Source of the DNA: a virus
IMG/VR virus record: IMGVR_UViG_3300022744_000001
Coordinates: 2,022-66,021 of that record
DNA: 64,000 nt
Strand: one strand, 5' to 3'
The notes below the pieces were generated by a model, which was given only the letters and a program-made list of their open reading frames with translations, had not been told where the DNA came from and did not search any database. Below are positions 1 to 64,000 of this stretch, piece by piece (positions within the stretch are counted from its first letter, which is position 1; each line of letters opens with the position of its first letter). A program made the translations under genes and the position numbers.

Positions 1-258
1 GCTCTCCACCCAGACGTCTCCGTAGCCGCATTCGAAGAAATCGTAGCCGTGCTTGACAGGGTCAGTGAGCCCTGACGACCGAACGGCCGCTTGGAAGCGC
101 CCGCCGTCCGGACTGCACCCGCCCGACTTCGCGATTATGAAATGCATTACCAGGGCAATGCACCAGCCCCAGAACGTAGCGGATGATTCGCTTGACATAG
201 GCCAGGTGGTACACCGGATCTGCTTGATTCCTTCACTAGCTCAGGCTCTAATCGAGCT

Positions 259-504
259 ATGGCTAGGCTGAAATTCTACTACTGTGAATGTGGGTGCAAG
301 GGCGCCCAGGCTTCCGCGGGCCCTCTGCACTACTGGATCTACAACGACCTTCGCGGGACGTTTACGCTCCGCCAGGGGCATGGGCACTTGGGCACCAAGC
401 TCGGGGAGTTCAAATCCCACGAGAGCGCTACATGGGCGGCCAACGACCACGCCAAGGTCGAAGCCGAGAAGATCGTGGAGCAGCTCCAACCCCTCCTCAG
501 CTGA
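259..504 (+). CDS. small Cys-rich hypothetical protein (81 aa)
   Basis: Six-frame ORF carrying a CxCxC motif and ordinary amino-acid composition. It lies just upstream of the tRNA cluster. Confidence 0.3.
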   Translation: MARLKFYYCECGCKGAQASAGPLHYWIYNDLRGTFTLRQGHGHLGTKLGEFKSHESATWAANDHAKVEAEKIVEQLQPLLS

Positions 505-506
505 AA

Positions 507-583
507 TGGCACCCGCGTAGGGATTCGAACCCCAAACCTCATGGTCCGTAGCCATGTGCTCTATCCAGTTGAGCTACGCGGGC
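507..583 (-). tRNA. tRNA-Arg (anticodon ACG), CCA encoded
   Basis: Hand-folded reverse complement GCCCGCGTAGCTCAACTGGATAGAGCACATGGCTACGGACCATGAGGTTTGGGGTTCGAATCCCTACGCGGGTGCCA. It has a 7-bp acceptor stem, a GCTC/GAGC D-stem, an anticodon loop CTACGGA and a TTCGAAT T-loop. Confidence 0.8.
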
Positions 584-589
584 AGAAAA

Positions 590-666
590 TGGCGTCCGCA
601 GGAAGATTCGAACTTCCAACCTTTGGCTTCGTAGGCCACTGCGCTATCCGATTGCGCCATGCGGAC
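590..666 (-). tRNA. tRNA, Arg-like (anticodon loop CTACGAA, ACG), CCA encoded
   Basis: The reverse complement GTCCGCATGGCGCAATCGGATAGCGCAGTGGCCTACGAAGCCAAAGGTTGGAAGTTCGAATCTTCCTGCGGACGCCA folds as a cloverleaf. The anticodon stem has one mismatch. Confidence 0.7.
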
Positions 667-668
667 AT

Positions 669-744
669 TGGTGGAGAAGAAGGGACTCGAACCCTCAGCC
701 TGTCGCGTGCAAGGCGACTGCTCTTCCAATTGAGCTACTTCCCC
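669..744 (-). tRNA. tRNA-Ala (UGC) with G3:U70 identity pair, CCA encoded
   Basis: Reverse complement GGGGAAGTAGCTCAATTGGAAGAGCAGTCGCCTTGCACGCGACAGGCTGAGGGTTCGAGTCCCTTCTTCTCCACCA. The anticodon loop is CTTGCAC, and a G3.U70 wobble sits in the acceptor stem. Confidence 0.8.
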
Positions 745-749
745 AAACT

Positions 750-824
750 TGGCACCCCAGACGGGTTTCGATCCCGCTTGTCCTGCATGAAAGGCAGGCA
801 TCCTAGCCACTAGATGACTGGGGC
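750..824 (-). tRNA. tRNA-Glu (UUC), CCA encoded
   Basis: Reverse complement GCCCCAGTCATCTAGTGGCTAGGATGCCTGCCTTTCATGCAGGACAAGCGGGATCGAAACCCGTCTGGGGTGCCA. The anticodon loop is CTTTCAT. Confidence 0.75.
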
Positions 825-830
825 ATAAAT

Positions 831-907
831 TGGCGTCCCTCCGGGGATTTGAACCCGCGATTTGCAACTTGAGAGGCTGCTGTCCTTGCCAACTAGACGA
901 GAGGGAC
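831..907 (-). tRNA. tRNA, Glu-like (CUC); T-stem only 3 bp by hand fold
   Basis: Reverse complement GTCCCTCTCGTCTAGTTGGCAAGGACAGCAGCCTCTCAAGTTGCAAATCGCGGGTTCAAATCCCCGGAGGGACGCCA. The acceptor and anticodon arms are good, the anticodon loop is CTCTCAA, and the T-arm is weak. Confidence 0.6.
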
Positions 908-931
908 AAAATCTGGTGTAACTTCCGGGGC

Positions 932-1261
932 ATGCCTCGCAAGACGCAACCCCCGACCGACCTTGAACGAGCGTTCAAAGCCCAGGTGAAAAACACGCTG
1001 AACGCCCTCATTTTGGGGCGAAACATCAGCCGAAATCAACTCGCCAAACGCATGGGAATCTCGATGTCCCGTCTCACCGAGATGCTGGACATACCCTCGC
1101 TGGGCAACATCTCCCGCATCTGCGAAACTCTGAACGTCGAGCCCCAGATCCGACTCAAGGCCGCGAGCCGCAATCGCCCCCCGCCGAAGCTCGAGGAGGG
1201 GGCCCTCAAAGGACGACCCAAGAATGCGCCACCAGAGGCTGAGGATGAATGTCTCGATTGA
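932..1261 (+). CDS. helix-turn-helix DNA-binding protein (XRE-like)
   Basis: Internal ATG of ORF 830..1261 chosen so the CDS does not overlap the tRNA. The segment ISRNQLAKRMGISMSRLTEML is a typical HTH. Confidence 0.45.
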   Translation: MPRKTQPPTDLERAFKAQVKNTLNALILGRNISRNQLAKRMGISMSRLTEMLDIPSLGNISRICETLNVEPQIRLKAASRNRPPPKLEEGALKGRPKNAPPEAEDECLD

Positions 1262-1536
1262 GAGGTACCTAGCCGGGTTCGAGCAAACCATCGAACGGCT
1301 CCCCGGCATCCTCGACCGCTGGGAGAGCATCGAAGACATGCTCTGCGGCGAGTACATCGACCAGCTCGAATGGATGCTCGACGTCCGGGAAGACGTCCTC
1401 AACCTCGCCGTGGAGCAAGGCCAGGGCACCCCGGTTCGTGCCCGCATGGACCGAATCAACGCCGGTCTAGGGCGCCTCAGCATCCGGATCAAAGAGGTCA
1501 TGGGCGTCGATGTTCTCGAGACCCTGACTCCAGAGT

Positions 1537-1611
1537 TGGAGCCCGCAGTGGGAATCGAACCCACAGCCTCCTGTTTACGAAACAGGTGCTCAACCGTTGA
1601 GCTATACGGGC
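1537..1611 (-). tRNA. tRNA-Thr (CGU), CCA encoded
   Basis: Reverse complement GCCCGTATAGCTCAACGGTTGAGCACCTGTTTCGTAAACAGGAGGCTGTGGGTTCGATTCCCACTGCGGGCTCCA. The anticodon loop is TTCGTAA. Confidence 0.8.
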
Positions 1612-1645
1612 GAAAGTAACAGGGGCACTCGTACCCCTGTTGAAA

Positions 1646-2623
1646 TCAGAAGTTGTCCGAAACGACAACCCAGAAGTCGCTGGCCAACTGGGTGTTCTTC
1701 GCGTAGGCGTAGCTCATCCAGAAGTACCCAGCGAGGCCCCAGTTGACGCCCCACGAGTTGCGAACGAGGAATGCACCCGTGGTGCCGTCGGGCATCTTCT
1801 TGGCGTCGTCGTAACCGACGAGCGCGACAGCATGACCGCCCTGCAAGTGTTCCGTGGGACCCGGCAAGCCAAGAAGCGCTTTCTTGGCCATGTCTGCGGT
1901 CATGAAATAATCGTAAACTTGGAACCCAAATCCAACGAGATACCCCATCGCCAACGTGGACTTCATCGTGGCGATGTCCCCGTCCGCGATCGAGTGGTAG
2001 CTCGTGATCAGCTTCGTAGCTGCCTTGGCCCAGAGGTCCGGGGTTGGGTTGACCGTGAACTTCTGGATGTTGTAAGGCCAGCTGGCCTCGTCCAAAATCC
2101 CGTACTTGACTCCGGTCTTGATGGCATCACGAATCGTGGCGCCCGAGTCTTCGTTGACGGTACCTTCGATCTTACGGGTCGCGTAATACTCAAAGAGCCG
2201 CGACACCTGGGTGAACTTCGGGGCGGGAGTCGGGGCCGGGGTCGGCGTGGGAGCCGGAGCCGGGTTGGACACCGCCACGTTGGTCGTGAACGTGACCGAA
2301 CCGTCCGCATTGACCACGACGTTCGAGGTGGTCACCTTGGCGGTAGCCGCGGTAGCTGCCAGCTTCTTCGAAGTCGCCCCGCGGAGGTCGCTGCTCTCGA
2401 TGAGGGCCGCGAACATATTCGCAGTGCAGCTCCCGAGTTCACCTTGGTCCTCGATAGGGCTGCAAATGGGTCGATTGTCGTAAGAGGGTGGGGTAGCAAA
2501 GAAGTTGCCGGACTTGAGACGGTATCCCTCGTCTCGAGCGTCAACAAGCTGCTTCTTCCAACCACCAACATGAACCCTACGAGGGGTCCCGTCCGCATGA
2601 TGTGCAGTCTTGATCATGCACAT
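1646..2623 (-). CDS. papain-like (C1 family) cysteine peptidase with Pro/Thr-rich linker
   Basis: Catalytic motifs are present: QGELGSCTANMF (Gln and Cys), GGHAVALVGYD (His) and NSWGVNWGLAGYFWMSY (Asn-Ser-Trp). An internal PAPAPTPTPAPTPAP linker is inserted. Confidence 0.75.
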   Translation of the reverse strand: MCMIKTAHHADGTPRRVHVGGWKKQLVDARDEGYRLKSGNFFATPPSYDNRPICSPIEDQGELGSCTANMFAALIESSDLRGATSKKLAATAATAKVTTSNVVVNADGSVTFTTNVAVSNPAPAPTPTPAPTPAPKFTQVSRLFEYYATRKIEGTVNEDSGATIRDAIKTGVKYGILDEASWPYNIQKFTVNPTPDLWAKAATKLITSYHSIADGDIATMKSTLAMGYLVGFGFQVYDYFMTADMAKKALLGLPGPTEHLQGGHAVALVGYDDAKKMPDGTTGAFLVRNSWGVNWGLAGYFWMSYAYAKNTQLASDFWVVVSDNF

Positions 2624-2679
2624 ACGCGTGAATAAGAGGGTTAGTTAGCCCGTAAAACTAGCACTTTTGCTAGTCAAAA

Positions 2680-2754
2680 TGGCTCCGAGGGTAGGGGTCG
2701 AACCTACGACCATCCGGTTAACAGCCGGACGCTCTGCCACTGAGCTACCTCGGA
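2680..2754 (-). tRNA. tRNA-Asn (GUU), CCA encoded
   Basis: Reverse complement TCCGAGGTAGCTCAGTGGCAGAGCGTCCGGCTGTTAACCGGATGGTCGTAGGTTCGACCCCTACCCTCGGAGCCA. The anticodon loop is CTGTTAA. Confidence 0.8.
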
Positions 2755-2787
2755 ATAGACTCTGTCCCGCAGGACAGGCCGTAAAAA

Positions 2788-3429
2788 CTACCGTGGTTTT
2801 GCAGTGTCACCTTGGATGTAACCCTGCCGGTCAAGCTCTTCCACGGCGAAGTGGTTCTTCCACTTGATGACCAGGTGCTTCTGCCGGAACTCGTCAACGA
2901 CGATCCGATCCGAGAAAATCGTGACGACCGAGTCGTGGTAGCCGGTTCGGTCGAGAACCTCAACTTCCTGACCCTTGCGGTAGACACGAGAGGTCTGGTT
3001 TGACCACTCATACCCAGCAAGCTCGACTTCCTCTGGGCCGAGAAGCTCTTCCAGAGGCGGTTCGGAAGCCGTGACCGAGCTGGCGAACTTGTCGCTCTCT
3101 TTGGCGGAGTCCTCGACCTTCTTTTCGAAGTCGTGAGGGTCCATGGTCCGAATGTCGAACCACAACGACCGTGCGTGATTCAAGTTGTGGCCACCGGCTC
3201 GGCCGGAGCTGTACGAGACGTACACGGCCTGGGCCTTGAACCAAACCCGAATCGTCCCATCCGGAGACGTCGCGTGCGGCACCTTGAGCCCGTCAACCAC
3301 CTTCCAACGCTCCTTCTTCAAGTGCTCGAGGATTTCAGCTCGAGCTTCAAGGAAGGTCTTGCGCTTGGCGGTCTTGTCAGAGAAGGCCGCGGCGACGCGG
3401 AGGGCGATGTCGATGGGGTGGTTGGCCAT
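2788..3429 (-). CDS. hypothetical protein (213 aa)
   Basis: Clean ORF between two tRNAs with balanced composition. No motif was recognised. Confidence 0.5.
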   Translation of the reverse strand: MANHPIDIALRVAAAFSDKTAKRKTFLEARAEILEHLKKERWKVVDGLKVPHATSPDGTIRVWFKAQAVYVSYSSGRAGGHNLNHARSLWFDIRTMDPHDFEKKVEDSAKESDKFASSVTASEPPLEELLGPEEVELAGYEWSNQTSRVYRKGQEVEVLDRTGYHDSVVTIFSDRIVVDEFRQKHLVIKWKNHFAVEELDRQGYIQGDTAKPR

Positions 3430-3488
3430 GTGTTCCTCTCTCTACGGGCCGCACGAAAAGAGTAGCGCACCGAAGTGCACCCTCGAAA

Positions 3489-3573
3489 TGGCTCCAGGAG
3501 CAGGATTCGAACCTGCGATTGGGTTTCCCCGCGCGGTTAACAGCCGCGTGCACTACCACTATGCGACCCTGGA
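3489..3573 (-). tRNA. atypical 85-nt tRNA with GUU anticodon loop and a long (about 15 nt) variable arm
   Basis: Reverse complement TCCAGGGTCGCATAGTGGTAGTGCACGCGGCTGTTAACCGCGCGGGGAAACCCAATCGCAGGTTCGAATCCTGCTCCTGGAGCCA. It shows a class II shape while carrying an Asn-type anticodon. Confidence 0.6.
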
Positions 3574-3951
3574 ATAGGTGCGCGCGAAGCGCACCGAAAT
3601 AAAATGGGTGGAGGATCCGAGGCCGGGCATCAAAGCACCACGACCGAAGGTTCGAAGCTCTGGCCGCAACACGACGCCAACAGACCTCGGACCCTCCACC
3701 AAGGAAGGCCCCATAAGAGCCTTCCCTCGTTTCTCTTGCCTCAAGCTAGAGTCGTATCGCCCGTCATGTCCCAGCCGCTGGAGCCCCTCAGTATAGTCGA
3801 GGGTCGATCACGCTCTGGCGCTACACGCATGGAGGTACCATGCGCGACGATTCACGCTCTAACCTGTCAGATTTTCAAAGACTTACCCGATGATTTCCAG
3901 CAAGAAGCCCGGAGGCTCGTACCCGAGGGTACCTGTGCACATCGTGTAACT

Positions 3952-4028
3952 TGGTGGGCCTGCGGGGACTCGAACCCCGAACCGTTCGCTTAAGAGGCGA
4001 CTGCACTGACCAGTTGTGCTACAGACCC
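3952..4028 (-). tRNA. tRNA-Lys (CUU), CCA encoded
   Basis: Reverse complement GGGTCTGTAGCACAACTGGTCAGTGCAGTCGCCTCTTAAGCGAACGGTTCGGGGTTCGAGTCCCCGCAGGCCCACCA. The anticodon loop is CTCTTAA. Confidence 0.75.
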
Positions 4029-4077
4029 GAAATTCGCTAATCTACGTCTTGGTACCTGTCCGGAGACAAGTGAAACT

Positions 4078-4152
4078 TGGTGAGGCCAGAGAGACTTGAA
4101 CTCTCAACCGTCGGGTTAAAAGCCCGCTGCACTACCATTGTGCTATGACCTC
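4078..4152 (-). tRNA. tRNA-Lys (UUU), CCA encoded
   Basis: Reverse complement GAGGTCATAGCACAATGGTAGTGCAGCGGGCTTTTAACCCGACGGTTGAGAGTTCAAGTCTCTCTGGCCTCACCA. The anticodon loop is CTTTTAA. Confidence 0.75.
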
Positions 4153-4154
4153 AT

Positions 4155-4242
4155 TGGTGGAGGATGATGGAGTCGAACCACTCAGCCTTAATGACGCCTC
4201 GTTTACAGCGAGACCTGCCTCCCGGGGCACACGTCACCCTCC
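4155..4242 (-). tRNA. tRNA-Tyr (GUA), class II with long variable arm, CCA encoded
   Basis: Reverse complement GGAGGGTGACGTGTGCCCCGGGAGGCAGGTCTCGCTGTAAACGAGGCGTCATTAAGGCTGAGTGGTTCGACTCCATCATCCTCCACCA. The anticodon loop is CTGTAAA. Confidence 0.7.
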
Positions 4243-4949
4243 TCAGATTTGAGAAGAGCTGAGCTTCGATAGCGATCCAACACTCCGTTTTGTGGCTTGC
4301 TCAGCATGGTTGACCCCAGGAAACGTTGAAAAAGATGCAGAAATCCACTCACCCGGAGACACTCCGGGCGTACGAGCCCCAACCCCAAACCGTGGGTTAC
4401 GGTGCAGCTGGAACTAGATTTTTGAGCCTGAAACGACTGAAGCCGCCCGAGGTTTCCCAGGGCGGCTTCGAAGGTACACGGGTTTGTCCCGGTGCTTCTT
4501 ATCCGCCCCTTGTTCCCTCCTCCGGCTTGGCATGGCGATACGAGGAGGGTTGCCAGGGATTAAGGGTGCTCAGATCCGTGGCAATGGATGCGACGGCGCT
4601 TTCAAAGCGCTTCGCGGTCACAAACTGACCCTGACCCTGGCCGCCAACGACGACCATCGCCAAACACAAACCAGCGGCCGACGCCATTCTTGGCATCGTT
4701 CCTTTCTGGGCTGTGGTGGTGAGTATCGTTGACATGACCGTCTCTCGGTTATCGCCCCGGCGGGGCGTCTTGACACTACAGACCCCTCATAAAAGGGGTA
4801 TTGGGCTAGTCGAGGGCCTTCAAAGCCAATCGGCTAGACACCCTCAAGCTACACCGGCCGTTCCGGGGGCCGCAACCACTTTTTTCGTCACCCCTGTCGA
4901 ATTTTCTCCCAGCCCCCTCTAGTGGAAGTTCTTGTGAACTCGCCCTAGT

Positions 4950-5558
4950 GTGCTGCCCAAGACCGCCCAAGCATTCCTCGATGACGTCTCCAAGTCCGTG
5001 AAAGCATCACGGAAATTCGAGTGCGCCGCCTTCGGCTCCGAGTGGGATCGATTCGTCGAAACTTGGATGCCCACCCTTTACGATTTCGTGGCTCAAGCTC
5101 TCGGGCCCTACGGTCGGGAGCCCCTGCCGACCATCCTTCGCATGGAGGACGGGATGCACATGAGCGGGGCGACCGCGAGCTTTCACATGGGCACGGGGCA
5201 GATCCACATTTGCCAGTCGGTCGAGGGAAACCCCGGGCAAACGCTCGAGAAACTCACCCATGAACTCGTGCATGGGGCCCTGGCCCAGTTCCCGAGCGTG
5301 GACCCGTTTTACGACGAAGGGGCAGTCGATTATTCAACTTGGGTTCTCGCACACGCCCCCATCTACGGCAACCTGCGGGAGAGGGTCATCGCCTCAGCGA
5401 GTTTCAACATCAAGATGCGTCGTGAACGGGCAATGAGGGACTTGTCCGACTATGACCGCAAACGTTGGGCCGGAGGATTGTTCTACAACCTCTCTCACGG
5501 TCCAATGCTCCTAGCCAAACTCAGGATGAAGAAAGAGGCGGGCGACTTCACCTGGTAG
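4950..5558 (+). CDS. putative zinc metallopeptidase-like protein (HExxH)
   Basis: The motif LTHELVHGAL (HExxH) is present with a downstream conserved acidic region. The assignment is a guess at family level only. Confidence 0.5.
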   Translation: MLPKTAQAFLDDVSKSVKASRKFECAAFGSEWDRFVETWMPTLYDFVAQALGPYGREPLPTILRMEDGMHMSGATASFHMGTGQIHICQSVEGNPGQTLEKLTHELVHGALAQFPSVDPFYDEGAVDYSTWVLAHAPIYGNLRERVIASASFNIKMRRERAMRDLSDYDRKRWAGGLFYNLSHGPMLLAKLRMKKEAGDFTW

Positions 5559-5574
5559 TGGTGTCACCCACGGC

Positions 5575-5979
5575 ATGGAAACCCCATACGCCGTGATCGC
5601 CATCGTGCAAAAGGGCCCACTGCTCCTCGCTGTCTCCCGGAAAAACAACCCGGAAGACTTGGGCTTCCCAGGGGGCAAAGTCGAGCCCGGAGAAGACCCC
5701 GAAGCTGCTATCCGCCGCGAGCTGCTGGAAGAGACGGGGCTCTCCTCAAACCTCGTGCACAAGGTCTACGAGGCCCTCTCCGTGCACAGCAAGCTCCCAA
5801 CCTGGGCGTACCTCATCGTCCCCGGCCCGCCGTACAAACCTCGAGCCTTAGAGGCCGGTACCTGGGTGGGTTGGGTCAACGCCACCAGGATGCTCGACCC
5901 TCGGAACTCATTCGCACCGTACTATGAGGGCTTGTTCAAAGCCTTGGGCATCAAGTACACTGCGAGGCCCTCGAGATGA
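5575..5979 (+). CDS. NUDIX hydrolase
   Basis: The Nudix box GFPGGKVEPGEDPEAAIRRELLEETGL matches GX5EX7REUXEEXGU. Confidence 0.75.
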   Translation: METPYAVIAIVQKGPLLLAVSRKNNPEDLGFPGGKVEPGEDPEAAIRRELLEETGLSSNLVHKVYEALSVHSKLPTWAYLIVPGPPYKPRALEAGTWVGWVNATRMLDPRNSFAPYYEGLFKALGIKYTARPSR

Positions 5980-6161
5980 AACCATGGAAAAGATTCGAAA
6001 CCCCTACGCGAGCGCAATGGCCCGCCGCTATGGGAAAACCACCAAGGTCATGAAAGACCGCCGCAAAGGACGCGGAGGTTCACGGAACAAGAAGCGGGAG
6101 ATCCTCCACGAGGCAGATCAGTAATCCTGTTGTCCCCTATCTTGAACGGGAAGGTTTCACC

Positions 6162-6491
6162 ATGAACTTGATTCTACGCGTAGCCGCCGCCGAGGCCAAA
6201 GCCGCCGCCGAGGATGAGGCCACCTGGGAGGATGCCCAAGCTGTCCTCCGTGACGCGGCCAAGGACATGGGCGTGACCTACGCTGAGAAGGGTGGCAAGG
6301 TCATCTTGACGAACAAGAAGACCAAAGACTATGGCGAGGTCACCTACTCCGGCGGGAAGGTCCACTTCGAACTGTTCGAGGAGGATGAGGACAAGCCCTA
6401 CTCAAAGGGCACCGTCACCCTCCGGTCCTTCAAAGACAGGGACGACTGGAAAGAAAAGCTCGTGATGACCGTCGAAGGTATCGCGATCTGA
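6162..6491 (+). CDS. hypothetical protein (109 aa)
   Basis: Clean ORF with an N-terminal Ala/Glu-rich helical region. No motif was recognised. Confidence 0.45.
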   Translation: MNLILRVAAAEAKAAAEDEATWEDAQAVLRDAAKDMGVTYAEKGGKVILTNKKTKDYGEVTYSGGKVHFELFEEDEDKPYSKGTVTLRSFKDRDDWKEKLVMTVEGIAI

Positions 6492-6510
6492 CCCCGGTGT
6501 AGCCGTACTC

Positions 6511-6903
6511 ATGTGGTACGGAAGATACGACGACAGCGACCTGGCCCCGGCTCTCCCCAAACCGTGCGCCTGCGACAACGGGCCACCTTCCATCCCGCCC
6601 GACGTCGCCATGGCTCTCTGGGCCGGAAACGACGAACCCTCCATGACCATCTGGGCGCAACCCGATCCCTACGAAGGGCAGTGGCACACGGGACACCCAC
6701 GCGCGGAGTACCTATTCCTTCCCACGGCCTCCAAGGAGGAAAAGGAACTCGAGCAAGCCATCTTCAATGCCTTAGACGCGGGGCTCGATGCCATGTTCCT
6801 ACTGAAAGCGACCCAGGACGTCGTCCAGAAGTGGGCAAGGGCTCACGTCATAAAGGGCGAGCGCCTTGCCGACTGGGAACGTCACGTCAGCTCGGATCAG
6901 TAG
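6511..6903 (+). CDS. hypothetical protein (130 aa)
   Basis: ORF with ordinary composition. It competes with a longer Arg-rich shadow ORF in another frame. Confidence 0.4.
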   Translation: MWYGRYDDSDLAPALPKPCACDNGPPSIPPDVAMALWAGNDEPSMTIWAQPDPYEGQWHTGHPRAEYLFLPTASKEEKELEQAIFNALDAGLDAMFLLKATQDVVQKWARAHVIKGERLADWERHVSSDQ

Positions 6904-7241
6904 GGGTCTCGAGGGCAGGGGATTCCGCGCTCCACCCGATCCTTGAGGAACTCTTCGTGGGCCGCGTCCATCTCCTCTGGGGCAAGCGGAGCGCCGAACT
7001 CCCCGCCGTCCATGAGGTCGCGGATCGACATCTTTTCGATCATCATGTCCTCGACGCAGAACATGCCGTAGACCTTTTCCCCGTTCTCGACCATGTAGAC
7101 CTGAACGTAGAGATGCGGGTAGCCGTCCTTGTCGATGACAAGCTGCCAACGCCCGTCCGCAGGTCGAATGACCCCTTGAGCCTGGGGGTCTTCTTCGAAA
7201 CGACTGATCTTGATATCTTGCAGCATGGGGGACTCCTTCAC
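6897..7241 (-). CDS. hypothetical protein (114 aa)
   Basis: ORF with balanced, acidic composition, convergent with the preceding gene. Confidence 0.4.
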   Translation of the reverse strand: MKESPMLQDIKISRFEEDPQAQGVIRPADGRWQLVIDKDGYPHLYVQVYMVENGEKVYGMFCVEDMMIEKMSIRDLMDGGEFGAPLAPEEMDAAHEEFLKDRVERGIPCPRDPY

Positions 7242-7349
7242 GACCCAACACCGGGTCCGTTAGGGCCGGAGGTCATCCCCCTCACGGCTGTTCATCTACA
7301 AAGTACACCACCTGAACCGGTACCTCAACCCATTTGGTGTCAGAAAAGC

Positions 7350-7682
7350 ATGGCGTGGCTCGGCCCCCGATCGGGCATCCAGTGGTATGTGTACCTTCTC
7401 CGCTCCGAGAAGATCCCCCACCTCTACACGGGCATCACCACCGACCCTGAACGACGCCTGGCCCGCCACAACAACGGCACAGGGGCGAAGTTCACTCGCG
7501 GCCGAGGCCCGTGGTCCATCGCCTACCTCGAGCCCACCATGGACCACCGGGACGCCCTCCGCCGCGAGCGCGAAATCAAAGGCTGGAGCCGAGCCGAGAA
7601 GCTCGAGCTGATCAAGCGACCTTCCGCCGACCCTGTTTCGGCCTCTGCGCCACCGGTGCGACAACGTTCTCGAACTCGGTAA
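7350..7682 (+). CDS. GIY-YIG nuclease domain protein (UPF0213/Slx1-like small endonuclease)
   Basis: YVYLLRSEKIPHLYTGITTDPERRLARHNNGTGAKFT matches the GIY-YIG core with the conserved Arg and Asn. The internal ATG of ORF 6513..7682 was used. Confidence 0.6.
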   Translation: MAWLGPRSGIQWYVYLLRSEKIPHLYTGITTDPERRLARHNNGTGAKFTRGRGPWSIAYLEPTMDHRDALRREREIKGWSRAEKLELIKRPSADPVSASAPPVRQRSRTR

Positions 7683-10600
7683 GCATGCTGTACAGCTGCT
7701 TCCCGATGCTGAGCCCCACAAGGTAGTTGTCCTCCCCAACGCCCGCCGCTTGAAGAGCCGACTCAGGATCAAGGCCATCCGTGGACACGGACACCGCGAC
7801 CTTTTGCATGAGCAGGTCGTACAGCTGCTCTTGCAGGGTTCCCGCATAGACGGGGAACAAGAGGCGCGTTTCCTTGTCCTGCCCGATGCGGTCAATACGC
7901 CCGCCCGCCTGGCGGAAAATCACCGGGTTGCAAGCAGGGTTCTCCATCCAAATTTCCGTGGAAAAATGGACAAGATTGTTGAGGCCCGTTTGAATGGCCA
8001 CCGGGTTCACGACCAGGATGCGGCGCTTTTTCTTGACGATCTCCCTCGTGATCCAGTCCTGGCGCTTGGCCGTGGGAACCTTGTCCGCGTGCAGGATCGG
8101 GGCCTTTTCCTCCGTGTACTTCTCGAGGAGGGCCGACAGGCGCGGCAACAGGTTCGTGTGCCACGAAAAGACCATCACGTTCCGACCCTCGGCCAGCTCA
8201 TCCAGCACGCGGTCAACGAGCCACTGTTCCTTCGCAAGAAGGGTGTCCCTCGAGAACGGGGCTTGCGACGTGACCAGGTCGCCGCCGACCGACTCCGGAT
8301 AGCGGATCTCGAAATCGCCGCTCTCCACGTTGCCCGTGTCACTGGTCGCCCGGTCCAAGTAGCTCGGAAGCTCGGCAAGCTGCCCAAAGAGCTTGCCCGA
8401 CAGGTCTTCCTTGAAGCGGTCCCGCTTGATACGGTTGACAAGGGCCGTCTGCAACGCCGTGTAGCGCTTGGCCAGCTCTTCACCCGGAGCGACCAGATGC
8501 TTTTCCAGGGTGCACTTGGGCAGATCGATCGCTAGGTCGCTCTTGTGCAACGTGACCGAGATGGGCAAAAGGTGCCGGAGCAGGAAGAGCGGAAGGATGC
8601 CCGGAGCGTCCCCAATCATGCGCTCCGAGCGCTGGACACGATCCGAGTTCGAGCCAAATTCAATGACTTCCCCCTTCTCATCCTTGTCCTGCAAAAGGCG
8701 CTTGCGGTAGCCGTACCGGTCCACGAAGACCGAGCTATCGTCACGGCTGAACTCTTCACGGAATGCGGGCGAAAGAGCCCACATATTCATGAACAGGGAC
8801 TTGGCGTAGCCGTTCATGATCGAGCCGGTTTGAAGGATCGTGGGGATGCCGAGAGACGTCAACCGGTGAGCGGAGATCTCCTGTGCCGAGCCCTCCGTGG
8901 CGTACTCGTGCCCTTCATCGAGCACCAAGAAGTCGAACAGGTCTGGGTAGCGTTCCTTGATGTGTTGAGCCAACGCAACACGGCGAGGCTCCGGAACCGC
9001 CTGATAGAGGTGCTCCCCGCACTCTTCCGACGTCTCGAACCGCGCCACCAAGGCGGCCGAGCGGAGCGCGTTGATCCCCGTGGTCAACCCGTTGCCACGG
9101 CTCCCGTGAACACGAAGCTCCCCGCCGAACCACGAGACCACGACCGAGCCCACCAAGACTTGCTCGTTCTCTTTGGTCACCCGTTCCGCGTTGTTCTTGA
9201 GCACCTGGACCGGAGACCACGACGAGTGCGCGTGCGGGTAAGCCTTAGCCACCTCCGCAAAAGCCGCCGCCTGAACCGGACCCCCCGGAGGCAGGAGCAA
9301 GAGAAGGTCCCGAGCGAAGCTCGAGTACGCCCCGTGACTATCCACCGGGCCCAGCTCCCGCCAAACGCTCACGATCTGCTCAGGAGTCCCGGCCGCGGCG
9401 AGCGCATGGGCCAAAGCCGACTTGACCGCGTCCCCCTGGTGTTCCTTGTACGCCTCGACCAGGAGGCCGATCATATCGTCCAGCTCCCCCGCCTTGAAGC
9501 CAGAGAACACGGGAGGCTTGACCCCATCCTTGAGCTTGGATTCGTAGTGGGTGAGAAACTTCTGGCTCATCCGCTCAGACAAGATCGAGGTCAGGGTGCC
9601 GCTAGTAGGCTTGTGCTTAGCCAGCCGAATCGCCCACTTCTGAACGAGCCGAGCAAGCTCGTTTGCGGAGGTCACCGCCCCGTGCTTGCACCGGGCCCGC
9701 TTTTTGGCCAGGTCCACGACGGGCGTCGTGTGGCCGCACTTGGGGCAACGACCGTTACCCACACCTTCCCAGCCGTGCGAGAGCTTGGCTGTCTCACGCG
9801 AAAGGATGGCGATCACCATCCGGTCACTCGTGTTGGTCGCGACCGCTTCGATGTCCGAAACCGAGGACAGAACCCGAACCTCAGCCTCGGGCACCACCAC
9901 CGCGATCTCGTCCGCCCACGACTTGAGCAAGTGCGGAGGACACATCACAAGGAGCCGACGAACGCCAACCGTCTTGGCTGTCATCAGGGCGACCGTGGTC
10001 TTGCCCGAGCCGATCTCGCCGAGCAGGATTGCACCCTTGCCCTTGCGCTGGGCTCGAGTCGCATTGAGGCCGCCCAGGAGCTTGACCAAAGCGCGCGAGG
10101 CATGGGCCTGGGCCGTGAACAGCTTGCGGGGCGACGAAGCGAGCGGGATGGAGGCCGCATCCCGACGAGGGTCGTACAGGATCGGGCACTGCCGTTCCAT
10201 GACGCCCATGAGAGACTTGCCGTAGTGCTTGAGCAGGTCTGCCACAGTCATGGTTTCGACTGCGACTTTCCCCTTGGTCTCCGACCCCGAACCCAACACG
10301 TGGTACTTGTGGGTTTCCATGTCGAGCACGGTCACAACCAGCTTGGGCTGTTGAACCTGCACAACGCCGACCACATCGCCATCCTTGTTGGTCTTTTCCT
10401 CGACCGTACGGTACTCACGATCAAAGACGCCCTTGACGAGCAGAGGCGGGAGGACCCCGGGCACGTCCGGATCGATACGCGACCCGTTGAAGAGCCCCGA
10501 CGCGATACCAGCCGCGATGTGGGCCGGGCGCGGGGGCGTCGCCACTGGGTAGCGGCGCAAAAGCAGGTCCTGGACAGGTAGAGCCGGAAGGACACCCGAC

Positions 10601-11412
10601 ACCGGGATCTTCTGGCCGCCACGGCTCGTCTGAGTCCAAGGGCGAGCCTTGCTCAGGAGCGTGGTCAGGTCCACGGGCCGGATCTGCCAGCTACCAAGCC
10701 CCGTCTCGTAGTATTCGCCCGTCGGCAGGGTGTACAAGGGCGCGGAGCCCTCTTCTGGCAGCTCCGGAATGCTCGAGGCATCCGCCGCCCAGCCTTGAAC
10801 CTGGGTCACGATGGCCGCGTCAGGCGTAGCAATTGGGTCGCACTTGCGGGCAACCAACACGACTTGCTTGAACCCCTCGAAATCAGCCCCGGGGAACCGG
10901 AAACACTGGACGTTGACGAACTCCCGCCCCAGAAGCTCCACCGAGGCGGCAAGGGCGTAGAAGGGTACAACGAACATGAGCACGCCGCCCGTGGCCAGGA
11001 CGGCCGCAAAGCGGGCCAGGAAACGATGCTCGAGGCGACCATGCACCCGGTCAGTGTCATAGGGCGGGTTCAGGTAGAGAAGCCCGATTCCCTTGCGGCG
11101 GTCGAAATCCCACACAACGCGGAAAGCATCGCCATGGAGGGCGTTTTGACCCGATGTGTAGCTGAACCGAGACAGGTTGGCTTTGGCCGCCGCCGCTCGG
11201 ATCGCTTCCATCTCGCAGACGTACACTTCACTGCTTGCAGCCTGGAGGTGCTCTTTGATGGCCAGGATCGCCGCCGCGTCGCCCGCACAAGGGTCAGCGA
11301 ACGATGTCCGCGCCTCTTTCCCCACCGGCGAGAGAAGGCCCGCGATACGCGGAAGAAGATGGGTCGGGGTTGGGTAATACCCCGCGACTGCTATGGATTC
11401 AGGGCGTGCCAT
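7612..11412 (-). CDS. N6-adenine DNA methyltransferase fused to SNF2-family helicase (DarB-like anti-restriction protein)
   Basis: N-terminus: FADPCAGDAAAIL (SAM motif I) and LYLNPPYD (motif IV NPPY, gamma-class N6A methyltransferase). Middle: GSGKT (Walker A) and VLDEGHEY (DEGH box). C-terminus: QAGGRIDRIGQ (SNF2 motif VI). A CxxC...C zinc ribbon sits between the domains. Confidence 0.9.
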   Translation of the reverse strand: MARPESIAVAGYYPTPTHLLPRIAGLLSPVGKEARTSFADPCAGDAAAILAIKEHLQAASSEVYVCEMEAIRAAAAKANLSRFSYTSGQNALHGDAFRVVWDFDRRKGIGLLYLNPPYDTDRVHGRLEHRFLARFAAVLATGGVLMFVVPFYALAASVELLGREFVNVQCFRFPGADFEGFKQVVLVARKCDPIATPDAAIVTQVQGWAADASSIPELPEEGSAPLYTLPTGEYYETGLGSWQIRPVDLTTLLSKARPWTQTSRGGQKIPVSGVLPALPVQDLLLRRYPVATPPRPAHIAAGIASGLFNGSRIDPDVPGVLPPLLVKGVFDREYRTVEEKTNKDGDVVGVVQVQQPKLVVTVLDMETHKYHVLGSGSETKGKVAVETMTVADLLKHYGKSLMGVMERQCPILYDPRRDAASIPLASSPRKLFTAQAHASRALVKLLGGLNATRAQRKGKGAILLGEIGSGKTTVALMTAKTVGVRRLLVMCPPHLLKSWADEIAVVVPEAEVRVLSSVSDIEAVATNTSDRMVIAILSRETAKLSHGWEGVGNGRCPKCGHTTPVVDLAKKRARCKHGAVTSANELARLVQKWAIRLAKHKPTSGTLTSILSERMSQKFLTHYESKLKDGVKPPVFSGFKAGELDDMIGLLVEAYKEHQGDAVKSALAHALAAAGTPEQIVSVWRELGPVDSHGAYSSFARDLLLLLPPGGPVQAAAFAEVAKAYPHAHSSWSPVQVLKNNAERVTKENEQVLVGSVVVSWFGGELRVHGSRGNGLTTGINALRSAALVARFETSEECGEHLYQAVPEPRRVALAQHIKERYPDLFDFLVLDEGHEYATEGSAQEISAHRLTSLGIPTILQTGSIMNGYAKSLFMNMWALSPAFREEFSRDDSSVFVDRYGYRKRLLQDKDEKGEVIEFGSNSDRVQRSERMIGDAPGILPLFLLRHLLPISVTLHKSDLAIDLPKCTLEKHLVAPGEELAKRYTALQTALVNRIKRDRFKEDLSGKLFGQLAELPSYLDRATSDTGNVESGDFEIRYPESVGGDLVTSQAPFSRDTLLAKEQWLVDRVLDELAEGRNVMVFSWHTNLLPRLSALLEKYTEEKAPILHADKVPTAKRQDWITREIVKKKRRILVVNPVAIQTGLNNLVHFSTEIWMENPACNPVIFRQAGGRIDRIGQDKETRLLFPVYAGTLQEQLYDLLMQKVAVSVSTDGLDPESALQAAGVGEDNYLVGLSIGKQLYSMLTEFENVVAPVAQRPKQGRRKVA

Positions 11413-11656
11413 TGGCCTTCACCTTATCGCGGTAGATTTCAGCACAACTGACACAGGTGTGGTCGAGGTGTTTCTCCGTGATCGGAACCTCAAGATCCCA
11501 ACCCTGCCCCGCCTTCGGGTGACCACAAAGAGCCGCGGTCTGGATGCCGCCCCCGAACTTGAGGGGCATGCCTTCCGAAACCGGTCGGATGTGCCAACGA
11601 GCCAACGGCCCCGCATGGATACTCTCACAGAAGGAGTAGGTAACCTTGTTCGACAC
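11399..11656 (-). CDS. small Cys/His-containing hypothetical protein (85 aa)
   Basis: ORF directly upstream of the MTase-helicase gene and overlapping it. Cys and His residues are spaced like a zinc-binding site. Confidence 0.35.
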   Translation of the reverse strand: MSNKVTYSFCESIHAGPLARWHIRPVSEGMPLKFGGGIQTAALCGHPKAGQGWDLEVPITEKHLDHTCVSCAEIYRDKVKANGTP

Positions 11657-11701
11657 TTGAACCTCTACCCCTAGAACGTGCGAGCCCCAGAGAATCTATA
11701 C

Positions 11702-12523
11702 TCAGACGTGCTCGAAAAACAACGACACCTGCTCAGCCAGGACTTGCTCGATCTGGGCATGGTTCGCACTGAAGGCTACACCTCGGCTGTAGCCCAAGGT
11801 CTCGGCGCGCTCGACACGGAACCCGAGCCGGGATGCCTCCCCGAAAGGAGGCGAGCCGTAGTGATGGCCCGAATTTGGGTAGGAAGCGAGCCCCTGCCCC
11901 AGGCAGGCGATGAGAAGCTGTAGGTAAAACCGCCCGTCCTGCAAGATGGGGCACCGAGTCCGCCGATCCAGGTAGGCCACGAACAGGAAAGCCGTGGGCA
12001 CGAGCTTGGCCAACGCCTCTTCGGACAGGGCCTCAGCCTCCCGCGCCTTCTCAGGCAGCATGGCCCGAACGTGCTGAACGATGGGACCCACCTCCACCCG
12101 CTGCTGAGCAGCCCACGTATCGGTAGGCAGCACGATGAATTTCGCCCCGGCCGGATCCACCATGCCAGGCTCCAGCTCGAACAGCTCAGGCAGGAAAAGG
12201 GTCGCAATTGTGCCCTCCGCCTCTTTCTGCCAAGTCACCTTGAACCCGCTCGACTTCAAGACCTCGAGCCGGTCTTCCTTCTTGCGGTACGAGTGGTCTT
12301 TCTGGGTGAAAGCCGCCTTGCGCCCCGACAGCAGGTTCATGACGAAGGGGCGTAGCTCAGCTTCCGACCCCGCAAAGGACACGTGCACCGGCCGAACGTT
12401 GTCCGTGTCGGTCGCGCCACCCTCCCACAAGGCATCCGCCTCGACCAAGGTCAGGCACGAAGCCGAGAAGGATCTGGACTTCCCCTCTTGTTGCGGCGCG
12501 ATGACGATTTCACGGTGGTTCAT
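11702..12523 (-). CDS. hypothetical protein (273 aa) in methyltransferase operon
   Basis: Clean ORF between the two methyltransferase genes on the same strand. No motif was recognised. Confidence 0.55.
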   Translation of the reverse strand: MNHREIVIAPQQEGKSRSFSASCLTLVEADALWEGGATDTDNVRPVHVSFAGSEAELRPFVMNLLSGRKAAFTQKDHSYRKKEDRLEVLKSSGFKVTWQKEAEGTIATLFLPELFELEPGMVDPAGAKFIVLPTDTWAAQQRVEVGPIVQHVRAMLPEKAREAEALSEEALAKLVPTAFLFVAYLDRRTRCPILQDGRFYLQLLIACLGQGLASYPNSGHHYGSPPFGEASRLGFRVERAETLGYSRGVAFSANHAQIEQVLAEQVSLFFEHV

Positions 12524-12578
12524 TTCCCAGACAAACTACTAGGTATTTGACTACCTGGCAATAGGGTAGACCGTAAAT

Positions 12579-14231
12579 TCAATCGTCGGATAGCGCGAGG
12601 TCGAGGATGGAGGTCTCGTTTTGGTCGATGGGTTTGGGTACCTCTACCGGGGCGGGTGGAGGTGCTGACTCCGCTCTCTTTTCGGGGCTTGAGGCTTCGA
12701 TGATGCGGTATTGTGCTCGAGCGATGTACCCCTCGTGCTTCTCGATGGCCACGAAGTTCACCCCCTCGAGAATGGCTGCCACGGCCGTTGTGCCCGAACC
12801 CACGTAGGGGTCGAGGACCACGCCGCCCGGGGGCGTCACGAGGCGCACTAGGTACCTCATCAGCTTGAGAGGCTTCACCGTCGGGTGCTGCTCCGCTCCC
12901 TCGACATCGACCTTCTCCGACGAGGGTGCTTTCGCGCAATAGGTGAACGGGGCATCGGGCTCGAATTGGGCGAAAAAGCGGGAGGCCCCGCCGGAGTCTC
13001 CGCGAGCAATAAAATAAACAGCCCCCTCAAAGGATCGACTTGACCCTCCGCCATGCGAGGTAAGAAGTCCGCTTTGATCATCCAGCTCTTTGCTCGGGCA
13101 CCCAGGGGCGCACTCGTAGACCGGGACTTGCTCTTCCCCGTTCTCATCTCCCGTCTGGGTGCTTGTGTACTCGTGCCCAGCCCCCTCACCAAAGGGTTTC
13201 ATGCCGTCGTCGAACCGGTTGATCACCGGGGCCTTGACCCTCTTGGTACCTACGACTTTGCACCCGTCGCTGTGCACGAGGATGAAGTTCGCAGGCCAAC
13301 GACCCAAAGCCTCAGCCTTGGCAACTTTGGCCGCCATGTCCTGCTTGTAGTCGTCTTTGCGGCCCTCATCGTGCATCCAAGGGCGGTCCCACTCGGGACC
13401 ACCGCACGTGTTGGTCATGTCCGTAGGGCCGCCGAGCCGACCGCCACCCAGAGCGTCGTTTGTCCTGACCCGACACCCGTCGATGTTGATCGCCCCCGTG
13501 CCCGTCGCGAGCACCTGGGCCACCACGGACTTCTCCGCAATGGGCTTGCGGAACACGAGGATGGGCTCCCAGCTCGGCTTCAACGCCGTGCCCCAGCCCT
13601 CCCACTTTTTCGCTTCCTCAGTCGCGGGCTCCGTAACCGGAATGTCGATGCCCACCTGCTTGGCCCCGACCCCATAGGCCCCCACGCCTTTACCGCCCTC
13701 ATCGGTCGTCTGCCGGACCTCTTTACCGTTCACGATGTCATTGAGGTTCTCGCCCCCAACGCCACGCTTGGTACCCACGACCTTGCGCTTGGCCCCCTTC
13801 TTCTTGTCGATGGCCTTGTCGATGCTGTGGGACTTCGGGAAGCCCTGCGACTGCACCCACTGCATGACGCTTTGAGGTCCAAACTGGGTTGCAATCGTGT
13901 CGCGGTTCTCGAACCCCGCCATGCGAATGCCCATCGACATGAGGTCGAAGGTTCGAGTGCCCGCGAACGCGAGAAGATGGCCCCCGGGCTTGAGCACGCG
14001 GAAGCACTCCTTCCAAACCGAGACGGGCGGGATGTCCCACGGCTTGTTCATGAAGTCGCCCGTTTTCAGCTCCGCGCCTTGAAGGTAGGCGATGAGTTCT
14101 TCGGGCGTCGGGTGCTCGTTTCCAAGCCCGTACGGCGGGTCGGTACAGATGGAATCAACCGACTCGTCTGGTAGGGTTTTGAGTATGGCTAAGCAGTCGC
14201 CATGATGCAGGGTGTTCAGCTCGAGGGACAT
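12579..14231 (-). CDS. DNA methyltransferase, beta-class N6-adenine/N4-cytosine (motif IV before motif I), with large internal insertion
   Basis: N-terminal ICTDPPYGLGN (DPPY motif IV) and C-terminal LDPYVGSGTTAVAA (FxGxG SAM motif I). This motif order is beta-class, as in the CcrM/M.RsrI type. An insertion of about 200 aa rich in Gly and Lys is present. Confidence 0.85.
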   Translation of the reverse strand: MSLELNTLHHGDCLAILKTLPDESVDSICTDPPYGLGNEHPTPEELIAYLQGAELKTGDFMNKPWDIPPVSVWKECFRVLKPGGHLLAFAGTRTFDLMSMGIRMAGFENRDTIATQFGPQSVMQWVQSQGFPKSHSIDKAIDKKKGAKRKVVGTKRGVGGENLNDIVNGKEVRQTTDEGGKGVGAYGVGAKQVGIDIPVTEPATEEAKKWEGWGTALKPSWEPILVFRKPIAEKSVVAQVLATGTGAINIDGCRVRTNDALGGGRLGGPTDMTNTCGGPEWDRPWMHDEGRKDDYKQDMAAKVAKAEALGRWPANFILVHSDGCKVVGTKRVKAPVINRFDDGMKPFGEGAGHEYTSTQTGDENGEEQVPVYECAPGCPSKELDDQSGLLTSHGGGSSRSFEGAVYFIARGDSGGASRFFAQFEPDAPFTYCAKAPSSEKVDVEGAEQHPTVKPLKLMRYLVRLVTPPGGVVLDPYVGSGTTAVAAILEGVNFVAIEKHEGYIARAQYRIIEASSPEKRAESAPPPAPVEVPKPIDQNETSILDLALSDD

Positions 14232-14255
14232 GCGCGCCCGGAGGTTTACACCGGG

Positions 14256-15650
14256 TCAGTGCCCGCGAAGTTTCGCTTCCCAAGCCTCACGGCAATAGAG
14301 GGCGATGACACTGGGGGAAGCCTGCACAGCGGACATGCTCTTCTTGAGAATGGGGGTCCGGTTGCCCATCACCAGCTCGATGTCCACCTTGTCCCCGAAC
14401 TTGATCTGGACATTGAGGTTCGCATCAAGGTCCTGGTCGGGCAGGATCGGGCTGCTCTTCAACCACACGCGGATCGACCACGTGTCACTTTGCTGGCGAG
14501 GCGACCCGTAATCCCAGTTGAGGAAGCCCGAGACGTTCTCGTACTTCTCGACCCGGCTGAGTTCCTCGTGCAGGGAACGAAGCTGGTTGTTGAGGTACTC
14601 CCCCAGAACGCTCATGAACGTGGACTGGAGCGTAATGAGCTGCGCTTCGTAGTTGAGGCGAAGGACGCTCGAGGGCTCGAGCGCGGTCTTGACCACCAGG
14701 CTGGCAGCAATGTCCTGAGTCGTCTCCGACGCAGTCAACGTGTCCGCCTCATCCAGATCACGCACGTGAAGCGAGGCGGTCTTGAGTTCACGCTTGACCG
14801 TCTCGATGATCTCTTTCTTGTACTTCGTCCAAGCGCCCGGGGTGAACGACGACCGGTCATGCAGGAACGGAAGCATCTTCTGGGAGATGATTTGGCTGTC
14901 CGAGTAGTCCTCGCTGATCAGGTGCAGGTACGTACGAACGTCCTCTTCCGTGATCCCCGCATCCGGCCACTGCCGCTGAATCGCCTTGGCCGCCTCAATC
15001 GCCGCGTGGTCAATCTCCGACTCCGACGCTTCCCCAGGGCCGGAGATGAGGTCCCCCATGTCCGAGAGGTCGTTCTTCACCACGCCACGCTGGCGAACTT
15101 CCTGCCTGCGGTAGGAGTCGCGAAGGTGGTTGATCAGAGTCGTTCGAAGAAGCCTTTGGGCCTCGTCGTAGGTCTTGCCTTCCCAGTGCAGCATGCCTCG
15201 CTTGGCTTTGTCGATGAGCATGCCCATGGCTTCAACCAAGAAGTCCTGGGCCGCTTCTTTGCCCCCCACGTTCTTGATTGCCCACTTGAGCGCCGAGATG
15301 CCGACTTCCCGCCCGTACGTCGGAGGCACGTGGCGGTTGTCGATCTGGCGGATGTTCTGCGGGGGCGTTGCAAGCGGAGGCAGCTCCGTAACGCCCAGGA
15401 GATGGAAGAGCCCCATCGCCACCTGGCCAAAACCATCCGCAACCGACGTGACCGCGATGCGAAGGTGGAAGTACATATTGGCAGTACGTACGCTCCACGG
15501 AGAAGTAGAGGCAGTCCTGCGGAGGAGGTCGGTGGTGAGGTCGAGCATCACTTCGGCGATGAATAAGAAGATCAGTCGGGGTCTGACTGCCCCGTCGTCT
15601 GTTGCCAGAGCTGGTCTCGAGCCCGGAGCTTCTTGATCTCCGCCACGCAC
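14256..15650 (-). CDS. sigma-factor-like protein (putative; region-2-like segment)
   Basis: The segment EAAQDFLVEAMGMLIDKAKRG...YDEAQRLLRTTLINHLRDSYRRQ resembles sigma70 region 2. The true start is probably an internal Met near 15548. The call is tentative. Confidence 0.45.
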   Translation of the reverse strand: MRGGDQEAPGSRPALATDDGAVRPRLIFLFIAEVMLDLTTDLLRRTASTSPWSVRTANMYFHLRIAVTSVADGFGQVAMGLFHLLGVTELPPLATPPQNIRQIDNRHVPPTYGREVGISALKWAIKNVGGKEAAQDFLVEAMGMLIDKAKRGMLHWEGKTYDEAQRLLRTTLINHLRDSYRRQEVRQRGVVKNDLSDMGDLISGPGEASESEIDHAAIEAAKAIQRQWPDAGITEEDVRTYLHLISEDYSDSQIISQKMLPFLHDRSSFTPGAWTKYKKEIIETVKRELKTASLHVRDLDEADTLTASETTQDIAASLVVKTALEPSSVLRLNYEAQLITLQSTFMSVLGEYLNNQLRSLHEELSRVEKYENVSGFLNWDYGSPRQQSDTWSIRVWLKSSPILPDQDLDANLNVQIKFGDKVDIELVMGNRTPILKKSMSAVQASPSVIALYCREAWEAKLRGH

Positions 15651-15817
15651 CAGGCCAGGTGGTTGTCGTGTGCCTCGTCCTCGATGCGACCCGTGCCGCT
15701 ACAAGTCGGGCAGGTCCCTTCCGGCTGCCCATACGGACCCAGATAGCCCTCCCCGCCGCAACGGGGGCAGTCAACGGCGAGGAGGGCTTGGATAGCGGGG
15801 AGCCGGTCGTCACTCAT
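15572..15817 (-). CDS. DnaJ-type CxxCxGxG zinc-finger protein (81 aa)
   Basis: The motifs CPRCGGEGY and CPTCSGTGR are present. Confidence 0.55.
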   Translation of the reverse strand: MSDDRLPAIQALLAVDCPRCGGEGYLGPYGQPEGTCPTCSGTGRIEDEAHDNHLAWCVAEIKKLRARDQLWQQTTGQSDPD

Positions 15818-16881
15818 CCGGTGTGGGCCTGGAGCACCTTGGGTCGAATGTTCATCTTGCGAGCCACATCCTGGATGGACTTGCCCGCATCGAACATCTC
15901 GATGACGTCGTTCTCGTTCTCAGGGGTGGACTCGTCGGGGTCGCCGCTACCGGCGAGGTACTCGACCGTCATCTTCAACTCGACGATAGACTCCTGACGT
16001 GCACCGAAGGGGTCACCCAAGGTGTCCTCCCACGCGCGACCCGTCGCCTCGTCGTTGCCCTTGTACTGCTCCTGGTAACGACGCGAACGGGTCCGGCACC
16101 AGTTGGCGTAGATGTTGTGCACGCTGCGCGCGAGATACTGCTTGAACAAGGACTTGGAGAGTACCGAGGCCGGGTCCGCGTTCGGATCCACCGCGTTGTC
16201 CTTCTCGTACTCGAGCACGAGTTTGAGGCGCTCGACGTCCTCGCGATCGTACATGGCAGTTCGGCTCGCCCAGCTGCCCTTGGCAGGCACGGGATACCAG
16301 CGGAACAGGGCCGCCTTGAGGCCGCGGCGTTTTGCACAGAAAACACAAAGGGTCTTCGCCCCCGTGTTGCCCTCGTCCGCGACCCAATAACGCTGAGGAA
16401 GCGAGTCGAGGTCGAGACTTTTCCTCAGCCTGTCCACAACCACCGGGAACACGTCCGGGTTGTTCTGGCGGAGGTGCTCGAGGGAGGCCGCGAACTTGAC
16501 CGTGTCGCACCCGCAGGAGCCGCACACGCCCTTCTCACGACGGTAGATGTCTACTCCGAGCTTCTCCTTCATGGCGCCCCTGTGCACGCGCTGGAGGAAC
16601 GTGAACCACGAGATACGAAGGTAGCTCGCAGCCTGAGCGCCGGTGAGCTGCTTGGGCAGGTGCCCCAGCGAAGCCCGGTGCTTCTCGATGACCCTGTTCT
16701 CGAAGAGCTTCATCCACACGTGTTGGAGAAGATCGTCGAAGTTCGAGTTGACCCGGTTGTGCCTCGTGACGAGACGAGCAACGTAGGTGCCGTAAACACG
16801 AACGAGGTCTTTGTTGTCAACAGGAATGTAGTCGTCCTGGTCAACCAAACCCGTGTCGTTCGCCACTGCCGATGCAAGCAT
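15814..16881 (-). CDS. RNA polymerase sigma factor (sigma70/ECF-like) with Cys-rich insertion
   Basis: Region-2-like YVARLVTRH...DDLLQHVWMKLFE and a region-4 HTH KSIQDVARKMNIRPKVLQA. A CGSCGC...CVFCAK insert lies between them. Confidence 0.65.
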   Translation of the reverse strand: MLASAVANDTGLVDQDDYIPVDNKDLVRVYGTYVARLVTRHNRVNSNFDDLLQHVWMKLFENRVIEKHRASLGHLPKQLTGAQAASYLRISWFTFLQRVHRGAMKEKLGVDIYRREKGVCGSCGCDTVKFAASLEHLRQNNPDVFPVVVDRLRKSLDLDSLPQRYWVADEGNTGAKTLCVFCAKRRGLKAALFRWYPVPAKGSWASRTAMYDREDVERLKLVLEYEKDNAVDPNADPASVLSKSLFKQYLARSVHNIYANWCRTRSRRYQEQYKGNDEATGRAWEDTLGDPFGARQESIVELKMTVEYLAGSGDPDESTPENENDVIEMFDAGKSIQDVARKMNIRPKVLQAHTG

Positions 16882-16989
16882 GCAGTCCCCCTATGACCAG
16901 CCTCAGCTCCCCTATTTACCCCGCGGGAGCGCCCCAGAGGGGACACCTTTAGCTGATCTGGCGAACACCCGTCAAGGTGTATTTGAGGG

Positions 16990-17601
16990 TTGGACTACAT
17001 GCGTAGGAGAGTATCGGTGGAATGCCCAAACCTCATATCCCATGAGGACCTCCCTGATATCCACGGAGATGTGGAAAGTGTGCTTGCGGAGATGGAAGCC
17101 CAGCGGGTTTTTTTCGACGCGAGCCTTGGTCTAGTTTCAAGCGAAACCGTAAGCGAAACAGCCATTTACGCCCTACGTGTCCGAAGCCAGGACGAGTCCC
17201 TTATCGACCGCCTCACCACCTTTTGTCTATGGCATAGTGTGGGGAGGGTAAAGTTCGACCTTATCCCACATAGGTGGTCACGTTCCACACGGTGGGCGAA
17301 ACGTACAACGGAAGACCTCATTACCTCTTGGATGAGGTGGGTTGCACACGAGGACACGGAGGCCGTTACCCACGCCCTTCATCGGATGGAGCGCGATCGC
17401 GAAGATGCCTCCATTGAGGCACTGCCCCTTCAATATTGGGCAACCGCGATTCAAGCGCTGACTCAATCGGACCAGTTGACCTCGAAACGCTTTTTTGAGC
17501 GTGCCATGGAGGTCTCCTCACAATTCGGTTTCCCGTCCAACCCGCCTATCTGCTGGACGTACGCGCTCAGTTTTCTCCCTCGAGAGCCTCTTTGCGTTTA
17601 G
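16990..17601 (+). CDS. hypothetical protein (203 aa)
   Basis: ORF of lower GC content with ordinary composition. Confidence 0.45.
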   Translation: MDYMRRRVSVECPNLISHEDLPDIHGDVESVLAEMEAQRVFFDASLGLVSSETVSETAIYALRVRSQDESLIDRLTTFCLWHSVGRVKFDLIPHRWSRSTRWAKRTTEDLITSWMRWVAHEDTEAVTHALHRMERDREDASIEALPLQYWATAIQALTQSDQLTSKRFFERAMEVSSQFGFPSNPPICWTYALSFLPREPLCV

Positions 17602-17935
17602 ACCCTCGGCGATAGCCCGCCAAAAACAACCGGTTTCTCCACGCATGGCCAGGAGGATAGGGGCGAAGGATTTCCTCCAACTCCCTCTCCGCTTGCCCCT
17701 TTGGCCATCCCGCTTGGATGTACGGCCGCCCCGTTTGGCGATCGTAGATAGCCCAAAGCGGAACGCTTTCAACCTTTTGCGTCCGATTTACGCCTCCGCC
17801 CGGAGGGCGTCGGCCAAAATGACTTGGTTTCGGGAGCCATGGCTTCTCAAGAGGCTCTTCTGAGCCTTCACCCTCATTGAGGCTTGACAAGTCCTCGGGA
17901 TCTCCAAGAAAGCCCTCTTCGTCTTCTGGCTTCAT
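17567..17935 (-). CDS. hypothetical acidic protein (122 aa)
   Basis: ORF whose start faces the iteron region. Confidence 0.45.
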   Translation of the reverse strand: MKPEDEEGFLGDPEDLSSLNEGEGSEEPLEKPWLPKPSHFGRRPPGGGVNRTQKVESVPLWAIYDRQTGRPYIQAGWPKGQAERELEEILRPYPPGHAWRNRLFLAGYRRGSKRKEALEGEN

Positions 17936-18160
17936 GAACGCTAGTACACCTCGGTTGGTACCCTTTTGGATGTAACCAACCCTCCATCAGGCGCTCCCTC
18001 GCAAGGAACCCTTCCAGATCTCAACCTCCCCTATGGAGGCCCTTTACCAATGAACCCTATGGTTCTCGCTCCATCCCCTGGAGCCCGTTACCGTTTACCG
18101 TACCTGTTGCTTCTACTGTACCTGCATCGTCATCTACTAGGGGTGCATCTTCTGTATCTG

Positions 18161-18265
18161 CTACGGTTACTGAATCATCTACGGTTACTGAATCATCTAC
18201 GGTTACTGAATCGGTTACTTCTGAATCTACTGAGTCTGGATCTACTGAATCATCATCTGAGTCTG
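18161..18265. repeat. tandem 18-bp iterons (ctacggttactgaatcat x3) plus degenerate copies
   Basis: Two perfect copies at 18161-18178 and 18179-18196, then a third at 18197-18214 with a 2-nt change at its 3' end. Degenerate ctactgaatc-like units follow. The repeats are not coding in any frame with a start codon. Confidence 0.85.
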
Positions 18266-18296
18266 TTTCGGTTTTTTGTTCCTTAGCTTCACTACT

Positions 18297-18392
18297 GATC
18301 CCCTAACGGGGATCATATGGATCAAATTAAGATCCTTAAGGATCTAGATCTAGTAGGGATCCATATTGAGCTACTTCGTATCCGGGGATCAG
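18297..18392. other. low-GC GATC-rich palindrome cluster (8 GATC in about 95 bp); candidate origin or methylation-sensitive regulatory site
   Basis: GATC sites at 18297, 18311, 18320, 18331, 18341, 18347, 18358 and 18387. They sit in perfect palindromes: gatcccctaacggggatc, gatccttaaggatc and gatctagatc. Confidence 0.6.
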
Positions 18393-18470
18393 AGGGGCTA
18401 CTACCTTCTGTCGCCCGTTACCCAAGGGGTGGTTCCTAAGATCCGATTGCTTCTCTTAGGAGCAGAGCCT

Positions 18471-19028
18471 ATGGGACGGTTCTCGAGAGATACAAACGTG
18501 TCCTTCTCGAGCCAAGGTAACCGGGTCTTTTCTGCTCGCTATGGTTCCAGGGAAGCTCCTGGTAGCGGGATCGATCCGGAGACCGATCGAGGGACCCTAT
18601 ACCCTCACCCCCTTGGACACTTTGGGGGCTGTGACGGACTAGAACACCGAGGGGGACAGGTCAATGGGAAAATTCTCCTATGCCGCCTCTGGGGTAAGAG
18701 GAGCATGGTACCAAGCATCGTTACCTTCTCAGACGTAAAGGACGCTCCTTCTATCCGCATGGAGCTTCCAGCTCTCTTGCCTCTTGGGGAACGAATCAAG
18801 CTCCGGGTGACCCTCCGAAGGAAAAACGGGCACCGTACCGAAGAGCTTCGGGTGGATGGCGAGTACAGGGTCGCAGAGACCTCTGTGGACGCCACGTACG
18901 CCCCTCCCAAGCAGATCGTGAAGGTAGAGGCCACCAAGGTCGCGCCCGCCTGGAAGGCGGTGCGTAACCCCTCCCCGCTTCGTCGGCTCCTCCCTCCCAC
19001 TCACTCGAAAGCGGTCCTAGACGAATGA
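18471..19028 (+). CDS. hypothetical protein
   Basis: Internal ATG preceded by an AGGAG ribosome-binding site, directly downstream of the GATC cluster. Confidence 0.45.
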   Translation: MGRFSRDTNVSFSSQGNRVFSARYGSREAPGSGIDPETDRGTLYPHPLGHFGGCDGLEHRGGQVNGKILLCRLWGKRSMVPSIVTFSDVKDAPSIRMELPALLPLGERIKLRVTLRRKNGHRTEELRVDGEYRVAETSVDATYAPPKQIVKVEATKVAPAWKAVRNPSPLRRLLPPTHSKAVLDE

Positions 19029-19324
19029 TGAACCCGTTCCTCCCGAAAGAGTTCCTGTCCCTCCCAGAAGCCATCTGGGTGCCAAGGCTAGGGCCGAGGG
19101 TCTTCCGGGGGGCCGCAGCCGAGATCGTCCTCCAAATGGCTTCTATGAAGGGCCCACGACCCTCCACGGTGAAGCTGGCGCTCCGGCACCTGGTCGAGGA
19201 TATGTCCTCGACCAATCGCATCCGCGTGAAGATCCCCTGGGAGCAACCCGAAGCCGCCCTCGCTCGAGCATTTCTCCGAGCACTCCTTCAAGCGGGTCTC
19301 TGTTTGCCAGTTCCTTCTGCGTAG
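19025..19324 (+). CDS. hypothetical protein (99 aa)
   Basis: ATGA overlap with the upstream ORF. Confidence 0.35.
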   Translation: MMNPFLPKEFLSLPEAIWVPRLGPRVFRGAAAEIVLQMASMKGPRPSTVKLALRHLVEDMSSTNRIRVKIPWEQPEAALARAFLRALLQAGLCLPVPSA

Positions 19325-19381
19325 GTTGTGCACGGTGTGCGGTTGTACTGAGTGTGCAAGCGGCCCGGTGTAGAGGGCTCC

Positions 19382-20095
19382 ATGCACCAACATGGCGTCC
19401 TCTCCGGCTACGAGATCGAGAAACAGCTCAAGGAGGGGCGAATCCAAATCGACCCCTTCAACCCTGACCACGTGAACCCCGCCTCCGTGGACCTCACTCT
19501 GGGGGATCAGGTTCTGGTCTACCGAGACGCGATCGACTACGAGGAGTACGACGTTACGGACGGGAGCGAGATCATCCCCTCCTTGGACAAGAACGTTCTC
19601 GACAGTCGGCAACCCAATCGCACGGTCAGCTACAAGATCGGGCCTCGCGGCTGGGTCCTCAAGCCGGGCGTCGGGTACCTCATGCACACGGCTGAGCGCG
19701 TCTTCACAGAGAGCTTTGTCCCCGTCCTCGATGGCAAGTCCTCGGTAGGGCGGCTCTTCATCAAGGTGCACGAGACGGCCGGGTATGGCGACCCAGGCTT
19801 CAACGGCCAGTACACACTCGAGGTGACCTCCGTTTACCCGGTCCGGGTCTACACGGGCATGCGCATCTGCCAGGTTCGCTTCCACTCGATTGCAGGCCAG
19901 CCGAAGCTCTACCAAGGGCACTACCGGAACGATACGGCCAAGGGTGCCGTGGCCTCCAGGTCCTGGCAGCAGTTCGAGGAGATGGACGAGGCAGCAGTGG
20001 AGCGGCGAATGCTCGAGTGCAAAGAGGACCATGAGGCCGTCCGCCGCTCCGGCTCCGATGACGGCTGCCTCAAGTGCGGCTACTACGCGAAGTAA
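19382..20095 (+). CDS. dcd: dCTP deaminase (Dcd-like) with C-terminal Cys-containing extension
   Basis: SGYEIEKQLKEGRIQIDPF, NPASVDLTLG and VGRLFIKVHETAGYGDPGFNGQYTLEV match dCTP deaminase/dUTPase-fold motifs. Confidence 0.8.
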   Translation: MHQHGVLSGYEIEKQLKEGRIQIDPFNPDHVNPASVDLTLGDQVLVYRDAIDYEEYDVTDGSEIIPSLDKNVLDSRQPNRTVSYKIGPRGWVLKPGVGYLMHTAERVFTESFVPVLDGKSSVGRLFIKVHETAGYGDPGFNGQYTLEVTSVYPVRVYTGMRICQVRFHSIAGQPKLYQGHYRNDTAKGAVASRSWQQFEEMDEAAVERRMLECKEDHEAVRRSGSDDGCLKCGYYAK

Positions 20096-20116
20096 TCTTT
20101 CGTTGCCCCGCCTCGA

Positions 20117-20593
20117 GTGATGATCCTTCGTGTCGCCCAAGCCTACCGAGCGGAGTTCGAACAGATGCTCGCCGAGGGGCGAAAGCTCCGCCGGGACTAC
20201 TACGTCCCGGAACGCTACCGGGCTGAGCCTCAGCCCCCGGGGCTCTACGAAGGCCAGCTCCTCGGCCGCAAGATCAAGCGCATGGACGGCGAATGGGTGC
20301 GCGACAACATCGACGTTGACTTCGTCGAAGGTGGGAACCCCTCCCGCTACTCCTATGTGCCCCTCGACGAGCTTTGGGTCGAGATGTCCCTCTCCCCCGT
20401 GGGTCAGACTGCAACCCTTCTCCATGAGGCAGTTGAATGCCACCTCATGGAGAACTACCAGCTGTCCTACAGCAATGCCCATGACATTGCAGCGTTTTTC
20501 GAGTCTCGCTACCGGCAAGACCCCAACACGCCCCTCGATGTTGCGACGGCCGCCGCTGTAACAGAGGCTTTAGAAACGTTAGGTTTGGTGTAA
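20117..20593 (+). CDS. hypothetical protein (158 aa)
   Basis: Clean ORF. No motif was recognised. Confidence 0.5.
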   Translation: MMILRVAQAYRAEFEQMLAEGRKLRRDYYVPERYRAEPQPPGLYEGQLLGRKIKRMDGEWVRDNIDVDFVEGGNPSRYSYVPLDELWVEMSLSPVGQTATLLHEAVECHLMENYQLSYSNAHDIAAFFESRYRQDPNTPLDVATAAAVTEALETLGLV

Positions 20594-20602
20594 CCTAGCG
20601 CC

Positions 20603-21220
20603 ATGGATCTCTCTGAAACGATTTCTGCCCTTCAACCCGGCGAGATGAAAACCATCATTTCTGCGACGGTTGAGAAACCCAAGCGTGACCTGCAACTTCT
20701 CCCGCTGGTCTACCATCCGAGCCCAATCCTCAACGAGGAGTGCTTTGAGATCCCTGCGGTGACCGAGGACATCGTTTGGTTGGCCAAGGACATGCTCTTC
20801 ACGATGATGAAGCGGCATGGGGTGGGGCTCGCGGCGCCCCAGGTGGGCCACAGCCTTCGACTGTTCGTGGTGGACGTCGGCTGGGTTCGGGGAATCGAGC
20901 ACTCGGACCCCAAGGTGTTCATCAACCCCAGGGTAACTCCCGCGAGCCCGAGCCAGGACAGGGCTCCGGCCGAAATCTCCTCTACCGAGGGCTGCCTCTC
21001 CTTCCCTGGCACGAAGGCTACTTTGCCGCGCTACGAGGTCGTCCACGTTCATGCCCTGGGCATCGACGGCAGGCCATTTGAGCTGTACGCGGACGAGCTT
21101 CTAGGACGCGTGGTGCAGCACGAGAACGACCACTTGAACGGGGTTACCATCCACCCGCACCTCGGTCGCATGCAGCGCCAAGAACTCCGGAAGGGGCTCG
21201 AGAAGGCCCGCCGCGGCTAA
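20603..21220 (+). CDS. def: peptide deformylase
   Basis: All three PDF motifs are present: GVGLAAPQVG, EGCLSFPG and QHENDHLNG. Confidence 0.85.
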   Translation: MDLSETISALQPGEMKTIISATVEKPKRDLQLLPLVYHPSPILNEECFEIPAVTEDIVWLAKDMLFTMMKRHGVGLAAPQVGHSLRLFVVDVGWVRGIEHSDPKVFINPRVTPASPSQDRAPAEISSTEGCLSFPGTKATLPRYEVVHVHALGIDGRPFELYADELLGRVVQHENDHLNGVTIHPHLGRMQRQELRKGLEKARRG

Positions 21221-21241
21221 ACTACCTGTCGCCCGCCCTGG

Positions 21242-22999
21242 GTGATGGACCTCGTACTCCGCGTCGCCTCTCACTTCCTTGTCGGCGGTTTCATCCCCGA
21301 CAAGTTCTTCAAGGCCAAGACGGCCGAGCTGAAGAAGCTCATGCTCACCCCGGCCGGGATGCCCGACGTGACCTCGTTCGAGATTCACGACCGGGTCATC
21401 CCCTTCTACAAGAAGTTCGAGCAGGAGTTGCTCGAGTTCGGGGTGCACCGCTTCGCGGAGGAGTCCATCCGCAGTCGGTTCGAAACCATGCGAGGCATGG
21501 CGGAGAAGATCGCCGAGGGGGCAGCCGGGTTCCACAAGGCCACGAACCAGTTCCCTCCTCGCGGCCCCAAGACCGAAGTCCTGACATCCCTCGAGATGGC
21601 GGTACGAGGCGCCTACGGGGAGAAGGTCAAATATCTCGGGCACGCCTTCAAAACCCAGTGGTTCATCGACGGTGGCCAGCTCGAGGCTTTGGCTGACCGC
21701 CTTTTGAAGAAGGCCACGCCCGCAGAGCTTGGCGCCTTGGAGAGCGCTTCGAACGACGACTTCCGCTCCTCTGTTCTTGACCTCAAGTACGGGTTCTTGA
21801 AGCGAGTGAACGCGGAAGCCGCGGCGCTCAAGCTGGTCAAGAAGACCAAGATCACCTGGGACCCCTTCCAGCGCATCGAGATACTTCGTGCTGCGCTCGA
21901 GGCCAACTACTCGGACAAAGCGGACATGGCGCCTACCGAGTTCGACCTGTTCGGAATGAAGATCGTGGTCAACGACCAATCCGTGGACCAGGACCAGGTC
22001 AATAAGTACGTCGGCTACCTCAAGGAAGCCTACGCTCGCCTCAAGGCCAAGGGGTTTGCCAAGGTCTGGTATGGCACCGTTCTCATCGACTGCCAGCAGT
22101 GCGGGGGCGTCAACTACAACGACGGGGGCGAGGTCGGGGGCCACTACAACATCGGGAAAGACTGGGTGAAGATCTTCGAACGCCCCGGTCCTTTCATCGT
22201 GAAGTTGATGGCTCACGAGCTGGGGCACCGGCACTGGTTCAAGGGCATGTCCTCGGAGCAGCGAGCCCGGTTCAACTCCCTGGTCCGCACGCACGAGGGT
22301 CGAAACCCAAAGAAGGCTGAGGCCAAACTCATCCCTCTCTCCACCGTGGTGAAGCGTCGAAGCACCCTGGACGAAGTTCTCAACCCGCTTGCCAAGGCTC
22401 TCGACCAAGCACTCAAAGACGCTGAAGCACAACGGTTCGACAAGGAGAAGGCCAGGGAGCTTCGGTCTTTCGTCCGCGGGGACGCCCAAGCCCTTTCGAG
22501 GCTGTACCAGTTGGGCTCGAACATGGTCGAGCGGAACGGGGACCTCTACCAAAGCCGTGAGTCACTCCAGCTCGGAACCGAGTTCAGCAAGCTGCTCATG
22601 GATGTGGATGCCGAGTTGGTAGACAAGCTCAACGAGATCCTCAACACGAGCTTGGACTTCAATGAGTCAATCGAGTTCTGGGCGGGCCACTTCCTGACCC
22701 AAACAAAGAAGCTGCACGAGCTGGGCGAGCAGTACCTCATGGCCACGATGAAGGGGCACAACGAGACTGCCAAAATCGAGGCAGAGAAAGCCAAAACCGA
22801 GATCGACACGGCTTGGGGTGCCGACCCCCGCCAAGTCATGCCTGTCTCGGACTACGGCTCATCCAACATCGATGAGGCATTCGCCGAGGTGTTCATGAAG
22901 TACGTCATGGGCGACGACATGAATCGAGACCAGCTCGAGTCGTTCAAGTCTGTGTTCGCCTCGACTGAGGAGTACGACGACCACGACTTCGACGACTAG
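21242..22999 (+). CDS. large hypothetical protein with HExxH zincin-like motif (585 aa)
   Basis: The motif LMAHELGHRHWF is present. The gene ends on TAG. Confidence 0.6.
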   Translation: MMDLVLRVASHFLVGGFIPDKFFKAKTAELKKLMLTPAGMPDVTSFEIHDRVIPFYKKFEQELLEFGVHRFAEESIRSRFETMRGMAEKIAEGAAGFHKATNQFPPRGPKTEVLTSLEMAVRGAYGEKVKYLGHAFKTQWFIDGGQLEALADRLLKKATPAELGALESASNDDFRSSVLDLKYGFLKRVNAEAAALKLVKKTKITWDPFQRIEILRAALEANYSDKADMAPTEFDLFGMKIVVNDQSVDQDQVNKYVGYLKEAYARLKAKGFAKVWYGTVLIDCQQCGGVNYNDGGEVGGHYNIGKDWVKIFERPGPFIVKLMAHELGHRHWFKGMSSEQRARFNSLVRTHEGRNPKKAEAKLIPLSTVVKRRSTLDEVLNPLAKALDQALKDAEAQRFDKEKARELRSFVRGDAQALSRLYQLGSNMVERNGDLYQSRESLQLGTEFSKLLMDVDAELVDKLNEILNTSLDFNESIEFWAGHFLTQTKKLHELGEQYLMATMKGHNETAKIEAEKAKTEIDTAWGADPRQVMPVSDYGSSNIDEAFAEVFMKYVMGDDMNRDQLESFKSVFASTEEYDDHDFDD

Positions 23000-23661
23000 C
23001 CCGCTGTGAGCGTGTCGCGGAGCTTCTCAAGCCCCTTCTTCAAGCGGGTCAGTTTGTCGAAGATGTTGACGTTCTTCTCTCGCTTGTCAATGTGCTCGAC
23101 GTCCTCGATGAGGGTCTTCCACTTGGACTTTTCCACGCTGTGGATCATCACTTGAGCCATGTCACTCGTGATGGATTGAACCTTCTCGTAGAAGCGATCC
23201 ATGAACTTCCGGGCCGTGTTGCCCGCGACCAGCTGCGCATCCGCGAACGCCCGAAGGATGGGCCTAGACCGCTCCGGGCGGGGATGGCCGGGACCTTCCC
23301 AGGCTTCTTCCTCCGCTAGGTCAGCTTCCGGGTCGAACACGTCGCCGTGGAAGTCTCCCCCGATGTGGTAAATCTCCCAGGCCGTGTCATCACAGGGCTT
23401 CTTTTTGAAGTCGTCGAAAGCTTTCGCCATCTTTTTGGAGGACTTTTCGGCGTACTTCACCTCGCCCTCAGAGAGCTTGGCTTGCCTCATCTTGGCGATA
23501 GCAGCCTCGAGCGAGTGCTCGGAGTTGGAGGCGTACTTCGCAAGCCACACCTTGGCGGCTTGGGTGTCTTTGTCCACCGTGGAGATCAGGCCGAGCACCG
23601 TGCGAAGGGCTTGGTCTTTGGAGGCGGTTTTGGCCACATGGAGGATCATGGACATGGTCAA
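22996..23661 (-). CDS. hypothetical protein (221 aa)
   Basis: Clean ORF with a helical, Lys/Glu-rich composition. Confidence 0.5.
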   Translation of the reverse strand: MTMSMILHVAKTASKDQALRTVLGLISTVDKDTQAAKVWLAKYASNSEHSLEAAIAKMRQAKLSEGEVKYAEKSSKKMAKAFDDFKKKPCDDTAWEIYHIGGDFHGDVFDPEADLAEEEAWEGPGHPRPERSRPILRAFADAQLVAGNTARKFMDRFYEKVQSITSDMAQVMIHSVEKSKWKTLIEDVEHIDKREKNVNIFDKLTRLKKGLEKLRDTLTAG

Positions 23662-23918
23662 ACTCCGAACGACTTTCGCTTCTCTGGGTCAGCGTGCCAG
23701 ATGTTGAAGAGGCCCAACGTCTTGTCCTGTTTGCGGCCTTTGGGGACAGGCTCGAGCACAACAATGGGGACCCCACGGTCGTCCACGGAGATGGACTTGA
23801 TGATGGCCTTCTTGTTCTTGTACTTGCCGAACACGACAAGGTCGCCCGGGTTGAAGTAACCCGCAGTTTTCAGGAAGTTCGCCGCAACCCTGAGCGGGGT
23901 GGTTTTCGACGTGGTCAC
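23658..23918 (-). CDS. hypothetical protein (86 aa)
   Basis: ATGA-coupled to the downstream gene. Confidence 0.45.
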   Translation of the reverse strand: MTTSKTTPLRVAANFLKTAGYFNPGDLVVFGKYKNKKAIIKSISVDDRGVPIVVLEPVPKGRKQDKTLGLFNIWHADPEKRKSFGV

Positions 23919-24189
23919 ATCAGGGGCAGCCTAAAAGTAGAAAGGGCGGAACTCTCGTCCCGCCCTTTCACTCACCACTCGTCGGTTCCTACCTGTTGCT
24001 TCCACCTCCGCAATGGGTCACTCACCGTTGTGTAAAACGCGAGTCTCTTCATGCGTCACTACCTCCCTGCGGGGAACGAAGCCCCGCAGACCCTGCGATG
24101 GGCTTTCTAATGGTGGTTACAGGTGTGAAGGGGACCGACTGAAAATCGCGATGCTCTGTGCACCTTACCTAAGAAGGGGCATAAGAAGA

Positions 24190-27100
24190 TCAGGCCGGTA
24201 CATGGGGCATGATCCACCAGTTGGTCCCGTCGCAAGCTGCATGGAATCCTTGGCGCCCAGATGCCCCGAATGCAACACCGGTAGTGGCCAAAGTTCCGTT
24301 GATGTTTCCGGAGCTGGATTTCAATGTGAAAGTGTTGCTATCCGTGGTGGTCTTCATGAGTGTAAGAGAGTGTCCACCGCTACTAGCAGGTGCAGGCAGC
24401 TGAATGTTTGCGATAGCTCCGCCTGATGTGTCGATCATAGTAAACGCGCCAGAAGACAGAGTTCCGCTGCCTCCGAGTGAGTCTACCTTTGAAAGAATGA
24501 TGGCTCCATACCCAACGCCGAACCCGGACCCGGGCCGACGCCCCACATAGAGGTCTACTGAGTTTGTGGTTAGAACTGCGGTGCCTGCTGCTGGGGCGAT
24601 AACCACTGCGCCGTGGTCGCCAGAGCCAGCAGGGGCGCCCGTGGTCAGCGTGATGTCTCCGCCGTTCTGGTTGCCGCCGACAGCCGAAGTTGCTGTGATG
24701 TTGACCGCGCCGCCGACCCCAGAAGTGGCTGTGGTGCCCGCAGAGATATTTACGGTGCCACCAACACCATTGGCGTTGTTGGCGCCTCGGACCGTGACCG
24801 AGCCAGCGGTTCCAGACCCGGTTGAGACACCGCCTGCGATAGTGATGCTTCCACCATTTTGGTTGCTTCCAGCAGCTGCACCCGCGGTAACGACGATGGC
24901 GCCACCTGTGCCTGAACCGCTAGCAGCACCAGCAGTGATAGTGACTTGGCCGCCAGCCCCCGAGGTTGAACCGCCAGCCCCCGCAAGGAGCAGAGCAGTA
25001 CCTCCGCTACCTGTAGCGCCTCCAGCTCCCGCACGAAGGGACGCGCCACCTCCCCCAGAAGAGCCTCGGCTGCTGCCTGCGGTGAAACTGATATCTCCAC
25101 CGGCGCCGGACGTAGCAGAAGCATTCGCGCTGCCTCCTGTAGCGGTGAAGCTACCGCCGTTGCCGCTACCAGTGCCGCCGGTACCTCCAGTGAAGGTAAA
25201 GGAACCGCCGACACCAGTTTGACCAGCTCCACTCGAGGCCGCTCCCGCGTTGAATGTGAAGCTTCCGCCGTTGTTGGCGCTCAAGCTTCCACCGCTGCCG
25301 CCAGTGAAAGTGATCGAACCGCCAGAGCCGCTCGATGTGCTGCCACAAGTGAGGGCGATGGAGCCACCAGCACCCGATGTTGAAGCGCCCGCAGTGATTT
25401 GAAGGGCTCCGCCAGCACCAGAGGTAGAACCGCCCACGCCTGAGAACAGCTGGAGAACAGCACCTGCTCCCGTTGCGCCCGAGGTACCGGGTTGAACCAG
25501 AAGGGCGCCCGCCGCCGAAGCACCGAAACCATCACCGGTTCGAATCGTGGTGGTTCCGCCAACCGCCGACGAACCGCCAGAGACGGCATCCGCCCCCTTG
25601 ATGGTTACAGAGCCTGCTGTGCCGCCGTTAGTCGGGGAGCCACCCGTGATGGTGATTGCACCACCAGCTTGAGTGGTACCTACGCCCGCTCCGCCCGTGA
25701 TGGAGAGGGCTCCGCCAGCACCAGACGTCGTAGCTGCACCACCCTGGAGAGAAAGGGTGCCTCCAGCTCCAGAAGTGGCACCACCAGGACCGCCTTTGAC
25801 GACTACCGAGCCGCCCGTGTTGGTACCTCCAGGAGTGCCGCCTTGGATGGTGACTGTGCCACCGTTACCCGCGGCAAGAGAGGTGCCTCCGTTGATGTTG
25901 AGGGCACCACCAGCACCGGTCAGGCCCCCGGTACCTCCCTGTGCTGTCAGGGAGTACCCAGTTCCAGCTCCGACAAGATCGGCAGGTTTGATAGTCGGGG
26001 AGGTGCCAGTGGTAACAACCACCCCGCTATCAATCAATGCTGTAGCCGCCGAGCTACTCCAGACGGGGACCCCGTTGGTGTTCCCAGAACCTGGGCCTGT
26101 GACCCCGCCCCCACCTCCGGTTCCTCCAAGAGGGAGCACTCGCCACGCGTTGCTGGTGTAGTCCCGCACTAGCAACGCCGCAGAACCACCAGTCAGGGAG
26201 TAATCGGTTGCCGAAGGGCAAATAAGCCGATTGAATGCAGACGATCCAGCATCTTGGTGTTTGAGGGTCAGTGTCGTACTGGAGCGGTTTACAAGGAAAC
26301 GCTGTGAGTAGGACAGGTCGAGGTCAGTGTCGCGGAAGAAGCCCGTAACGGTTGCACCCGAAGTGACCGCATCAAAAAAGATCGTCCGCGCAAAACGCCA
26401 CTTGTAGATGTCTCCAAGCTTGTAGTCGTTGTTGGTGCCGCTGACCGAGACCGACGCGGTCTGCTCGATGGAGGGGTAAGTGAAAAGGTTGTCACTCGTC
26501 CCGCCAAAGTTGTTGTTCGCGAACTTCGAAGCGTTGTTGTTCGTTGCGTCGGTAGTGACAGGATTGTTGAACAACACGATTGAGGCCGGGGCACCGTCGT
26601 CAACCAAGTACCCAGAGGTTCCGACGTTCGCGTTGAAGATCTGAAGGTACCCTCCGTTGGTAATGAATGGGTACCCTGTGATACCTGCCAACCAAGTGCT
26701 TGCTGGGAATTCACAATAGACGTCGAGCGATCCGCCATTGCCTGCATTAATCCACGAAGACGTTGCGGCCCCATCGGTGTAGAGCTGGGAAAATCTCCCC
26801 AAGGTAATCGAGGGGTAATCGCTGGGGCTCATCGTATAGAGGGCCCCAGACGTCTTGTGGTTGACCATCACTACGTTTTCGATTCGACGAGGCAGCTTAA
26901 CGATGACCGCGGGGTCATAGAAGTTCATGACCGCTGTGCCGAGAGGATCTGTTGACGAGCGGCCAACGATCTCACAGTCCGTGAAGTCAAAGGAGTTGCT
27001 ACCGCTAAGGGGTACATTCGTAAGCAGCGTGATTCGACACGGGCCAGGGTGCCTTGCTGCAAGAAGCAGAGCCATGTCGTTATACGTGTTGCCCGAAGGT

Positions 27101-27192
27101 GAGGCTCCCGAGTCAAACACGAAGTCAGCCACCACGATTTCCTCGAAGGTGTGCCCAGCGGCGCTCGACAAAACTGGATAGCGATTCGACAT
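24190..27192 (-). CDS. glycine-rich repetitive tail-fibre-like protein (1000 aa)
   Basis: N-terminal 350 aa is a globular, beta-rich domain. This is followed by about 450 aa of GGxGG/TGGTG repeats (not collagen Gly-X-Y) and a C-terminal domain ending CDGTNWWIMPHVPA. Confidence 0.75.
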   Translation of the reverse strand: MSNRYPVLSSAAGHTFEEIVVADFVFDSGASPSGNTYNDMALLLAARHPGPCRITLLTNVPLSGSNSFDFTDCEIVGRSSTDPLGTAVMNFYDPAVIVKLPRRIENVVMVNHKTSGALYTMSPSDYPSITLGRFSQLYTDGAATSSWINAGNGGSLDVYCEFPASTWLAGITGYPFITNGGYLQIFNANVGTSGYLVDDGAPASIVLFNNPVTTDATNNNASKFANNNFGGTSDNLFTYPSIEQTASVSVSGTNNDYKLGDIYKWRFARTIFFDAVTSGATVTGFFRDTDLDLSYSQRFLVNRSSTTLTLKHQDAGSSAFNRLICPSATDYSLTGGSAALLVRDYTSNAWRVLPLGGTGGGGGVTGPGSGNTNGVPVWSSSAATALIDSGVVVTTGTSPTIKPADLVGAGTGYSLTAQGGTGGLTGAGGALNINGGTSLAAGNGGTVTIQGGTPGGTNTGGSVVVKGGPGGATSGAGGTLSLQGGAATTSGAGGALSITGGAGVGTTQAGGAITITGGSPTNGGTAGSVTIKGADAVSGGSSAVGGTTTIRTGDGFGASAAGALLVQPGTSGATGAGAVLQLFSGVGGSTSGAGGALQITAGASTSGAGGSIALTCGSTSSGSGGSITFTGGSGGSLSANNGGSFTFNAGAASSGAGQTGVGGSFTFTGGTGGTGSGNGGSFTATGGSANASATSGAGGDISFTAGSSRGSSGGGGASLRAGAGGATGSGGTALLLAGAGGSTSGAGGQVTITAGAASGSGTGGAIVVTAGAAAGSNQNGGSITIAGGVSTGSGTAGSVTVRGANNANGVGGTVNISAGTTATSGVGGAVNITATSAVGGNQNGGDITLTTGAPAGSGDHGAVVIAPAAGTAVLTTNSVDLYVGRRPGSGFGVGYGAIILSKVDSLGGSGTLSSGAFTMIDTSGGAIANIQLPAPASSGGHSLTLMKTTTDSNTFTLKSSSGNINGTLATTGVAFGASGRQGFHAACDGTNWWIMPHVPA

Positions 27193-27320
27193 GGTCCCTC
27201 AACTGGAAAACAGCTGCTACCCAAGGCTGGTTTGACAGTAGTTTATTGGGGGCTTTCGCTAACCCTTCAAGCTTCGATAAGCCTCTCATGTAGAGCGCTA
27301 GGCATGAAGGTGCGGTACCC

Positions 27321-28517
27321 ATGACTGCCTCAGCTATCTGCCAGGTCCAAGACGGCGCTGGGCCGTTCCTGACCCCTACCAACGGCCTCGACGTCACTCA
27401 AGGCAATACAGTCTCGATCACGCTCGCTTCAACGACTGACGTGTCTGTTTGGACGCTTCAGATCTTTGGCGTGGATGAAGTCACAGCGACGGCTCCAACG
27501 CTTTCAGGGGTAGACCCGGACACGCACCAAGTCACGACCCCAGGGACAACCGTCACGTTCACGGTTCCGGCTGGGGCGGGCATCGGTCGAGCGTTCCTCA
27601 TTCGCTCTTCCGTGAATGGTGGTGGGTCGAGCCTCACCACGACTTTCGGGCTGTACACGCTGACGTCTTCTGGGCGACGGGTTGGCGCAGTCGGAGAGCG
27701 CTTTGAAGGCAACAACCTTTTCGGGTGGGCCTCGACGGTCAACTCCATCATCCGTGCCGGTGGCGGGGGTGGCGGACTCCCTCCGTTGGCGGGGGTGCAG
27801 TACGCAGTTTTGATGGAAGACCCAGTCGGGGTCCTCACCTTCCAGCAACTGACTCAGAACATGATTGCCCCGGCTTTCGCGATTGCGTCTTTCGCGAAAA
27901 CCGCCCCCAGCGGTTCCGCAACCTTGGTTCGCCGCGGGCAGCTGCTCTCAGGTCTCACAGCAGCCGCGACCTACACTTCCGGGCCCCCAACCTCGGCGAG
28001 CATCGCCAACACGTTAGGGGGCAGCTCAGACGTCGGGGACAACCCCCCGGGGCCTTGGACGATCAACGCCCCTTACGCCACGGCTTCCATGTCTGGGGCG
28101 ATCAGGCGGATCGGTTCTGACCTTGGGTTGAACCCAACCTGGACCTTCACTCTGACCGCCACGAAAAACGCACTCTCGGTTCAGAGCGGCGTGACCGTCA
28201 CATGGACCCGAGACGTGTACTGGGGCGTCGGCCCGGCTGGCTTTTCCACAGAAGCGGACATCGTGGGGTTGGCGGGTAGCACGCTTCAAGTCGGGCGAAA
28301 CCGCATCATCACGGTGAGCCCCTCGAACGAGAAAGTCTACTACGCCTACCCCAAGGCAGATGGCCTCGCCACATTCACTTTGAACAACTTCCCAGCCTCG
28401 TTCCTGGCTCCGGTCGAGGTGCAAGTCACCAACGTCAACAGCGTGACGAGCACCTACTACCTCTACGAGTCAACGAACCTCCTCACCGGTTCCAACCTCA
28501 ACTTCGTGGTGACGTGA
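27321..28517 (+). CDS. hypothetical structural protein (398 aa)
   Basis: Clean ORF between the two fibre genes, rich in Thr, Ser and Gly. Confidence 0.55.
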   Translation: MTASAICQVQDGAGPFLTPTNGLDVTQGNTVSITLASTTDVSVWTLQIFGVDEVTATAPTLSGVDPDTHQVTTPGTTVTFTVPAGAGIGRAFLIRSSVNGGGSSLTTTFGLYTLTSSGRRVGAVGERFEGNNLFGWASTVNSIIRAGGGGGGLPPLAGVQYAVLMEDPVGVLTFQQLTQNMIAPAFAIASFAKTAPSGSATLVRRGQLLSGLTAAATYTSGPPTSASIANTLGGSSDVGDNPPGPWTINAPYATASMSGAIRRIGSDLGLNPTWTFTLTATKNALSVQSGVTVTWTRDVYWGVGPAGFSTEADIVGLAGSTLQVGRNRIITVSPSNEKVYYAYPKADGLATFTLNNFPASFLAPVEVQVTNVNSVTSTYYLYESTNLLTGSNLNFVVT

Positions 28518-28518
28518 C

Positions 28519-29820
28519 ATGGCCATCGGGTTAACTGACATTCTCGTTGCGCTTGGCAACTTCCCGCTGCTCGAGGACATCTTCTTGAAGGGGGGTTTTC
28601 GGGCGGTAGATAACCCCGAAGCGAGAGACGACATTGACCCCAGCATGCAGAAAAGCGGGATGCTCGTTTGGGTGGAGTCCGAAGGGAAGCTCTACCAAAT
28701 GGCAGAAGGGTGGGTTGAGGTCTCTCTTGGGCCAGGCAACGGCTCTACTAACACAGTCCCCGTTTGGTCAAACCCCTCGAACACTCTGGCAAACAGCACA
28801 GATTCGATCGGGGCGGTTAGGTTAGGCTCAAGTGCCGGACAAAACATCATCGTACAACCCACAGCATCCCTTGATGCTGGAGGTGCGAACGTAGAGGTCA
28901 ACGGAGGGGCGGGCGGGCCGACTTCCAATGGAGGTTATGCCTTACTTTACGGCGGTGCTGGTGGGGAGACATCTGGAGATGGCGGCAACGCCTATGTGGC
29001 AGCAGGCGATGCGACCACCGAGGGTCACGGCGGGTACGTTACAATCAATGGTGGTTATGCCGAAGGCACTGACAAAAACGGCGGAAGTGTTCATCTTGAA
29101 GGCGGGCTCCCAACTGGACTCGGGTCACCTGGGAGTATATCGCTCCAAGCGGCGGGCAACACTTCAACAGTTGGCGGCAACGTTGTCCTTAGTGTTGGAG
29201 AGGGCTCGTCCGCCGCTAATGATGGTACCGTACTAATTGCTACCGTAGGAAACTCCAGTCGCGCAGCCCGTCTTCAGTTCCTTGGGAGTAACACTAACCC
29301 CATCAGCATCAAAGCCCCGGCAACGGTCACCACCTACGAGATGACGCTTCCTAGCTCCCAAGGCGGAGCAGGTACCGTTCTGACCAACGATGGTAGCGGC
29401 GGTTTGACTTGGTCCGCTGGTGGCGGAGGCATGGGGGACTATCAGATTAACGCTTCTGTAACGTCCCCTGACGCCACTCCCTTGACGGTTCACACTTACA
29501 CGGACCCAGTGAACACTGATCGTGCCATTATTTGCTATGACATTTTAGCGACGGCGATTGGGCCTTTCGGGAACCGCTACGCGTCGTTCAAAATCAATGC
29601 AGTGTTCGAAATGGACGCCATTTCCGAAGTGATCCACCCTCGAGAAGTCACATACCTAAACGGCCCTGTTCGGACAAACCCCGCTTGGAATGTGCAGTTT
29701 GACATCGTGGGGGCTGACATCAATCTTCAAGTGGTTGGCGAGTCCAATGGTACCGAAGGAACACGATGGCGGATCGTCGGGTTCATTACTCGCAGCGGCT
29801 TCACGTTCTCCGAGGCGTGA
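28519..29820 (+). CDS. glycine-rich tail-fibre-like protein, paralogous to 24190..27192
   Basis: It shares the TN(T/G)VPVWS motif and GGAGG-type repeats with the 1000-aa protein. Confidence 0.7.
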   Translation: MAIGLTDILVALGNFPLLEDIFLKGGFRAVDNPEARDDIDPSMQKSGMLVWVESEGKLYQMAEGWVEVSLGPGNGSTNTVPVWSNPSNTLANSTDSIGAVRLGSSAGQNIIVQPTASLDAGGANVEVNGGAGGPTSNGGYALLYGGAGGETSGDGGNAYVAAGDATTEGHGGYVTINGGYAEGTDKNGGSVHLEGGLPTGLGSPGSISLQAAGNTSTVGGNVVLSVGEGSSAANDGTVLIATVGNSSRAARLQFLGSNTNPISIKAPATVTTYEMTLPSSQGGAGTVLTNDGSGGLTWSAGGGGMGDYQINASVTSPDATPLTVHTYTDPVNTDRAIICYDILATAIGPFGNRYASFKINAVFEMDAISEVIHPREVTYLNGPVRTNPAWNVQFDIVGADINLQVVGESNGTEGTRWRIVGFITRSGFTFSEA

Positions 29821-30262
29821 TGAGCTTCGATAGCACGTCGAGGAATCCGACGTTGTAGAGCGCGTTGGGTCGTCGCTCCTGGACGACCCGAATGCACTCC
29901 TCCCCGGTCATGCCCGTGAGCATGTGCAAGGCCAGGGCACTCACGAGCCCACTACGGTTCCACCCCATCTGGCAGGTGACCAGCACCGGTCTCTTGGCTT
30001 GGAGGGCCAGGGTGACGCCCCGAGCCCCCTTTACAGCGATGTGCAGCTCCCGCTCCGTGATGGGGCGCTCTTGGTCCTCGTTTGGGGCGTAGATGACCTC
30101 GAGCCCAGGGAACCGCTTCTCCGGGGGCTGGTTCTCTTTGGCGCAGAGAACGAGCACCTTGAACCCCACGGAAGCCAAGTAGCTCCCCTCGGGGGGCTTG
30201 GAGCCTTGCCAGAGGCCAGGGTGGATTTCGTTGACATCGAGCCCTGCGGGGTAAACCTTCAT
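29801..30262 (-). CDS. dual-specificity / protein-tyrosine phosphatase (CX5R)
   Basis: VTCQMGWNRSG matches the HCxxGxxRS P-loop. Confidence 0.75.
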   Translation of the reverse strand: MKVYPAGLDVNEIHPGLWQGSKPPEGSYLASVGFKVLVLCAKENQPPEKRFPGLEVIYAPNEDQERPITERELHIAVKGARGVTLALQAKRPVLVTCQMGWNRSGLVSALALHMLTGMTGEECIRVVQERRPNALYNVGFLDVLSKLITPRRT

Positions 30263-30326
30263 GCCTCAGTGACACCGGTATAGAAACTCCAGGGCTCCTG
30301 CGTTACCAGGGCAAGGAGAACGAGCC

Positions 30327-30584
30327 ATGTCGAAGTGTCAAGCCGGAACCCACATCACCATCGAACGCGACGGTCGCGAAATCGACGTCCTGGTCAACGG
30401 GTTCGTCATCCTGGAAGAGGGTCAGGTTGTTGATGCGGAGTTCACCGACGCCCACGACGACAACGGCGAGATCAAGCTCACCGAGAGCGAAATCGATACC
30501 GCTACCGACGAACTGATGGGCTCCTATGACAACCATCTCGAGGACGGGGAGGAGTTCCCGGAGCATGGCTACGACCACGACTGA
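30327..30584 (+). CDS. small acidic hypothetical protein (85 aa)
   Basis: Highly acidic clean ORF. Confidence 0.45.
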   Translation: MSKCQAGTHITIERDGREIDVLVNGFVILEEGQVVDAEFTDAHDDNGEIKLTESEIDTATDELMGSYDNHLEDGEEFPEHGYDHD

Positions 30585-30742
30585 GGGTTTGTTTTAGGTA
30601 GACGATCGCAGGCATTCTGGAGTACAACATCCAGACTGATCTTTTGTGACATCCCTGTGTCAGACCATGCGCAACATATAGCGCCGCTGACCATGAGGCT
30701 CTACTACTCCTAGTAGAGCCTGTAAATTCGTTACGTCAAGGG

Positions 30743-30771
30743 TTGACGCGTTACAAAATGCGGGATACGTT
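30743..30771 (+). promoter_or_regulatory. sigma70-like promoter TTGACG-N17-TACGTT
   Basis: ttgacg at 30743-30748, a 17-nt spacer and tacgtt at 30766-30771. The same architecture recurs at 62979 and 63150. Confidence 0.45.
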
Positions 30772-30841
30772 GCGGGTACTTTCCAAGGTTCATTGCCACC
30801 TTGAAGCGCAAGCCCCCAACTCCAAAACCCCCGGAAAGTGA

Positions 30842-30874
30842 AAGCGGCTGACCCCCTCAGCCGCTTTCGTCTTT
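30842..30874. terminator. intrinsic terminator hairpin (10-bp perfect stem, CCCCC loop) followed by a T-rich tract
   Basis: aagcggctga-ccccc-tcagccgctt followed by tcgtcttt. It overlaps the stop codon of minus-strand ORF 30857..31156. Confidence 0.55.
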
Positions 30875-31156
30875 ATGCATGCAGGGGAAGCAAATCCGGT
30901 AGGTCGTGAACCGGCCATTGAGCGGGCGATACGCTTCTCCTTTGGCAGGGATGGCTCTCGCGCACAAGCAGCACTCCCAAGGCTTTTTGGTGATGGTCCG
31001 GGCCCAGAGGACTCGGACAGTGCAGCCCTCGACGGTCAGGTTGGAGAGGTAGGAGGTCCCGGGGAGGAACTCCTTCTTGTTCGTGATTGAGACCACAGAG
31101 TAGGTTTGGCACAGAACCGGTGTCAGTGTCACCGATGCGTGATGCCCCCGCCCCAC
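30857..31156 (-). CDS. Cys-rich hypothetical protein (99 aa)
   Basis: ORF with a CCLC...CFPC pattern. It overlaps the ARH start. Reality uncertain. Confidence 0.3.
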   Translation of the reverse strand: MGRGHHASVTLTPVLCQTYSVVSITNKKEFLPGTSYLSNLTVEGCTVRVLWARTITKKPWECCLCARAIPAKGEAYRPLNGRFTTYRICFPCMHKDESG

Positions 31157-32049
31157 TTCTTGGTCAAGCCATCGCTGATGCCCTGGGTATGCCGTTCGAG
31201 TTGTGTGGTCCCGAAGATCCCAAGTTGAAGGACTGGGATGGGCAGACCTACCACTCGAGCGAGTACCACAAGCTCATGCCAGGGCAGTGGTCCGACGACA
31301 CGATGATGGCCAAGCTCCTGGCCGAAAGCCTTCTCCAGGTGGGCGGGTATGACCCGGAGAACGCAGCCAAACGCTACCTGGGTTGGTACAAGAGCGGGGA
31401 CCACCGGGGGATGGGGACGGCGACCAGGACCGCCCTCGGTCGCCTGGACGAGGGCAAGGATTGGTCGGAGTCCGGAGTCGAGAACGCCCAGGGGAACGGG
31501 ACCGCCATGAGGGCGATCCCTCTCGGGGTTTTCTTCCGGAACCGTCTCGACCTCCTCGTCGAGGCTGCAAGCTTGGACTCTCACATCACCCATCGGTCGG
31601 ACGAGGCTGAGGAGGGGGCGATCGCAATCGCCCTGGCTGCCGCATACCTCTACCGTGGCCTCCCGAAGGATGAGCTTCCAGAGGCTATCTCGAGGCGGCT
31701 CAAAGACGGCCCCATCAAGACCGGAGTCATGAAGTGCGAGTTCTACCTTCGCACCGGCGGAGTCTCGGTTGGGGAAGCACTCCGAGTCATTGGCACGAAA
31801 CCCCACGTGGTCCAGACCGTGCCCGCTGCCCTGGCCGCGTTCCTTTTGTCCAAGACCTACCTGGAGGCTGTCCAAGCTGCGATTCGGGCCGGGGGCGATA
31901 CGGACACCACAGCCGCCATCGCCGGTGGCCTGGCGGGCATCTACTACGGTCGCCAAGCCATCCCCGCGGACCTCATCCCTCCGCTCGAGGCCGCAGACGC
32001 CCTCAGTGGGCTCGACTTCCAACTCAACACCCCTGCCCGTGAACTCTGA
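31135..32049 (+). CDS. ADP-ribosylglycohydrolase (ARH/DraG family)
   Basis: GQAIADALGMPFE, GQWSDDT, GNGTAMR and GGDTDTTAAIAGGLAGIYYG are characteristic ARH motifs. Confidence 0.85.
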   Translation: MRDAPAPLLGQAIADALGMPFELCGPEDPKLKDWDGQTYHSSEYHKLMPGQWSDDTMMAKLLAESLLQVGGYDPENAAKRYLGWYKSGDHRGMGTATRTALGRLDEGKDWSESGVENAQGNGTAMRAIPLGVFFRNRLDLLVEAASLDSHITHRSDEAEEGAIAIALAAAYLYRGLPKDELPEAISRRLKDGPIKTGVMKCEFYLRTGGVSVGEALRVIGTKPHVVQTVPAALAAFLLSKTYLEAVQAAIRAGGDTDTTAAIAGGLAGIYYGRQAIPADLIPPLEAADALSGLDFQLNTPAREL

Positions 32050-32207
32050 GACCCTCCGCTGCATGGGGCTGGGGATTTGCCCCCAGTGCAAAGGGCCAGC
32101 TCGGAATGAGCCACCCTCGGGCTACTTCTGGTGTCCAAAGTGCAAGCGAATTCTTTGGCATTTGCGCCGGATAGCGGCTACCACTGCCAAATCGGAGGGT
32201 TCGGGGG

Positions 32208-33047
32208 ATGCTGGAAGACAACAAGCTGAGGATTTTCGAGAGGTTCTCGGTAGACAAGGAGCTTCCGAAGTTCCAAAAGCCGAAGGGTGAGAACGTAGAA
32301 CTCGTTCGAGCGGACGGGTCCACGGACCACGCCGTGATTTACGAGTTTGCGATCGACCTGGTCAATAGAGGCTGGACAGAGGGCATCGAAATCACGGAAG
32401 CCGTCGCGGACCGGATTACGTTGCGGGGCCGAGTCAAAGGGTTTCGTGGCTGGCTCCGGAAGCTGCTCCATTGGGTCACCCAGAGGCCGAGCATCACCAT
32501 CCCTCAGTTCTTCACCCTCGTGAAGGGTTCCGTGAAGGACCTCGAGATCGTGGAGGCGCGTGCCAAGGGGTACGAGGAGGCCATCTCCAACGCCCGCAAG
32601 TTCGGCCAGAAAGCCCTCGTTGAGGAGCTGACACAGAACCTGGTTGCGGTCCGGCTCGAGGCGCACTTGGTCACGATGGGGCTGACCAAGTACCTGACCG
32701 AGGACAAGCTCGTCGAATTCGTGAAGCTGTGCCCGAAGGGGCTCCGGCTCGACTGGATCGCGAACTTTGGGCGTCGCATCCCCACAGAGCTGCTCGAGCG
32801 CAAGCTCGCCTGCGACGAACGGTTCCTCTTCGACAACTACGTCATCCTCCACTACGACCCCAAAGGCAAGAGCTGGAAGGAAACGGAAGCCGAGAAGGCC
32901 GCCCGCAAAGACCCGATCCTCTTCGGGGTCATGAAGGGGCGCCGCCAGCTCTACTACCTCGGGGACTGGGTCGATGAGCTTTGCGACCTCACGCTCGACC
33001 AGATTGCAGATACGATTGGGAAGAGTGCGATCGGGGAGCTGAAATAA
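32208..33047 (+). CDS. hypothetical protein (279 aa)
   Basis: Clean ORF upstream of the HNH gene. No motif was recognised. Confidence 0.5.
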   Translation: MLEDNKLRIFERFSVDKELPKFQKPKGENVELVRADGSTDHAVIYEFAIDLVNRGWTEGIEITEAVADRITLRGRVKGFRGWLRKLLHWVTQRPSITIPQFFTLVKGSVKDLEIVEARAKGYEEAISNARKFGQKALVEELTQNLVAVRLEAHLVTMGLTKYLTEDKLVEFVKLCPKGLRLDWIANFGRRIPTELLERKLACDERFLFDNYVILHYDPKGKSWKETEAEKAARKDPILFGVMKGRRQLYYLGDWVDELCDLTLDQIADTIGKSAIGELK

Positions 33048-33051
33048 CCCA

Positions 33052-33729
33052 GTGGACAGTAGCGCAGAAGAGTTTGAGCAGATAGTGCGCGAGAGTTTAT
33101 CCGCTGCACAAGCCCTACGAAAACTGGACCGGGCTACCGTGGGGTCCAACTACGACTGGGTGCGTCGGGAGGTTCAACGGTTTGGGCTCGACACATCTCA
33201 CTGGGGAAGAGCTGGTGCTCGCAATACAACCCCGAACCTCGATGAGGTTTTCATTGAGAATGGTGCCTACTCAACAGGTCTTGTTAAGACGATCATTCTT
33301 CGTGAACGTTTACTCCCGGAGCTGTGTGCTGAGTGTGGATTAGGACCCTCCTGGAGGGGTAAGAAATTAGTCCTCCGCCTTGACCACAAAAACGGGAAAC
33401 GAAGTGATCACCGGCTCGGAAACTTGCGTTTTCTGTGTCCGAACTGCGACTCTCAAACAGAGACATTTTGCGGTCGCAACAAACGTCTCCCAGCCAAGCT
33501 GTGTAAATGCGGGGTGGCAATAGGGCAGCAGTCCGCAGCTTGCAGGTCGTGCACGGCAAAAAGCAGAAAACCAACAACGAAAATCGTTTGGCCTCCATTC
33601 GAGGAAGTGCAGGAAAGGGTCAAAAACACCTCCTTCCTTGCCACAGCCAAACATCTTGGTGTATCAGATAATGCAGTTCGGAAGTTTTTACGCTCCCGTG
33701 CCCGAGTGGTTGAAGGGGCAGGATTCTAA
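33052..33729 (+). CDS. HNH homing endonuclease
   Basis: LDHKNGKRSDHRLGNLRFLCPNCDSQ is an HNH motif. GC content is locally lower. The stop codon lies inside the downstream tRNA. Confidence 0.8.
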   Translation: MDSSAEEFEQIVRESLSAAQALRKLDRATVGSNYDWVRREVQRFGLDTSHWGRAGARNTTPNLDEVFIENGAYSTGLVKTIILRERLLPELCAECGLGPSWRGKKLVLRLDHKNGKRSDHRLGNLRFLCPNCDSQTETFCGRNKRLPAKLCKCGVAIGQQSAACRSCTAKSRKPTTKIVWPPFEEVQERVKNTSFLATAKHLGVSDNAVRKFLRSRARVVEGAGF

Positions 33730-33783
33730 ATCCTTGGGGCCGCAAGGCCCACGCCGCAGGTTCGAACCCTGCCGGGAGCGCCA
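33692..33783 (+). tRNA. class II (Ser-like) tRNA with anticodon CUA, a putative amber suppressor; CCA encoded
   Basis: GCTCCCGTGCCCGAGTGGTTGAAGGGGCAGGATTCTAAATCCTTGGGGCCGCAAGGCCCACGCCGCAGGTTCGAACCCTGCCGGGAGCGCCA. The acceptor stem is 7 bp and perfect, the D-arm is Ser-like (GCCCGAGTGGTTGAAGGG), the anticodon loop is TTCTAAA, there is a long variable hairpin and a canonical T-arm. Confidence 0.5.
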
Positions 33784-33784
33784 G

Positions 33785-34111
33785 TCAAGAGCGTAAAGCG
33801 AGAGGAAGCCGCTGAACAAGTCGTTTTGCGGCGGGCTCGAGCGCGATGGCGGTCACCTCGTTGTCTCGGTCCGGCTCCCGAAACAAGCTGACCCTGAACC
33901 CTCGACGGGTCGCATCCTCCGCGAGACGAGTCAGGGAAGGCTCATCAGGGCTCTCGAGGAGAGCGAGGTAGTTCGACTGCTCGAACCACTCCCGCTCGAC
34001 CTCCGGGTGCTCCGCGACGAACCCTCGCATGGCGTGAGCTGCTTGGACAGCTTGCGCGCCAAGAGGGAGGTCGCTTCGGACAATGAGGTAGAGTTTGTCA
34101 CCCATCCTCAT
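33785..34111 (-). CDS. peptidyl-tRNA hydrolase, Pth2-like
   Basis: KLYLIVRSDLPLGAQAVQAAHA and a Pth2-like length (108 aa). The stop codon is 1 nt after the tRNA CCA. Confidence 0.55.
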   Translation of the reverse strand: MRMGDKLYLIVRSDLPLGAQAVQAAHAMRGFVAEHPEVEREWFEQSNYLALLESPDEPSLTRLAEDATRRGFRVSLFREPDRDNEVTAIALEPAAKRLVQRLPLALRS

Positions 34112-34535
34112 CGTCGGTACCTTCCTCGTCTTCGTCGTCGCTCAGGTGCAACCCAACCCTGTGAATGACCTCCTCTGGAATCCCGGCCGCCCGGAGCTTC
34201 CCGTCCCAGTCAGCGTAGGGGCGGTCCCCGCCACCCCACTTGCGCTCGCCCACGAAGAACATGGGAGGGTCACTGTGGATTTTCCCGTGAGGGGTCTCAA
34301 CGTAGGGCCAGATCTCCAAGGGCGAGTCGTTGCAGCACCCGCAGTTGTGCCGCATGTCGAACTTGGTCACCTGGCTGTTCACTGAGGCTGAGCAGTAGGC
34401 GACCTTGTTCCAGCGGCCGACATGCTTGCGCAGATCAGGGTAGAGTTCGGCCAGTTTGGCCAACCTCTCCGCTTCCTGGTCCTTTGCCCGGGCTTCCCCC
34501 CGGGCTTGTTGGATCTCTTCAGCGATGGTACCCAT
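34098..34535 (-). CDS. hypothetical protein with acidic C-terminal tail
   Basis: Clean ORF overlapping the Pth2 start. Confidence 0.45.
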   Translation of the reverse strand: MGTIAEEIQQARGEARAKDQEAERLAKLAELYPDLRKHVGRWNKVAYCSASVNSQVTKFDMRHNCGCCNDSPLEIWPYVETPHGKIHSDPPMFFVGERKWGGGDRPYADWDGKLRAAGIPEEVIHRVGLHLSDDEDEEGTDDEDG

Positions 34536-34538
34536 GGC

Positions 34539-34991
34539 TCAGGCCGCCTTCCGCTCAAACTTCGGGCGGAGACCCGCAAGCCACATACCGATGTCGTCCT
34601 CGGAGATAGCGGCTCCGCCCCCGAAGCTCTGGAGAAGGCTGTGGAGCGCTCGAGGGCTCAAGACCTCCGCGGTCGTTCGCTCGATTTGGACATACTCGAG
34701 GCCCCGGAGCATTCCGAGCAGCACCAGGTGCAGTCGGATCCAGTACCGGCCATCCCGCTTCTGGTCCCACAGGCGAGACCGGTCGTAACCGGTCTCGGGG
34801 CGGCGGTAGGGTTTGAGGGCTCGTTTGCCGTTGACCCTCCTACCATCCTCACCCCGCTGGGAGCGGAGGGTGGCGATGGCGTCGGCCGACCCGGGCGTCC
34901 AAGCCAGCTCTTGGAGCTGGCGGCGGATCCCCATCTGGGCGTCGGTCAGGGTCTTGAGTTCAGTGCGCAGCTTCTTGATAGTTTCCTTCAT
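34539..34991 (-). CDS. hypothetical protein (150 aa)
   Basis: Clean ORF. Confidence 0.45.
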   Translation of the reverse strand: MKETIKKLRTELKTLTDAQMGIRRQLQELAWTPGSADAIATLRSQRGEDGRRVNGKRALKPYRRPETGYDRSRLWDQKRDGRYWIRLHLVLLGMLRGLEYVQIERTTAEVLSPRALHSLLQSFGGGAAISEDDIGMWLAGLRPKFERKAA

Positions 34992-35504
34992 GATTTCCTC
35001 CAGTTCGCGTTGTGTTCAGGTCGATGACGAGACTGAACGGCGCGTGGAGGACCACGAGGAGCGTGCGCTAAAGGATGTAGCTAGTGACCCATGACTTCCA
35101 TCCTAAACACCGGACCGCGGGGGTCAAGAGGGGAAATTCGATCTGGTCGGTTTAGGCTCGAGGGGGCTCGCGCGTTACCAGGGCAAGGAAGGCTGGTGTC
35201 AGATGGCAACGAAGAGCGGATTCGTGTTCAAGAAGGAAGGGTTCGTGATCGAGTTCAAGCAGGACGACGGTCGTTGGACCGACGACTTGGGAGGCGTGAC
35301 CCTCAACGAGTTCAGCGCCGAATCGGACGCGCAGGTTGTCCTGGACTCTCTTCGCACCCTGGAAGGGGTTTGGGCGAGCCGGGAGTACCGCATCAGCCCG
35401 GTGTGGTTCGAGTGAGCTTGTAGAGGGGGTTCCGTTCCCTCTCGCGCTCGACAAGGTCACGACAGAACTCGCACTCGGCTGCATGGCCGGACAGGGGCTC
35501 GTGG

Positions 35505-36146
35505 CTAAAAACCACCCGCTCCAAGTTGGCGGCGGACAAATGAGAGGAGGCGTCCTGCTCGAGAGCTGAGGCCACCTTCAATAGGGCTTGGCGGAGTTCT
35601 TCGTCCATGCTCCTTAAGACGCTCGAGCCCGCCTGAAACTGAGCAGTGGTCATACTCTTTTCTGGCCCATCGCCCCCGCTCCTCGGCCCGGTAGGCCACC
35701 AGCTCGGGGTCGCTCCCGTGCACAACGGCCCGGGTGTCGAAGTCGATGAGGTAGTCCTCCTCGTTGAAGGGGAGGGGCCATTTGATAAGGGTCTCGCAGA
35801 CCACCGGGTGGTCGTTCGCGCTCATGTTTTGGCGCAGGACCCGGTTTCGCCCCGCAAGAGCGTTAGGCACCTCCTCGTAACGCCGAACCCGTCCGCCCAC
35901 GAACACGACGCCCGATTCGTCCACACGCGACCCCTGGACTCGAGTCGAGAACCGGAAGCCATAAGGCCGCGCGCCAACCCGGGCCTCGGCTTCTTGGGTC
36001 AAATCCAAAGCCAGGCGAAGGTCCCAAACCGGAACGGGGATCGCCCGCTCCTCGATGTACATGGAGCCTTGGAAGAGAAACAGGACGTGGTGGGTCTCTC
36101 CGTACCCCACGACTCTTCCGCTATCGGGATGCAGTAGCTCGGACAA
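35505..36146 (-). CDS. hypothetical protein (213 aa)
   Basis: Clean ORF. It was examined for Tpt1/2H-phosphoesterase motifs, which were not convincing. Confidence 0.45.
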   Translation of the reverse strand: MSELLHPDSGRVVGYGETHHVLFLFQGSMYIEERAIPVPVWDLRLALDLTQEAEARVGARPYGFRFSTRVQGSRVDESGVVFVGGRVRRYEEVPNALAGRNRVLRQNMSANDHPVVCETLIKWPLPFNEEDYLIDFDTRAVVHGSDPELVAYRAEERGRWARKEYDHCSVSGGLERLKEHGRRTPPSPIEGGLSSRAGRLLSFVRRQLGAGGF

Positions 36147-36461
36147 GAGGAATCTCCTTCGGCAAAGTGTTCACGTACGCCTCGAGCTTGGAGCGCTCGG
36201 CGGCGGTGAGTTGTAAAAAGGTAGACACCTGGCGAAGGTCGGCGGCAAGGCGGTCTTTGCTGCTGAACGGAAACATTCCGCTCTCAATCATGATGGCTTT
36301 CGCCATCATCGAAACAAATCCGCCGTTGTTGTACGAGTTTGTAAGCGCGCTCCGGACACACAGCATAGGGGCCTCCGGGGGTAGGCAACCGATGACGTGC
36401 AGTAACATGCCACAATAGCCGGAACTTCCCGAGCGCGCCAGGGCCCGGTGTCCAAGAGGGC

Positions 36462-36956
36462 ATGATCAAGTACCTCAAGGGCGACGCTACCGAACCCCAG
36501 GGCGCCGGAACCAAGTTCATCATCCACGTGGTCAACGACCGAGGCGGTTGGGGCGCAGGTTTCGTTTTGGCCCTCTCCCGCAAGTGGAAGGGGCCCGAGC
36601 AGTCGTATCGGAAGTACAGCCCACTCACTCTCGGCCAGATTCAGGTGGTGCCCGTCGAGCGACATCCGGGAGGCGTCCCGTACCTCTACGTCGTGAATAT
36701 GTGTGCCCAAACGGGGTACGGCCGCGGCAACCGGAACCTCCACCGTACCAACGAACCCGACGACCAGATCCCGTTGCGGTACGACGCCCTCCAGACGTGT
36801 CTTGAGCAAGTTGCAGAAGAGGCCACTGTCCTCGGCGCTGCAATCCACGCTCCTCGGTTCGGGTGCGGGCTCGCCGGGGGAAAGTGGGAGCTTGTCGAGC
36901 CCATCATTCAAAGTGCCCTTGAAGACCTTCCCGTTTTCATCTACGACCTGCCGTGA
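36462..36956 (+). CDS. macro domain protein (ADP-ribose binding/processing)
   Basis: IIHVVNDRGGWGAGFVLAL and AIHAPRFGCGLAGGKWELVEPII resemble the Gly-rich loops of MacroD/Appr-1-pase macro domains. Confidence 0.65.
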   Translation: MIKYLKGDATEPQGAGTKFIIHVVNDRGGWGAGFVLALSRKWKGPEQSYRKYSPLTLGQIQVVPVERHPGGVPYLYVVNMCAQTGYGRGNRNLHRTNEPDDQIPLRYDALQTCLEQVAEEATVLGAAIHAPRFGCGLAGGKWELVEPIIQSALEDLPVFIYDLP

Positions 36957-37339
36957 TGGACACGAAAAAGCTCATGAAGCAGCTCATGGAGATGACCGAA
37001 GACTACATGCAAAAGCTGCTCTTCAAGTCGTGGTGCCTTCAGCAACGCGACGAACGGAAAGCACGCTTGGCTGCTGTTATGGAGCTTTCCGTGGAACTCG
37101 ACAAAATCCGACGGGTCAACCAGTTCGGCACAGGGTTGGCGGAGACGGTGCTCGAGAACATCATCCAAGGCGAATGGGAGCGAGCGCATGAAGGGGCTCA
37201 ACTCTTTCGCTTCAACGAAGAGAACCAAGAGTTGCGAAACCAGTTCGCGCCCCTTTGGAACAAGTTCGTTGTCTTGACCGAGGCAGCCTGCGTCTTGACT
37301 CGAGTACGGGAGCAAGTAGGGAGTGTGAAGCCGAGCTGA
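36953..37339 (+). CDS. hypothetical protein (128 aa)
   Basis: ATGA-coupled to the macro-domain gene. Confidence 0.45.
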   Translation: MMDTKKLMKQLMEMTEDYMQKLLFKSWCLQQRDERKARLAAVMELSVELDKIRRVNQFGTGLAETVLENIIQGEWERAHEGAQLFRFNEENQELRNQFAPLWNKFVVLTEAACVLTRVREQVGSVKPS

Positions 37340-37355
37340 TGGTGTACCCGCCCTC

Positions 37356-37838
37356 ATGCGACCTGCTACGCGAGAGGGTTGGAAGATCATCTCTATCACG
37401 GCTCACCGAACGTTGACCGGGCAAGACCGAACGTTCATCCGAGCTGGGATGAAGCTGCTGGTACAAAACCCCACCGTCGATGCGATCTACGTCGGGGGCG
37501 CTCGAGGGGGAGATACGATCGCGCTCCAAGCCGCCGCAGAGTTCCGAAAGGGCTCGAGGCCGCAGTTGGTTGTCGTCTGTCCCGACACAGAGGCGGCCCA
37601 ACCTTTTCAGGCCCGCCAATGGTTTCACTTGGCTGACGAGGTCATCGAGCTTGGAAACCCCATCACTCGAGAGGACGGCTTTGAGTCCTACCGCATCCGC
37701 AACAAGTACCTTGTTGATCACTGCACCACTCTCGTCGCCTTCTACAACGGAGACAAAGACACGGGCACCGGGCATGCCGTCCAGTATGCCGAGTCTCTCG
37801 GTGTTGTTGTCCGTACAGTCCCGATTGTCGGAAGGTAA
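37356..37838 (+). CDS. DprA/Smf-like SLOG Rossmann-fold protein (domain only)
   Basis: GGARGGDTIALQAA, LVVVCPD, RNKYLVDHCTTLVAF and GTGHAVQYAESLGV parallel DprA motifs. Confidence 0.6.
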   Translation: MRPATREGWKIISITAHRTLTGQDRTFIRAGMKLLVQNPTVDAIYVGGARGGDTIALQAAAEFRKGSRPQLVVVCPDTEAAQPFQARQWFHLADEVIELGNPITREDGFESYRIRNKYLVDHCTTLVAFYNGDKDTGTGHAVQYAESLGVVVRTVPIVGR

Positions 37839-37841
37839 AAC

Positions 37842-38243
37842 ATGCTCACAGCTATCCTGCTCCTCTGCATCGCCATCGTTGCCATGGTGGGCGTTCTGAT
37901 CTTCGAAACGGCCAACCTCCGAGGGGCGTTCCACGAGATGCAGAAAGCTCTCCAAGACGCCGTTCGAACGAGTGAAGAACTCGACGCGAAGGAGGACGAA
38001 GAGGGGGATCAGCTCGAGATTGAATGGCGAGACAGGTTCAACGAGATGCAAGACACGCTGAACCGCCTCGAGTTGAACCTGGGGCGGGTCAATCAGCGTG
38101 TGGCCCGGCTACAAGCCAAGTCAAAGGCGGGCAGCACGAAGAAGAAGGCCAAGTTCGACCTCATCCAAGGGGGCCAGAAGAACCCCCAAGAGGAGCGTCC
38201 GCAGGTGATTCAGCTTCACCCTGAGCCTCGAGACCCAAGCTGA
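37842..38243 (+). CDS. membrane-anchored coiled-coil protein (133 aa)
   Basis: N-terminal transmembrane helix LLLCIAIVAMVGVLIF followed by a charged helical region. Confidence 0.5.
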   Translation: MLTAILLLCIAIVAMVGVLIFETANLRGAFHEMQKALQDAVRTSEELDAKEDEEGDQLEIEWRDRFNEMQDTLNRLELNLGRVNQRVARLQAKSKAGSTKKKAKFDLIQGGQKNPQEERPQVIQLHPEPRDPS

Positions 38244-39036
38244 AAATCTTGCTCACTTGGGGGTTGCCGTAATCAGAATGCCCCGTGTAGACGGTGAGGT
38301 TTTCAAAATGCTTGTACTCCCCCGGTGAGTGCGTGTGCCCGCAGAGCACGGTGAACTTGACCTCGGGGAACAGGGACGCGACGTCCGCCAACATGGCGCC
38401 GAACGTGAGGTTCGTGAACCACGGGAGCCAGTTCTTGTCGGAGATGCGGTCCCGGTAAAAGCAGGACTCCCGAAAGGGCGGGATGTGCGTTGCAAAGAAA
38501 ACCTGCTTGTACTTCCGAGCCGCGGCGACGAGGTTCGGCCGAGCTTCCTCAGCCATTTGCTTGGCCACCTCCCTGCACTTTTCGATGTGCCCGTATCGCT
38601 CCTTGTCTCGAAACTCCTCGATGACCTTGAAGTCGTTCATGATGACGTTCGACCCTTCGGGGTCCCCCGAACGAGCGTCGTACCAACCCCCGTGGCCAAC
38701 GAGCGCGATTTCCGGAGTCAGCTCCACGACGCCCGCGGCGTTCAGCCAGGAGAGGTTCTTCACGGCTTGGCTGTCATGGAGAACCTGTGCGATCAGGCGA
38801 CCCTTCTCGAGAGAGCCGTTATAGAAGTCGTGGTTTCCGAGCACGAAATAAACGGGGATCTCAACCTTCGATGCGAACAAGACCAGGTTGAAGGCGAGTG
38901 AGGGGCACTCCGCGATATCCCCGGTCATCACGATGGCGTCCGCTTGGGTCAGTCTGCGAACGTACTTCGCGAACTTCGCGGTACCCGCGGGAGGTAGGAA
39001 ATTGAAATGGGGGTCCGTGATCCAGGCGAGGCGCAT
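38161..39036 (-). CDS. calcineurin-like metallophosphoesterase
   Basis: The motifs ITDPH, GDIAE, GNHD and CGHTH are present. Confidence 0.8.
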   Translation of the reverse strand: MRLAWITDPHFNFLPPAGTAKFAKYVRRLTQADAIVMTGDIAECPSLAFNLVLFASKVEIPVYFVLGNHDFYNGSLEKGRLIAQVLHDSQAVKNLSWLNAAGVVELTPEIALVGHGGWYDARSGDPEGSNVIMNDFKVIEEFRDKERYGHIEKCREVAKQMAEEARPNLVAAARKYKQVFFATHIPPFRESCFYRDRISDKNWLPWFTNLTFGAMLADVASLFPEVKFTVLCGHTHSPGEYKHFENLTVYTGHSDYGNPQVSKIFSLGLEAQGEAESPADAPLGGSSGPLG

Positions 39037-39055
39037 GGAAGCGGGTACACCGAGG

Positions 39056-39493
39056 TCAACGAACTCGAACCCACTTCACCGAAGGCCGCAGAGTGGAAAT
39101 CCTCATCGCTCGGTCTACGGGGTCCACCGCGGTGTGAACTCGAGCGTCCCCGTTCGAGCCCGGGTAGTAGTGGATCGTGACTGCCTTCTTTGGCTCGTGA
39201 GCCGGGAGTGCGGGAGGCGGTGTCCACTGGGGCTCGAGGGATTCGATGTGTTTCTGCACCAGGACCGCAACCCGCAAAAGCTCTTGCTTCGCTTGGTCCC
39301 CTCTGGTCGCGTCTGCGTACAGGGTTTTCAGGAGTTGACGAAAGCCAACCTTGAATTTAGCTTTGAGCCCGCCAAGCAGCTTTTCTGCTTGGGCTTTCGA
39401 CTCAGCCAAACGAACCATCTCAAAGTCCCGGGGGGACAGCCCAGAGGCACGCAAAAGCCCGATCACGACTTGAGGGTTTTCGCGCTCCAACAC
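39056..39493 (-). CDS. hypothetical protein (145 aa)
   Basis: Clean ORF. Confidence 0.45.
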   Translation of the reverse strand: MLERENPQVVIGLLRASGLSPRDFEMVRLAESKAQAEKLLGGLKAKFKVGFRQLLKTLYADATRGDQAKQELLRVAVLVQKHIESLEPQWTPPPALPAHEPKKAVTIHYYPGSNGDARVHTAVDPVDRAMRISTLRPSVKWVRVR

Positions 39494-39543
39494 AGGGCCT
39501 CCTAGTACGCCGGTGTATCAAGAGAAACCGCAGGACAAAGGAA

Positions 39544-40431
39544 ATGTTGCGCTACACCGACCAGACCCTGAACTGTCGTGATTGCCCCTCCACGTTCGTC
39601 TTCACCGCTGCTGAGCAAGAGCGGTTCGCCAAGACGACCACTGAAGATGGCTCTCCGCTCTCCCCTCCCAAACGCTGTGCCGAGTGTCGGCAGAAGAAGC
39701 GCGAGAGAAACAACCAGCAAGGGGCGGGGTCGGCGGATACCGGAACCCAGCCGGGGCAGGTGGGCAGCACTCGGCTTCGCGTCACCCGTCCAACGGCAAT
39801 GCCCGGACACAGGCTCCTGTCATCCAGTATCGCCGTGGGGTTGGGGACAGCGCTCCGCCCCGCCAACAAGGAATGTCCGAGAGTTTTTCGCAGGGCTACG
39901 GGCGCCAAGCAGCTCCTGACCGGGGTAAGAAGGTCCAAGGAGAGCGAAGAACTGATGCCTACTCGGAAAGGCGTTCGCGCAAGCGCAACGACTGGCAAGA
40001 TCAGGACCAAGACGGCTGACAAGATCGACACGTCAGAACACGACCTGGTCATCACCTTCCGCGGCGTTCGAGTCGTCGAAAGCGGCCCTTACAAAGGAAC
40101 CAAGTCCGTAGACCGGACCGAGGTCTACGTGAAGGGCAAGAAACTCGCTATGGTGTCGCGAATCGAGTTCGTGCACGGCGCCGGGGAGCCGCTACCTCAC
40201 GTGCAGTTCACGTTCAGCACCCTCGACCCACAACTCGTGAAGGCCAACCCAGCTATCAAAGAGCTGTACGAGCGGAACGTGGAGCCCGTTAAAAGCGTGC
40301 TGCCCTGGGCCTTCTACACGAGCCCAGTGGGCAACCGTGAGCCTGGCCAGGCATTGAACGTGCTCGACTTGGGGATGGTCAAACCTGCCGCCCCCGAGCC
40401 AACCAAGGAAAAGAAACGGCGCAAGAGATGA
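39544..40431 (+). CDS. hypothetical protein with N-terminal Cys cluster (295 aa)
   Basis: CRDCP...CAECR is followed by a basic region. Confidence 0.45.
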   Translation: MLRYTDQTLNCRDCPSTFVFTAAEQERFAKTTTEDGSPLSPPKRCAECRQKKRERNNQQGAGSADTGTQPGQVGSTRLRVTRPTAMPGHRLLSSSIAVGLGTALRPANKECPRVFRRATGAKQLLTGVRRSKESEELMPTRKGVRASATTGKIRTKTADKIDTSEHDLVITFRGVRVVESGPYKGTKSVDRTEVYVKGKKLAMVSRIEFVHGAGEPLPHVQFTFSTLDPQLVKANPAIKELYERNVEPVKSVLPWAFYTSPVGNREPGQALNVLDLGMVKPAAPEPTKEKKRRKR

Positions 40432-40830
40432 GGGTCAGTCCACGTCGTCAACCGGGCGCGGCCACACCAGGCGACCCATTTCCGAGCCGCAGGAGCTGCA
40501 CGCCCGAACCTCGTGCACAGCCCCGTCCACCGTCACCGGACGATGAGGTAGGGCGTTGAACTCGGTGCGAGAATACGGGAAACCACACTGACACAGCCGG
40601 TGGGCGATCGAGCGAAGACGTAGCGTTGCAGTACCCATATGGACCCTCCCTTCGATGAGTCCGTTCCATCTACTGGCAAATATAAGCCATGTTCCAAAAA
40701 ATGTGAAGTGGAAAATGTCGATTTCGCTTGACTAGCTTTTTCCGCTACGTCCTGCACACGCAGGGGAGGGGTTTTCTTCCAACTGGGTTGAGATTCGGAC
40801 CCTCTCGCGCGTTCTAGGGGTGAGGAGATT

Positions 40831-41199
40831 TTGATGTCACAGGAAACAGCAATCGAGACCCGCCCTTGTGAACTGTGCAAGGGGAGCGGAAGAAGGACCG
40901 GAACCAACCACCCGTGCTTGGTTTGCGATGGGATCGCCAGATTCCCGTCTTTCGATTCGGAGCGCATCCTGGGGCTCATCTTGACCCAAGGCCGCCTTAC
41001 GTCCGAGATTCATGCGATGACCGAGGACGAGACCTTGAACAGTCGGGCCTTTTTCGTCTGGGCGACCATCAGGAAACTCAAAGGGGTGTCCGACCCCATG
41101 GAACAAGTCCACGCCGGGCTCGCCATTACAGGGGACCCCTTCCGTACGGAGCTGGAAACTTTGGCTGGAGAGCTTTACACGAAAGAGGTTGCGGCGTGA
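40831..41199 (+). CDS. zinc-finger hypothetical protein (122 aa)
   Basis: The motif CELCKGSG...CLVCDG is present. Confidence 0.45.
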   Translation: MMSQETAIETRPCELCKGSGRRTGTNHPCLVCDGIARFPSFDSERILGLILTQGRLTSEIHAMTEDETLNSRAFFVWATIRKLKGVSDPMEQVHAGLAITGDPFRTELETLAGELYTKEVAA

Positions 41200-41840
41200 A
41201 CGCAGCACAGTACCTGGGCAAGCGGTGGGAGAAAACGTTGCAGGTGCTTCGGGTGCCTTCAGCCCCCGCCACCACGGCAATGATCTCAGAGATCCTTCAC
41301 CAGTACGCTGAGCCCGGCCGGGCCTACCACAACCTCGAGCACCTTCGCTTTTGCTTCACCGTGATAGACGACGTCATGGCGAAGCTCCCCGGCATCGGCG
41401 CCGTAGAACTCGCGCTCTGGTACCACGATTTCTTCTACGACACGCACGCTCAAGACAACGAGGAGCGAAGTGCTGCTCACGCTCGAGACCAACTCATTGG
41501 TTCTGGGTTCGGCCGCGGCTTCGCCAACCAAGTCGAAAACCTGATCCTCGCCACGAAGCACTCGAACGAGCCGAAGACACGGGAAGCCAAAGTCCTGCTC
41601 GACGTGGACATCTCCATTTTCAGCGCGACCACAGAAGAGTACGACGCCTACGAGACCGGGATTCGTCGCGAATACCACTGGGTCCCTGAAGAACAGTTCC
41701 GGGCCCGCCGTGTTGAAGTGCTCGAGCGCTTCCTGTCTCGGCAGTGGATTTATGCTACGCCCGAGTTCAGAAGCGGGCCGTACGAGACGCTCGCTCGAGC
41801 CAACCTCACGCGCGCCATTGCGGCACTGAAGGCCCCATGA
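41196..41840 (+). CDS. HD-domain metal-dependent phosphohydrolase-like protein
   Basis: A GTG start overlaps the upstream stop codon. The motifs HNLEH...WYHD...D are present. Confidence 0.55.
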   Translation: MNAAQYLGKRWEKTLQVLRVPSAPATTAMISEILHQYAEPGRAYHNLEHLRFCFTVIDDVMAKLPGIGAVELALWYHDFFYDTHAQDNEERSAAHARDQLIGSGFGRGFANQVENLILATKHSNEPKTREAKVLLDVDISIFSATTEEYDAYETGIRREYHWVPEEQFRARRVEVLERFLSRQWIYATPEFRSGPYETLARANLTRAIAALKAP

Positions 41841-41981
41841 ACAGCCCTTTGTTCAAGCACTCCGCGAAATACTGCACTCACTGCCAGAAAAACTCGAGGG
41901 AGCAGGTTCACTACCAGCGAGGCTTCAACAAGGGTGTGCACTGGCAATGCAAGATCTGTGGGAGAAAGTCCGTGCGTTGCT

Positions 41982-43628
41982 CTAAGTGAATCGGTGCCCG
42001 CCGGACTCCTTGGAGTCGTACATGGCGGCATCCGCGATCCGTACAAGGCTCTCAGGCTCACGCCCGTGCGTTGGGAACAAGGCCAGACCGATGCTGGCGC
42101 GAACCCCAACCTCTTCTCCGGAGGGCAGCTCGATAGGCTCCCCTACCAAGTTGAGGATCTTCGTCGCCACTGGGCCTGCATCGCCTTCTTGCGCAAGGTC
42201 GTCCAGCACAACGACGTACTCGTCGCCCCCTAGTCTGGCCACGACGTCGGTTCTTCGCACGCAAGCTCGGAGCCGGGCCGCGACCTCCTTGAGCACGATG
42301 TCTCCAGCGTCATGGCCGTGAGTGTCATTGACCTCTTTGAAGCCGTCGAGGTCGATGAACAGGACTGCGAGCTTGCTGTCGTACTGCTCTGCTCGAGCGA
42401 GCTTCGAAGCCAACGTGTTCATCAGCGTCGCCCGGTTCTGGAGCCCCGTGAGCGGGTCAGTATGGGCTGCTTTGATGAGGGCTGCCTCGGTCCTCTTTCG
42501 CTCAGTTACGTCACGGGCCACAACATAGAGCTTCCCCTCCACGTGAGCAGGGAAGTGCCAGGAGAGCCATCGCCACGTCCCATCTTTGCACCGGGCCCTG
42601 CACTCGAACTTCACCCCGTCGTAACCGCTGGCGAGCTTTGAGAGCTGCTCCTGCATGTCCATCCGGTCATCCGGGTGGAGCAGGTCGAAGATGGGGCGGC
42701 AAAGCAGCTCGTCCTCGGAGAAGCCCAGGACGCGAGTGAACGAGGGGTTCACTCGGATGAAGTAGCCGTCAAGCCGTGCGACACAGATGAGGTCAAGGCT
42801 CACGGTGAAGAGTCGATCGCGCTCTTCCTCGGCTCGTTTGCGGTCCGTGACGTCGGTGGCGGCCCAAAGGTAGCCAACGAGGTCTCCGGTGTCTTCTCGC
42901 ATGACCACCGTCTTCGCGCTGACCCAGAGAATGGATCCGTCGGGCCGAAGAAATCGGAACTCATGCTCGAACGAGAGGCCGAGGTCTGTGAGCCGCCGCC
43001 ACGCCATCATGACCGCTCGTCGGTCGTCTGGGTGCACAGCTCGAGTCCAGCCTTGCCCGTAGCACTCCTCGAGAGACAGGCCGCACATCTCCGACCAGGT
43101 TCGGTTCACAAACCCGCACCGGCCATGCTCGTTGGTCATGAGGGTGCCCGCGGGGGTCTCGTGGATGAACGCTCGGAGCTTGCTCTCGCTCTCGCGAAGG
43201 GCCCGCTCCATGTTCTTGGTGGCAGAGATGTCCCGGAAGGTGAGTAGAGCCCCGTGCGGTTTCTGCCCAGGCTTCTGAAGCGGGCGCGTGTTCGTGCTGA
43301 CCCAAACGGCAGTCCCATTCGGGCGAGCAACCTCCAGCACAACACTCGAGAGGGCGATGCCCGTGCGCAGGGACACTACGGCCGGGTGGTCATCCTTCGA
43401 AAGGAGAGACCCGTCCTCGCATGAAATACGAGGCGCATCGGACATATACTTTCCGATCAGGTCCTTCTCTGTAACCCCGAGGATCCGGGCCGCACAAGGG
43501 TTCGCCTCAACGATCTGTTCGGTTGCATCGATGACGAAGACCCCCTCCTCCATTGATTCGATCAAGGAGCGGTAGAATGCCTCATCTAACTGCAATCCCG
43601 CACTTTTGGTTACGTCTGAGTTCGGCAT
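41982..43628 (-). CDS. PAS-PAS-PAS-GGDEF diguanylate cyclase-like protein (GGDEY variant)
   Basis: Three PAS-like blocks are followed by LFIDLDGFKEVND and RLGGDEYVVVL. The gene ends on TAG. Confidence 0.8.
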   Translation of the reverse strand: MPNSDVTKSAGLQLDEAFYRSLIESMEEGVFVIDATEQIVEANPCAARILGVTEKDLIGKYMSDAPRISCEDGSLLSKDDHPAVVSLRTGIALSSVVLEVARPNGTAVWVSTNTRPLQKPGQKPHGALLTFRDISATKNMERALRESESKLRAFIHETPAGTLMTNEHGRCGFVNRTWSEMCGLSLEECYGQGWTRAVHPDDRRAVMMAWRRLTDLGLSFEHEFRFLRPDGSILWVSAKTVVMREDTGDLVGYLWAATDVTDRKRAEEERDRLFTVSLDLICVARLDGYFIRVNPSFTRVLGFSEDELLCRPIFDLLHPDDRMDMQEQLSKLASGYDGVKFECRARCKDGTWRWLSWHFPAHVEGKLYVVARDVTERKRTEAALIKAAHTDPLTGLQNRATLMNTLASKLARAEQYDSKLAVLFIDLDGFKEVNDTHGHDAGDIVLKEVAARLRACVRRTDVVARLGGDEYVVVLDDLAQEGDAGPVATKILNLVGEPIELPSGEEVGVRASIGLALFPTHGREPESLVRIADAAMYDSKESGGHRFT

Positions 43629-43679
43629 GCACCTACTGTCCCCACGGATGGAGCCATTTTAGCGGTGCAAAAGAAGGTT

Positions 43680-44135
43680 CTAGGCGGCGGTTTCCCACAT
43701 TAGAGTGTAGCGGAGCCGATAGCCTTTTCCGCGGACGTATTCGATCTGCCCTTCCTGAACTTGCGCTCGTAGCGCTTGCCGGAGGTAGTGCAGGAAGACT
43801 TCCCGATGTTCTACAGCTAACGTCCCGTCTTGAACGGCCCGATCAACCAAGGTTTTGGCCTCGTACGAGGGGTACGTGCCATCCGTTGCCTTGCGCCGCA
43901 GGAAAGCGATGAAACGCCACGCTTTTTGGTACGCTTGCGTCTTGATTTTTTCGCGGGACTGTCGAGGAGAAGGGCGGGGAGCGCGAGATTCCGCGTAGGA
44001 GGCGAACATAAGCGACTCGAGCACCTTATGTTCCTTGATAAGTTTCACAGCTGCTACCGCTGCGTTACGCCCCTCTTCCCCGCTGGTGGATTCGGTCAGG
44101 TCGATAAGCTTCTGGATCTTTTCCAGGATGTTCAC
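43680..44135 (-). CDS. hypothetical protein (151 aa)
   Basis: Clean ORF. Confidence 0.5.
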   Translation of the reverse strand: MNILEKIQKLIDLTESTSGEEGRNAAVAAVKLIKEHKVLESLMFASYAESRAPRPSPRQSREKIKTQAYQKAWRFIAFLRRKATDGTYPSYEAKTLVDRAVQDGTLAVEHREVFLHYLRQALRAQVQEGQIEYVRGKGYRLRYTLMWETAA

Positions 44136-44475
44136 GTCTGTCCCCCAATTTTCGCAACGATCCCCTTACAGCCGCTGCGAGGCCATACGCAATACACCAT
44201 GTTGGCCAGCCGTCACCATTTTTCCGCGGCCTTTGTTGCGCTTTTGTTCTAAACCGTTGAAACCAAACGGTTTTGAACGAGTCACAACACGATTGAACAG
44301 GGCGGCCAGGCGTTTTTGGTGTTTTCCCTTTCGTTGCTGCTACTTACAGTGGTTTTCCACAGCTTATCGTACCATGTGGGATTATACCGATACGCGAAAA
44401 AGGGCCTGTGTCAGGATCATTTCGAGTGTGTCCCTTTGGACACACCCGTTTCAACAATTCCCTAATCATTCCAAT

Positions 44476-45090
44476 ATGGAGGCTATGCCGCAGAGCCTCG
44501 ATTGGACGCCCGTTTTTTCCCCGCCGCCCGAGCCCATTTCGGTTCGGTTGAAGGTGCCGTGGCTGGTTCAGCTCGGTGCGAAGTGTCCTGGTTGTGGGGT
44601 GCCCGTTTCCAATTTGGGCTCGATCACGCACGAGTGCGGCGAGGTTCTGGAGGTCGTCGATTCCGCTCCGGCCCTGGTGCTGTTGGTCAGGTATCCCGCG
44701 GGGTATCTCGTGGTGAGATCCGACCGTTGGGACAGGTATCTCATCAAAGTGCCATGCACGAGCCCTATCGAAGGTGACTCGCGGGTGCCGCTCAGCACTT
44801 TGCATGGCGAGCCTTGGGTTATTTGGGATCGCACTGGAACGAAAGAACCGCACTGGGAGCGAGCACACCACTGCCCTGAATGCGGAAAAGCCCACGACCA
44901 CCCGATCTCGGACACCGTGTTCAGGTGTGAATGTCGTACGAGGTTACTCCCCTTGCCCGCGGAAATCATTGTTGGATTTACCCCCGCAGACGTTGTGGGA
45001 AAACTGTGGGATGAACGCGCCCTCGTGGTCAAACATCGAGGGCGACACCTTTTGTGGTCCATGTTGAACTTCCCCCGTCCAGAGGTGTAG
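44476..45090 (+). CDS. Cys-rich (zinc-ribbon) hypothetical protein
   Basis: Internal ATG placed after a structured intergenic region. CPGCG and CPECG pairs are present. Confidence 0.45.
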   Translation: MEAMPQSLDWTPVFSPPPEPISVRLKVPWLVQLGAKCPGCGVPVSNLGSITHECGEVLEVVDSAPALVLLVRYPAGYLVVRSDRWDRYLIKVPCTSPIEGDSRVPLSTLHGEPWVIWDRTGTKEPHWERAHHCPECGKAHDHPISDTVFRCECRTRLLPLPAEIIVGFTPADVVGKLWDERALVVKHRGRHLLWSMLNFPRPEV

Positions 45091-45097
45091 TCCAGTT

Positions 45098-45340
45098 GTG
45101 ACCTGTCAGCGGTGCAGCTCAGCTCGAGTAGCGTTCATGGTTGCCACCACGACGGGGGTCCGGTTCACCCAAGTAGGCGAATCCTTCGCTGAGGTCGTTC
45201 CTCACGGCATGGGCATCACGGATATGGGGGACTCGCTCCGGATGCGCTGGTGCCTTGACTGCGGTCAAATTCAAGGGCAGTGGCCGGTCAAACGAACGCC
45301 GCTCGAGCCGCCGCCCTTGAAACGCCCTCACTCGAAATAG
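45098..45340 (+). CDS. small zinc-ribbon protein (80 aa)
   Basis: The motif CQRC...CLDCG is present. Confidence 0.35.
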   Translation: MTCQRCSSARVAFMVATTTGVRFTQVGESFAEVVPHGMGITDMGDSLRMRWCLDCGQIQGQWPVKRTPLEPPPLKRPHSK

Positions 45341-45774
45341 GCGACAATCTTCGACATATGGATGGGCCCTGGGAGGCCCTCCCCGTTTACTCGAACCACC
45401 CTCCAAGCCTTGATCCCAGAGGCGGTCGCTTTCTCACTGAAAGACTGAGCGGCGGCTCGAGCGGTGTTGGCCCCAACAGCGAGGGCAACTGCGCCGAGGG
45501 TAAGGGCTCCGAGAAATCCCCTTCGTGTAAGGGCTGTGGTTTGACGAGCTTGGATTTTCATACCGCCTCTTTCGCAGCAAAGGACTATAGCCGGAGAAAC
45601 TTGCGCCGCTCTTTGAGTCTCGACCTCCACAGGTCGAACTTCAACTTGCCATCGTCCCTCTTTTGCACAAGAAGGCGCTCAACGCCAGCGCCGACGAGAA
45701 GACTCGCAAACATCCAAGCCACGAGATCCATGGTTTCCCATACACCGCAGTTCCTTTGCTGGAACTGCTTAGGC

Positions 45775-46239
45775 ATGCAGATCTGGTTTGGTATCGGTGA
45801 CCACGAGGTTCAAATTAGCCTGCACGGCCCCGGGCTCAGGCTGTCCTTGGCCAAACCCGGACTCCTCGAGCAGGACGGGTGCTCCATTCTCCCCGATGCT
45901 GAAATTGAAGAGGGGTGGGAGTATGAGATTCGACCCATTGATCGGGGCTACCTCACTGAGGTGAACTCGCGAGGCTGGGCGTACGAGGCAAGCTATCTCT
46001 GGGTCAACCCCAACACGCAAGTCCCGGAGTTGGCTGAGACTCGGCTGGTCCTCTGCCGAGAAGAGGATGCTAGCTGGGGCCTCTACATCTACCCGGAAGG
46101 CGGCACAGACCTGGTGCTTGCGCTTCCCCTCGCAGTGGCTGAGACATTGGAAGCAGTGTTCCGGTCTTACCCCGCACCTCATGGCTTCGTTCCTGTGCTC
46201 ATTCCAGGGGGCGCATCGGAAGATGGGGCGGCCCCATAA
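45775..46239 (+). CDS. hypothetical protein (154 aa)
   Basis: Internal ATG of a longer ORF. The protein is acidic. Confidence 0.45.
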   Translation: MQIWFGIGDHEVQISLHGPGLRLSLAKPGLLEQDGCSILPDAEIEEGWEYEIRPIDRGYLTEVNSRGWAYEASYLWVNPNTQVPELAETRLVLCREEDASWGLYIYPEGGTDLVLALPLAVAETLEAVFRSYPAPHGFVPVLIPGGASEDGAAP

Positions 46240-46279
46240 TTCGACCTGGCCTCGGTCGAAGTTTGGGGTAGGTAGCGGC

Positions 46280-46744
46280 ATGCCCCTGATCGCGTTGGAT
46301 GACGTTGGTCGTTTACTCCACCAGCACCCCAAACACGCATTTCTCTCGGGGGACCCGAAGGAAACGCTACCCAAAGCCGCACACTCGCTCGTTCAATCCC
46401 TGGGCCTCAAGCAGCTGTGGCAGGTGCTGACTTTCTCTCCGCGAGAGTTGCTCGCGCACGACCCCTCGAGTCAAACCCTTCTCGAGCCCATCGCAAACGC
46501 CTTGGCTCCCTACAGCTTGGCGTTGCGGGAGAACGCCCCGTTCGCGCTCCGGACGGGCAATCGTTACGTCAAATCCATCTCAGAGGGCACCAACATTTTG
46601 ATGCCCTTCTACGAGGACACGACGTTCTACTGGACACGGTGGACGGCCATGACCGCCGCTACGAAGCTGGCGATAGCCTTCCCCGGGATTACTCCCGTCT
46701 TCCGCTCAGAGACGTTGCGGCTTGGTTATGTGCTTCGCCCCTAG
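46280..46744 (+). CDS. hypothetical protein (154 aa)
   Basis: Internal ATG. Confidence 0.4.
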   Translation: MPLIALDDVGRLLHQHPKHAFLSGDPKETLPKAAHSLVQSLGLKQLWQVLTFSPRELLAHDPSSQTLLEPIANALAPYSLALRENAPFALRTGNRYVKSISEGTNILMPFYEDTTFYWTRWTAMTAATKLAIAFPGITPVFRSETLRLGYVLRP

Positions 46745-47739
46745 ACGTTCGCGACCGCGGGCCTCACGGGCATGATGGCGTTGGGCCCGTCGAACAAAGC
46801 CCAAGGCCAGAGACCGGAACGAATCGCGGCGTCTCGAGTACGCTGCCAACGACCTCCGGGGATGTTGGCGTTCCATCGTCCGAAGTTCGAGGTTCCGAGC
46901 ATCTGGAGCAGGACTCGCGGGAGCAGCTCGCGGCTACCGCTTGCCACCTTCCAGGCGTTTTGAAGGCACGTGACCGCAATGGCCGGGGCGTTCACGGAGT
47001 TCGAGTACCACACCGCGAAGGCAAGCTCGAGAGCTGGTGTTAGGGTTGCAGTGGTGACGTCCGCCCCAATCACCTGCTCGACGGTCGAGATGCCGTTGAG
47101 GTTGAGTCGGCGACTCTGGAATGCCTTCTCCATGTGCTCGAGCCCGTAGAGCCGCTGTGTGGTGAACGTAGCAGGGTCCGAGAAGAGCTGAGAGAACAGG
47201 GTCGCCCATCGAGCGGCTTGGTCCCACTGGGGTCCGTTCGGAGGAACCCGACCTCCCGCGGGCGTCAACTCGTTCCGGATCAATGCCCCATGAACCGTTG
47301 CCCCAGCTTTCACTTGAAGCTGCTTGCCTGCAACCGTCACCGTCTGGTCGGCGGCGTAGCGAAGCACTCCGGACGGGGAAAGGACCCACCCCCGGGCCCT
47401 GAAGCCCGCCTGGATGGCCGCCGCCGCAGGTGTGGTGGCCACGGCAAGGACTCGAGCGAGCAGGGCGCCTAGCGGTCCCTGGTCGTCCTCTGCGTTGAAG
47501 TCCTCATTCGCGAGTTCCTTCGGGTAGACGATGATGAACTGGTCCGGCCCAGCCGTGAGCCCCGTCCCATCGAACATCACCACGGTGCCAAAAGTCCCGT
47601 TGGTCTCTACCTTGGTAGTGAGCCAGTAGAACCGCTCCGCGGACAACTTGCTCGTTGGAACCGGGATAGCTGTAGCCCCGACAACCATCGGTCCCGAGTA
47701 ATCCCCAAACTGCCTCCATTGAACGTTCGGCATGGCCAC
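46741..47739 (-). CDS. hypothetical protein (332 aa), possibly structural
   Basis: Clean ORF with a Thr/Ala/Gly-rich composition. Confidence 0.55.
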   Translation of the reverse strand: MAMPNVQWRQFGDYSGPMVVGATAIPVPTSKLSAERFYWLTTKVETNGTFGTVVMFDGTGLTAGPDQFIIVYPKELANEDFNAEDDQGPLGALLARVLAVATTPAAAAIQAGFRARGWVLSPSGVLRYAADQTVTVAGKQLQVKAGATVHGALIRNELTPAGGRVPPNGPQWDQAARWATLFSQLFSDPATFTTQRLYGLEHMEKAFQSRRLNLNGISTVEQVIGADVTTATLTPALELAFAVWYSNSVNAPAIAVTCLQNAWKVASGSRELLPRVLLQMLGTSNFGRWNANIPGGRWQRTRDAAIRSGLWPWALFDGPNAIMPVRPAVANV

Positions 47740-47768
47740 CTCACGGTGTAGGGGCCATAAGAAAGCTG

Positions 47769-47796
47769 TTGACTACGATGTAGTGGCAGCTATGCT
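47769..47796 (+). promoter_or_regulatory. sigma70-like promoter TTGACT-N16-TATGCT upstream of gene 47836
   Basis: Lies in the divergent intergenic region between 47739 and 47836. Confidence 0.4.
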
Positions 47797-47835
47797 TCTA
47801 GGCTCGCCTTAAGGGCAGAAAGCGTTTCCCTAGTC

Positions 47836-48612
47836 ATGCGCCAGGACATGCCCAAAGTCGTTGTTGAACGTGGGCGCACCAACGCCACGTACAGCTACCG
47901 CGACCACCGCTCCTCTCGGAAAAAGGCAGAGGATGACCTCCCTCGCAACGAGGGGATGCGTCGTCCTTATGGCTGGGAGAAGAAGCAGCTGAACGAGACG
48001 CTCGCACCATTGCGTCGGTTCCTGCGTAGCCGAGTCGGGCAGCCGTGGGACAAGGTCTACTCCGAAATCAGCGAGAACCTGAAAGCCTCGAATCCGGTTC
48101 AGCAGCACGTCCGCGACCACCTGAAGGACTACGTGTTCTTCACCGTCGTTGTGAAGAACGGGCGTTACGAGGGACCTCGTCGTGGTGACCTCGGCTGGAC
48201 CGTTCGCCTGCGCAAGGGTGACCTTTACGTGAACGAGGCTGGCATCCTCTGCCAGCTCCGCCATGACGGGCCTAAGAAGGGCGACTCCCGGTACAAGTCG
48301 TACGTGGTCTCGGCCATCACTGAGAAGGCGGGCGGGAGCCGCCACCTTCACCGGACGAAGACGACCTACTTCCTGGCCCGGAAGAAGGACTATGCACCCG
48401 CGAGCGGTGAGGTCGTTGTCGAAACCATCGAAGCTGTGTCCTTCGAATCGGCCCGGGACCTCTTCAACGAGCGCTACCGCAAAAACCCCGTGGTGGCGGA
48501 GAGCTGGGTGTCCTCGGTCAACTGTCGCTGCACGAAGTGCATCCAATACCAGTCCGAGAGCCACCAGATGAGGCAAGCTCGCGAGCGAGAGAAGCTCAGC
48601 GCAGCTGGATAG
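47836..48612 (+). CDS. hypothetical basic protein (258 aa)
   Basis: Clean ORF with a C-terminal CRCTKC motif. Confidence 0.5.
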   Translation: MRQDMPKVVVERGRTNATYSYRDHRSSRKKAEDDLPRNEGMRRPYGWEKKQLNETLAPLRRFLRSRVGQPWDKVYSEISENLKASNPVQQHVRDHLKDYVFFTVVVKNGRYEGPRRGDLGWTVRLRKGDLYVNEAGILCQLRHDGPKKGDSRYKSYVVSAITEKAGGSRHLHRTKTTYFLARKKDYAPASGEVVVETIEAVSFESARDLFNERYRKNPVVAESWVSSVNCRCTKCIQYQSESHQMRQAREREKLSAAG

Positions 48613-49153
48613 GGGCAGCCTTCTTTGTCGTGAACGCCTGCTCGGTTTCCTCGTTCGTCACGATGCCGATGTTCTTGATCTTGTCCGTGGGGAAGCCGAA
48701 GAAGCCCGAGAACATGGCGCCCATGCCTGTCTCGTATTGGTCTCGGTAGGCTTGCTGGCGCGCGATCAAGGACTTCTGGTCAGCTTCGAAGCTCTGGCGG
48801 CCCGACTGGATTTGCAGCTGGATTCGCTCATACATCTTCGAATCGAAGTTCGGGTTGTGCTCCTTGATGAACTGCACCAGGGCCTTTGACCCATCCGCCC
48901 CGTAGCGGCTTTGGATGGCCCCGTCGTAGACCTTCTTGAGGTCGTCCGTGTACATGGACGGGACCTGAGCCATCTCTTTGAGGGTGGAGAAGTAGTTCGA
49001 GTAGTTGTTCTTGTCTTGGTCGTACTGGGCAACGAGCCCGTTCTCCATGCGCACGCACGTGTTGTAGAAGCCGAACAGAACGAACGCGAAAATGATCACC
49101 ACCAGGAAAAGCCCAGCGATGCCTGCCAACAGAAACTTCATAGCCGTAGACAT
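48596..49153 (-). CDS. LemA family membrane protein
   Basis: N-terminal transmembrane helix and the MFSGFFGFP motif. Confidence 0.7.
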   Translation of the reverse strand: MSTAMKFLLAGIAGLFLVVIIFAFVLFGFYNTCVRMENGLVAQYDQDKNNYSNYFSTLKEMAQVPSMYTDDLKKVYDGAIQSRYGADGSKALVQFIKEHNPNFDSKMYERIQLQIQSGRQSFEADQKSLIARQQAYRDQYETGMGAMFSGFFGFPTDKIKNIGIVTNEETEQAFTTKKAAPIQLR

Positions 49154-49165
49154 TGTCTCTCCTCT

Positions 49166-50056
49166 TCAACCCTCAAGGGTTTGGTAGAACTTTTCGACGT
49201 CGAGTGCGATGGTGACCGGGTAGGGCCCTGGCTCGCCCACGAACGTGAAGTCCGTATCGGGGCGGGTCCCCCACTCACCCTTTTCTCGGTAGGGGAAGCC
49301 TCGGACCCAAGTAGCGGCCGACGGGTTGATAGCCAGCGCAACTGCGATGACGTCATGCAGGGCTTTGCCGTTCGGGTGCTTCTGAAAGTAGGTGAGCATC
49401 CCAAGCTTCAAGAGGTCGAGTCCTGGGTGAGCCCCGTCCGGAAGCTGAACGCTCTGGTCGTAGATGATCCCGTGGCACACGTTCTTGGTGACAAATCGCT
49501 TGGTAGGGATGGCTTCAGTTGAGATCAGGGCTTTGGCCGCGGGAACGTCCCCGTTGAGGTTGAACGTCGGGCAGGTGATGCGGCCTTCGAATTTGGGAAG
49601 GCGGAATTCCGGCGGCACCACGTTGTCGCCTGCAAACCCGCCCTGGCAGGTCCAATTCTGGAAGAACGGTTTGGCTCCTCGAGCTTGGAGGGCCTCGTGG
49701 ACATTGGTCAGGGCGGCCCCCGTGACAAGGTGGGTTGCGCCCCCATCGAGAGCCCCGTGGATGACCTCGACCGCGGTCCCGTCTGGGATGCAAGGACCAA
49801 AGCCCCCCAACCAGTCACGGTAGAACCCAGCCACTCGAGGCGCTTCCTTCTTGGGTGTCCCAGCCCCTACAAGCACGTCTGGGCGGCCCAGAAGCGCCAG
49901 GACGTGCTTGGCCAACCCGACCTGGTCGTGACCTCCAGGGAAGACTGTGATGGCCCGCAAATCCACTCGAGGGTGGGTTGCGAGGATGCAGAGGGCCATG
50001 GCGTCATCGGGGTCGCCGGTCTCCATGTCGAAGACCATCTTGATTCGTTTGGCCAT
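49166..50056 (-). CDS. nucleoside hydrolase (IU-NH family)
   Basis: DMETGDPDDAMAL (aspartate cluster), LVTGAALTNVHEAL and TFNLNGDVPAAKA match IU-NH motifs. The start was trimmed to the Met at 50056, which is TGATG-coupled to the upstream gene. Confidence 0.7.
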   Translation of the reverse strand: MAKRIKMVFDMETGDPDDAMALCILATHPRVDLRAITVFPGGHDQVGLAKHVLALLGRPDVLVGAGTPKKEAPRVAGFYRDWLGGFGPCIPDGTAVEVIHGALDGGATHLVTGAALTNVHEALQARGAKPFFQNWTCQGGFAGDNVVPPEFRLPKFEGRITCPTFNLNGDVPAAKALISTEAIPTKRFVTKNVCHGIIYDQSVQLPDGAHPGLDLLKLGMLTYFQKHPNGKALHDVIAVALAINPSAATWVRGFPYREKGEWGTRPDTDFTFVGEPGPYPVTIALDVEKFYQTLEG

Positions 50057-51189
50057 CACCGGTGCCTCTTGTGTGTGGGCTTCTCGTCCCCGAACACGTC
50101 GTGGTAGTGGAACACGAACATCAGCCCAATCGAGATCGCTAACCCGATGATCACGGACACGACCCACTGGGTTGTTGTGGGTACAACGCTCGCGGCGAGG
50201 TACTCGAAGTCCTTCATGGGCTTGCGTTGGTAGTTCTGAATCACATGAGAACGAAAGAGCCCGAGGATGGGTTCGCGCTCGAGAGGGAGCCCTTGAACCG
50301 CGGCCTCCAGCTCGACTTCGAAGTTCTTCCTCACGGTCCAAGCCATGACCTCGGCCCACACGATCTGGTTCGTTTGGTCGAGACCTAGAACCAGCACCGC
50401 GTCATTTTTCTTCGCTCCAACCCAGAACTCTTCCAGGGCGTAGAAGAAGTCACGCGGCTTGTGGGACACGACCACGATGAGGTTGACCTGTTTTTTCGGC
50501 CCCACCTCGCCGTTGATTTTCTCGAGCTGCCGGTTCCACTCGTCCGCATCAGGCAAGGCCACCCCCACCTGCACGAGCCTCTTCAAGTGCCAGTAGTCGT
50601 AGACCTGGTCCGGGTAAGCAGGCAGGACATCCTGATACTTCTCCGTGAGCCCTTGGTGGCGGAATACGGAGTCGGGAGAGGCTTTGACGTAGTTCTCGTA
50701 CGAGTGGGTCCGAGCTACCGGCTCGCCCACCTTCGTGGCACCCCAACGGGGAGGCGTGATCGTGCCTTGCCGGTCGATACGGGAGATCTCGAATTGGCCG
50801 AGTGACGTGTAGACATCCCAGTCGAAATCATACGGGTGGTCGTAACACGTCTCGTAGCAGGTGTCATAGCAACGGTCGTAGCAGTAGCTGGGGTTCTTGG
50901 CCGTGCCTCCGCACTTGCGTCGGTTGCAGTTGTGCGGGTTGCATTTGTACGGGTGGCATCGGTAGCTGTGTTCGCAGCTCACCCGCTCTTGCTTTTTGCC
51001 GGTCACTGTACCGTTGAGGACTTCAACGTCGCCGGTGTCCTGGTAGTAAACGATCGCGGCCGAGCCGCCCGCTACCATGGCTTGAGCGGCCAAGTGGAGC
51101 GCGAATTCCTTCCACGTGATGCCGTGGAAGAAAGCGCGGCCAACGATAGCCGGGAGAATGGCGACTGCGAATAGAAGTAGGAAGACCAT
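50056..51189 (-). CDS. two-TM Cys-rich membrane protein (377 aa)
   Basis: Hydrophobic N- and C-termini and a Cys cluster CEHSYRCHPYKCNPHNCNRRKCG. Confidence 0.55.
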   Translation of the reverse strand: MVFLLLFAVAILPAIVGRAFFHGITWKEFALHLAAQAMVAGGSAAIVYYQDTGDVEVLNGTVTGKKQERVSCEHSYRCHPYKCNPHNCNRRKCGGTAKNPSYCYDRCYDTCYETCYDHPYDFDWDVYTSLGQFEISRIDRQGTITPPRWGATKVGEPVARTHSYENYVKASPDSVFRHQGLTEKYQDVLPAYPDQVYDYWHLKRLVQVGVALPDADEWNRQLEKINGEVGPKKQVNLIVVVSHKPRDFFYALEEFWVGAKKNDAVLVLGLDQTNQIVWAEVMAWTVRKNFEVELEAAVQGLPLEREPILGLFRSHVIQNYQRKPMKDFEYLAASVVPTTTQWVVSVIIGLAISIGLMFVFHYHDVFGDEKPTHKRHR

Positions 51190-51758
51190 CGGTGCCCACT
51201 AAAGACACCGATGGTTTGACAATTTGCTGGTTTTTCTCACCAGTAGTCCCACCGGATGTGGCGGGGGTAGCGGTCGGGGATACGCTCGAACTGGCGGGTT
51301 CGGAGGGCGTCGTGGACGAGACGCCGAGCGCTTTTCCAGTTCATCCGTTGTGCCCACCGGCAGTAACCGATGGTCATAACGCTGTAGCCTCGCAGCTTCT
51401 TATGCCTTGAACGCTTCTTTCGACGGTAGTTCGTGTGCACTCGTCCCTCGTAGGGCGCCAAAGGGGCGTCCTAACGGGGCTTCGTGTCGGTCGTAGATGG
51501 TCGGCATGGGTCGTCTACACCATAGATGGTTTCGCCGCTGGCGACAAACTCTTCCGCCCACCGCACGAGAACCTGGTCCTCAACGTAGTAAAGGGCGGTC
51601 CCGTCGTTGCCCTTCTGCTGGTTGATGCTGTTCGAGATGAGCTGACCCAGGCGTAAATGAGGGCTGCTCACCCAGGCCGCGTAGAGGCGGTTGATGACTT
51701 CCTTCTTCTGTTCTGGTGTAAAGGCTCTATCTTGCATGACTACTTCCTGGAGGGTCGC

Positions 51759-52106
51759 ATGGCATTTCCGAAAAGCAAACGCAGAAAAATCACAGTGGAT
51801 GGGGTCACCTATCACTACGTGATCGTTCCCGCCGCCGCGGGCCTCACGCGCACCATGACCTTAAGAGTGCAACGGGTCGCCGACGGGGAGCACTTCGTGT
51901 TCAGGGCGATCGACACAACTTACGACCCGGGAAAAGCGGTACGCGAGTTCGTGAGCCCCATCTCGGGGGAAGTGTCGAACGACTCCAATGGGGTCACTCC
52001 GAAGGATGTGGCCGCGGCGATTCGTGGCGAACGCATCTCCGGTGTGTGGCAGCTCAGCCCGGTCACCGGTCAAAAGCAGCCTGCATCAATGGGCGGAGTT
52101 TGTTGA
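51759..52106 (+). CDS. hypothetical protein (115 aa)
   Basis: Internal ATG. Confidence 0.4.
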   Translation: MAFPKSKRRKITVDGVTYHYVIVPAAAGLTRTMTLRVQRVADGEHFVFRAIDTTYDPGKAVREFVSPISGEVSNDSNGVTPKDVAAAIRGERISGVWQLSPVTGQKQPASMGGVC

Positions 52107-52638
52107 GGTCCTCCTCGAAACCCTCGCCCACTCGAATCTTGAATACGTTCGGGTGGGCGAAGTCCAGGTTCCAAGGAGACTCCAACATCACGCCGAGACC
52201 ACGAGGGCGCCACTGCAACCAACGCAGCATGTACGCAGGCCAGTCGTCGAACAAGACACGCCCGTAGACGAGCCCTTTGTCCTCCGTGATGGTCACAGGA
52301 ACGTTGGGTAGGTATTTGCGGCACCACTCGACCTTTTCAGTCCAAGCACTCGCTGTACGAAAAGGCCCCTTCGTCAGTACCGTGGTTTGAAACCCCATCT
52401 GCTGCATCGTGAGGACAACCCGAAAACCCTCTCGGATTGGAGGCAACCTCCGCCAGAACCCTGGTTGTGACTTGATGAGAGTTTTGCGGGCATCGAGCCA
52501 CGCTGGTATATCCTCCCCCTCGAACTTTGGCTCGCCAGGGTAAGCGATCTTCTCGAGAGCTGCTTTCATCCCGCCGTAGTAGTCGGCGATGGTGCCGTCC
52601 ATGTCTATAAGGGCGATTTTCTCAGGTGCTTGTTCCAT
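52063..52638 (-). CDS. 5'(3')-deoxyribonucleotidase (NT5C-like HAD phosphatase)
   Basis: IALIDMDGTIADYY is a DxDGT HAD motif, with downstream NT5C-like conservation. Confidence 0.7.
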   Translation of the reverse strand: MEQAPEKIALIDMDGTIADYYGGMKAALEKIAYPGEPKFEGEDIPAWLDARKTLIKSQPGFWRRLPPIREGFRVVLTMQQMGFQTTVLTKGPFRTASAWTEKVEWCRKYLPNVPVTITEDKGLVYGRVLFDDWPAYMLRWLQWRPRGLGVMLESPWNLDFAHPNVFKIRVGEGFEEDLNKLRPLMQAAFDR

Positions 52639-52946
52639 TGGTGTAGAGGTACACCGATGGAACCCACAACAAAGATGTTGCAGCTTCTACCCGCCACTCC
52701 TGAGTGGAGCGCAGCCTTCCTTGAACCCTCCAGCAAAGACGTCACCTTTCGCCCTGTACTCATGTGGGCGCTTTGCGCGGACGGCGAACGAACCAAGGTT
52801 CACGGGGTTGTTTGCATCGAGGGGCAAATCCTTCCCGTTTCAGATTGCCCAGCATTTGTCGGGTACCTTGATCCGACCCTTACCGTGACCGAACGGAAAA
52901 AACGCATCAGCATGTTTCGTGGGGTCACGGTGTAGAGGGGCCTATC

Positions 52947-53504
52947 ATGCCTGACCTGGACCTGACCGAGGAGGAATGGGCTGCTTTGCTTCGGGCCTCG
53001 GATGAAACCTCCCCCAAGAAACAAGAGCCAAAACCGTCCACTGGGGTTCCAACTCAACCCTTACGAACCCGGTACGAGTTGGACGAGCAGTTCCCGAACC
53101 AACGACGGGACCTCGTTTGCCCTGAGTGCGGTAGCCAAATGACGCTCAAAGACAGCCGGAATGGCGTCTTCTATGGGTGCGTGCGTTGGCATGAGACCCG
53201 GTGCAAAGGCTCGCACTCAGCTCACCGAAGCACGGGGCTGCCTATGGGCATTCCCGCGACCGCGAACACGAAGAAACTCCGGATGGATGCCCACGCCTCA
53301 TTCGACCAGCTGTGGAAGACCGGTCGAATGAAGAGACCCGAAGCATACGCCTGGTTGTCCAAACAACTCGAGCTACCCCCGGCGCAAACCCACATCTCCA
53401 TGTTCGACGATGAGATGTGTCGAAAAGTTATACGGGTAGTTGAACGTGAGTTCACACCTCAGAGTCGATTCGACTTGATGGATGAGTGGGACGGTACCCT
53501 ATGA
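52947..53504 (+). CDS. protein with topoisomerase-type C4 zinc ribbon
   Basis: The motif CPECGSQMTLKDSRNGVFYGCVRWHETRC is present. Confidence 0.5.
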   Translation: MPDLDLTEEEWAALLRASDETSPKKQEPKPSTGVPTQPLRTRYELDEQFPNQRRDLVCPECGSQMTLKDSRNGVFYGCVRWHETRCKGSHSAHRSTGLPMGIPATANTKKLRMDAHASFDQLWKTGRMKRPEAYAWLSKQLELPPAQTHISMFDDEMCRKVIRVVEREFTPQSRFDLMDEWDGTL

Positions 53505-53780
53505 CCATTGATGAGTCAGCCAAACTGAGTAAACTACGCGCCACAGAGAACCAACGTTGGGCAGAAATGGAGAGGGCCCTAGACCGATTCAATCAATCCC
53601 TAGCTCGGTTTGAGGGTTGGGTTACCTGCGAAGCGATTCGAGTAAGGAAGTTAGCGTTAGCAACCCCGGTGGCCGAGGATAGCCCCCGCAAGAAAACTTG
53701 ACGCCCTCGAGAGGGTGACTAATCAAGGTTGCCTGCGCCCCGCAAATTCCGTGTAAATTCGGCGTGTCACGTCTTTTCAG

Positions 53781-54137
53781 TTGGCGAGTTTGTGCCACAC
53801 TCGCAGGATGCTTAGGCAGCTCTTCTCCCCCCGAACCAAACTCGACAAGCCCGCTCTGGACCGCCAAACCCAAGAGGCCCTTCGCTGGGAGCGAATGGGG
53901 GAACTCTGGGCAGAGGACCAGTTCGGGAGCGTCTATGGCAGAGAGGCATCGCTGAGGCTTCTGGCTGAGCGCCTTTCGACCTCTCGAACCGCACCCAATC
54001 AACACCAGTGGTCCCGGCTCATCCTCGCCTATGAGCGGCGCTGGGACGCTTTGCGTCGAGACTGGGCTCTGCGGCGAAGCTACGAGCCCAAACCCTACCT
54101 CTACCGAGCGCTAGGGTTTCTCCGCAATCACAGTTGA
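53781..54137 (+). CDS. hypothetical protein (118 aa)
   Basis: Clean ORF. A TTGACG-N16-TAATCA promoter-like site lies at 53698-53725. Confidence 0.4.
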   Translation: MASLCHTRRMLRQLFSPRTKLDKPALDRQTQEALRWERMGELWAEDQFGSVYGREASLRLLAERLSTSRTAPNQHQWSRLILAYERRWDALRRDWALRRSYEPKPYLYRALGFLRNHS

Positions 54138-54153
54138 AAACGAGCACGTTTGC

Positions 54154-54729
54154 GTGCATAACTCCGCCTTGATGCACGCAAATCCTACGAAATCCTCCAT
54201 CGGCTTCCTCGCAGCCCCAAGTGACGCGACCCTGACCGCGCTCTGCGCCAAGCACACCTCACTCACTCGTGTGCAATGGAATCTGCGACCTTTCGGCCCG
54301 GAGTTCATGGGACGGGTCTGGGTGGATGAGATGGAGCACCTCCAGTTCAGGAGAACTCACCACTACTTCCACACGTACTTCCGGTCTCCCAGCGAGGTCG
54401 CTGTACGTGTAGCCCTCGCCCTCGCCCTCGAAGCCACGGAACCAGCACTATCTCCCGCTCGGGCCGCCGCGCTTCTCTCCAAATCCGAGACCGTGGTCAT
54501 CCGGAAGATCGACCGAGAACTCAAGGTCAAGATCAACCGAAGTAGCCCGCTCGAGCACTTCAGCGTCTGGGTGCACCCTAAGAGCAGAGAGCAAGTGCGC
54601 GTCTCCAGTGTCAACTTCGGTGAAGTCCGCGTCATGTATGTGGGCAGAACGCTTGAAACCGACACTCAGCGTGAACCTAGCTTTGTATCCAACTTCCGCC
54701 TCCTTGGGGTTGAGCAGTTAGCGGTGTAG
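54154..54729 (+). CDS. hypothetical protein (191 aa)
   Basis: Clean ORF. Confidence 0.45.
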   Translation: MHNSALMHANPTKSSIGFLAAPSDATLTALCAKHTSLTRVQWNLRPFGPEFMGRVWVDEMEHLQFRRTHHYFHTYFRSPSEVAVRVALALALEATEPALSPARAAALLSKSETVVIRKIDRELKVKINRSSPLEHFSVWVHPKSREQVRVSSVNFGEVRVMYVGRTLETDTQREPSFVSNFRLLGVEQLAV

Positions 54730-54958
54730 CGTGGTGAGTGACTCTCGAGGAAGATGAGGATACCGGGGTTCTTGTGCAGATTGGGGCGGAAGAGGTCGGG
54801 TATTATCCTGACGGGACGCCCATGATCATGTACTTCCCTCTGGATTTTGATTACCCGCCCAAGCCCGGCACTCTGGAACACCAGGAGGCCATCGCCCCCT
54901 ACGTCCACGCTCTCATTTTCGCGTTCGCCCCAGGCCCCCAGGACATCGACTTCTGACT

Positions 54959-55621
54959 ATGAACACCCGCACGCTCTACAAGCGGCTCCGCCGCGCCAGC
55001 AAGAACCCGTTCGAGACTGCGTTTGGCAGCCGCTTCGGCATCGACATTCTTCTCCCCACCTCTCTGCTCGCAGAGCAACAACCGCCCAAGCCCGAGCTGC
55101 CTCCCGACCTCATGCAAGGGGTGTTCATCGGGGACTTTGTCCCTGCCAAGGAGGAGGAAGAGGAAAAGCCCCATACCCGAATCGTAAGCGTTTACGCGGC
55201 GGATGGCGACGGCCCGGAAAAACGAGAAGCGCTCGTCCCGGGGAGCGTGCGCGAGATTGAGCCCATCGAGGGGCGACGTCGATTCACTTGGTACGAGGCC
55301 ACTGATTGGAGAGACGATGGTTCGAAGCTTGGAACGCACACGCCCTATTTTGAACCTTGGGTTCTACAGGAGATCGCGTACCAGGAGTGGCAGCAAAAAG
55401 CACAGGATGATGTTGCGCACCCCGTGCTGGCGAGACTCAAAGAGATTCACCGGCACGCATCGAAACGAACCGTGTACGTGCTCAACGACGGGCTTCATGT
55501 GACCTACCTGTTCAAGACGTATGACAGGGACCGCGAGCACCTCATGGACATTGCTCGCACGGCGAGCCGGGCCATCCGCTTCGCAGAGCGGCAAGGGGTT
55601 CCGATTCGAGTCCGGGTCTAG
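54959..55621 (+). CDS. hypothetical protein (220 aa)
   Basis: Clean ORF. Confidence 0.45.
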   Translation: MNTRTLYKRLRRASKNPFETAFGSRFGIDILLPTSLLAEQQPPKPELPPDLMQGVFIGDFVPAKEEEEEKPHTRIVSVYAADGDGPEKREALVPGSVREIEPIEGRRRFTWYEATDWRDDGSKLGTHTPYFEPWVLQEIAYQEWQQKAQDDVAHPVLARLKEIHRHASKRTVYVLNDGLHVTYLFKTYDRDREHLMDIARTASRAIRFAERQGVPIRVRV

Positions 55622-56376
55622 TTCGGCAAGCTCTGAATCCGAAGGGTCGAACGCAGCTTGAGCAGCTCCTCGTAGGGCAGCTCGACCCGGTCCCCCTCAA
55701 CGTCCAAGGCCACCGGGTAGCCGTGCACCTCGGGCATCTGCTCGACGTCTTCGACTATGTCCATGAAGACCTGCTCCGGCATCTTCACCGACTGCTCGAA
55801 TCCGTTCTCCCACACAGAGAGGACTACGTCCTCGCCCACGCGCTTGATTCGGTAGCTGATCATTCACCCAAGGTTTCCCACAAGTGAACTAACAGGGATT
55901 TACCAGCACTTCTCGTACGTTGTAGTGCATTATCCCCGTTTTCTCCACATCACCCGTTCAGACGAGCCAAGACCTGGGTGTACAGCTCCTCCGGCACCTC
56001 AACCCAGTAGTCGCCCTTCTGAGGCGCTCGCAGCTGAAGGCGGTAGTTCTTCCCTGTCACCGACTGACCGACAACCTGGCCAGATTCCCCGTAGTGGAAC
56101 TTGAGCACGTCGCGTACCTCATGGCCGACGACCAGCACTCCAACCTCTCGCATCTTCTTCTCTGTCATGCTCCAGTTTACACCGCGGTGTACTAGGGCGC
56201 ATGGGCGACGATACCGTGAGCTTGGATGACGTGGAGTGCATCCGAGAGACCAACAGTGCAATCCTCTGCCGGATCGGGGACAAGAGGAAGCGGGAGGTTT
56301 GGATACCTCAGAGCCAAGTACATGACGACAGCGAAGTGTACGCCAAAGGCCACAAAGGCAAGCTTGTGGTCACCCA

Positions 56377-56835
56377 GTGGTTTGCAGAACAAGAGGGGCT
56401 CGAGTGAACTTTCAGTTCGGGGTTTACGCAGAGATTGAACTACTCGTTGATTTGACCTACTCGGGCGTCACTGTGGCGCTCGCGGACGGCCATGACGCTG
56501 AGGCCCAGCTCTGGATGGGGGAAGGGAAGAAGCGGAGGGTCTACGAGCCTTTTCGAGTCGATGACCGTGTCCGCCAGTACAACATCGTCCCGCTCATCCC
56601 AGATGTGAAAGAGGGTGGCGTTTACCTATGGACCTGGATCGCTCACTACTACTGGACCCCGCCAAACTCGAACGTTACGATCCGCCGCTCCGATATCACG
56701 CTCGCCCGCACCGGGAGGATGCGCTATCGGCTCGAGGTCAAGACGTGGCAAAACGAAGCGATTCAGTATCTTCTTGACAAGTACACGTCACAAATTATGG
56801 AAGAGTCCTATCGAGCCACGAACGTGCGCGGCTAA
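56377..56835 (+). CDS. hypothetical protein (152 aa)
   Basis: Clean ORF. Confidence 0.45.
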   Translation: MVCRTRGARVNFQFGVYAEIELLVDLTYSGVTVALADGHDAEAQLWMGEGKKRRVYEPFRVDDRVRQYNIVPLIPDVKEGGVYLWTWIAHYYWTPPNSNVTIRRSDITLARTGRMRYRLEVKTWQNEAIQYLLDKYTSQIMEESYRATNVRG

Positions 56836-56843
56836 GGACGGCC

Positions 56844-57260
56844 ATGGACCTGACCATTACAGCGGTATGCGTGCTTGTCATCAACCCCAAGGGCCAGGTG
56901 CTCCAGGTAGCTCGCCGGGGCACCACCGACCAGTGGGGCATCGTTGGCGGCAAGGTGGAGCCCCCGGACAAGTCCCCAGCTCACGCCGCAGCGCGCGAGG
57001 TCCGGGAGGAGTCAGGGGTCATCGTCAAGGTGCACCACCTCATCCCGCTTTTCACGAGCATGGCGGACGAGGAGTTCGTCTGCCAAACCTTCCTCGCGCT
57101 CGAGTACGACGACACGGACATGGTGACCGAGACCGAAGAGGGGCCTGTCCAGTGGGGCTCCTACAGCAACGTCATCGAAGGTCCGTTTGGAGAGTACAAC
57201 CGTCGGCTCCTCGAGAAGTTCTCCATGGTCAAGGCGGTCCTTGGGCGATTGGCCTACTGA
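56844..57260 (+). CDS. NUDIX hydrolase (second copy)
   Basis: GGKVEPPDKSPAHAAAREVREESG is a Nudix box. Confidence 0.75.
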   Translation: MDLTITAVCVLVINPKGQVLQVARRGTTDQWGIVGGKVEPPDKSPAHAAAREVREESGVIVKVHHLIPLFTSMADEEFVCQTFLALEYDDTDMVTETEEGPVQWGSYSNVIEGPFGEYNRRLLEKFSMVKAVLGRLAY

Positions 57261-57289
57261 CCTGGAGGGGTAGGGGGTACACTGCGGGT

Positions 57290-57649
57290 ATGACTCGCAG
57301 CATCAACTCCCTACGCGACCTCTTCTCGGGCACCCCTGTGGTCAACCCGACGCTCCAAGAGCTGGCGAACGAACGGCCGCCGCACACCATCTACGAGCAG
57401 TCAGGGAACGACATCACGGCGCGGATGCCCGGAGAGACCGCTGAGGACCACCCAGCCTACCCGCATGAATTGGTAGCCATGGCTCGAGCCCAGCGCTCCC
57501 AAGTTCGAGGCAGGCTCGAGGCGGAGGGGGCCGGGACCTATGTGGCGCCGCCGGTACCCGAGTTCAACGAGGAGGAGTTCCACCCGCCGGTAGACCCCAA
57601 CGCTTGTCCGTTGCGTCCCGGTGATGTATGGCCTTGGCCGAAGGAGTGA
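57290..57649 (+). CDS. hypothetical protein (119 aa)
   Basis: Internal ATG of a long shadow ORF. Confidence 0.4.
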   Translation: MTRSINSLRDLFSGTPVVNPTLQELANERPPHTIYEQSGNDITARMPGETAEDHPAYPHELVAMARAQRSQVRGRLEAEGAGTYVAPPVPEFNEEEFHPPVDPNACPLRPGDVWPWPKE

Positions 57650-57652
57650 CCT

Positions 57653-57916
57653 TTGGCGACCCACAGCGACCTTACCCCCGAGATGATCGCGAACGCTGAA
57701 CAGAAGCTGGCTCGACGGATCGAGTTGCTCATGGGGTTCGAGGAGGGGCGGGTCACCGTCAAGCTCTTTGACCCCGCCATGCCCGGCAAAACCGGCATGG
57801 AGTTCAACGCCACCCCTCCCCTGACCCAACAAGAGGAGGCACAGATCTTGAGCTACATCAAGGCCATGAACGCAATGATGGGTGGGAGCCCCATCATTGA
57901 ACCCGGCAAAGCCTAG
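57653..57916 (+). CDS. hypothetical protein (87 aa)
   Basis: Clean small ORF. Confidence 0.4.
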   Translation: MATHSDLTPEMIANAEQKLARRIELLMGFEEGRVTVKLFDPAMPGKTGMEFNATPPLTQQEEAQILSYIKAMNAMMGGSPIIEPGKA

Positions 57917-59031
57917 TAGCCTCGTTCCGGGGACGTCGCGCCCTTCTTGTCGTCGCCCACGAGCCAACCGATGGAGGGTCGGATCGCCCCAGACTCCATC
58001 TGGTGTGCGCCCACGAACCCACCAAGGAACTCCATCTCGAACTTCTGGTCGAAGTAGAACCAGGTGAACGGGGCGCGCGAGAGCCCAAGAGGGAGGTCGT
58101 CTGGGCTGGGGCCGTGCCATCCAGCTCCGCCCTTGAGGTGCTCCCCAAAGGCATAGGAGTTCCTCCTCGGACTGTCGTACCGAAGGTACGGGAAGAACTG
58201 GTTGATCCACCCCGTTACGAACGGGCCGCCCGACCCACCGCTCTCCTTGTAGAGGCTCTGCCAGAACTTCGCGTTGGCGCGGCCCTCGGCCGCCCGTACG
58301 AACTCGTCGAGGGTCGGCACAAGGTCGTTGACCCACCAGCTCAGGTCGAACTCGGCCAACGCCTGGGCACGCGCTACAACGTCCTTCCAGTCCTGCACCG
58401 TCCCGAGCAACGTGATCTCGGGGATGCCGCAGCAGGTGCGGACCGCGTAGGTGAAGTACGCACTCATCGACTCCATGAGCACCACTTCGGAGGCCGCCTT
58501 CTCGACACCGCCCGTGGTCGAGAAATTCGAGCGCACAAGCTTCACCTTCTCCTGTCCGATGTTCTCCCCGATCTTCGCGGAGAACTCGTCGAAGGCACCG
58601 GGCCAGTCGTTGTGCGGGCTGCCCTTCACGAAGCCGTCTCGGCGGATCTCGATGAGCTTCTTCTCGCCCTCCTTCGAGCCCAGAACAAACCGCTGGCGAA
58701 GCGCCTCAGCGTTCTTCAGGACGTGCTGGGAGAATCCCTGGGCGATGGCCAGCCAGATGTCGTCCGGGGACAGGACGAGCGGGTAGTGGTCGGCAAACGC
58801 TATGTGGACGGCCTGCAAAAAGCCGTTCTTGGGGGCGTACACCTTGATGACGTCGGGAGTGTTCGCGCCGAACGCTTCGGCCCCGGCTTCGTTGATGATG
58901 CTCTGACCTTTGACTGCGCTCTGTGTTCTGGGGTTCACCCAAGGGGGCATTGTGAGCCGCTCGAGCACCGTTGCCGCGGGAAGCCGCTCCGTGTTTTGCT
59001 TGACGTTCGTTACTTGGAATGTGGTGGGCAT
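57913..59031 (-). CDS. hypothetical protein (372 aa)
   Basis: Clean ORF with good composition. No motif was recognised. Confidence 0.55.
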   Translation of the reverse strand: MPTTFQVTNVKQNTERLPAATVLERLTMPPWVNPRTQSAVKGQSIINEAGAEAFGANTPDVIKVYAPKNGFLQAVHIAFADHYPLVLSPDDIWLAIAQGFSQHVLKNAEALRQRFVLGSKEGEKKLIEIRRDGFVKGSPHNDWPGAFDEFSAKIGENIGQEKVKLVRSNFSTTGGVEKAASEVVLMESMSAYFTYAVRTCCGIPEITLLGTVQDWKDVVARAQALAEFDLSWWVNDLVPTLDEFVRAAEGRANAKFWQSLYKESGGSGGPFVTGWINQFFPYLRYDSPRRNSYAFGEHLKGGAGWHGPSPDDLPLGLSRAPFTWFYFDQKFEMEFLGGFVGAHQMESGAIRPSIGWLVGDDKKGATSPERGY

Positions 59032-59068
59032 TCCGCCTTATACACCGCGCCGCGGATTTTGCAGCGAA

Positions 59069-59551
59069 TCAGCGACCGAGGTCGCGTTCCTTGCGCTCCC
59101 ACATGGCTTCATGGGCCAGGTGCATCTCGAGGCCGCAGGAATAACCCTCCTCCACAGCGCGACGTTCGTTGTAGTCGTAGAGCTTGTCCTGAGCGATCAT
59201 TTCGGCTGTGTCCACCCAAAGCTCGGGGGTCACCTTCTTGCCCGCCAGAGCGCGAATCACGAGAGCCTTGAACTCTTCGGCCGTTCCACCCGCGGACACA
59301 AACATTCCGCGGAAGTGCATGGCGGCGTTGCGGTGAATCCGGAGGTGGTGAGCGCGAGCTTCCGCCTCGCTGAGCCGATCCCCGTCACGGTCGTATTCCG
59401 GATGAGGGACGTTCCCGCCGTGAAAGCGGCACTTGTGCCAGGTATCAAGGTCCGAGTTGAGCCAGCCACCGCCACGGCAAGGGCACTTGGAGGGGTTGAC
59501 TTCCGCCCACATCCCGCGCTCAAGCTCGTTGTATTCGTGCTGCATGCTCAT
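59069..59551 (-). CDS. hypothetical protein (160 aa) with CPC/His-rich motif
   Basis: Clean ORF. Confidence 0.45.
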   Translation of the reverse strand: MSMQHEYNELERGMWAEVNPSKCPCRGGGWLNSDLDTWHKCRFHGGNVPHPEYDRDGDRLSEAEARAHHLRIHRNAAMHFRGMFVSAGGTAEEFKALVIRALAGKKVTPELWVDTAEMIAQDKLYDYNERRAVEEGYSCGLEMHLAHEAMWERKERDLGR

Positions 59552-59659
59552 CTTCGTACCCGTCCTTCCTTGCCTAAAGAACGCGGAAGGCCCTCAGAAT
59601 CTATACTGGGAGCAGCGATTTTTCGAGAGCTGTGAGCAAGCCAGCGGAATCAAAAGCGT

Positions 59660-60292
59660 TTACCGTCCAGCCTCACGAGCTGCCCGGCGGCGGTTGTCGA
59701 TGGGGATGAGTCCGGACCAACCCGTTCCCAGGGCTTCGATGGCTTTATAGATGGCCGCGGCGTGGGGTTGCAGCACGTCGTACGGGGCGTTGGCGATCCA
59801 GAACATCTGGGACGCGCAGAAGGTCCCAGGCTCTTGCACGGAGTGGTCTACCCGGAGCAGGCCCTCCATGTGGTTGAACGCCGGACTGTCGAGCATGTCC
59901 TCGGTGATCTCGGCCATCTTCTCCCCGGGTTTGAACTGGGGTGGCGGGCGCAGCATTGCGTGGCGGAACCCATTCCCACCCTCGTCGTACTCTTTGGCCT
60001 CTCCCAGGTAAATGTAAGGCTGCACGTTCTCGAACGCCCAGCGGGTCGGGTCAAGGATGCTCTTGTCCTTGAGGACGACCCAGCCGTGGTGAACCCAACC
60101 CACGTGGGAGAGATGGCCGAACACCGGGGACTCGGGGCTGACCTTGCCACGGAAGTGCCCGTACACGGCCGTTGCCCCTTCCACGAGCTTGGCGGCTTCG
60201 GTCGCGAGCCAGAAGCACTGTCCTGCCCAATACGCAGCGGGTCGCTTCGTCACCTTCTCGAGCATTTCAAGGGTGAGTTGTTCAGGTCGCAT
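59660..60292 (-). CDS. hypothetical protein
   Basis: Internal Met of ORF 59660..60352. Confidence 0.45.
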   Translation of the reverse strand: MRPEQLTLEMLEKVTKRPAAYWAGQCFWLATEAAKLVEGATAVYGHFRGKVSPESPVFGHLSHVGWVHHGWVVLKDKSILDPTRWAFENVQPYIYLGEAKEYDEGGNGFRHAMLRPPPQFKPGEKMAEITEDMLDSPAFNHMEGLLRVDHSVQEPGTFCASQMFWIANAPYDVLQPHAAAIYKAIEALGTGWSGLIPIDNRRRAAREAGR

Positions 60293-62025
60293 TGGGAGTC
60301 TCCTTGTGGTCCTCGTGCTCTGCCATGAACTTGAGTCGCCCCCTGACGCCATGGGACTCGACCCACACCTGGCAGTGCTCGCACCAGCGCTCGACCACGG
60401 TCATCGTGGTCATGGCCAACGGACCAAGGTCAATGACTCGCCCGTCAGCTGTTTGGCATTCGAAACTCTTCCCAGGGGAGGTCTCGAGTCGGCGGTTCCG
60501 CTCTTCTCCATGCTTCGGCATTCGCTCCTACCAGCCGAGGCCAATATACCTCAGCATCTTGGTAACGCGCGAGCGAATCCGAACCTAAACTCAGGCGGGA
60601 CGTTTTCCGAGGATATCGATGAGCTGCAATTCCTGTATGCTGGTCAACCCCATGCAGTAGAGGTAGCCTTGCACGAACCCTACCCATTGAAGGGCTCGCT
60701 CTGGTTTGCCTCGACCCACCATGTCCCGGGCCTCCCCGAGCATCCAACGGAGGTGAGCGTAGACGTCCCGTGGGTGGGTTGAGTGAGGGTTTCTGACCGG
60801 GGCCAAGCTGTCGCCAGCGGCTTCCAAGATGATCTGGTCCATGGCGTCAATCACGCCCTCGAGCCAGCCTTCTGGGCACTCTTCCATCACAACCCTCCCG
60901 CTGGGCCAAGGAACTTCTGCAAGCGACGCTGGAAGTCTCGCACGGCCACCTCGAGCTTGCCTGTGGTCGCGAGGGCAGTCAGCCCGAACACGGACACGGT
61001 CGGGCCGTCCCGGCCACTGTTGGGCCCCTCGTAGGTGAGGGTCCCGCGCCACTGCTTGTCATCATAGGGCCAGACCTCGACACATTGCCCGTGGGCGATG
61101 AGTTCGTACCCACCTCCCATCTCCGCTTTCTTCATCCTACGGCCCATGAAAACCGGCGGCTTTTCCGTGGGAACCACCCGTAATGGCGTTCGCATCACAC
61201 ACCCACCTCGCGGTTTTCAGCTACACCGGGTAGCGCCCACAGCGGCGGGTAGATCGACCTTTTGCCAGTGGGCTCGAACTGCTCGAGCACCTCAGCAAGG
61301 GAAAGCGTCAGCTTCGAATCACCTTCGATGAGAAGGTCCAGGGTTTCTAACCTCCCCTCGCCCCAGTGAGTGCACGAAACCCACCCAACTTTGGATGTGG
61401 TTTTGTGCTGAAGGTAAGCGCCTCGATACAACCAAATAGGCGGAAGCTCGACCTGCATACAAACGTGACCCCCAGCAATAGAACACCGGCCTCTGAGCTG
61501 ACTAGGGGGCAGTCTCAGAGGCCGGTGGAGACCACGGAGGGGGATGGGTCTCCGTTCTATTACACCGGTGTCAGGGTTTAAGTGCAAGGGGGTAGTTTTG
61601 ATCCTGTATTTGGGTAAGGGGCACGTTCGAGGTCTACAGTTTGAGCTTGAGTCGCAAGAGGCCGTGCTCTGGGTGCGTGAAGGGGACGACTTTCAGGCAA
61701 CTCTGGTCTCAGACAAAGGCCCTCTTCTGCACACAGCAGTGCAAGATGAATGGCGGATCTTCGTCCTTCCAGGGCCTGGGGAATGGCGGGCCACTTTCCT
61801 TGGCCCTAAAAAAGCCCCCGAGACCGTGTTCGTTGGCGTGCGGTGTACGGATCAAGGCAAGGTTCTCACAGTTTTCTGAGGTGTATGCCAGATTGGGTCT
61901 GCCGAACGTGCGGGGAATGGACGGGAGACGGTCGCGGGGGCGACGGCCCTCCTTCGTTTTGCCGGTGCGATCGAGAGCGAATCCGCTCGAGCGGGGAGCC
62001 CATCCCGCCCGAAACTCAACGGGCC

Positions 62026-62547
62026 ATGACTAACTCCGAGCGTGCGGCACCGGAGCCTCGTCGCCCCATCCCGCCACCCCCGCCACCCCAGGTGACCAAA
62101 AAGTGCTACATTTGCGGCTCGGACGATGTCGCCACGGAGATTGCGGCTAGGTCGGGACAAGTCCCTCTGGGGCCCGAGATTTTCTACCGAGCGGTCGAAG
62201 ACACGTGCCGCAACTGCGGGGAGACCGGGGACTTCAACCGGGAGAACGACTTCCGAATTGAGGCCGCGTACCTCGAGTCAGGGGTTCGGTTTGTGCGCGA
62301 GACCCTGGCTTGGTTTGAGTCCGAGGGCACCTCGATGGTCGAAATCGACCGCTGCCTTCGCATGAAGATCGGCACCTGCGGGAAGTGGGCTCAGGGGAAG
62401 TCCATCACGGCCGAGGCCGTAGCGCTCATGCAGATCTTGAAGACCTTCCCATGGCTGCTCAACGTGGCAGACAACGACTTCTCCGATGCGGACGGGGAAA
62501 TTGCGAAGATGCTTCGGGAGCACCTGCTGATCGACGTCCCTCAGTAG
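62026..62547 (+). CDS. hypothetical protein with CxxC pairs
   Basis: Internal ATG. The motif CYICG...CRNCG is present. Confidence 0.4.
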   Translation: MTNSERAAPEPRRPIPPPPPPQVTKKCYICGSDDVATEIAARSGQVPLGPEIFYRAVEDTCRNCGETGDFNRENDFRIEAAYLESGVRFVRETLAWFESEGTSMVEIDRCLRMKIGTCGKWAQGKSITAEAVALMQILKTFPWLLNVADNDFSDADGEIAKMLREHLLIDVPQ

Positions 62548-62978
62548 GGCAGGTTGTCCTGGGGGTCGGTGGGCGGGAGCGTCGGAACGCTCTGGGCGTA
62601 GCGCACCCACGCCTCGAACGAGAGAGGGGTGGTGTGCTTTTCGGCGCAGGACGAGACGTAGTCGTCGTAGGCGGCTCGGGCTTCTTGTTCTTGGATCAGG
62701 CTGGTCATGTCCACCTAACGCATGGGGCTCGACGATTCTGAACCGGAATCGTAGGCTCCGCCCATGGATTACGACCAGCAGCCCGACCGAGACACGGAAG
62801 CACTCAAAACCGCATGGGGTTCTGTCCGCGAGGCCGCTACCGCCGTGGAGGCCGCCCAATCCGCTATGCGGTCCGTAGGGGTGCGCCTCACAGTGAACGT
62901 GAGTTTGCCACCGGGCGTGCCCCTTTACACGGAAGTTCCGGCTCCTTCCGAGCGCCCCAAAAGAGTCGGCCGGAACGA

Positions 62979-63007
62979 TTGACTTCCTTTGTTTTTACGG
63001 ATAGTTT
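62979..63007 (+). promoter_or_regulatory. sigma70-like promoter TTGACT-N17-TAGTTT placed 6 nt upstream of tRNA-like element 1
   Basis: ttgact at 62979-62984 and tagttt at 63002-63007, with the predicted start site at about 63014. Confidence 0.5.
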
Positions 63008-63013
63008 GCGATC

Positions 63014-63099
63014 GGAAGCGTCTTGGTAGTCCAGGCCCCCGTCTTCTTCTTCGCAGCCAGCGGGGGCCTGGGGTGCAGGTTCGATTCCTGCCGCTTCCT
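63014..63099 (+). ncRNA. tRNA-like RNA: perfect 7-bp acceptor and canonical T-arm (GCAGG-TTCGATT-CCTGC), but the core is replaced by a 10-bp perfect hairpin with a 21-nt loop
   Basis: GGAAGCG at the 5' end pairs with CGCTTCC at the 3' end. ccaggccccc (63031-63040) pairs with gggggcctgg (63062-63071). No canonical D-arm or anticodon arm could be drawn. Confidence 0.5.
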
Positions 63100-63149
63100 C
63101 TTTACCCCGGCGCGAGGGTTCAGCCGCCCATAAAAAAGGGCAAGCGGGC

Positions 63150-63178
63150 TTGACGCGTGTAGGATCAATTACTACTTT
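63150..63178 (+). promoter_or_regulatory. sigma70-like promoter TTGACG-N17-TACTTT upstream of tRNA-like element 2
   Basis: ttgacg at 63150-63155 and tacttt at 63173-63178, with the predicted start site at about 63184. Confidence 0.5.
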
Positions 63179-63183
63179 CTGAG

Positions 63184-63259
63184 GGAAGCGCTCGGTGGCC
63201 AGGCGTCCCCCATGTCCCCCATGTGGCGTCCGGTGAGGGTTCGAATCCCCCGCTTCAGC
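63184..63259 (+). ncRNA. degenerate paralogue of tRNA-like element 1
   Basis: It shares the 5' GGAAGCG...GGT.G.CCAGG segment and a 3' TTCGAAT T-loop-like segment with CGCTTCA. The stems are imperfect. It contains a tandem cccccatgt x2. Confidence 0.35.
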
Positions 63260-63263
63260 TTTA

Positions 63264-63830
63264 TCAGCACTCCTCGAGCTGTCCGTCTCGCAACCACCCG
63301 TGATACGAACCGCAGATGATGCTGGGGGTCACGGTGATGTTGGGTGGGGTCCCGGTTCGGGTCCACCAGCCGCCCCCGCTGGCAGGGCCGTCCACGACCC
63401 AATCGCCCCCGGGCGTACGCACCACCAGGACGTCGCCGTCAGGGCTCTTCGCGAAGCTTGTGCCTTTGAGCCAGCTCGCAATCCACATCGAGCCCACTGG
63501 GGCTTGTCCGAGCACCGTGAGGTCGCCCGTCCCCGGGTGCCGGTACATCCGGGTCTTGCCCACCTGCCACTGGTCCGCGGGCATGAACTCGTACTGGCAC
63601 GCCACGCAATGAGTCGGCCACCGGGGGTCGGCCCGGTCCACGCCGTCCAAGGTGTGCTCCCCCTCGAGCTGATTTGCAAAGGGGTATGGCATCTGACCGA
63701 TGGTTGCTTTTGCGTCGTGCCCCCACTCGTGAACACACGGGGTGGCGCTCGAGGAGTAGGTGAAGCGCCGCAAGGACACCTCAGCTACTTCGGTAGGTTC
63801 AAGTAGGTAACAGGTAATCTTGCGGGTCAT
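63264..63830 (-). CDS. hypothetical protein (188 aa)
   Basis: Clean ORF. Confidence 0.45.
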   Translation of the reverse strand: MTRKITCYLLEPTEVAEVSLRRFTYSSSATPCVHEWGHDAKATIGQMPYPFANQLEGEHTLDGVDRADPRWPTHCVACQYEFMPADQWQVGKTRMYRHPGTGDLTVLGQAPVGSMWIASWLKGTSFAKSPDGDVLVVRTPGGDWVVDGPASGGGWWTRTGTPPNITVTPSIICGSYHGWLRDGQLEEC

Positions 63831-64000
63831 GCCTAAGACGGTGCATAAAAAGAAGGAGGGGAGGCTTTCACCTCCCCTCCTTTGGGCTTTGTTTCAAGAC
63901 GGGATGCCAGCAGCCGCTGTCCTGAGTTCTCCCCAGGCACCATACGCCCCGGATAGTCTTAGAGGGTGACCTCGTCGTTGATCCCACGGAAGCCGTGGAA

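Follow-up and report, generated by a model that had tools for sequence, protein, structure and literature searches.

The closest known case to the RNAs reported here is the TLD-only gene of mycobacteriophage DS6A (JN698994, 28478-28560), a phage-encoded gene of about 83 nt that keeps the tRNA-like domain (TLD) of a tmRNA. Tag-less tmRNA forms are reported from jakobid mitochondria, some plastids and DS6A (PMC4131195, PMC11915505). In E. coli, endogenous tmRNA is inhibited by the DS6A form (PMC11915505). A TLD-like molecule has the same effect on tmRNA, chargeable with alanine or not, and may work via titration of SmpB (PMC4131195). A counter-defence role is now ascribed to phage tRNA genes, and the tag-less gene of DS6A, as an inhibitor of trans-translation, belongs to the same context. 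The 'species 1' and 'species 2' RNAs of phage T4 (rnaC and rnaD) are stable small RNAs with tRNA-like termini and tRNA-like processing. They are located inside a tRNA operon, are cut from a common precursor, and their function is still unknown after decades. The RNAs of the present locus can be likened to them by description, but each has its own promoter and they lie about 59 kb from the tRNA cluster of the window. A T-arm module like that of tRNA is also embedded in the non-coding RNAs of a further phage-associated family, YrlA (RF02553). In YrlA, however, this part lies within the molecule and the RNA ends pair into a stem that binds Ro, whereas the ends of the window RNA form the acceptor stem.

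The window analysed here is a stretch of 64,000 nt (IMG/VR record IMGVR_UViG_3300022744_000001) belonging to a 448-kb phage-like contig. The two elements (Table 1) are internal to this contig, about 58 kb from its end. The sequence of the locus is identical in two independent assemblies, which excludes an assembly artefact. BLAST searches against 50,697 phage genomes found nothing similar to the locus or to 20 kb of the window, and the 86-nt element on its own aligned with nothing but the T-arm and acceptor parts of various tRNAs.

Table 1. Features of the locus, in window coordinates
Feature	Position	Strand	Description
Promoter of element 1	62979..63007	+	-35 TTGACT (62979-62984), 17-nt spacer, -10 TAGTTT (63002-63007)
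Element 1, type 1 tRNA-like RNA	63014..63099	+	86 nt; supported by fold, family model and covariation
Pyrimidine-rich loop motif	63041..63059	+	GTCTTCTTCTTCGCAGCCA; tip of the long helix; kept in relatives
Promoter of element 2	63150..63178	+	-35 TTGACG (63150-63155), 17-nt spacer, -10 TACTTT (63173-63178)
Element 2, type 2 tRNA-like RNA	63184..63258	+	75 nt; family model 64.6 bits
Apical hairpin of element 2	63211..63223	+	CATG-TCCCC-CATG; 4-bp stem, UCCCC pentaloop
188-aa gene	63264..63830	-	convergent to the RNAs; syntenic anchor that located all RNA relatives

Element 1 carries a complete tRNA top half. Its acceptor strands, GGAAGCG (63014-63020) and CGCTTCC (63092-63098), pair at 7/7 positions and its T-arm reads GCAGG-TTCGATT-CCTGC (63075-63091); an earlier note on this DNA had described both and had placed the element correctly. 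The discriminator is T63099, followed by CTT and not by CCA. All of the 11 canonical tRNAs of the window encode CCA while neither element does. The linker TCTTGGTAG(T) (63021-63030) includes a single strand of 9 nt that separates acceptor and hairpin in the fold. It leads into a central helix of 11 perfect pairs (CCAGGCCCCCG/CGGGGGCCTGG, 63031-63041 and 63061-63071) with a loop of 19 nt, or 13 pairs and a loop of 17 nt in the minimum-energy fold. The hairpin had been described as perfect, which it is, but with 10 bp and a 21-nt loop, values that these counts replace. Three nucleotides (63072-63074) connect the helix to the T-arm. The fold check proposed for this segment gave a stable structure (MFE -45.7 kcal/mol, z = -3.85, 0/200 shuffles folding as well). 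Element 1 scores 89.4 bits on the family model, and its loop motif has no second occurrence in the window even with 3 mismatches allowed.

Both elements had been proposed to be promoter-driven. The pattern TTGAC-N18-TAnTTT occurs exactly twice in the 64 kb, once ahead of each element (0.07 expected), and G63014 is found 7 nt downstream of the -10 box of element 1. A generic sigma-70 scan calls neither site because TAGTTT and TACTTT match only 3/6 of the -10 positions; a generic promoter and terminator scan identified no terminator between the two flanking genes. The case for these predicted promoters is comparative and consists in the conservation of hexamers and spacing over unrelated spacers, which bears out the proposal. 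Hexamers and spacing of the L013 type 1 gene are identical to those of the window with an unrelated spacer sequence, and L009, L010 and L214 present TTGACT or TCGACA, N16-17, and TACTTT or TAGTTT. The type 2 genes are preceded by TTGACG-N17-TACGCT in L013 and by TTGACG-N17-TAGTCT in L213.

Element 2 starts 170 bp downstream of the start of element 1. It shares the acceptor 5' strand GGAAGCG and has the linker CTCGGTGG; G1·A72 is a mismatch, the T stem is shorter by one nucleotide, and CCA is absent. Its fold is not better than that of shuffles (z = +0.66). The earlier description of a degenerate downstream copy holds for its position and for its own promoter. However, the apical stem covaries (CAUG/CAUG in the window, CGUG/CACG in L013, GAUG/CAUC in L213) around a loop that is UCCCC in 3/3 sequences. 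Orthologues of type 2 were identified with the family model in L013 (2046-2125, 53.5 bits) and L213 (1044-1123, 54.5 bits), and a further one in L011 (5518-5551) is cut by the contig end. Sequence comparison thus makes element 2 a second conserved paralogue, not just a decayed copy.

The same elements occur at the same position in five related metagenomic lineages, beside homologues of the 188-aa gene. Flanking non-coding sequence cannot be aligned between these lineages and their neighbour proteins are 57-63% identical. Nine members from six lineages (window, L009, L010/L014, L013/L035, L213 and L214) were used for covariation analysis. Cells of the acceptor and T stems are paired at 98.1% (91.6% in shuffles; 47-65% in slid controls), and 5 of the 12 pairs show double compensatory changes. 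The long helix differs in sequence in every lineage and is always paired. It ranges from 11 to about 50 bp, for total lengths of 86, 86, 88, 90, 115 and 170 nt by lineage. The hairpin loop of type 1 nevertheless retains a pyrimidine motif, UUCUUC..GCCA, within a helix whose sequence is wholly different in each lineage (GTTCTTCTTCGCAGCCA in L010, L014 and L214, GTTCTTCTTCCCCAGCCA in L013, TTTTTCTTCTACTCGGCCA in L213 and CATTCTTCGCCTTGGCC in L009). CCA is encoded after the discriminator U in type 1 of L009, L010/L014, L013, L213 and L214 and is absent from the window copy. The acceptor sequence of L010, L014 and L214 is GGGAGUG, unlike that of the window. Covariation, conserved promoters and the CCA encoded in relatives indicate that the elements are under selection.

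Pattern searches outside the syntenic position returned no further members. Scans of IMG/VR with promoter plus element, loop motif plus T-arm, or linker plus T-arm found none, and the exact T-arm/acceptor 24-mer led to tRNA-Ser, tRNA-Met and a further unusual tRNA-like RNA, with no additional family member. Among 185,579 bacterial and archaeal species genomes, the linker plus T-arm pattern gave 40 matches, none in the family; they correspond to unrelated tRNA-His, Phe, Cys, Leu and Trp genes or to chance.

These comparisons bear on whether the elements are decaying tRNA pseudogenes or functionless remnants of integration sites. Such decay would agree with the 1-72 mismatch, short T stem and chance-level fold of element 2, with the two SNPs of strain variant L008, its only ones, both falling in element 2, and with the loss from element 1 of the CCA that relatives encode. 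It is nonetheless highly improbable, as compensatory changes, promoters, loops and synteny hold across lineages as distant as their neighbour proteins indicate, between flanks that no longer align. The attachment-site origin suggested earlier is contradicted by the internal position in the contig, the presence of both acceptor strands and the complete structure in the five other lineages; no integrase was identified among the neighbouring gene calls. The elements are very probably a functional family of tRNA mimics and not broken tRNAs.

Standard tRNA, tmRNA and Rfam annotation misses the whole family. ARAGORN calls neither element. The Rfam scan that had been recommended reached no family at gathering thresholds for either of them, and a permissive scan of 62700-63500 gave neither a tRNA nor a YrlA match. 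The best sub-threshold Rfam match of element 1 is tRNA-Sec (RF01852; 34.5 bits, cutoff 47), which means only 'tRNA-like' because a genuine class II tRNA-Tyr in the window scores 28.4 bits on the same model. Within the Rfam clan the best member is tRNA-Sec for element 1 and tmRNA for L010 and L014. The tRNA top half is present, with a 7-bp acceptor on a 5-bp T stem, a UUCRANN T-loop and the closing pair G53-C61, but the tRNA cloverleaf (RF00005) is not, since a single long hairpin replaces the D-arm and the anticodon arm.

An unusual decoding tRNA, resembling tRNA-Sec or an allo-tRNA or carrying an insertion in its anticodon loop, could be read from the tRNA-Sec match and from an alternative D-stem that can be drawn in element 1 (CUUGG-UAGU-CCAGG; 5 bp, 4-nt loop). 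This reading appears extremely improbable. In addition to the sub-threshold score and its tRNA-Tyr control, the stems have the 7/5 arrangement (12 bp of acceptor and T stems, not the 13 bp of tRNA-Sec as 8/5 or 9/4), there is neither a 7-nt anticodon loop nor a UCA anticodon, lengths range from 86 to 170 nt, and the alternative D-stem is not kept, being reduced in relatives to 2-3 pairs with a 3-nt loop.

The core had been described as a non-tRNA one. The D and anticodon arms are indeed missing; a counterpart is however known, namely the D-loop analogue without a stem and the helix 2 replacing the anticodon arm in the tRNA-like domain of tmRNA (RF00023), as in DS6A. Likeness to tmRNA extends to the coaxial acceptor/T-arm stack, the long helix and the 3' CCA of relatives. 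Alignments of L010 and L014 to the Rfam tmRNA model run from end to end with its 300-nt interior deleted (27 bits, E ~3e-7, cutoff 47), and DS6A aligns in the same manner (43.2 bits). Size and layout correspond to a TLD-only form: about 65-100 nt, little beyond the tRNA-like domain and no tag frame. DS6A shares with the family a 7-bp acceptor, a single-stranded linker of about 10 nt with UGGUGG (CAAUGGUGGU, which resembles the family linker), one hairpin and a canonical T-arm and, with the window copy, the absence of a tag frame and of an encoded CCA (ACUA). Its gene is the top match of the family model (32.8 bits) in the searched 50 kb of the 60.6-kb DS6A genome. In more distant phages with a homologue of the 188-aa gene, TLD-like RNAs of 68-69 nt have G3·U70 and A73 and score 37 bits on the tmRNA model. 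However, a genuine phage tRNA-Ser scores 33.3 bits on the family model, which makes a class II tRNA as likely an ancestor as a tmRNA.

The differences concern first the alanine identity. DS6A keeps G3·U70, A73 and CGAC/GCAC at the helix base whereas the window family has A3-U70 or G3-C70 (A-U in six members, G-C in three), U73 as the type 1 discriminator, and no conservation of CGAC/GGAC, the nucleotides that form the helix 2 base in DS6A and the tmRNA consensus. Unlike DS6A, it also comprises two paralogues, conserved pyrimidine loops and helices of up to about 50 bp, in phages of about 450 kb. Unlike tmRNA, it lacks an mRNA-like domain with resume codon, tag and pseudoknots; the window loop has only 17-19 nt. 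No stop codon is common to the relatives in the reading frames that run through the conserved motif, and ARAGORN found no tmRNA.

A tag-less tmRNA active in ribosome rescue would carry an amino acid and, on entering stalled ribosomes with SmpB, hand over this single residue, as proposed for organellar forms. The arrangement of TLD and helix 2, the end-to-end alignment to the tmRNA model and the reported tag-less precedents (PMC4131195, PMC11915505) are in its favor, but it is very unlikely given the missing G3·U70 and A73, without which alanyl-tRNA synthetase should not charge the RNA, the scores under the gathering cutoff, the negative ARAGORN result and the lack of a stop-terminated frame common to relatives.

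The class II tRNAs provide the other comparison. The acceptor and T-arm are identical to those of a phage tRNA-Ser(UGA), and the helix enters just before the T stem. Unlike these tRNAs, the window family has no D-arm, anticodon arm or anticodon, totals 12 and not 13 bp in the acceptor and T stems, and has a far longer helix. The RNAs could be mimics of tRNA-Ser whose helix stands for the variable arm and which are charged by seryl-tRNA synthetase, an enzyme that ignores the anticodon, or soak up factors that select tRNA-Ser through its variable arm and CCA end, for example nucleotidyltransferase toxins of the MenT3/AbiEii type. The 24 nt of GGAAGCG/CGCUUCC-U and T-arm recur in other phage contigs, where they belong to a true tRNA-Ser(UGA) that has U as discriminator and CCA. 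The entry point of the helix, 1-3 nt ahead of the T stem, is the site of the variable arm, and relatives encode CCA. MenT3 requires a long variable arm, its orientation and a CCA end (PMC11162799, PMC11541572). A tRNA-Ser mimic seems unlikely all the same: the same 24-mer is found in a tRNA-Met(CAU) of L004, which weakens the inference of identity, L010, L014 and L214 have a different acceptor, and a helix of 11 to about 50 bp far exceeds the length of a variable arm. No AbiE-type context is known for the host, and the conservation of the distal loop is not accounted for.

The RNAs could also be regulatory sRNAs built on a tRNA-like scaffold. The top half would then serve only processing and stability, and the active parts would be the single-stranded pyrimidine loops (UUCUUCUU..GCCA for type 1, UCCCC for type 2), acting through protein binding or through base pairing with purine-rich sequences, ribosome-binding sites for instance. 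Within a helix otherwise turned over completely, sequence conservation is confined to these loops, and the five-fold variation of helix length suggests that the distance from loop to acceptor is not fixed. C-rich UCCC loops target Shine-Dalgarno sequences in Staphylococcus aureus RNAIII and Rsa RNAs. On the other hand, loop duplexes against the 77 translation-initiation regions of the window were no better than those of shuffled loops, no site nearly complementary to either loop was found within the window, and the acceptor, linker and encoded CCA are conserved beyond the needs of a stability scaffold. The probability of such a regulatory role is low.

The best explanation as a whole, held with a confidence just short of even, is that the elements are paralogous RNAs that mimic the top half of tRNA and act as decoys. 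They would represent two small-RNA genes of a huge phage, each transcribed separately, with a start at, or 1-2 nt from, G1. The predicted molecule stacks a 7-bp acceptor on a 5-bp T-arm with a canonical T-loop. A short single-stranded D-loop analogue, YCUUGGURG, takes the place of the D-arm, and the anticodon arm gives way to a single long helix, variable in length, that enters immediately 5' of the T stem. This layout corresponds to the tRNA-like domain and helix 2 of tmRNA with no tag-coding part. The 3' end would be trimmed to the discriminator and carry CCA, which a host enzyme would add to the window copy. The mature RNA may then occupy host factors that recognise the top half of tRNA or tmRNA, as a decoy or sponge, and the pyrimidine loop conserved at the distal tip of the helix may provide a second, sequence-specific contact.

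That the RNAs are decoys of a top-half binder is plausible, if somewhat more doubtful than not. Precedent points to SmpB and trans-translation as candidate targets, with acceptor-end enzymes or toxins as the alternative; SmpB specifically, by analogy with DS6A, would be an unlikely choice. A pure top-half decoy leaves the conserved distal loops and the paired paralogues unexplained. Pfam scans of 44 window proteins identified nothing related to tRNA or tmRNA, with SmpB, aminoacyl-tRNA synthetases, CCA-adding enzyme and RNA ligase all absent from the matches. The suggestion that the RNAs are primers is without support because no reverse transcriptase or similar gene is found near the elements.

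A broader proposal is improbable as a whole. The RNAs would form an undescribed phage class of anticodon-less mimics, CCA-tailable and perhaps aminoacylated, derived from the tRNA-like domain of tmRNA or a class II tRNA, moved off the alanine identity and working in pairs. They might disarm host systems acting at the acceptor end (trans-translation, toxins, nucleases), with the distal loops giving target specificity. Top-half tRNA mimics constitute here a conserved, promoter-equipped gene family of huge environmental phages, which has diversified by a change of acceptor identity and by two paralogues with a specific loop each. Such a compact system of 75-90 nt may help to ask which host factor a phage titrates through the acceptor/T-arm surface of tRNA.

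The 188-aa gene, syntenic with the RNAs, has at most a putative functional tie to them. It has 264 homologues. A single-protein query with this gene in IMG/VR found nothing, and an alignment-based search succeeded; the RNAs are present only beside homologues of at least 57% identity. The protein has only a weak DUF6527 match in the Pfam scan, and a confident structure model with no PDB analogue. At the syntenic position of the distant relative L021, a YrlA-like match of 42 bits is observed.

Two convergent genes flank the 281-bp gap in which the two elements lie. On the metagenomic contig ENA ERZ27252002 k141_47206 (448,224 bp), the window spans bases 326733-390732, and the locus sequence is identical in an independent Logan assembly. 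For most genes of the window Pfam gives no match; the exceptions (methyltransferases, a PAS-GGDEF protein, a peptide deformylase, an ADP-ribosylglycohydrolase and NUDIX) are typical huge-phage accessory genes. No resemblance to the window was found among 50,697 deposited phage genomes. The elements lie inside the contig, ~58 kb from its end, which excludes the earlier suggestion of an attachment-site remnant at a genome end.

Element 1 carries the 7/7 acceptor helix and the T-arm described in the earlier note (see table). A linker of 9-10 nt (TCTTGGTAGT) directly follows the acceptor 5' strand. The central hairpin (CCAGGCCCCCG/CGGGGGCCTGG) is perfect, as previously noted, but has 11 bp and a 19-nt loop rather than 10 bp and 21 nt. 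As the earlier note had proposed, element 1 was folded and scanned with Rfam. The fold (-45.7 kcal/mol, z = -3.85) is matched in stability by no shuffle, and at gathering thresholds no family is found at element 1, with 11 tRNAs detected elsewhere in the window. ARAGORN, which reports 12 tRNAs across the window, does not call it either. The sole match in a permissive Rfam scan is tRNA-Sec (34.5 bits, cutoff 47). Because a genuine class II tRNA-Tyr of the window, used as control, reaches 28.4 bits on this model, the match indicates a tRNA-like molecule and no more.

Many homologues of the 188-aa neighbour gene are found on viral contigs of 100-460 kb. Scanning the homologue loci with a covariance model built on the first four sequences located the same RNAs, equally positioned, in five additional lineages (L009, L010/L014, L013/L035, L213 and L214), along with a truncated copy in L011. 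The RNAs always lie downstream of the neighbour gene, on the opposite strand, and the neighbour proteins of these lineages share 57-63% identity with that of the window. ARAGORN calls none of these RNAs (run on loci L009, L010, L011, L013 and L014).

The family includes two types. Type 1, that of element 1, has a fully paired acceptor stem, linker YCUUGGURG and discriminator U. Its long helix is unrelated in sequence between lineages (total lengths 86, 86, 88, 90, 115 and 170 nt), and a 3' CCA is encoded in 5/5 relatives but not in the window copy. Type 2 comprises element 2 and members in L013 and L213; the partial L011 copy probably belongs here too, as judged by its position adjoining the gene and by the CGCTTCT of its 3' strand. 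In type 2 members the first pair is weak (G·A, G·A or A-U), CCA is not encoded, and an apical hairpin carries an invariant UCCCC loop on a covarying stem (CAUG/CAUG, CGUG/CACG, GAUG/CAUC). Wherever both types are present, the order is type 1, type 2, neighbour gene. Element 2 is the weakest family member, with a G1·A72 mismatch, a T stem 1 nt short and a fold at chance level (z = +0.66). Since the type 2 features and the fixed gene order recur in relatives, this 'degenerate copy' of the earlier note is a conserved paralogue, more than just a copy in decay. A strain variant of window 63078-63400 (L008) shows 2 differences in 323 nt, both inside the element 2 helix (63201 A to C and 63229 T to A) and neither obviously compensatory.

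The proposed promoter motif is present: the 64 kb contain exactly two copies of TTGAC-N18-TAnTTT (0.07 expected), one upstream of each element. A generic sigma-70 scan calls neither site because their -10 boxes match the consensus at 3/6 positions only. Hexamers and spacing are kept among relatives; spacer sequences are unrelated. The window and L013 share the type 1 promoter TTGACT-N17-TAGTTT-N6-G, and those of L009, L010 and L214 consist of TTGACT or TCGACA, N16-17, then TACTTT or TAGTTT. Type 2 promoters read TTGACG-N17-TAC(T/G)(T/C)T or TAGTCT. From this conservation, transcription is predicted to start at G1, the first acceptor nucleotide favored initially, or 1-2 nt before it. A conserved non-coding motif (..TAACGC..CTCG..GATTCTGAAC..) lies a short way ahead of the RNA promoter or within the 5' part of the divergent small gene; in the window, no other copies emerged from a loose pattern search.

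When nine sequences are aligned on the model, 98.1% of the acceptor and T-stem cells are paired, against 91.6% in shuffles and 47-65% with the partner slid. Double compensatory changes affect 5/12 pairs of these stems (for example A3-U70 to G3-C70, C6-G67 to U6-A67 and C50-G64 to U50-A64). The window carries a pair of conserved genes for structured RNAs, equipped with promoters; the finding is real, beyond chance. The comparative data argue against their being pseudogenes, attachment remnants or decoding tRNAs, and all three readings are disfavoured.

In all members a 7-bp acceptor is followed by a D-loop analogue that is single-stranded, then by one long helix that enters 1-3 nt ahead of the T stem, and by the T-arm. 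This layout is that of the tRNA-like domain (TLD) of tmRNA plus helix 2. The L010 and L014 RNAs align end to end with the Rfam tmRNA model, its 300-nt interior being deleted (27 bits, E ~3e-7). Mycobacteriophage DS6A carries a 'TLD-only' tmRNA-like gene, and a TLD-only-like molecule inhibits tmRNA whether alanine-chargeable or not, perhaps via SmpB titration (PMC4131195); tag-less forms, DS6A included, are again listed in PMC11915505. The DS6A element shows the same ends-only alignment (43.2 bits), has the linker CAAUGGUGGU and is the top match of the family model in the 50 kb of DS6A searched (32.8 bits). Unlike tmRNA, the family lacks the marks of alanine identity (its 3-70 pair being A-U or G-C and its discriminator U) and, at the base of the helix, the CGAC/GGAC nucleotides; neither pseudoknots nor a tag reading frame whose stop codon is shared were found in it. 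The phage TLD-only tmRNA-like RNA is the closest known kind, compared with which this family is new in its altered acceptor identity, its pair of paralogues, the conservation of its distal loops and its huge-phage setting.

A 24-nt stretch of acceptor and T-arm is shared without a difference with a genuine phage tRNA-Ser(UGA) (discriminator U), and also with a tRNA-Met. Since the family model scores this tRNA-Ser as high as the DS6A element (33.3 bits), neither origin is preferred: either tmRNA or a class II tRNA may be the ancestor of the family. The RNAs are not filed as tmRNA, tRNA or tRNA-Sec.

A decoy role appears most likely. The RNAs would be made as short primary transcripts, trimmed and CCA-tailed in tRNA fashion, and would then occupy host factors reading the tRNA top half. 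SmpB/trans-translation is the candidate target with precedent; factors specific to tRNA-Ser or to the acceptor end are alternatives. MenT3, for example, depends on a long variable arm in the right orientation and on the CCA end (PMC11162799, PMC11541572). Regulation through the loops is a serious rival, because they are the sole conserved part of a helix whose length is not fixed: they retain a pyrimidine motif (GUUCUUCUUCGCAGCCA and variants) predicted to be single-stranded in all members. However, no target was found within the window.

Several other RNAs were observed outside the window. Short tRNA- or TLD-like RNAs of more distant phages (L033/L047 and L053/L057), ~2 kb from neighbour-gene homologues, have G3·U70 and A73 (alanine identity), score 37 bits on the tmRNA model and each carry their own TTGACT-N17-TATCGT promoter; ARAGORN is negative on them. 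At the syntenic position of another distant relative, L021 gives a sub-threshold YrlA (Y RNA-like) match (42 bits, cutoff 69, E 3.5e-6). On an unrelated viral contig, the L002/L005 RNA has exactly the acceptor stem and T-arm of element 1 with a different core that folds poorly, and is ARAGORN negative. ARAGORN also misses a tRNA-Ser(GCU)-like gene within a cluster of 26 tRNAs in L001.

In the window itself, 11/11 canonical tRNAs of the cluster encode a 3' CCA, unlike elements 1 and 2; protein genes, one of them for a papain-like protease, lie between these tRNAs. The cluster contains a near-perfect long hairpin (MFE -58 kcal/mol, z = -5.66) without Rfam match, which may be another unannotated structured RNA. 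One tRNA-Asn(GUU) has an extra arm in its variable region. The class II tRNA with anticodon CUA, labelled 'tRNA-Pyl' by ARAGORN, is an amber-suppressor tRNA, which hints at stop-codon recoding or suppression in the window phage.

Coordinates of the RNAs and associated features (window positions unless a locus or accession is named)
Feature	Position	Strand	Remarks
Element 1 acceptor stem	63014-63020 / 63092-63098	+	GGAAGCG / CGCTTCC, perfect pairing
Element 1 T-arm	63075-63091	+	GCAGG-TTCGATT-CCTGC
Element 1 discriminator	63099	+	T
Element 2	63184-63258	+	5' strand same as element 1; starts 170 bp downstream of it
Neighbour gene	63264-63830	-	188 aa; 264 homologues
GATTCTGAAC motif	62716-62750; L010 ~3870-3900 and 3490-3525; L214 ~1195-1230		non-coding
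tRNA cluster	507-4239	-	11 canonical tRNAs: Arg x2, Ala, Glu x2, Thr, Asn x2, Lys x2, Tyr
tRNA-Asn(GUU), extra arm	3489-3573	-	85 nt
tRNA-Asn, normal	2680-2754		75 nt
Long hairpin	3605-3700	-	96 nt; GGUGGAGGGUCCGAGG...CCUCGGAUCCUCCACC, then CA
Class II tRNA (CUA)	33692-33783	+	long variable arm, discriminator G, encoded CCA
DS6A TLD-only element	JN698994 28478-28560		located in this analysis
TLD-like RNAs	L053 2596-2664; L057 3499-3567; L033 4631-4698; L047 2757-2824	-	68-69 nt
YrlA-like match	L021 3819-3955	-	
tRNA-like RNA	L002 6141-6248 = L005 1731-1838	+	108 nt
tRNA-Ser(GCU)-like gene	L001 ~6340-6440	-	class II, CCA end, non-canonical T-loop GGCAGCA
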